Notes under the pieces: generated by a model
The model's input: the letters and a program-made list of their open reading frames with translations, nothing else
The model's database searches: none
Told to the model about the DNA's origin: nothing
Program-made: the position numbers and the translations under genes
Assembly (NCBI GenBank): GCA_948762045.1
Contig: CAQBPW010000043.1
Coordinates: 1 to 31,985 of the forward strand
Source: an uncultured Lachnospiraceae bacterium
Lineage (GTDB): Bacteria > Bacillota > Clostridia > Lachnospirales > Lachnospiraceae
Length of the DNA: 31,985 nucleotides
Reading direction: 5' to 3'
In this document: positions 1 to 31,985 of the stretch, one piece after another
Position numbering within the stretch: the first letter of the stretch is position 1
How the letters are laid out: every line of letters starts with the position of its first letter

Positions 1-140
1 TGTGTTTAGCCCGCTGTACGGGCGAATTGCACCCCGGTCCGTCCGGCTGGATGTATCTACATTCAAAAGCATTAGACTTTCTTACTTTTTGGAGAGCGGA
101 ACAGTGGCAAGGAATCTTTTCCCCACTCTAGCGTCCCCCC
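1..140 (+). repeat. Family-1 structured palindromic repeat, copy 1a (5' part cut by window edge)
   Basis: tgtgtttagcccgctg(t/c)acgggcgaattgcaccccggtccgtccgg core plus right arm ending ctctagcgtcc; near-identical to copies at 4553, 9182, 15089(rc), 19319. Confidence 0.8.
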
Positions 141-182
141 GCCCACACTATAACACCAAAACCTTTACACCCTATCCCCCTT

Positions 183-1481
183 CTATAAAATATCAATATA
201 TTCCCCAGATAAAGCCTTATTCATACTGCGAACGGCACAAAATTTTCCGCACATCGAACAACTGTCCTCCTGCTCCGGTTTTCGCTCTTCCCGAATCTGC
301 TTCGCCGTTTTTGGATCTATCGCACACTCCCACTGCTTTTCCCAATCCAATTCCCGCCGTGCCTGAGCCATTGCATCATCTAATTCCCTAGCCCCTCGAA
401 TCCCCTTTGCAATATCAGCCGCATGAGCCGCAATTCGGGAAGCTATTATCCCCTGCCGCACATCCTCTAAATTCGGCAAAGCCAAATGCTCCGCCGGAGT
501 TACATAGCACAAAAAAGAAGCTCCCGCCGCTGCCGCAATCGCTCCTCCAATCGCAGCCGTAATATGATCATACCCAGGTGCAATATCGGTTACCAAAGGT
601 CCCAACACATAAAAAGGTGCCCCCATACAGATTGTCTGCTGGATCTTCATATTAGCCGCAATTTGATCCATCGGCATATGCCCGGGACCTTCCACCATTA
701 CCTGCACATCCCTCTCCCAAGCACGTTTTGTTAATTCTCCCAGCCGCACCAATTCTTCTATCTGACAGACATCCGAAGCATCCGCCAAACATCCCGGCCG
801 ACAGGCATCCCCAAGAGAGATCGTAACATCATATTCCCGGCAAATTTCCAAAATTTCATCATAATACTGATAAAACGGATTTTCCTCTCCGGTCATGCAC
901 ATCCAGGCAAATACCAAAGACCCTCCCCGTGATACAATATTCATTTTCCGCTTCTGCGTTCGAATCTGTTCGATTGTCTTTCTGGTAATCCCACAGTGCA
1001 AAGTTACAAAATCTACTCCATCTTCTGCATGAAGCCGAATCACATCTAAAAAGTCCTGTGCACAAAGTGTCGCTAAATCCCGCTGATAGTGAATCACCGC
1101 ATCATAAACCGGTACGGTTCCAATCATTGCCGGACATTCTGCCGTTAATTTTCTCCGAAACGGCTGTGTATCTCCATGGGAAGATAAATCCATAATCGAG
1201 TGAGCACCCATTTCCACTGCTTTTTGTACCTTTTTCATCTCTGCTTCTTTATCTTTACAATCTTTCGAGACTCCCAGATTGACATTGATCTTTGTGCGAA
1301 GCATTGATCCAATCCCTTCTGCATCTAAACAGGCATGATTTTTATTTGCACAGATCACAACTTTTCCCTCCGCTACAAGCGGCATCAGCTCCTCTGCTGT
1401 CATTTGTTCTTTAACCGCAACCGCTTTTAATTGTTCTGTAAGAATCCCTTTCCGTGCAGCTTCCATCTGTGTAGCATACAT
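183..1481 (-). CDS. thiC: Phosphomethylpyrimidine synthase ThiC
   Basis: 432 aa; [15 protein letters not shown] motif, C-terminal CSMCGKFCA radical-SAM-type Fe-S cysteine cluster; AGGAGG RBS upstream of ATG. Confidence 0.93.
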
Positions 1482-1560
1482 TCTTTTTTCCTCCTGCCGA
1501 TTTTTTTAGTTTTTATTTCTTCTCTTATCTAATGTGTTTCCTTCTTATTGTGCCTGTTTT

Positions 1561-2355
1561 CTAATTTTCTAAATTCCACATATGGTTCAATGGACCGTTT
1601 CCATGTCCAAGAAAAATCTCCTTCTGCAATGCTCCGCTGATATATTCTTTTGCCAGCCGCACGCTCTCTTCCAATTCCTTTCCCTTTGCTAAATTAGAAA
1701 CAATCGCTGCACTTAAGGTACATCCTGTTCCATGTGTATTAGAAACATAATATCGTTCTCCGCTTATCCAGATTTTCCGATTTTGTTTTATTTCATAAAG
1801 AAAATCATCTGCATCCTCTGCTGCATGTCCTCCCTTTAACAGAACACTGCATCCATACCGCTGACCCATTTCCACTGCCGCTGCCTCTCTCTCTGCTTTC
1901 CTTTGAATCGTTCTGTTCACTAATCGCTCTGCCTCTAAAAGATTAGGCGTAATCAGTCTTGCCATAGGAAACAATCTCTTTGCCAACTCGGTCTTTCCCT
2001 CTCTGCCTAAAAATTCCGTCCCGCTAGTAGAACCCATAACGGGATCGATAACAAGGTTGTCAGCCTGATAATAGGCAAGCCTTTCTGCAAGGATCGGAAT
2101 CAAACACTTAGAACCAATCATTCCAATCTTTACTGCATCCGGTACAATATCTGTAAAAATACTGTCTATCTGCTGCCTGAAACATTCCTCTGTCACCGGA
2201 CAGACTGCAGACACTCCTCTTGTATTCTGTGCCGTCAAAGCTGTAATCACACTCATTCCATAAACGCCATGCATCGTCATCGTCTTTAAGTCTGCCTGAA
2301 TCCCCGCTCCGCCTGAACAGTCACTTCCCGCTATTGTAAGTGCCGTTTTTATCAT
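1561..2355 (-). CDS. thiD: Hydroxymethylpyrimidine/phosphomethylpyrimidine kinase ThiD (start trimmed to MIKTALTIAG; TAA of thiE then T then ATG)
   Basis: MIKTALTIAGSDCSGGAGIQADLKT N-terminus typical of ThiD/PdxK family; ORF track start 2439 would overlap thiE. Confidence 0.88.
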   Translation of the reverse strand: MIKTALTIAGSDCSGGAGIQADLKTMTMHGVYGMSVITALTAQNTRGVSAVCPVTEECFRQQIDSIFTDIVPDAVKIGMIGSKCLIPILAERLAYYQADNLVIDPVMGSTSGTEFLGREGKTELAKRLFPMARLITPNLLEAERLVNRTIQRKAEREAAAVEMGQRYGCSVLLKGGHAAEDADDFLYEIKQNRKIWISGERYYVSNTHGTGCTLSAAIVSNLAKGKELEESVRLAKEYISGALQKEIFLGHGNGPLNHMWNLEN

Positions 2356-2356
2356 A

Positions 2357-3007
2357 TTAGCTTCTCCCTCCAATTTCAAATAGCTGCTCACACCTTCTGC
2401 GAAGCCGCAAAACAGCCGACGGTATCTCTTTTTGGGCAAAAACAGCTCGAATCACAGCAACTCCGCAAATCCCGGTTCCTGCAAGCTGATCCAGATTTTC
2501 TTCTACAATCCCTCCAATCGCTATAACTGGAATAGAAACGGTCTGAACAATTTGCCGCAGTACTTCTATTTCGACAGCCTGTGCATCTGCTTTAGACTGT
2601 GTAGCAAAAATAGCTCCAACCCCTAAATAATCCGCTCCCTGCCGTTGTGCCAGCACAGCCTGTTCCACTGTCTGCACCGATACCCCAAGAATCTTTTCTT
2701 TTCCTATCTTCTCCCTTACTAAAGAAGCCTCCATATCCGTCTGCCCCACATGTACGCCGTCCGCATCCAGACAACAAGCCAGTTCTACATGATCATTGAT
2801 TAAAAAAGGAACCTGATACTGCCTGCAAAGTCTTTGTACCTCCAACGCTTCCCTATAACACTCCTCTTTAGACAATTCCTTTTCCCGAAGCTGCAGCATA
2901 GTTACTCCTCCCTTTAATGCCTCTTCCACCTGCCAAATAAAAGGATGCTCTCTATCCGACCAGCCCCGATCCGTCACCGCATAGAGCAGCCAATCACCGC
3001 ATCTCAT
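2357..3007 (-). CDS. thiE: Thiamine-phosphate synthase ThiE
   Basis: 216 aa; LYAVTD...VTMLQLREK...IAIGGI TIM-barrel ThiE pattern; in thiM-thiE-thiD-thiC gene order. Confidence 0.9.
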   Translation of the reverse strand: MRCGDWLLYAVTDRGWSDREHPFIWQVEEALKGGVTMLQLREKELSKEECYREALEVQRLCRQYQVPFLINDHVELACCLDADGVHVGQTDMEASLVREKIGKEKILGVSVQTVEQAVLAQRQGADYLGVGAIFATQSKADAQAVEIEVLRQIVQTVSIPVIAIGGIVEENLDQLAGTGICGVAVIRAVFAQKEIPSAVLRLRRRCEQLFEIGGRS

Positions 3008-3815
3008 AATTTGCCCTCCTCTCCAACTCCTCTCCGCTCATCCGATAGACCGCATCAATAATCCGATTTCGATAAGAAGCATTTCCGTCTCCCTTTTCCA
3101 TTCTCTCCCATGCCACTTCTCCAGCAATCCCCATCACACAGACAGCAGCCGCACAAGCCTCCAATTTCCGCTCAGGATTTGCCGCCAAATAGGCAGCCGT
3201 CACAGCCGAAAGCTGACATCCGGTTCCTGTAATTTTGCTCATCTCAGGACGTCCGTTTCGAATAATATAACTATGCCTTTCATCCAAAACCAAATCAATC
3301 GCTCCCGTACAGACAAGAATACAATGTCTTTCTTTTGCAAATGCCTGAAAAATCAAGATCATTTCTTCCAGATTTTCTTCTGTCACCACATCCATTACAT
3401 TGGCATCCACTCCCTGCGTATTTCCGCTTCCAAACACCAAAGCCTTTAGTTCCGAACTATTTCCCCGAATACAGTCAAAGGAAATCTCCCGCATCAGTGA
3501 AAGAGCCGTATTGGTTCGAAACATACTAGCTCCAGCTCCCACCGGATCGAATACTACACAATGCCCCAATTTCACTGCCTGTTTCCCTGCAGCAAACATA
3601 GCCGGAACCGTATGCTGATTCAACGTCCCAATATTAATCGTCAGCCCGTCACAAATCGAAGTAATCTCCGCCGCCTCTTCCAAATCATCCGCCATAATCG
3701 GACTTGCTTTACAAGCAAGCAGCACATTTGCCACATCATTCACCGTTACATAATTTGTAATATTATGAATTAACGGCATCTTTCTTTCCACAGCTTCCAA
3801 ACATTCTTTTAACAT
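2994..3815 (-). CDS. thiM: Hydroxyethylthiazole kinase ThiM
   Basis: 273 aa; PLIHNITNYVTVNDVANVLLACKASPIMA ThiM signature; RBS AAAGGAGGAATG upstream. Confidence 0.9.
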   Translation of the reverse strand: MLKECLEAVERKMPLIHNITNYVTVNDVANVLLACKASPIMADDLEEAAEITSICDGLTINIGTLNQHTVPAMFAAGKQAVKLGHCVVFDPVGAGASMFRTNTALSLMREISFDCIRGNSSELKALVFGSGNTQGVDANVMDVVTEENLEEMILIFQAFAKERHCILVCTGAIDLVLDERHSYIIRNGRPEMSKITGTGCQLSAVTAAYLAANPERKLEACAAAVCVMGIAGEVAWERMEKGDGNASYRNRIIDAVYRMSGEELERRANYEMR

Positions 3816-3846
3816 ATCACATTCCTCCTTTTCTTGGAGAACCTCT

Positions 3847-3897
3847 AATCAAAGGAAATTCGGAATCCGCTCCGCTACTTCCTTGATAGGTTAAAAA
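3847..3897 (+). repeat. Family-2 repeat, short ('empty-site') form, inside thiM leader
   Basis: aatcaaaggaaattcggaatccgctccgctacttccttgataggttaaaa; matches ends of long copies at 6381 and 30002 but lacks their internal hairpin block. Confidence 0.7.
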
Positions 3898-4061
3898 TAA
3901 GCCGTCCCTTTCCCTGTCATACCAAACCTGCCATCCCTTCCACCTGTCACAATGGAACCTCTACCCTCCTTCTACAATCAAACAAGAAAAATTTATCTTC
4001 CCCTGCTCATCTACCAAAATCCGTCAGCTTACTGAACGATTCCTTTGAACACCCATATACC

Positions 4062-4157
4062 ATCGAGTAGGAAAATTTCCTCTCCTTACTCGCTGCACCA
4101 AGCGTCCATCAGCTCCGCTAACATCGTTCCCTTGGACGCCCGCATACATAAAAAAAT
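4062..4157 (-). repeat. Family-3 structured element, copy A (downstream of riboswitch terminator, in thiM leader)
   Basis: minus strand: TTTTTTTATGTA...AAGGGAACGATGTTAGCGGAGCTGAT...GCGAGTAAGGAG...CCTACTCGAT; aligns with copies at 15510 and 6597, with G-U-compatible compensatory changes in the stem. Confidence 0.6.
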
Positions 4158-4182
4158 GCAGACACGCAAAAAGCATATCTGC
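4146..4182 (-). terminator. Intrinsic terminator; expression platform of the TPP riboswitch
   Basis: minus strand TGCAGAtATGCtttttGCgTgTCTGCA followed by TTTTTTT, directly 3' of the aptamer. Confidence 0.6.
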
Positions 4183-4195
4183 ACCGTTCTTCCGC

Positions 4196-4290
4196 AAATG
4201 ATGTCCCTACGTTGGCATTATCCAAATCAGGTTTTAAGGGTAAAAGCCTCACATGCTTACTCTCAGCCTATTCTAATAAGCTCCCCATAT
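4196..4290 (-). promoter_or_regulatory. TPP (THI-box) riboswitch aptamer controlling thiMEDC
   Basis: minus strand GGGGAGC...AGGCTGAGAG...ACCCTTAAAACCTGATTTGGATAATGCCAACGTAGGGA matches the TPP riboswitch consensus (CUGAGA box; ACCUGAUCUGGAUAAUGCCAGCGUAGGGA). Confidence 0.9.
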
Positions 4291-4296
4291 ATTTCT

Positions 4297-4330
4297 ATTA
4301 TAACCTCTTTTTAAAAAAACACAATCCCCT
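4297..4330 (-). promoter_or_regulatory. Sigma-A type promoter of the thi operon
   Basis: minus strand TTGTGT-16-TATAAT about 7 nt upstream of the riboswitch 5' end. Confidence 0.5.
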
Positions 4331-4365
4331 TTTTCCAACAAAATCCTTTAACCCCTCCCAACACC

Positions 4366-4535
4366 ATACCTCATTTGAACCTCTATTTTTTACTGAAATT
4401 ATTCGAACCAAGTCCAATCAAATCCAACACCATACCTCATTTGAACTCCTATCTTTTACTGAAATTGGTCCAACCAAGTCCAATCAAATCCAACATCGTA
4501 CCTCATTTGAGCCTCTATCTTTTACTCTATCGGCA
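4366..4535. repeat. Tandem direct repeat, about 65-66 bp unit x about 2.6
   Basis: caacaccatacctcatttgaacctctat(t)ttttactgaaatt..tc.aaccaagtccaatcaaatc repeated head-to-tail; this is what produces the repetitive spurious ORF 4212..4541. Confidence 0.85.
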
Positions 4536-4552
4536 GGATAAATCAGCCAGAA

Positions 4553-4793
4553 CAAAGAAGCAATTTCTTGCTGACGTGACTTCGGAGAAAAGTTAGAAAG
4601 TCTTATGCTTTTGTCGATCCACTAGGATTTTTTGCCATTCCCGAATGGCAAAAAAAGGGGTGTGTTTAGCCCGCTGCACGGGCGAATTGCACCCCGGTCC
4701 GTCCGGCTGGATGCATCAAAATTCAAAAGCGTTAGACTTTCTTACTTTTCGGAGAGCGGAACGTCAGCAAGAAATTGCTTCTTTGTTCTAGCG
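4553..4793 (+). repeat. Family-1 structured palindromic repeat, copy 1b
   Basis: about 70-bp self-complementary arms (cagccagaacaaagaagcaatttcttgctgacgtgacttcgg... / ...ccgaaaagtaagaaagtctaacgcttttg rc) around a conserved 110-bp core with tttttgccattcccgaatggcaaaaaa and gcccgctgcacgggc hairpins. Confidence 0.85.
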
Positions 4794-4828
4794 TCCCCCC
4801 ACCCCCATCCAATCATGAAAAAATCCCC

Positions 4829-6289
4829 CTACCCCTGAGTCCGAACCTCATCCAAAAGCCCCATTTTCAACTCATAATAATCCGGTGTCATATCCAAATA
4901 GTGATTATGCGGATTCTCCAACCGCTGCTCCTCCTCCCAAATCTCATTCTCCAACTGCTTATTTACATACTCCGCAATTTCCTTTAAACTTTCCTCTGGA
5001 TAAACACAAACCCCATTTAAAAACACCGGCACCTGCAGCACCTTCCCCGTACAACGTTCAAAAAATCGATTCTTCCAAGGCTTAATCGGATCTACATACC
5101 GCACAGGCTTAGTAAAATCAATTTCTTCTCCCTTCTTAGCAATCATATCCGCCACAGCCTTCCCGCTCTCATCAAAAATCCGATACACCTCCTTAATCCC
5201 AGGATTGGTAATCTTTTCCACATTCTCCGATACCTTAATCCGCGGCTCAAATCTCCCATTTTCCTCTACAGCAGAAATCTTATAAACCGCACCAAACACC
5301 GGATCAGACTTTGAAGTAATCAGCCGCTCTCCTACCCCAAAACTATCAATTTTTGCCCCCTGATTCAGCAAAGAAGTAATCGTATACTCGTCCAAACTAT
5401 TAGAAGCGACAATCTTACAATCTGACAACCCGGCAGCGTCCAATAGCTTCCTTGCCTTCTTCGAAAGATAAGCCAAATCTCCACTGTCAATCCGCACTCC
5501 TTTTAACCGTTTTCCAAGTGGCTCTAGCACTTCCTTTGCCACACGAATCGCATTAGGAATCCCGCTTTTAATCACATCATAAGTATCGATTAATAAAACC
5601 GTATTATCTGGATAACATTCTGCATATTTTTTAAATGCAGTAAATTCATCCCGGTAAAACATCACCCAGCTATGAGCCATTGTCCCGCTTACCGGAATCT
5701 GAAACATCTGCCCGGCAAGCACGGTAGCAGTCGAACCCACCCCGCCAATGTAAGCCGCTCTCGCCCCATACACAGCCGCATCCATATTGTGTGCCCGTCT
5801 GGCTCCAAAATCCGAAACTCCTCTTCCCTGTGCCGTCTTTACAATCCGCTTTGTCTTTGTTGCAATCAAAGACTGATGGTTAATCTGAAGCAAAATCGCC
5901 GTCTCAATCAACTGTGCATCAATCAAAGGTGCAATCACCGTAAGAATCGGTTCATTTGGATACATAATTGTTCCTTCTCGAAACGCATAAATATCTCCAG
6001 TAAACTTAAAATCTCCTAAATACTTTAAAAAGTCCTCTTCAAAAATCTGCTGTTCCCTTAAATAAGCAATATCTTCCTCCGAAAAATGCAGTTCCTCAAT
6101 ATATTCAATAATCTGCTGCAGCCCAGCAAAAATCGAATACCCCGCCTGATCGGGATTCCGCCGATAAAATACATCAAACGCCACCCGAGCATCCCTATTC
6201 TCGTTATGAAAATAACCATTGCTCATTGTCATCTCATAAAAATCCATTACCATTGATAAATTTCGTTCTCTACTCTGTTTAATACCCAT
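4829..6289 (-). CDS. pncB: Nicotinate phosphoribosyltransferase (start trimmed to MGIKQ with GGAGAGG RBS)
   Basis: NAPRTase family pattern (GTMAHSWV, RIDSGDLAYLSKKARKLLD, ~490 aa). Confidence 0.85.
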   Translation of the reverse strand: MGIKQSRERNLSMVMDFYEMTMSNGYFHNENRDARVAFDVFYRRNPDQAGYSIFAGLQQIIEYIEELHFSEEDIAYLREQQIFEEDFLKYLGDFKFTGDIYAFREGTIMYPNEPILTVIAPLIDAQLIETAILLQINHQSLIATKTKRIVKTAQGRGVSDFGARRAHNMDAAVYGARAAYIGGVGSTATVLAGQMFQIPVSGTMAHSWVMFYRDEFTAFKKYAECYPDNTVLLIDTYDVIKSGIPNAIRVAKEVLEPLGKRLKGVRIDSGDLAYLSKKARKLLDAAGLSDCKIVASNSLDEYTITSLLNQGAKIDSFGVGERLITSKSDPVFGAVYKISAVEENGRFEPRIKVSENVEKITNPGIKEVYRIFDESGKAVADMIAKKGEEIDFTKPVRYVDPIKPWKNRFFERCTGKVLQVPVFLNGVCVYPEESLKEIAEYVNKQLENEIWEEEQRLENPHNHYLDMTPDYYELKMGLLDEVRTQG

Positions 6290-6380
6290 AATTCCTCTCC
6301 TCGTTAAAATAAAATAAATCATGTTTTACCTAGTTTACATCATAATCCTAAAAAAGTATAGCAAAACTTGCATTTTTGAG

Positions 6381-6540
6381 TCAAATCGGATATTCGCAAT
6401 CCGCTTTGCTACTTGCTCATAACCTCATAGCTGCTATCGCAGCTTTTCAGTGGGAGTCTGCACTCCCACTGAAACAAGGAAGTCCCCCACTTTCGCCTTG
6501 GCGGCTTAGAAGCGGGGGACTTCCTTGATGAGGTTAAAAA
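6381..6540 (+). repeat. Family-2 repeat, long form with nested hairpins
   Basis: tcaaatcggatattcgcaatccgctttgctacttgctcataacctcat, then internal hairpins (agctgctatcgcagct; tttcagtgggagtctgcactcccactgaaa; caaggaagtccccc...gggggacttccttg), then atgaggttaaaa; first 50 nt identical to 31936-31985. Confidence 0.8.
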
Positions 6541-6596
6541 ATTATCAATTTTATGTTGCACCCCTATCTCAATCATAAAAAATACCCCAAAATAAA

Positions 6597-6645
6597 TCGA
6601 GTAGGGAAATAAATTTCTCCCTACTCATTCTGCTGACATAACTAT
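6597..6645 (-). terminator. Rho-independent terminator of the MVP-like gene; also family-3 copy B, short form
   Basis: minus strand GAGTAGGGA-gaaatttatt-TCCCTACTC followed by GATTTATTTTGGGGTATTTTTT; shares atcgagtaggg...ctgctgacat with family-3 copies A and C. Confidence 0.7.
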
Positions 6646-6653
6646 CTATTTTT

Positions 6654-15881: not shown

Positions 15882-18254
15882 CTACTCTGCTGCCCGCATC
15901 TGCTCTATTAGGGATTGTTTTTTCTGCCTACGAATCACCCAAGCGGTCAGGATAAATTCTATACTAAACAGTCCCAAGATAAACAGTCCCATTTCAAGGG
16001 TAGGAAATTGATATGGAACAATTTTGCCGCTAAAAGATCGCTTGCTCAGTTCCCTGCATACCATAACTGCAATTGGAAGTCCCATAAATAAGACTGTCAA
16101 AATAACAAAACAGGTATAACAAAGCCCCTCACAAATATTCATCTGATATAGTTGTTTCTTTGTCAGACCAATCGAGCACAAGATACTGTTTTCCCGTTTT
16201 CGAAACATCTGATTGGAAAGTGTCGTATTGATTAAATTAATAACTCCAAACAGGAAAATCAACCAAGAAAATGCCTGCATACTCCCGAAAATAAAAGAAT
16301 TTTGCCATTTCTCATATTCAATATGTGCCTCAATAGTATCCAATCCAATATTGCTGTGGTTAGACAGGATTTTTTGCAGTCCGTTTTCCACGCTCTCTGA
16401 TTTTTCTGAATCACTGACAATACTCCAAGAATAGTCAAAATTTTTAATTTCAGGCAGAATCTCTTGAAATAGTGCTTCTGGTGCAAACATAGAAACACTG
16501 TCAAGAAAAAGTGCACCATGCCCATTTCCAATCTTAGTTACATCAAATAAACCACATATCGTAACAGTCGTGGTTTTTTGACCCAAAGACAGTTCCATAA
16601 CCGCCCCTACCGTCATATCATCATAATGTTTATGATAATTTGTACCCAAAATAACGCTGTGTGAATCCTTCGGCATCGTACCAGATACCAGTGCAGCTTC
16701 TACTGACAAAACGTTTTCGTCAGTCAGCATATCGCACATACCTACGGAAGCATTTTTAGAAGTTCGAAATGCTGCATGTACGGATCTACGTGTAACCAGC
16801 ACCTCTGCTACCCCATCCACAGATAAAATTTCCTGCCGCAGCTTTTCATTCAGCGGATTATCGATACTCATAATTTCCGTTTCTGACTGCTCCGAAGCCA
16901 AATAGATTTTATAATCTCCGTCCGAAAAAAACAGTCTTGCCGCCTGCTCCGGCGATCGAGTCAGCAGCATAGAAGATACAATTAAAAGAATCATTCCACC
17001 CAAACTTAAAGATGCTACAATACTAACCGCCTTTCTGCGATCACGCAGAAAATTCGCTATCCCCATAGATACAGGATTTAATTTTATATGTTTCTTCCGA
17101 CTGTATATTTTTTCCTGTCCCATAGAAAAACGCATTGCTTCCAGCGGTGAAATTCCGGCAGCTATTTTAACTGGTCTGCGAACAGAAACAGCCACCATAA
17201 ACCTGCAGATCCATACTGTGAAAAAAACAACCATCCCATAAGAAACAATATGAACACCTTTTGGGAATAAAACCAATCCTGCACAGACTCCCAAAAAAAC
17301 TCCAAACAAAATTCCCATACTGCCAAGCTGTCGGCTCTCTCTCTTTACTATACCCCGAAGCTGTTTTGGCGTTGTGCCAATTGTACGAAGCTGTCCATAA
17401 CTTCGAATCTTATTATTGACAGAGATGCAAAAAATACTCTGAATAACAACATAGCCGCCAATCAGTACAAGAATTGCAGCACCGCCAACTGTAACAAAAT
17501 CAATCGACCTTGAATAATAAGTGAAATAATTACTATTTATTCCCGCAGGAGGCAGATCATATTGAGCGGCAATCTCTTTGCAGCGGGCAGTTATAATCTC
17601 CTGACCGAGCTGCCGATCATTCTGAAAATGTACATAGGCACGATATCCAACCGGATTAAAGCCTGCCCATTCTGTCAATGTCTCCTTTGAAATAATAAAG
17701 ACACAGATATTTTCCTCTTCCTCACTCATACCCCTCATAATACCAGTCACCATATATTCCCCTTGAAAACTTTCCGTATCCAACAGAACCGTTTCACCAA
17801 TTCCAGCATTAGAGCCATAAGCAGAAAGAAAATATTCGCTGACAACAACTTCATTTGCCTGTTTCGGAAGCCGCCCTTTTACCAATTCCATCTGACTGCG
17901 GGCAATATACATCATCTCACTGTCACAGTACACATACGATGCATGATATCCCCGTTCCGAGTGCTCCTGCCCCAACAGATAATATTCACCCACGCGGGCA
18001 AACTCTGGCAAACCTTTTAAAACTGCCACATCCGATTCATCAACACCAGTAAAAACCGCCTCATAAGTATCAGCCACCTGACGGCGTTGCATCTGTGTAA
18101 TTGAAACAGATGTAATTCCTGCAAAACAAATCAAAAATGCCGCTAATCCAACCGCAACCACTACCATCAGATTCCTGCGTCTCTCACTTTTCAGACTCCT
18201 TTTTGCTAACTTCTTTACAACAGCACGGGTATCATTTTCAAAAGGCCAAGTCAT
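15882..18254 (-). CDS. ABC-transporter permease of the FtsX/MacB family (two FtsX-like 4-TM modules); no adjacent ATPase gene
   Basis: 790 aa; N-terminal TM then large extracytoplasmic domain then TM bundle, repeated; AGGAGG RBS 9 nt upstream of ATG. Confidence 0.7.
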   Translation of the reverse strand: MTWPFENDTRAVVKKLAKRSLKSERRRNLMVVVAVGLAAFLICFAGITSVSITQMQRRQVADTYEAVFTGVDESDVAVLKGLPEFARVGEYYLLGQEHSERGYHASYVYCDSEMMYIARSQMELVKGRLPKQANEVVVSEYFLSAYGSNAGIGETVLLDTESFQGEYMVTGIMRGMSEEEENICVFIISKETLTEWAGFNPVGYRAYVHFQNDRQLGQEIITARCKEIAAQYDLPPAGINSNYFTYYSRSIDFVTVGGAAILVLIGGYVVIQSIFCISVNNKIRSYGQLRTIGTTPKQLRGIVKRESRQLGSMGILFGVFLGVCAGLVLFPKGVHIVSYGMVVFFTVWICRFMVAVSVRRPVKIAAGISPLEAMRFSMGQEKIYSRKKHIKLNPVSMGIANFLRDRRKAVSIVASLSLGGMILLIVSSMLLTRSPEQAARLFFSDGDYKIYLASEQSETEIMSIDNPLNEKLRQEILSVDGVAEVLVTRRSVHAAFRTSKNASVGMCDMLTDENVLSVEAALVSGTMPKDSHSVILGTNYHKHYDDMTVGAVMELSLGQKTTTVTICGLFDVTKIGNGHGALFLDSVSMFAPEALFQEILPEIKNFDYSWSIVSDSEKSESVENGLQKILSNHSNIGLDTIEAHIEYEKWQNSFIFGSMQAFSWLIFLFGVINLINTTLSNQMFRKRENSILCSIGLTKKQLYQMNICEGLCYTCFVILTVLFMGLPIAVMVCRELSKRSFSGKIVPYQFPTLEMGLFILGLFSIEFILTAWVIRRQKKQSLIEQMRAAE

Positions 18255-18495
18255 AATTCACCGCCTCCTGAACCCAAACTCCTATCCCTCTCAATCCCCA
18301 CAATTTACTCCACCAAACAGCACCATCCCGCCATCCCCCAAAAACATTCCAAACAATCCTCTGCAATACTTTCATCTTAATCTAAGACACTCCTTTCTAA
18401 ACAATTTCCCTTATAGAGCCTATTATAAAATCCAAATATCACAGAAATGTCCGAATGAAACCATTCTCGTTTCATTTTTTATGACCCCATTCTTT

Positions 18496-19164
18496 CTATC
18501 TTCTATCCTCTATCTTCCCCTTTTCACAAAACGGTTTCTCGTTTCGTTTCTCACAGAACTGTTTCGAAAAAATACAACCGCAGTAATTCTGCCGATAAAG
18601 TCCATACTCCCTTGAAAGTTCAATAGAACGCTGGTATCCATTCTTCTTCTTAAAATCAGAAAAAAGATAAGGTACACCATACTCTTCTGAAAGAACCGCA
18701 CCAATTTCATTTAACTTCTCTGCATTTTTCAAAGGACTAATACTCAAAGTAGTTGTAAAATAATCAAATCCCCCCTGCTGTGCCATCCGAGCTGTCTCCT
18801 CTAATCTTAACCTATAGCAACGAAAACACCTCTCTCCGCCTTCCCTTTCCCCTTCCAATCCCTTCACCGCATCAAAAAATCGCTCCTGTCTATACTCTCC
18901 CTCCAAAAAATGCACCGGATACCGAAACGGCATAGCAGCAATCAACCGCTTCTCCTCCTCTACCCGATACCGATATTCCTTCTCAGGAGAAATATTCGGA
19001 TTAAAATAAAACACCGTAATTTCAAAATAATTCGATAAATACTCCATTACATAACTAGAACAAGGAGCACAACAACTATGTAAAAGAAGTCTCTTTCCTA
19101 TCCCCTCCTGTTCCTGCATTTTTTCCAATATTCGTTCCAATATCTTCTGATAATTCTCAGCCAT
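18496..19164 (-). CDS. queH: Epoxyqueuosine reductase QueH (DUF208)
   Basis: 222 aa; LLLHSCCAPCSSYV...CFRCYRLR...NYCGC cysteine pattern typical of QueH. Confidence 0.8.
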   Translation of the reverse strand: MAENYQKILERILEKMQEQEGIGKRLLLHSCCAPCSSYVMEYLSNYFEITVFYFNPNISPEKEYRYRVEEEKRLIAAMPFRYPVHFLEGEYRQERFFDAVKGLEGEREGGERCFRCYRLRLEETARMAQQGGFDYFTTTLSISPLKNAEKLNEIGAVLSEEYGVPYLFSDFKKKNGYQRSIELSREYGLYRQNYCGCIFSKQFCEKRNEKPFCEKGKIEDRR

Positions 19165-19318
19165 ACTCCTAAACTACATCCTTCCTAATTCAAAATCCCA
19201 TCTCTATCCACACACCAAAAAATATCATACCACTCCTCATTCCACCAAACCACCCCAAAATTCCCTCCCATTCCCACCTGAATAAAAAATAAAAATCAAA
19301 TCTATCGCCAGAAAGAAC

Positions 19319-19566
19319 CAGCTGGAGTTTGGAAGCCCTTTCTCTATGCAGTGACTTCGGAGAAAAGTTAGAAAGTCTTATGCCTCTGTCGATCTCCTAG
19401 GATTTTTGCCATCTTCTGATGGCAAAAAAGGGGTGTGTTTAGCCCGCTGCACGGGCGAATTGCACCCCGGTCCGTCCGGTTGGATATATTTTCATTCAGA
19501 GGCATTAGACTTTCTTACTTTTCGGAGAGCGGAACAGCATAGAGAAAGGGCTTCCAAACTCCAGCG
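19319..19566 (+). repeat. Family-1 structured palindromic repeat, copy 1e
   Basis: arms ccagctggagtttggaagccctttctctatgcagtgacttcgg... / ...gcatagagaaagggcttccaaactccagcg. Internal hairpin has a compensatory pair change (gccatc-ttct-gatggc vs gccatt-ctcg-aatggc). Confidence 0.85.
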
Positions 19567-19712
19567 TCCTCTACACCATCCCCCAGCTTTTCCATCCTAA
19601 TATCCACACATCATCCCCCAACTTTCCCATCTCAATATTCACACCATCCCCCCAACTTTCCCATCTCAGTATCCACACCATTCCCATTCCCCTCAACCTT
19701 CACTTTTTTCTA

Positions 19713-21221
19713 TCAAGAAATCCCATACAACTTCTCATACTTTTCCGTAAGATACCCCACAAAATAATCGGGATTAAATTCCTCCCCAGTAGCTTCCTTT
19801 AAAATCTCCCGTGCCTCCTTAAAAGCACCATACTGGTGCACATACCGATGCAAAAACTCCCGTACAGCCCCAATATTTCCCTTAGAAAGCTCCGCCTCCA
19901 CATCTATCTCACTCTTCATCTTAGCATAAATCTGAGCCGCAAAAGCATTTCCAAGTGCATAAGAAGGAAAATACCCAATATCCCCCATAGACCAATGTAC
20001 ATCCTGCAAAATCCCCACCGTATCATTCTCTGGTACCACTCCCAAATACTCCTGATACTTCTCCTTCCAAAGCCGAGACAGTTCCTCCACCTCCACTTCC
20101 CCATTTATCATCAGCTTTTCCAACTCATACCGAACCATAATATGCAGACAATACGTCAGCTCATCTGCCTCTGTTCGAATCTCATCTGCCCGAACCCGAT
20201 TAATTGCCGCTACAAACTGATCCAAAGAAACCTCCCCCAACTGTTCTGGAAACGTTTCTACTAACTTTCCATAAATAGGCACCCAAAAAGCCCGGCTCCT
20301 CCCAATCATATTTTCCATCAGCCGAGACTGTGACTCATGAATCCCACAGGAAGCTCCTTCTCCCAACACAGTCTGCGTATACCGATCCGCAATCCCCTGT
20401 TCATAAATCGCATGTCCGCTCTCATGAATTGTAGAAAAAATTGCCCCTGCCAAATTCTCCTCATAATAATGAGTCGTAATCCGCACATCATGATTATGCC
20501 AAGCCGTTGTAAAAGGATGTTCACTTTCCGCAATCACTCCACGATTCAAATCAAATCCAATATACTCCGCCAAAAACCGATTAAACTCCTTCTGCTTCTC
20601 AATATCATACTTCTGATACAAAAAAGAATCCTCAATCTGCGGCTTCTTTTGAATCTTTCGAAGCAGCGGAAGAATCCCCGCCTTTAGCTTTTCAAAAAAT
20701 ACATCTAACACTTCCACGGAAAAATCCTCTTCATAATCATCTAAAAGCACATCATACCCGTTTAATTTCTCTGTCGCACCATAAGAAGCAAACTTTTTGC
20801 AGTATGCGATCACTTCCTTTAAATAAGGAGCAAAGATTGAAAAATCATTTTCTTTTTTTGCCCTCTGCCATGCCTTCTGCGACTTTGACTTCAGTTCCGC
20901 ATAAGCCCGCTTCTCCTCCTTAGGAATTGCTTCTGTTTTTCTCAAATTTTTCTTTATTTTTCGAATAATCGCCTGCTCCGTCTCTTCCTGCTCCTTTGTC
21001 TCTTCTGTTTTAGACTCATAGTCCTCTAAAATCTTCTTTACCTGCGGATTAGTCAGACACAAAAAATCCTCTTCCGATAAAATCCCGATTACCTTTGCCG
21101 TATACTCTCCTGCTTCCTTTGGTGCAAGAGTTGCATCGTCCCAATCTAATAGGGCAAGTGCTGTCTGTAAAGCCATATGTTTTTCCAAATAAGGCACTAA
21201 CTGTTCAAAAAGCTGACTCAT
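19713..21221 (-). CDS. M32 family carboxypeptidase (carboxypeptidase Taq-like)
   Basis: 502 aa; HESGHAIYEQG zinc motif and overall M32 architecture. Confidence 0.85.
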   Translation of the reverse strand: MSQLFEQLVPYLEKHMALQTALALLDWDDATLAPKEAGEYTAKVIGILSEEDFLCLTNPQVKKILEDYESKTEETKEQEETEQAIIRKIKKNLRKTEAIPKEEKRAYAELKSKSQKAWQRAKKENDFSIFAPYLKEVIAYCKKFASYGATEKLNGYDVLLDDYEEDFSVEVLDVFFEKLKAGILPLLRKIQKKPQIEDSFLYQKYDIEKQKEFNRFLAEYIGFDLNRGVIAESEHPFTTAWHNHDVRITTHYYEENLAGAIFSTIHESGHAIYEQGIADRYTQTVLGEGASCGIHESQSRLMENMIGRSRAFWVPIYGKLVETFPEQLGEVSLDQFVAAINRVRADEIRTEADELTYCLHIMVRYELEKLMINGEVEVEELSRLWKEKYQEYLGVVPENDTVGILQDVHWSMGDIGYFPSYALGNAFAAQIYAKMKSEIDVEAELSKGNIGAVREFLHRYVHQYGAFKEAREILKEATGEEFNPDYFVGYLTEKYEKLYGIS

Positions 21222-21288
21222 AATAAACTCCTTTCTTTTTTAGCAAAACCGGAAAGCAGCCTTTTCTTCTCACTGCTTTCCGGTTATT

Positions 21289-21741
21289 TTAAAAGTATTT
21301 CTTACTTCCCCAAAGATTATTCCTTTTTAAATCCAAATATTCGTTATAAGCTTTTTCTAAAATCTGCTTTTCATTTGAAAATTTTAATAAGTGGTAAGCC
21401 TCATGAAATTTATAATAACCTGAATCCATGAAAAACTCTTCCCGCTGTGGTTTGCTGTAATAGCTGTCCGACATCATCAGATACCAGTGTACATCTTTCT
21501 CTACCATATCAGCAGGAGTTGCAAACGTATATTGGCTTTTTCCTACATATTTAATTATATTTCCCTTTACTCCTGATTCCTCCAATACTTCACGTAACGC
21601 AGTCTCCTTATACTCTTCTCCAGCCTCTACAGTCCCTTTTGGTAATACCCATCCCTCATATTTATTCTTATAATTTTTATATAAGAGTAAAATCTTACCT
21701 CGAAAAATAACCACACCGCCACAGCTCGTTGCTTCAATCAT
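21289..21741 (-). CDS. Nudix hydrolase
   Basis: Nudix box GWVLPKGTVEAGEEYKETALREVLEESGV (GX5EX7REUXEEXGU); start set at MIEATSCGGVV. Confidence 0.8.
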   Translation of the reverse strand: MIEATSCGGVVIFRGKILLLYKNYKNKYEGWVLPKGTVEAGEEYKETALREVLEESGVKGNIIKYVGKSQYTFATPADMVEKDVHWYLMMSDSYYSKPQREEFFMDSGYYKFHEAYHLLKFSNEKQILEKAYNEYLDLKRNNLWGSKKYF

Positions 21742-21851
21742 TGCAATTCCTCCTGTCCTTTGGTGTGAAACCAAAACTAGGATAAGTATACCTCAATTGA
21801 CAGAATTATGCAAGTAAATCCAAAAATATATAGAAATTTTCTGTTACTATT

Positions 21852-24620
21852 TTAGGATTCTTCCTGATCGAGAGAATACCATGTCCGAAACAGCTTATCT
21901 GCTATCGCCGCCGCTTTTGTACTTCCTGCTCCTCCCTCTTCTACAATCACACTCACTGCAATCTCTGGTTCCTCTGCAGGAGCAAACCCTACAAACCAAG
22001 AATGTGCCTCTTTCTTTACATCCCACTCTGCCGTTCCGGTCTTTCCTGCCACGGTATAATCCTCCGATGCAGCACGGCTTCCGGTTCCTTCTTCAACACA
22101 CAGCATCATCCATTCTGTCAGTCTCTCTGCTTCTTCCTGGCTAATTGGTTCTCTGTACTTTTTTGGTCTATATTTCTTTACAGTAAATCCATGTGCATCT
22201 GTTATCCGATCTACAAAATAAGGCTTCATCATTACTCCGTCATTGGCAATCGCTGCTGCTATCATCGCCTGATGAAGCGGCGTCATCTCTGCCGTTCCCT
22301 GTCCGATTGCCGTCTGCATCTTCTCCCAGTCAGGTGAATCCTGCTTCCATTCAAATTGACTCGATACATAAGATAGGGCAATCGGTAAATCCTGATTTAG
22401 TAAAAAACTCTCACAAAGATCCGTAAACCGCTCTGCTGAAAGCTTTGATGCAATACTGGCAAAAGCCCCATTGCAGGATTTGGCAAAAGCCGTTTCAAAG
22501 GAAATTGTTCCATGTGCTTTTTTATGATAACACTGAATAACAGCCCCCTGATACTCATAGGAACCCTCACAAGTATAGGAAAAATCAGAAATTTCTTCTG
22601 GAAATTCTCTGGCATACTCCAATGCCGTTAAAATCTTAAATGTAGAACCAGGCGGATAACGCCCCTGCGTAGCACGATTTAATAGATAACTCTGCTCGGT
22701 ATCAGGATTCTCCGAAAGCGATTCCCAGATCTCTTCTATTTGATTGGGATTATAATCCGGTTTTGAAACCATTGCAAGCACCTTTCCAGTAGAAGGCTCC
22801 ATCACTACTACAGCCCCCTTTTCCTCTCCCAATGCTTCCCAAGCCGCTTTCTGAAGCGGATAATTTAACGTGGTCACAACTTGATTTCCTTTTTCTTTCT
22901 CTCCCTTTACTTCAGCCGCTATCTTTTCATAAATCGGAGCATCGGAAGTCAAAAGCTGAAAATTATAAATCTTTTCCAGTCCGTCCTTTCCACTCTGTGA
23001 ATATCCAACCACATGAGAAAACAAATTGCCAAACGGATACTCTCTTACCTCTGTCCCATCTGCTTCTACCTTTGTCTCTGCCAGAATCTCTCCGTCTGCT
23101 GACAGAATCGATCCCCGCACAACTTTTTTAGCAAACTCTTCCTGCCGCAGATTATAGGGATTATTTACAACTTCCTTACTCTCTGCTAAAAGAAAATATC
23201 CCAGATAACACGGCATCAAAATAAACAATCCGGTAAAAAGATACATAACCAGATAGAATTCCCGATTGCTGTTTCCTTTTTTTATTTGTATTTCTGACTC
23301 TATACTCTGCCCACAATCTGCCCTTACATCTGAATTTACATTTGCATTTGCATCAGAAATATACAGTCCCTGTATAATCCCATACATAATCAGAGAACTC
23401 AGCATCGAACTTCCCCCATAACTGACAAACGGAATCGTTACTCCAGTAGAAGGAATTAACTTCATCGCCCCGCCAATCGTTAAAAATACTTGGATCCCAT
23501 ATTCACAGGCAAGCCCTAATGCCATATATCGATAAAAACGGTGATGCATCTGAATTGCTGCATTTAAAATTAGCAAAAGACAGCCCAAGCAGATAAAAAT
23601 AACACAGATTGCTACTAATCCTCCCATCTCTTCTGCAATTGCCGAAAAGAAAAAATCTTCCTCTACAACCGGAATCTGTGAAGGAGAGCCCTTATTGAGT
23701 CCGACTCCTAACCATCCTCCCGTTCCGATTGCAAAAAGAGATTGTGCTATCTGATACCCTTTGCTTTCAATTACAGACCATGGATCTAACCATGCAGTCA
23801 CTCTGGTCTGAATATGAGAAAATAGCTGATATGCTGTATAGGAAGCCGCTGCCCCCGCCGCCATTCCGCCAAACAGATAAATCGGCTTTTTTGTAGCGAC
23901 ATAGACCATAAATACAAAGACCAATGAAAAGATCAATGCACTCCCTAAATCAGTTGAAGCAACCAAAATCAAGATATGTATTGCTGCTAAAATTCCTGTT
24001 TTTACTACCTGCTTCCAGTCATTTCTTACCTCAAACATAGCAGCAATAAAAAATACATAGCTGATTTTTACAAATTCGGACGGCTGAAAAGAAACACCCA
24101 GCAGTGCAATCGATAACTTTGCACCATAACTGGTCTCTGCCAAAATTAAAACAACCAAAAGCAGCAGTGCCCCGGCAATTCCATAGAGCCATGCAAATTT
24201 TCTCAATGCCTTCCACTTTTTCATAATATAGGGAATTACTGCCATAAAGACCGTACCCAATGCCAAGATTAAAAACTGCCGATTGGCCTTCCCTATCGAA
24301 AGTCTTGCCAGCATAATAAACCCTATCACCATTAACATGCAAACCAAACTGGTTAAAATCTGCGATCCCTCTGGATAAGCTGTATGGAATAACGTCTCCA
24401 TTAAAATCAGATAAACTAACTCTGCCCCATATAAAAGAATTAAATTTTCATTGCCTGTAGAAAGAAACAAGGATAAAAAACCTAAAAAATGAACAGAAAA
24501 CAGACAAATATTTAACACCGCCAGCTTTCTTTTTCTATAATAGGCAAAAGAATAATACGTATATACCATAATCAGCAGAATAATCAGATATTTTGAAAAT
24601 TCCTCTATCAGATGAATCAT
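21852..24620 (-). CDS. Fused SEDS glycosyltransferase (FtsW/RodA/SpoVE family) and class B penicillin-binding protein
   Basis: 922 aa. N-terminal about 420 aa is 10-TM SEDS (GAKLSIALLGVSFQPSEFVK..., IPSTGVTIPFVSYGGSS). It is followed by a TM anchor, PBP dimerisation domain and transpeptidase with STFK (SXXK), SCN (SXN) and KTGT motifs. Confidence 0.85.
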   Translation of the reverse strand: MIHLIEEFSKYLIILLIMVYTYYSFAYYRKRKLAVLNICLFSVHFLGFLSLFLSTGNENLILLYGAELVYLILMETLFHTAYPEGSQILTSLVCMLMVIGFIMLARLSIGKANRQFLILALGTVFMAVIPYIMKKWKALRKFAWLYGIAGALLLLVVLILAETSYGAKLSIALLGVSFQPSEFVKISYVFFIAAMFEVRNDWKQVVKTGILAAIHILILVASTDLGSALIFSLVFVFMVYVATKKPIYLFGGMAAGAAASYTAYQLFSHIQTRVTAWLDPWSVIESKGYQIAQSLFAIGTGGWLGVGLNKGSPSQIPVVEEDFFFSAIAEEMGGLVAICVIFICLGCLLLILNAAIQMHHRFYRYMALGLACEYGIQVFLTIGGAMKLIPSTGVTIPFVSYGGSSMLSSLIMYGIIQGLYISDANANVNSDVRADCGQSIESEIQIKKGNSNREFYLVMYLFTGLFILMPCYLGYFLLAESKEVVNNPYNLRQEEFAKKVVRGSILSADGEILAETKVEADGTEVREYPFGNLFSHVVGYSQSGKDGLEKIYNFQLLTSDAPIYEKIAAEVKGEKEKGNQVVTTLNYPLQKAAWEALGEEKGAVVVMEPSTGKVLAMVSKPDYNPNQIEEIWESLSENPDTEQSYLLNRATQGRYPPGSTFKILTALEYAREFPEEISDFSYTCEGSYEYQGAVIQCYHKKAHGTISFETAFAKSCNGAFASIASKLSAERFTDLCESFLLNQDLPIALSYVSSQFEWKQDSPDWEKMQTAIGQGTAEMTPLHQAMIAAAIANDGVMMKPYFVDRITDAHGFTVKKYRPKKYREPISQEEAERLTEWMMLCVEEGTGSRAASEDYTVAGKTGTAEWDVKKEAHSWFVGFAPAEEPEIAVSVIVEEGGAGSTKAAAIADKLFRTWYSLDQEES

Positions 24621-24641
24621 ACTCTACTACCTCCCTTGTAC

Positions 24642-31985: not shown

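Follow-up and report, generated by a model that had tools for sequence, protein, structure and literature searches.

A stretch of 31,985 nucleotides from an uncultured Lachnospiraceae bacterium (GCA_948762045.1, CAQBPW010000043.1:1-31985), referred to here as the window, carries a dispersed repeat in which a nearly constant core is enclosed by two arms. The outer parts of the arms differ from copy to copy, and within each copy they are reverse complements of each other. What, then, keeps two long arms paired while their sequence changes? The original prediction, made from the sequence alone, considered three answers: that a long stem is under strong selection, that some mechanism holds the two arms identical, or that the element inserts into palindromes that were already present.

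Five copies of a structured repeat

Reading the sequence at 4400-4950, together with a repeat scan of the window, confirmed the predicted five copies with a near-identical core. Their limits moved slightly, as we set the boundaries by the conserved termini CAGCYRGAG...CTCYRGCGTCC. The right-end motif YCYRGCGTCC occurs at exactly those five places in the window, where 0.24 occurrences would be expected by chance. The four copies on the + strand belong to a long class and the inverted copy to a short class:

Copy 1, 1-136, + strand: long class, truncated at the window edge; 47 nt past the stop codon of thiC
Focal copy, 4544-4796, + strand: long class, complete; 5' terminus CAGCCAGA, 3' terminus TCTAGCGTCC
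Copy 9182, 9182-9431, + strand: long class; 57 nt past the stop codon of the FtsA-like gene
Copy 15086, 15086-15326, - strand (inverted): short class, with 22-bp outer arms; upstream of the zf-HC2/polA operon and codirectional with it
Copy 19319, 19319-19569, + strand: long class; after the peptidase M32 gene

All long ORFs of the window lie on the - strand, its GC skew is about -0.35, and it contains one tRNA-Leu and one TPP riboswitch. In these respects it resembles the chromosome of a Firmicute, and the homologues of its proteins carry Lachnospiraceae names. The near-perfect complementarity claimed for the two arms of each copy holds, with one or two non-Watson-Crick positions per window copy in the outer arm. 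The focal copy folds with -135 kcal/mol, compared with -69 +/- 5 for shuffled sequences (z = -13.9), and its reverse strand folds almost equally stably. The parts of the focal copy are as follows:

Left outer arm, 4549-4576, + strand: 28 nt, outer part of stem P1, outside the Rfam model; pairs with 4762-4789 with one non-Watson-Crick position
Right outer arm, 4762-4789, + strand: 28 nt
RF01731 match, 4580-4757, + strand: 66.4 bits, model positions 1-168; inner arms and two-hairpin core
UAGGAU motif, 4623-4628, + strand: near-invariant, unpaired in the consensus structure, in the junction before hairpin 1
Hairpin 1, 4628-4656, + strand: U-run, GCCAUUC...GAAUGGC, A-run; loop without AYGGAY
Hairpin 2, 4657-4695, + strand: GGGGUGUG...GCCCG CUGCA CGGGC...UUGCACCCC; invariant
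Invariant GGUCCGUCCGG, then a YUGGAU motif, 4696-4712, + strand: mostly unpaired
Right flank, 4797-4828, + strand: C-rich and G-poor, typical of the long class

Hairpin 2 contains an invariant tandem U·G/G·U that is standard on the + strand only; read on the - strand, the same segment is a G+C-rich hairpin followed by a U run. On the gene strand, the flank 4797-4828 presents runs of G between the stop codon at 4829 and the element.

Relationship to the TwoAYGGAY RNA family

The inner arms and the core match the Rfam family RF01731 (TwoAYGGAY), whose gathering score is 43 bits. The matches came from scans of small regions with laxer filters, in which three of the four complete window copies reached this score, each over model positions 1-168 (66.4 bits at 4580-4757, 68.2 at 15120-15295 and 63.7 at 9218-9392); a small-region scan of copy 19319 yielded no RF01731 match. 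A gathering scan of the whole window reported only the TPP riboswitch and the tRNA and missed every copy. The Rfam filters are therefore inconsistent for RF01731, as three copies lie about 20 bits over the gathering score and were still missed by the whole-window scan.

The variable arms lie just outside the model and extend its stem P1 outward. What the original prediction described as variable arms are the outer 22-28 bp of a large P1 that had already been noted: TwoAYGGAY was described in 2010 with a P1 stem that is "often very large", and in the portion of its alignment considered here the genome of Psychromonas ingrahamii has several copies, whose P1 stems differ in sequence (Weinberg et al. 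2010, PMC2864571). Eight sequence words from our element are missing from that portion of the alignment, a comparison that words broken by gaps would escape. A 2025 paper calls the family "relatively unexplored", and a bioRxiv manuscript (10.64898/2026.09.22.753630) also mentions it, in its abstract among other places.

A large covarying P1 is evident in the repeat as well. Together with its extension it comprises 53-57 pairs with 98.4-98.6% of the cells paired, and 29 to 36 of the pairs have changes on both sides. The motif AYGGAY, after which the family is named, is found in neither terminal loop of the 84 copies analysed. Their hairpin 1 loops read UCUCGA, UCCCGA or CUUCUGA and their hairpin 2 loops CUGCA or CUGUA, and both terminal loops align to local-end states of the RF01731 model. 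The element is real and highly structured, of RNA type, and a relative of the orphan motif TwoAYGGAY in Rfam. The family and its large P1 were known; the loops without AYGGAY, the extended P1, the very high copy number and the two context classes are new.

The match to a described RNA family, with the large P1 noted in 2010, had gone unnoticed in the original prediction. There is a practical trap here, as a gathering scan misses the family and a reader without tools could take a known RNA for a new palindromic mobile element.

Copy number, length classes and genomic context

Searching representative genomes with a 27-nt core pattern, we found at least 117 loci with at least 140 matches in the mouse-gut Lachnospiraceae MAG CAJUEI01. 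Many of these loci end at contig ends. The 84 complete copies analysed, those of the window included, were aligned as a long class of 41 and a short class of 43. The two classes have the following characteristics:

Long-class arm: 27-28 bp, consensus AGAGYGGGGAAnnnATTCCTTTCCGCTG
Short-class arm: 21-22 bp, consensus AGAGTGCATYAGGRGNACGCTG
Long-class right flank: C-rich and G-poor (43% C, 7% G)
Short-class right flank: T-rich (41% T)

The outer arms had been considered specific to each copy. They do vary, but they are not unrelated, since they fall into these two length classes, each with a recognisable consensus and compensated substitutions. Likewise, the outermost parts diverge as predicted, but beyond the arms conservation returns: the terminal motifs are conserved, and so are 30-55 nt of class-specific flank.

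The classes occupy different positions relative to genes. Among the copies listed, 42 of 68 in the long class lie past the end of an opposite-strand gene, and 42 of 51 in the short class lie upstream of a same-strand gene, usually by 100-260 nt. The median distance to the gene ends of the first kind is 47 nt, both classes taken together. With respect to the adjacent gene, long-class copies are antisense. A long-class copy on the - strand and a short-class copy on the + strand commonly form a pair, with a conserved spacer of 140-400 nt. None of the 145 listed copies is within an ORF, and no orthologous genes were found between the window and the CAJUEI01 loci.

The flanks hold features of their own. 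Long-class copies such as L020, L032 and L039 have a conserved CCTCTAYGGATRMATGAATCAAC module in the left flank, some 45 nt before P1, with an AYGGAY hexamer on the + strand; it is tandemly duplicated in L024 and L069 and weak at window 4500-4543. In the right flanks of this class (window 4797-4828; L001-L117), the gene strand reads several G-runs of 4-6. Judged by composition, the C-rich right flank could load Rho on one strand or form a G-quadruplex on the other.

Covariation and the strand that folds

RNAalifold predicted the same structure for both classes, consisting of the P1 extension, the inner stem, and a junction with hairpins 1 and 2. The support for this structure, with column shuffles and displaced partners as controls, was as follows:

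Standard-pair cells: long class 98.4%, short class 98.6%
Standard-pair cells in column shuffles: long class 88.5%, short class 89.6%
Standard-pair cells with the partner slid by 1-3 columns: long class 43-51%, short class 34-48%
Cells changed on both sides: long class 326, compared with 73 in shuffles; short class 293, compared with 75 in shuffles

None of 500 shuffles of either class attained the observed values. In P1, single columns hold four or five standard pair types, and hairpin 1 is exchanged between copies as a block (GCCAUUC/GAAUGGC for GGGCAC/GUGCCC). Pair counts over the 84 copies thus gave a covariation signal far above the shuffles, and strong selection for the long stem, the first of the explanations considered in the original prediction, is upheld by massive and strand-specific covariation. 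A coding reading is disfavoured by this RNA-type covariation and by indels of 1 nt between copies.

The strand is indicated by the imperfect pairs. The predicted pairs are standard in 98.4-98.7% of cases on the + strand and in 92.7-93.6% on the - strand. In the outer arms of the 84 copies, 2213 pairs are Watson-Crick; of the rest, 74 are G·U on the + strand, 39 are A·C and 26 are of other kinds. When the polymorphic outermost position is left out, 61 G·U pairs stand against 26 A·C pairs, and the excess is present in each length class (33 versus 16 and 28 versus 10). The two classes are mostly oriented in opposite ways relative to the neighbouring genes and presumably also relative to replication. 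As G·U pairs are in excess on the + strand in both of these opposed classes, a single strand, the Rfam strand, is the selected one. These data show that the Rfam + strand is the folded, selected molecule. By itself, the strand asymmetry fits RNA and single-stranded DNA alike.

Presence and absence in relatives

Syntenic contigs of relatives were reached through homologues of the FtsA-like protein. By the identities of PolA, CoaE and MVP, L145 and L146 are nearer the window than L142, and L143 is more distant; gene identities place L142 outside the group formed by the window and L145. No element was found in the 13.8 kb of L145. The gap between the FtsA-like and MVP genes of L145 (7791-7810) is 18 nt and contains no hairpin, while the corresponding gap in the window (9093-9488) is 396 nt and contains the element and an extra ordinary terminator hairpin. 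The L145 gaps between M32 and QueH and after tRNA-Leu have ordinary, unrelated terminator-like hairpins. The two L145 genes, 18 nt apart, are spaced as in an operon; gain of the element would have divided such a unit.

L142 has three full elements (1575-1945, 5370-5700, 5810-6130), whose core is 70-80% identical to that of the window copies. The apex of their hairpin 2 is enlarged by 70-85 nt of poorly conserved sequence, and these expanded elements gave no match to RF01731. The site between the PBP and NUDIX genes is occupied by a full element in L142; in the window it is 77 nt long and without a palindrome. The two empty sites (FtsA-like/MVP in L145 and PBP/NUDIX in the window) also lack 60-100 nt of flank. 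The unit of gain or loss is the whole element, with its arms and flanks included. Either L145 may have lost its copies, or parallel gains at the same three sites may have occurred in the window and L142. Comparison of filled with empty sites revealed no target-site duplication, but the two are too divergent for junctions to be defined.

This patchy occupancy among close relatives is one of the reasons to consider a non-autonomous DNA element of the MITE or REPIN type, whose hairpin would be recognised in single-stranded DNA by an HUH/Y1 transposase acting in trans (IS200/IS605 or RAYT), so that the pairing constraint would act at transposition and not on an RNA. We regard this as unlikely, although it accommodates several observations. 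The element reaches at least 140 copies in one MAG, its short termini CAGCCAGAG/CTCTGGC are conserved, and strand-specific tolerance of G·T would suit a single-stranded DNA intermediate as well as an RNA. However, there is no sign of recent transposition, as near-identical copies are missing (outside the outer arms, copies are on average 86% and at most 95% identical), and no target-site duplication is visible where elements were gained or lost. When 710 ORFs from the 117 loci were compared all against all, no recurrent transposase-like ORF emerged near the copies, only paralogue families of low identity (28-55%), and the element had no match in plasmid and phage collections. Furthermore, the element matches an RNA family model, and a need for the hairpin only would leave the invariant unpaired motifs of the core unexplained.

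How the arms change

The lack of near-identical copies indicates that the copies are old. Between copies, the outer arms are on average only 61-63% identical; the conserved part is CAGCYRGAG/CTCYRGC, and the other 15-20 bp vary. Arm identity is weakly correlated with identity in the rest of the element (r = 0.2-0.3), and the unpaired linkers are as variable as the arms. Types of hairpin 1 and types of inner stem occur in mixed combinations across the classes, which points to recombination between copies.

Ordinary terminal inverted repeats can be rejected as a description of the ends, as the arms covary in the 84 copies instead of staying conserved; the original prediction was right to set the element apart from them.

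Five strains of the window species contain every copy with few differences. Their comparison revealed three changes that affect a single arm, two of which give a G·U pair on the + strand and one on the - strand. In copy 9182, one pair changed from C:G to A:T with compensation between strains whose flanking protein is identical. Right beside this pair, about 9 of some 35 nt differ, which makes it likely that the allele is a recombined, older haplotype. The strain differences have the pattern of ordinary mutation under a pairing constraint and not that of one arm being copied onto the other.

The second explanation offered in the original prediction, a mechanism that keeps the arms identical, can be judged against the same data. 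In this explanation a DNA-level process within the hairpin, such as template switching at quasi-palindromes or mismatch correction in an extruded hairpin, would maintain complementarity with little selection. The near-perfect pairing across 22-28 bp, the frequent transversion-type double changes (for example GC to CG) and the compensated transversion pair in copy 9182 would all be expected from it, but the last of these lies beside the probably recombined stretch. Moreover, only 14 of the 84 outer stems are perfect; the non-Watson-Crick positions are 81% transition-type and asymmetric between strands, as the G·U and A·C counts show; and in the inner stem a conserved U·U, several G·U pairs and bulges are kept in all copies and never erased. 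We therefore consider such a process improbable, and the copy-specific arms are ordinary compensatory evolution of P1 rather than the product of an exotic DNA mechanism.

Decay of elements to short hairpins

All that L142 has at the FtsA-like/MVP site is a short hairpin, GGACGC CAGATTTCGGAACGGTTGGGTACTGCTG TTCCG AAATCTGG CTGT. It consists of the whole 28-nt arm up to the junction CTG/TTCCG and, after that, the final 8 nt of the opposite arm. A full element contains two GTTCCG direct repeats, one of which opens the inner arm while the other lies inside the far outer arm. In a reconstruction, deletion between these repeats recreated the L142 hairpin letter for letter, and the relic retains both a hairpin and a U-rich tract. 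A hairpin at the M32/QueH site of L142 also has the TTCCG junction, although it is a less clear case, and L142 1961-1995 is a relic of the short class. Elements thus decay to short hairpins through internal deletion, as the exact product in L142 shows. Short forms are rare, with none in the window and one clear example (L036) in about 700 kb of MAG loci.

The exact deletion product and the hairpin-free gap of L145 together imply that hairpins at "empty" sites are relics and not targets. Palindromes matching the arms, sought at the empty orthologous sites of L145, L142 and the window (PBP/NUDIX), appeared only as such relic hairpins. It is thus highly improbable that the core inserted into loops of palindromes already present, for example terminator hairpins, and that the outer arms are host sequence: the short hairpins of L142 with the same terminal motifs and the U-rich tract that follows the long-class stem on the gene strand would suit it, but the first of these hairpins keeps the family junction ...CTGCTG/TTCCG and is an exact deletion product, the empty site of L145, which is nearer the window, has no hairpin, that of the window has no palindrome, short forms are rare, and the arms share a family consensus and have conserved outer flanks. 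Targeting of palindromes is accordingly rejected on the L145 empty site, the L142 reconstruction and the rarity of short forms.

Neighbouring repeats

Other repeated features occur close to the element. A second dispersed structured repeat of about 170-190 nt is located at window 6366-6554, with pieces at about 29990-30170, 31934-31985, 3849-3897 and 15371-15419. On the - strand it folds into a three-way junction (-95.7 kcal/mol, z = -10.9). It has at least 47 BLAST hits in the MAG loci, with identity up to 94%, and no match in Rfam, and it sometimes adjoins the left flank of the TwoAYGGAY-like copies. Three units of a 66-nt tandem repeat (window 4358-4555) directly adjoin the left flank of the copy at 4544-4796; strain L137 has two extra units, so the unit number varies within the species. 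To the right of the copy at 19319-19569, C-rich tandem units of about 37-39 nt (window 19570-19712) differ between strains as well, L137 being about 37 nt shorter and L138 39 nt longer. Upstream of thiM-thiE-thiD-thiC, the TPP riboswitch (window 4187-4297, - strand, 67.7 bits) is downstream, on the gene strand, of both the focal copy and the 66-nt repeats.

Discussion

We believe that the repeat is probably a lineage-specific, high-copy variant of TwoAYGGAY, in which a two-hairpin core is closed by a very long P1. P1 stays paired while its sequence drifts. Point mutations, mostly transitions, strike one arm, and many persist as G·U pairs until they are compensated later. The core and several unpaired motifs (UAGGAU, GUCCGUCCGG) are kept nearly invariant. 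The contrast between the homogeneity of the core and the divergence of the arms most likely reflects constraint on the core together with recombination between copies that does not reach the short variable arms. Some points count against the RNA-family explanation. The loops are without AYGGAY, and copy 19319 and the L142 variants fall outside RF01731. The frequent swaps of GC to CG would be easier with DNA-level copying of arms, and a compensated change of C:G to A:T occurred between very close strains.

What the copies do can be suggested from where they lie and how they are built. They are confined to gene boundaries and are presumably functional modules at the RNA level. Of the 12 nt immediately before P1 in the long class, 54% are A, hence U when the gene strand is read; the U-rich tract of the short class is its T-rich right flank. 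A U tract directly after a closed P1 in the direction of local transcription would be the anatomy of a terminator, and the element may thus act as an intrinsic-terminator or insulator cassette. A simple terminator scan did not flag the element. The invariant unpaired motifs UAGGAU, GUCCGUCCGG and YUGGAU and the AYGGAY motif of the left flank suggest a sequence-specific partner, and the conserved single-stranded GGAU motifs would be candidate binding sites for a protein. The GGA motifs of the UAGGAU/YUGGAU type resemble CsrA sites, so a protein-sponge RNA of the Csr/Rsm type, with several GGA motifs in loops or single strands, would be a candidate parallel.

A putative signal for transcription of the + strand is limited to part of the short class. 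An extended -10-like TGnNAnAAT stands just before the first base of P1 in about half of the short-class copies when judged by eye, and in 12 of 43 by a stricter pattern. It is absent from the short-class copy of the window and from all long-class copies, and no promoter-like motif was seen in the left flanks of 41 long-class copies.

A more ambitious and rather doubtful proposal is that the element is a self-contained mobile cassette of a small RNA and a terminator at Lachnospiraceae gene boundaries, which as a whole would form a genome-wide GGAU sponge or scaffold for an RNA-binding protein. If so, there would be one copy per about 6-20 kb and more than 100 copies, each with two or three single-stranded GGAU sites; the long P1 would double as the terminator of the neighbouring gene; and the element would be a functional TwoAYGGAY variant whose protein-binding motifs have shifted from the loops to the junctions.

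Whatever its function, the variant is of interest because TwoAYGGAY has been an orphan since 2010. It provides rich comparative material, with hundreds of paralogous copies in two context classes, and the deletion relics and the presence or absence of copies in close relatives make structure, strand and genomic role directly testable. A role as terminator or insulator, if confirmed, would mean that a structured RNA repeat reshapes operon boundaries in gut Firmicutes.

Comparison with known systems

Several known elements share features with the repeat. The REP/REPIN and ERIC-type repeats of proteobacteria are dispersed, strictly intergenic imperfect palindromes that fold into long hairpins and, at gene ends, are often co-transcribed. 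They occur in shorter and longer variants with conserved pairing and are simple hairpins of about 30-130 nt, and REPINs depend on a RAYT transposase gene. To our knowledge, none of these repeats has a conserved multi-hairpin core. The present element resembles them in its dispersed intergenic location, its long imperfect hairpin and its conserved pairing, but contains a multi-hairpin core as well. MITEs such as Correia, RUP and BOX are non-coding, multi-copy elements near gene ends that may supply terminators or promoters; their terminal repeats are conserved between copies and accompanied by target-site duplications. In our element, by contrast, conservation is limited to 7-9 terminal bp, the remainder of each arm covaries, and there are no recent copies. 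The likeness to intrinsic terminators lies in a stem followed by a U-rich tract along local transcription, 7-90 nt after stop codons. However, the "loop" is here a conserved structured core of 190 nt, and the sequence-specific features are on the opposite strand.

The closest likeness is to TwoAYGGAY itself. The architecture is the same, in that an AAG linker connects two hairpins and a very long P1 that covaries closes them; the scores are 64-68 bits over the full model; there are several copies per genome without a fixed gene association; and the taxa overlap, including Clostridia and gut organisms. The present variant differs in that its GGAU-containing motifs lie not in the loops but in junctions that are unpaired and in the long-class left flank, in that P1 is 22-28 bp longer than the model, and in that at least 140 copies in one MAG are divided into two context-specific classes. 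In L142, related variants with a hairpin 2 expansion of 70-85 nt escape the model.

Follow-up and report, generated by a model that had tools for sequence, protein, structure and literature searches.

A hairpin-rich block upstream of pncB is a copy of a small, apparently undescribed mobile repeat of gut Lachnospiraceae

Introduction

The DNA analysed here, called the window, is a stretch of 31,985 nucleotides from an uncultured Lachnospiraceae bacterium (assembly GCA_948762045.1, contig CAQBPW010000043.1). Upstream of pncB, which has its true start at 6289, the window holds a block of about 160 bases packed with hairpins, and related sequences of different lengths recur elsewhere in it. What is this block, and how did it come to lie there? 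An initial annotation, made from the letters alone, proposed that a cassette of hairpins inserts into a short repeat. The analysis described below leads to a different answer: the 160-base block is a copy of a small mobile repeat that is present in many gut Lachnospiraceae and is apparently undescribed, as full-text searching of the literature found no description of the family.

Copies in the window and the empty site

The element is small, non-coding, intergenic and present in multiple copies. The sequences quoted in the initial annotation are all in place and the nested copies that it reported are real, with five in the window by pattern and hidden Markov model (HMM) searches and none expected by chance. 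A pattern for the 5′ module, ATTCGSAATCCGCTYYRCTACT, matches at 3858, 6392, 15389 (minus strand), 30013 and 31947 (shuffles, 0/100), and the 3′ module has four matches in the window where none is expected. The same five places, and no others, match an HMM made from 46 foreign copies. The reported settings are also correct: the thiM leader, pncB, tRNA-Leu, a cassette with inverted arms and a GerA-family gene.

The complete, long copy lies upstream of pncB, where the HMM match spans 6382–6538 (E = 1.6e-41). Its limits come from a sister lineage in which the site is empty and reads ...TTTTTAA|CAAAAATGC... on two independent contigs (L220 and L221; PncB 95% identical). The sister sequence runs ..GATTGATATTTTTTTAA|CAAAAATGCAAGTTTTACTATACT.., whereas the window has ..ATTGATAATTTTTTAA, 155 nt and then CAAAAATGCAAGTTTTGCTATACT... 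The inserted DNA is therefore 6379–6533 on the minus strand, with an ambiguity of 1 nt (6378–6532 fits equally well). Bases 6534–6540 of the interval first given (6381–6540) belong to the host target. This target, TTTTTTAA(C) on the minus strand at 6533–6541, is uninterrupted in the empty site and has the element immediately 3′ of it. Because the same site is empty in the sister lineage, the 155-nt block entered as a single unit, directly 3′ of host TTTAA(C) in the gene-carrying strand. The filled and empty sites show no duplicated bases.

There is one clean empty site, seen on two contigs, and the exact ends and the guide–target rule described below thus come from one locus plus patterns of conservation. 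Further empty sites were sought at the gerA and zf-HC2 flanks in sister lineages and in the L109/L040 pair, and these proved to be rearranged or too diverged. All fetched strains of the window's species carry identical, fixed copies, in which recent movement is not seen.

Fold of the element

On the structured strand, a closing helix (P1) and three hairpins form a four-way junction. A tail of 40 nt comes after it and hardly varies between genera. These hairpins and the inverted repeat taacctcat/atgaggtta fold as first described when ssDNA energies are used, and the taacctcat/atgaggtta helix is real and covaries. In the long copy, all parts are on the minus strand. The 5′ strand of P1, UAACCUCAU, lies at 6528–6536, with its UAA(C) derived from the host. 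Its 3′ strand, AUGAGGUUA, is at 6420–6428 and ends in the four bases GUUA, the proposed guide; covariation identifies both strands, and the empty site bears on the guide strand as well. P1 is 97.1% paired, with changes on both sides in six of nine pairs.

Hairpin 3 (6475–6527) is long and branched, as seen from covariation and folding, and in the window's copy it is without 6 nt (TGGGTT) that are present in other strains of the species. Hairpin 2 (6445–6474) has 13 bp; its helix 4 is 99.3% paired and 9 of 12 pairs have both-side changes. Hairpin 1 (6429–6444) has 6 bp and the loop GAUA, which is GAA, GGA or GUA in most copies elsewhere; both-side changes are found in three of the four pairs of its helix 5. 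The conserved tail module, UGAGCAAGUAGCAAAGCGGAUUGCGAAUAUCCGAUUUGAC, occupies 6380–6419 and contains one covarying pair (C:G in 105 copies, G:C in 19 and U.G in 5).

Over the whole fold, pairing is kept in 97.5% of cells compared with 33–48% when partners are slid, compensatory changes are present in 24 of 43 pairs and the covariation score is 0.431 against at most 0.07 in controls, these being pair statistics from copies that are mutually related and hence not independent events. The ssDNA folding energy is −56.5 kcal/mol for the minus strand (z = −12.5) and −51.8 kcal/mol for the plus strand (z = −10.7).

Terminal inverted repeats are absent. The sole long-range inverted repeat is P1, with one arm at the left end, partly in host DNA, and the other 40 nt inside the right end. 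The idea that a palindrome is completed with host sequence holds for the outer 3–4 bp of P1 only, where host TAAC, visible as host DNA in the empty site, is paired with element GTTA. The rest of the helix is carried by the element.

Strand and orientation

The element had been written on the plus strand; the structured strand is its reverse complement. The fold in the minus orientation is the more stable one in 45 of 48 copies (p = 6e-9), and on the structured strand there are approximately 66 G.U cells against approximately 14 A.C cells. Where neighbouring genes are in tandem, 55 are co-oriented with the structured strand and 9 opposed.

Copy orientation tracks replication-type strand asymmetry, with replication direction represented by a proxy, GC3 skew. 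Of 129 copies, 106 have their structured strand on the strand richer in G3 (p = 6e-14). Where the flanking genes are convergent or divergent, 27 of 33 cases show a higher GC3 skew in the neighbour that is co-oriented with the copy (p = 3e-4). An orientation bias and a G.U/G.T asymmetry are expected equally under selection on an RNA transcribed with its neighbouring genes.

Distribution across Lachnospiraceae

The core motif is found at at least 120 loci in Blautia, Lachnospira, Acetitomaculum, Mediterraneibacter, Dorea and others, with some matches coming from metagenome bins that are possibly contaminated (for example, an 'Eggerthellaceae' bin). Many of these loci sit 20–45 nt from contig ends. 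The HMM gives 175 matches within core-motif loci, five in the window and none in approximately 500 kb around pncB homologues (80 pncB loci in other Lachnospiraceae). The element is absent upstream of pncB in sister lineages L219–L222, and there is no copy in the approximately 50 kb from sister lineages L218–L223, the thiM leaders of L218, L220 and L223 included. As it is absent at orthologous positions in relatives, the element is not a gene-tied leader of pncB or thiM. Copies at unrelated loci are 94–98% identical across genera.

The neighbours of copies are core housekeeping genes such as polA, coaE, an ftsA-like gene, pncB and thiM. No linked transposase or recurrent gene family is present among 889 neighbouring ORFs, which cluster only as ABC, AraC, MatE, SDF and Fur. 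Pairs of head and tail fragments bracket no transposase, and no autonomous partner that shares the ends is found among the 889 ORFs. A Y1 HUH transposase, sought in approximately 1.5 Mb of fetched loci with a probe sequence, is not found, except as a 21-aa IS200-like pseudogene remnant on a viral contig (L208). Phage and plasmid origins were considered and rejected: there are three matches among 2.9 million viral contigs and nine unannotated faecal 'Bacteriophage sp.' contigs, and no plasmid matches.

Target sequence and internal guide

The flanks of the copies resemble the target at pncB. TT followed by TAAC or TGAAC is conserved beside 56–62 of 68 copies, and the flanks of these 68 have no direct repeat. 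Flank and guide covary across subfamilies in four to five states, which include TAAC/GTTA, TGAA/TTCA, TATA/TATA and TAAT/ATTA. Tandem insertions (L035, L100, L083 and L106) meet at one and the same position. In addition, the right end of the element (TTGAC) resembles the target (TTAAC).

The pncB promoter

A plus-strand promoter, TTGCAT-17-TATTCG, had been suggested for this region and is not detected. A strong promoter-like site is instead present on the minus strand, TTGACT-18-TATACT at 6384–6355, with 10/12 matches and the TG present. It is the only strong promoter-like site, reads into pncB and takes its −35 box from the terminal bases of the element; in the empty site, the corresponding sequence is TTAACA-16-TATACT. 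The insertion split the predicted −35 box of pncB, and the element end (TTGACT) replaced it. The terminator-like hairpin and T tract of the upstream 812-aa gene (6589–6627, minus strand) lie outside the element. A general outward promoter was rejected: a −10 box lies 16–19 nt past the terminal TTGAC/TTTAC in 14 of 101 copies and in 10–17 in shifted controls. As there is no enrichment over these controls, the pncB promoter is a local case.

Relation to known repeats and RNA motifs

PATEs derived from IS200/IS605 and the REPs mobilised by RAYTs depend on Y1 HUH transposases and have hairpins, guide pairing and an orientation bias. The element resembles them in many ways: it is multi-copy, intergenic and non-coding, has neither terminal inverted repeats nor target duplication, and has hairpins near its ends with strand asymmetry. 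In addition, insertion is strand-specific and directly 3′ of a short, fixed target (from one empty site on two contigs and flank conservation), the target pairs with a short internal guide beside a hairpin, and orientation is biased relative to the replication strand, here by the GC3-skew proxy. The tail, GTAG-CGAA-(GCGGAT..ATCCGC), recalls the GTAG head and palindrome of REPs. There are four differences. No Y1 transposase is found near any copy; the element consists of a four-way junction plus a tail, whereas these systems have two similar subterminal hairpins; the proposed guide is approximately 110 nt from the left end and is a plain Watson–Crick continuation of an internal helix; and the right end, as noted above, resembles the target. 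A classical MITE is similarly small, non-coding and multi-copy, but the element is without the terminal inverted repeats and target-site duplication of MITEs.

Correia repeats are bounded by terminal inverted repeats of 26 bp, carry a TA duplication and, like BOX, are modular, hairpin-rich and intergenic. BOX of Streptococcus pneumoniae and Correia/NEMIS of Neisseria belong to another phylum or host, and the likeness to them is by described traits: the same modular build, long and short forms that differ by internal modules or deletions, a presence in transcripts and the possible supply of promoter parts. The element has neither the 26-bp repeats nor the TA duplication of Correia.

At gathering threshold, the Rfam matches in the window are limited to the TPP riboswitch and a tRNA, and in 36 loci the element is left uncovered. 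A tRNA-like element was also rejected, since ARAGORN finds only tRNA-Leu. Below threshold, the best match in three subfamilies is Clostridiales-1 (RF01699), at 18.4, 23.4 and 24.8 bits against a gathering score of 48, and by alignment this motif is the nearest apparent relative of the element. The match is on the same strand and the hosts are of the same group, Clostridiales of the human gut. The two have a conserved hairpin in common (UGAGCA-G-AGC..GCGGA-UGCGAAU, with the same GCAN/NUGC helix), which is the region to which the tail module aligns. This hairpin, UGAGCAuGaAGcg..cgCGGAaUgCGAAu in Clostridiales-1, is aligned at high posterior probability in all three scans, and the GCAA/UUGC helix is kept in the element, with C:G changed to G:C in 19 copies. 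In both, one or more long hairpins precede the conserved hairpin. In the Clostridiales-1 consensus, it lies inside an outer helix, whereas in the element it is outside P1. Clostridiales-1 was reported as a candidate sRNA, and the text of that paper assigns it no function and makes no mention of repetitiveness (Weinberg et al. 2010, PMC2864571). RAGATH-25 (RF03050) also gives a sub-threshold match, over the top of hairpin 2 and then AAGGAAGUCCCCC and its hairpin, with 18.7 bits where the gathering threshold is 49; it spans only one third of the element and reads along the non-structured strand.

Discussion

The reading favoured here, with moderate confidence, is that of a non-autonomous insertion element that is mobilised in trans, probably via single-stranded DNA. 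An enzyme encoded elsewhere would recognise the conserved tail and move the element through a single-stranded intermediate, in the manner of IS200/IS605 and REP/RAYT, and base pairing with the internal guide would select the target.

The main alternative is that the element is primarily a structured RNA related to Clostridiales-1 (an sRNA, an RNA stabiliser, or a site for processing or protein binding), with dispersal being secondary. Such a role is unlikely, although it would still be compatible with mobility. It would explain the strong covariation, the confinement of G.U pairs to the gene-sense strand, the 55-to-9 co-orientation with neighbouring genes, the same-strand alignment of the tail to Clostridiales-1 in three subfamilies, the compensatory pair in the tail fold and the position of the thiM-leader copy inside a 5′ UTR. 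However, the long copy has a terminator on one side and, on the other, the pncB promoter, to which it supplies the predicted −35 box, and this places it upstream of the likely pncB transcription start. In addition, the family scores below the Rfam gathering thresholds in the window and in the 36 loci, it is tied to no one gene and is absent at orthologous positions, and its orientation follows GC3 skew between convergent or divergent genes. Most hairpin loops are C-GNA-G and not of the GNRA or UNCG types; d(GCGAAGC) is a very stable mini-hairpin of DNA.

A bolder version of the mobile-element reading is that this is a new, guide-directed type of non-autonomous insertion. Here, an internal sequence of 4–5 nt would select the point of insertion by lengthening an intramolecular helix into the target, an enzyme other than that of IS200/IS605 would act in trans via the invariant 40-nt tail, and two orphan motifs, Clostridiales-1 and RAGATH-25, would be pieces of this mobile superfamily and not small RNA genes. 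This is regarded as a speculative and quite unlikely proposal.

Movement through an RNA intermediate is very unlikely. A read-through transcript would be reverse-transcribed and inserted at DNA sites that pair with the guide, similar to the intron-binding/exon-binding pairing of group II introns, making the element a bacterial counterpart of a SINE. In most contexts, the structured strand corresponds to the sense strand of transcription, G.U pairs are present, insertion is directly 3′ of a target complementary to an internal sequence and there is no DNA transposase among the 889 neighbouring ORFs. Against this, the element has no reverse transcriptase, poly-A or priming feature and is far below the size of a group II type ribozyme, its orientation follows replication-type skew even where transcription is uninformative, and insertion is precise, with truncations that are internal and not 5′.

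These truncations bear on the model of the initial annotation, in which the short form is ancestral and a three-hairpin cassette inserts after GCTACT, making a palindrome with resident sequence. Two tail-only short copies match the HMM. One (3847–3889, minus strand) lies between the TPP riboswitch (4187–4297, minus strand) and the thiM ATG at 3815, 30 nt before the ATG; host TAAC and a T-run are at 3890–3897, and the copy is present in all same-species contigs. The other (15379–15421) has the opposite, plus-strand orientation, with a host T-run and TAAC at 15370–15378, and is approximately 230 nt from tRNA-Leu (15648–15731). An intermediate copy (30002–30103, minus strand) sits between 99-nt inverted arms (29377–29475 and 30148–30246); it keeps an intact P1, shows decay of hairpin 1 and of the 5′ arm of hairpin 2, and has lost the remainder by deletion. 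The fifth copy (31936–31985, minus strand), upstream of the GerA-family gene, is the tail and P1 start of a hairpin-3-only copy that is cut by the window end and is complete in L209 (1732–1851) and L008. The 50-nt identity noted between it and the long copy is exact (6379–6428 and 31934–31983, 100%). An end variant, ..GAATTTCCTTTGATT on the structured strand, is common to the short and intermediate copies of the window and is not in the long copy.

Long, intermediate and short forms are related in other genomes too, and a coincidental sharing of ends is not borne out. Nevertheless, the direction of change is the reverse of that first proposed. The truncation types (tail-only, hairpin-1-only, hairpin-3-only and other mixtures) are several, and each is explained by one internal gap in a long copy, ending in short direct repeats such as ACTT(G/C)CT. 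In each genome, the short forms carry a subfamily-specific helix strand (ATTCGGTT, ATAGTGTT or ATAGGTT) without its partner, exactly as deletion predicts. The unpaired strand and the direct-repeat junctions indicate deletion products and not ancestral acceptors, and the short and intermediate forms are best read, from these alignments, as long copies with internal hairpins deleted. Insertion of a cassette would be consistent with the extra small hairpins inside some copies (ATCATAAGG..CCTTATGAT in L028, L042 and L083; GGGTGTTTGACACCC in L021 and L104), and the junctions could in principle be read as duplications of 4–7 nt. The empty site, however, is without the entire element, including the tail and the 'short-form' sequence, so that no short form awaits a cassette there; the model is highly improbable. 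The two short copies have lost the guide and would probably be dead relics, whereas the intermediate copy appears to retain P1 and guide, with its hairpins decayed and partly deleted.

Integron attC sites end in RYYYAAC and GTTRRRY, and the proposal that the copies are such recombination sites (attC-like imperfect palindromes at gene ends) and not transposable units is hardly credible: they fold strand-specifically as palindromes that vary in length and have conserved ends, lie downstream of and co-oriented with genes, and have end motifs (TTTAAC and GGTTA) that loosely recall those of attC, but the reading is rejected on gene context, as the neighbours are core housekeeping genes and not cassettes, and in addition the copies are scattered and not in arrays, the conserved 40-nt tail is outside the palindrome, GTTATGA does not match GTTRRRY and no integrase is present among the 889 neighbouring ORFs.

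As a mobile repeat, the element matters in several ways. The repeats break assemblies of gut Lachnospiraceae, and this is where many contigs end. Copies in promoters and leaders may affect expression, one replacing the predicted pncB −35 box and another sitting just before thiM, behind the TPP riboswitch. With their near-identity across genera, the copies mark recent DNA flow between abundant gut bacteria. If the guide–target rule holds, the family would be a simple natural case of target choice by base pairing, and, if the relationship is true, Clostridiales-1 at least, an orphan motif long regarded as a 'candidate sRNA', would move to a mobile-element context.

Insertion beside a fixed target

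The family-2 repeat inserts as a unit beside a fixed short sequence, without duplication. The evidence comes from the long copy upstream of pncB (6379–6533, minus strand). Sister lineages carry PncB homologues at 91–96% identity and, in the lineage at 95%, two independent assemblies (fetched loci L220 and L221) have ..AAGATTGATATTTTTTTAA|CAAAAATGCAAGTTTTACTATACTTTTTT.. upstream of pncB, with no element. In the window, the same site reads ..AAAATTGATAATTTTTTAA[CCTCATCAAGG...CCGATTTGACT]CAAAAATGCAAGTTTTGCTATACTTTTTT.., where the outer brackets enclose the element. The comparison thus defines 155 nt as a single inserted unit (one-base ambiguity, 6378–6532), reveals no duplication at insertion and assigns TTTAA(C), the seeming first bases of the element, to host DNA. 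The clean empty site is one locus in two assemblies, and it shows a mobile unit whether L220 represents the ancestral state or precise excision.

The outer part of P1, the closing helix of the folded element, is host TAAC paired with an internal GTTA (the proposed guide), the four bases just before a conserved 40-nt module (the tail). In other subfamilies, flank and internal bases match as TGAA/TTCA, TATA/TATA and TAAT/ATTA, and 56–62 of 68 copies have an unpaired TT in front of the flank. In L035, L100, L083 and L106, copies that stand in tandem meet precisely at the element/target junction. Their arrangement favours cutting after TTTAAC or TTTGAAC, with ..TTGAC or ..TTTAC and 1–2 nt more as the right end. 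The target's TAA or TGA is also the stop codon of the upstream gene in 8 of 47 cases.

Structure and strand

The element combines a strand-specific structure with target/internal-sequence pairing and a replication-type orientation bias. The sequences quoted in the initial annotation were all found in the window and its locations for the copies were correct; a 22-nt 5' module matches five times and a 21-nt 3' module four times, each with no match in 100 shuffles. Folding agrees with the three hairpins and the taacctcat/atgaggtta inverted repeat described there, and the long copy folded as single-stranded DNA gives z = -12.5 on the minus strand and -10.7 on the plus strand. The strand has to be reversed. 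The reverse complement of the strand originally written, here called the structured strand, gives the better fold for 45 of 48 full copies (means -79.0 vs -70.5 kcal/mol, p = 6e-9), and on it the consensus helices contain about 66 G.U cells versus about 14 A.C cells.

On the structured strand, host TTTAAC is followed by CNNAU, a long and branched hairpin 3, hairpin 2 of 12–13 bp, hairpin 1 of 5–6 bp with a loop that is mostly GAA, GGA or GUA, then AUNNG-GUUA and, finally, UGAGCAAGUAGCGAAGCGGAUUGCGAAUAUCCGCUUGAC. A full copy is predicted to be a four-way junction without linkers, trailed by the 40-nt tail. Of the 42 pairs that RNAalifold predicted on 46 copies, 25 show compensatory changes. In a curated 43-pair structure, 97.5% of cells are paired (33–48% with slid partners), both sides change in 24 of the 43 pairs (5–8 with slid partners) and the covariation score is 0.431 (at most 0.07). 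For these pair statistics, in which the copies are mutually related and hence not independent events, none of 500 shuffles reached the observed value on four of five measures, and 12 did so on further pair types. Distinct subfamilies contribute, namely AACCUCAU, AACCGAAU, AACCAAAU, AACCGAGU, AACCUUAU, GAACGCAG, GAACAUC and UAUAAAAG.

The tail varies very little among copies. It could fold as GCGGAU/AUCCGC (U-A 27 times, U.G 19 times) or, alternatively, as the hairpin AUGAG[CAA]GUA-GC(GAA)GC-GGA[UUG]CGAAU, in which one pair changes from C:G in 105 copies to G:C in 19 copies from several lineages; it is a U.G wobble (structured strand) in 5 more and a mismatch in 4. At L045:5884-5920, L056:606-638 and in L105, the tail, here succeeded by another set of hairpins, lies immediately upstream of a gene of the Fur family, so it is also found outside the four-way-junction context.

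Relative to the strand originally written, tandem neighbour genes run in the opposite direction in 55 cases and in the same direction in 9; all long ORFs of the window are on the minus strand. The structured strand coincides with the strand whose third codon positions are rich in G in 106 of 129 copies (p = 6e-14), and where the genes on both sides are co-oriented with the element, their GC3 skew is +0.25. Gene direction is uninformative in the 33 convergent or divergent contexts; here, the skew is +0.19 for the co-oriented neighbour and -0.165 for the opposed one, the co-oriented gene having the higher value in 27 (p = 3e-4). Element orientation therefore follows the replication-type strand. 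Such a strand-biased orientation is expected of IS200/IS605 elements, one strand of which inserts into the lagging-strand template. The bias may also be compatible with an RNA-level constraint.

Truncated forms

The initial annotation recognised that the repeat forms are related, which is confirmed, and that the palindrome is completed with host bases, which also stands; its direction of events, a resident short form receiving a hairpin cassette, is reversed. Every truncated form aligns to a long copy of the same genome or subfamily with one internal gap, which ends in short direct repeats. In the short (tail-only) form these are ACTT(G/A/C)CT, found once at the tail and again within hairpin 3, in its 3' arm; in the hairpin-1-only form they are ATCTG or CAC; in the hairpin-3-only form, hairpins 1 and 2 are removed exactly. 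Because the repeats are built into the element's design, identical junctions can arise independently. Short forms keep a subfamily-specific P1 strand without its partner (e.g. ..CTTGATTCGGTTAAA in L110 and ..CTTGATAGTGTTAAA in L103), as a deletion origin predicts. A short form acting as acceptor is hard to explain, since the cassette would need to carry the complement of the P1 strand beforehand. The short forms, which lack the guide and the tail's AUGAG, are probably immobile relics.

Two lineages are present in the window. The long copy and the hairpin-3-only copy (31936–31985, minus) end ..GAAUAUCCGAUUUGACU on the structured strand, and the intermediate copy (30002–30103, minus) and both short copies (3847–3889, minus; 15379–15421, plus) end ..GAAUUUCCUUUGAUU; the window's short copies are thus not derived from its long copy. 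The P1 of the second lineage is probably AACCTAT/ATAGGTT, judging from the sequence of L078. A 99-nt inverted repeat (29377–29475/30148–30246, 96% complementary) brackets the intermediate copy, either arm being part of a hairpin-forming unit.

True nested hairpin insertions occur in other genomes: ATCATAAGG..(about 20 nt)..CCTTATGAT after ACTTG in the tail (L028, L042, L083) and GGGTGTTTGACACCC before the P1 strand (L021, L104). Small extra hairpins lie inside or beside family-2 copies in these loci (two copies in L042) and in L114.

Distribution

The pattern ATTCGSAATYCGCTNNNCTACT, scanned against one genome per bacterial species, matched at least 120 loci. Among the matches listed, almost all are Lachnospiraceae, including Blautia, Lachnospira, Acetitomaculum, Mediterraneibacter, Dorea, Roseburia, Hespellia, 'Ruminococcus' and 'Eubacterium' species and mouse-gut MAGs, some bins being possibly contaminated. 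Many matches have a contig end 20–45 nt away, as is characteristic of repeats present in multiple copies. L008 (mouse-gut MAG MGBC128194) is identical to the window's right end, which places the window within this MAG or beside it. A family HMM built from 46 full copies gave 175 matches in the 120 genome loci and recovered the same five copies in the window; it gave none in ~500 kb around pncB homologues of other Lachnospiraceae or in ~50 kb from sister lineages. Copies at unrelated loci are 94–98% identical across genera, for example between the isolate genomes of Lachnospira pectinoschiza and Acetitomaculum ruminis, or between Blautia and Mediterraneibacter. The family is essentially missing from phage and plasmid collections.

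The pncB–thiM region

On the minus strand toward pncB, the order is the stop of an 812-aa gene (6654), a terminator-like hairpin (6627–6598), a host T-run with TAAC, the element, a promoter-like TTGACT-18-TATACT (6384–6355; 10/12 matches, with TG) and the pncB ATG (6289; RBS AGGAGAGG). The empty site has TTAACA-16-TATACT, so the insertion split the old predicted -35 box and the element's end took over. The element does not supply promoters in general: 14 of 101 copies have a -10 box at the right distance from the element end, a share no higher than in shifted controls. A conserved role as pncB or thiM regulator was rejected on comparison with relatives' pncB and thiM loci.

The 812-aa ORF (6654–9092, minus) has Pfam matches to MVP_shoulder/Vault_3 (vault-like) and is bracketed by family-1 and family-2 repeats. 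In lineage L219 an FtsA-like gene directly precedes pncB with a 27-nt spacer, which makes the vault-like gene an insertion relative to L219; in L218 a resolvase/HTH_17 gene (L218:446-1159) takes its place immediately upstream of pncB and points to repeated rearrangement there. The larger family-1 repeat, about 210–250 nt long with 32-nt inverted arms separated by about 180 nt, has at least five copies in the window (1–147, 4526–4807, 9164–9433, 15090–15324, 19301–19580). Sister lineage L228 lacks it upstream of the zf-HC2 gene, so this repeat, too, looks like an insertion.

The pncB–thiM spacer is 1013 nt, compared with 295 nt (riboswitch only) in L218, and includes three tandem copies of a 66-nt unit (4358–4555). 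From TPP riboswitch aptamer to thiM start codon (3815–4297, minus) the distance is ~370 nt versus ~230 nt in L218, the extra leader including the short family-2 copy, which lies 30 nt ahead of the ATG.

Mobilisation and relation to known elements

The element has no coding capacity, neighbouring ORFs include no linked gene and no transposase was found in the loci fetched. With a probe that we take to be IS200 TnpA, the sole match was a 21-aa pseudogene remnant in an element-carrying viral contig (IMGVR_UViG_3300010275_000290). This remnant (L208:3702-3764, minus) resembles the IS200 TnpA N-terminus, has an in-frame stop and lies 1.4 kb from a full copy (L208:5165-5327). The element is probably mobilised in trans by an enzyme recognising the invariant tail, and it would move as single-stranded DNA. 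CNNAU/AUNNG, the intramolecular part of P1, would leave GUUA available for pairing with TAAC where single-stranded DNA is exposed, and this capture would bring the first base of the element up to the 3' end of the target. The tail's GTAG-CGAA-palindrome recalls the GTAG head plus palindrome of REPs, and the hairpin apices (GCGAAGC) match a very stable DNA mini-hairpin; both serve as leads only.

No Rfam family matches the element at threshold. Clostridiales-1 (RF01699) is the consistent best sub-threshold match on the structured strand (18.4, 23.4 and 24.8 bits in three subfamilies; gathering score 48); it is the tail hairpin that produces the match, and Clostridiales-1 is a probable cousin rather than the family to which the element belongs. 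The RAGATH-25 match is to the other strand and spans one third of the element. A classical MITE is excluded, as the element has neither of the two defining features, terminal inverted repeats and a target duplication. BOX and Correia elements are similar in their modular long and short forms; in function, IS200/IS605-derived miniature elements and REP/RAYT repeats come closest. The literature searched yielded no account of the family. We rate the element as a small non-autonomous bacterial insertion element of unusual architecture. Its proposed targeting rule is testable, and the short copy in the thiM leader could affect thiM expression.
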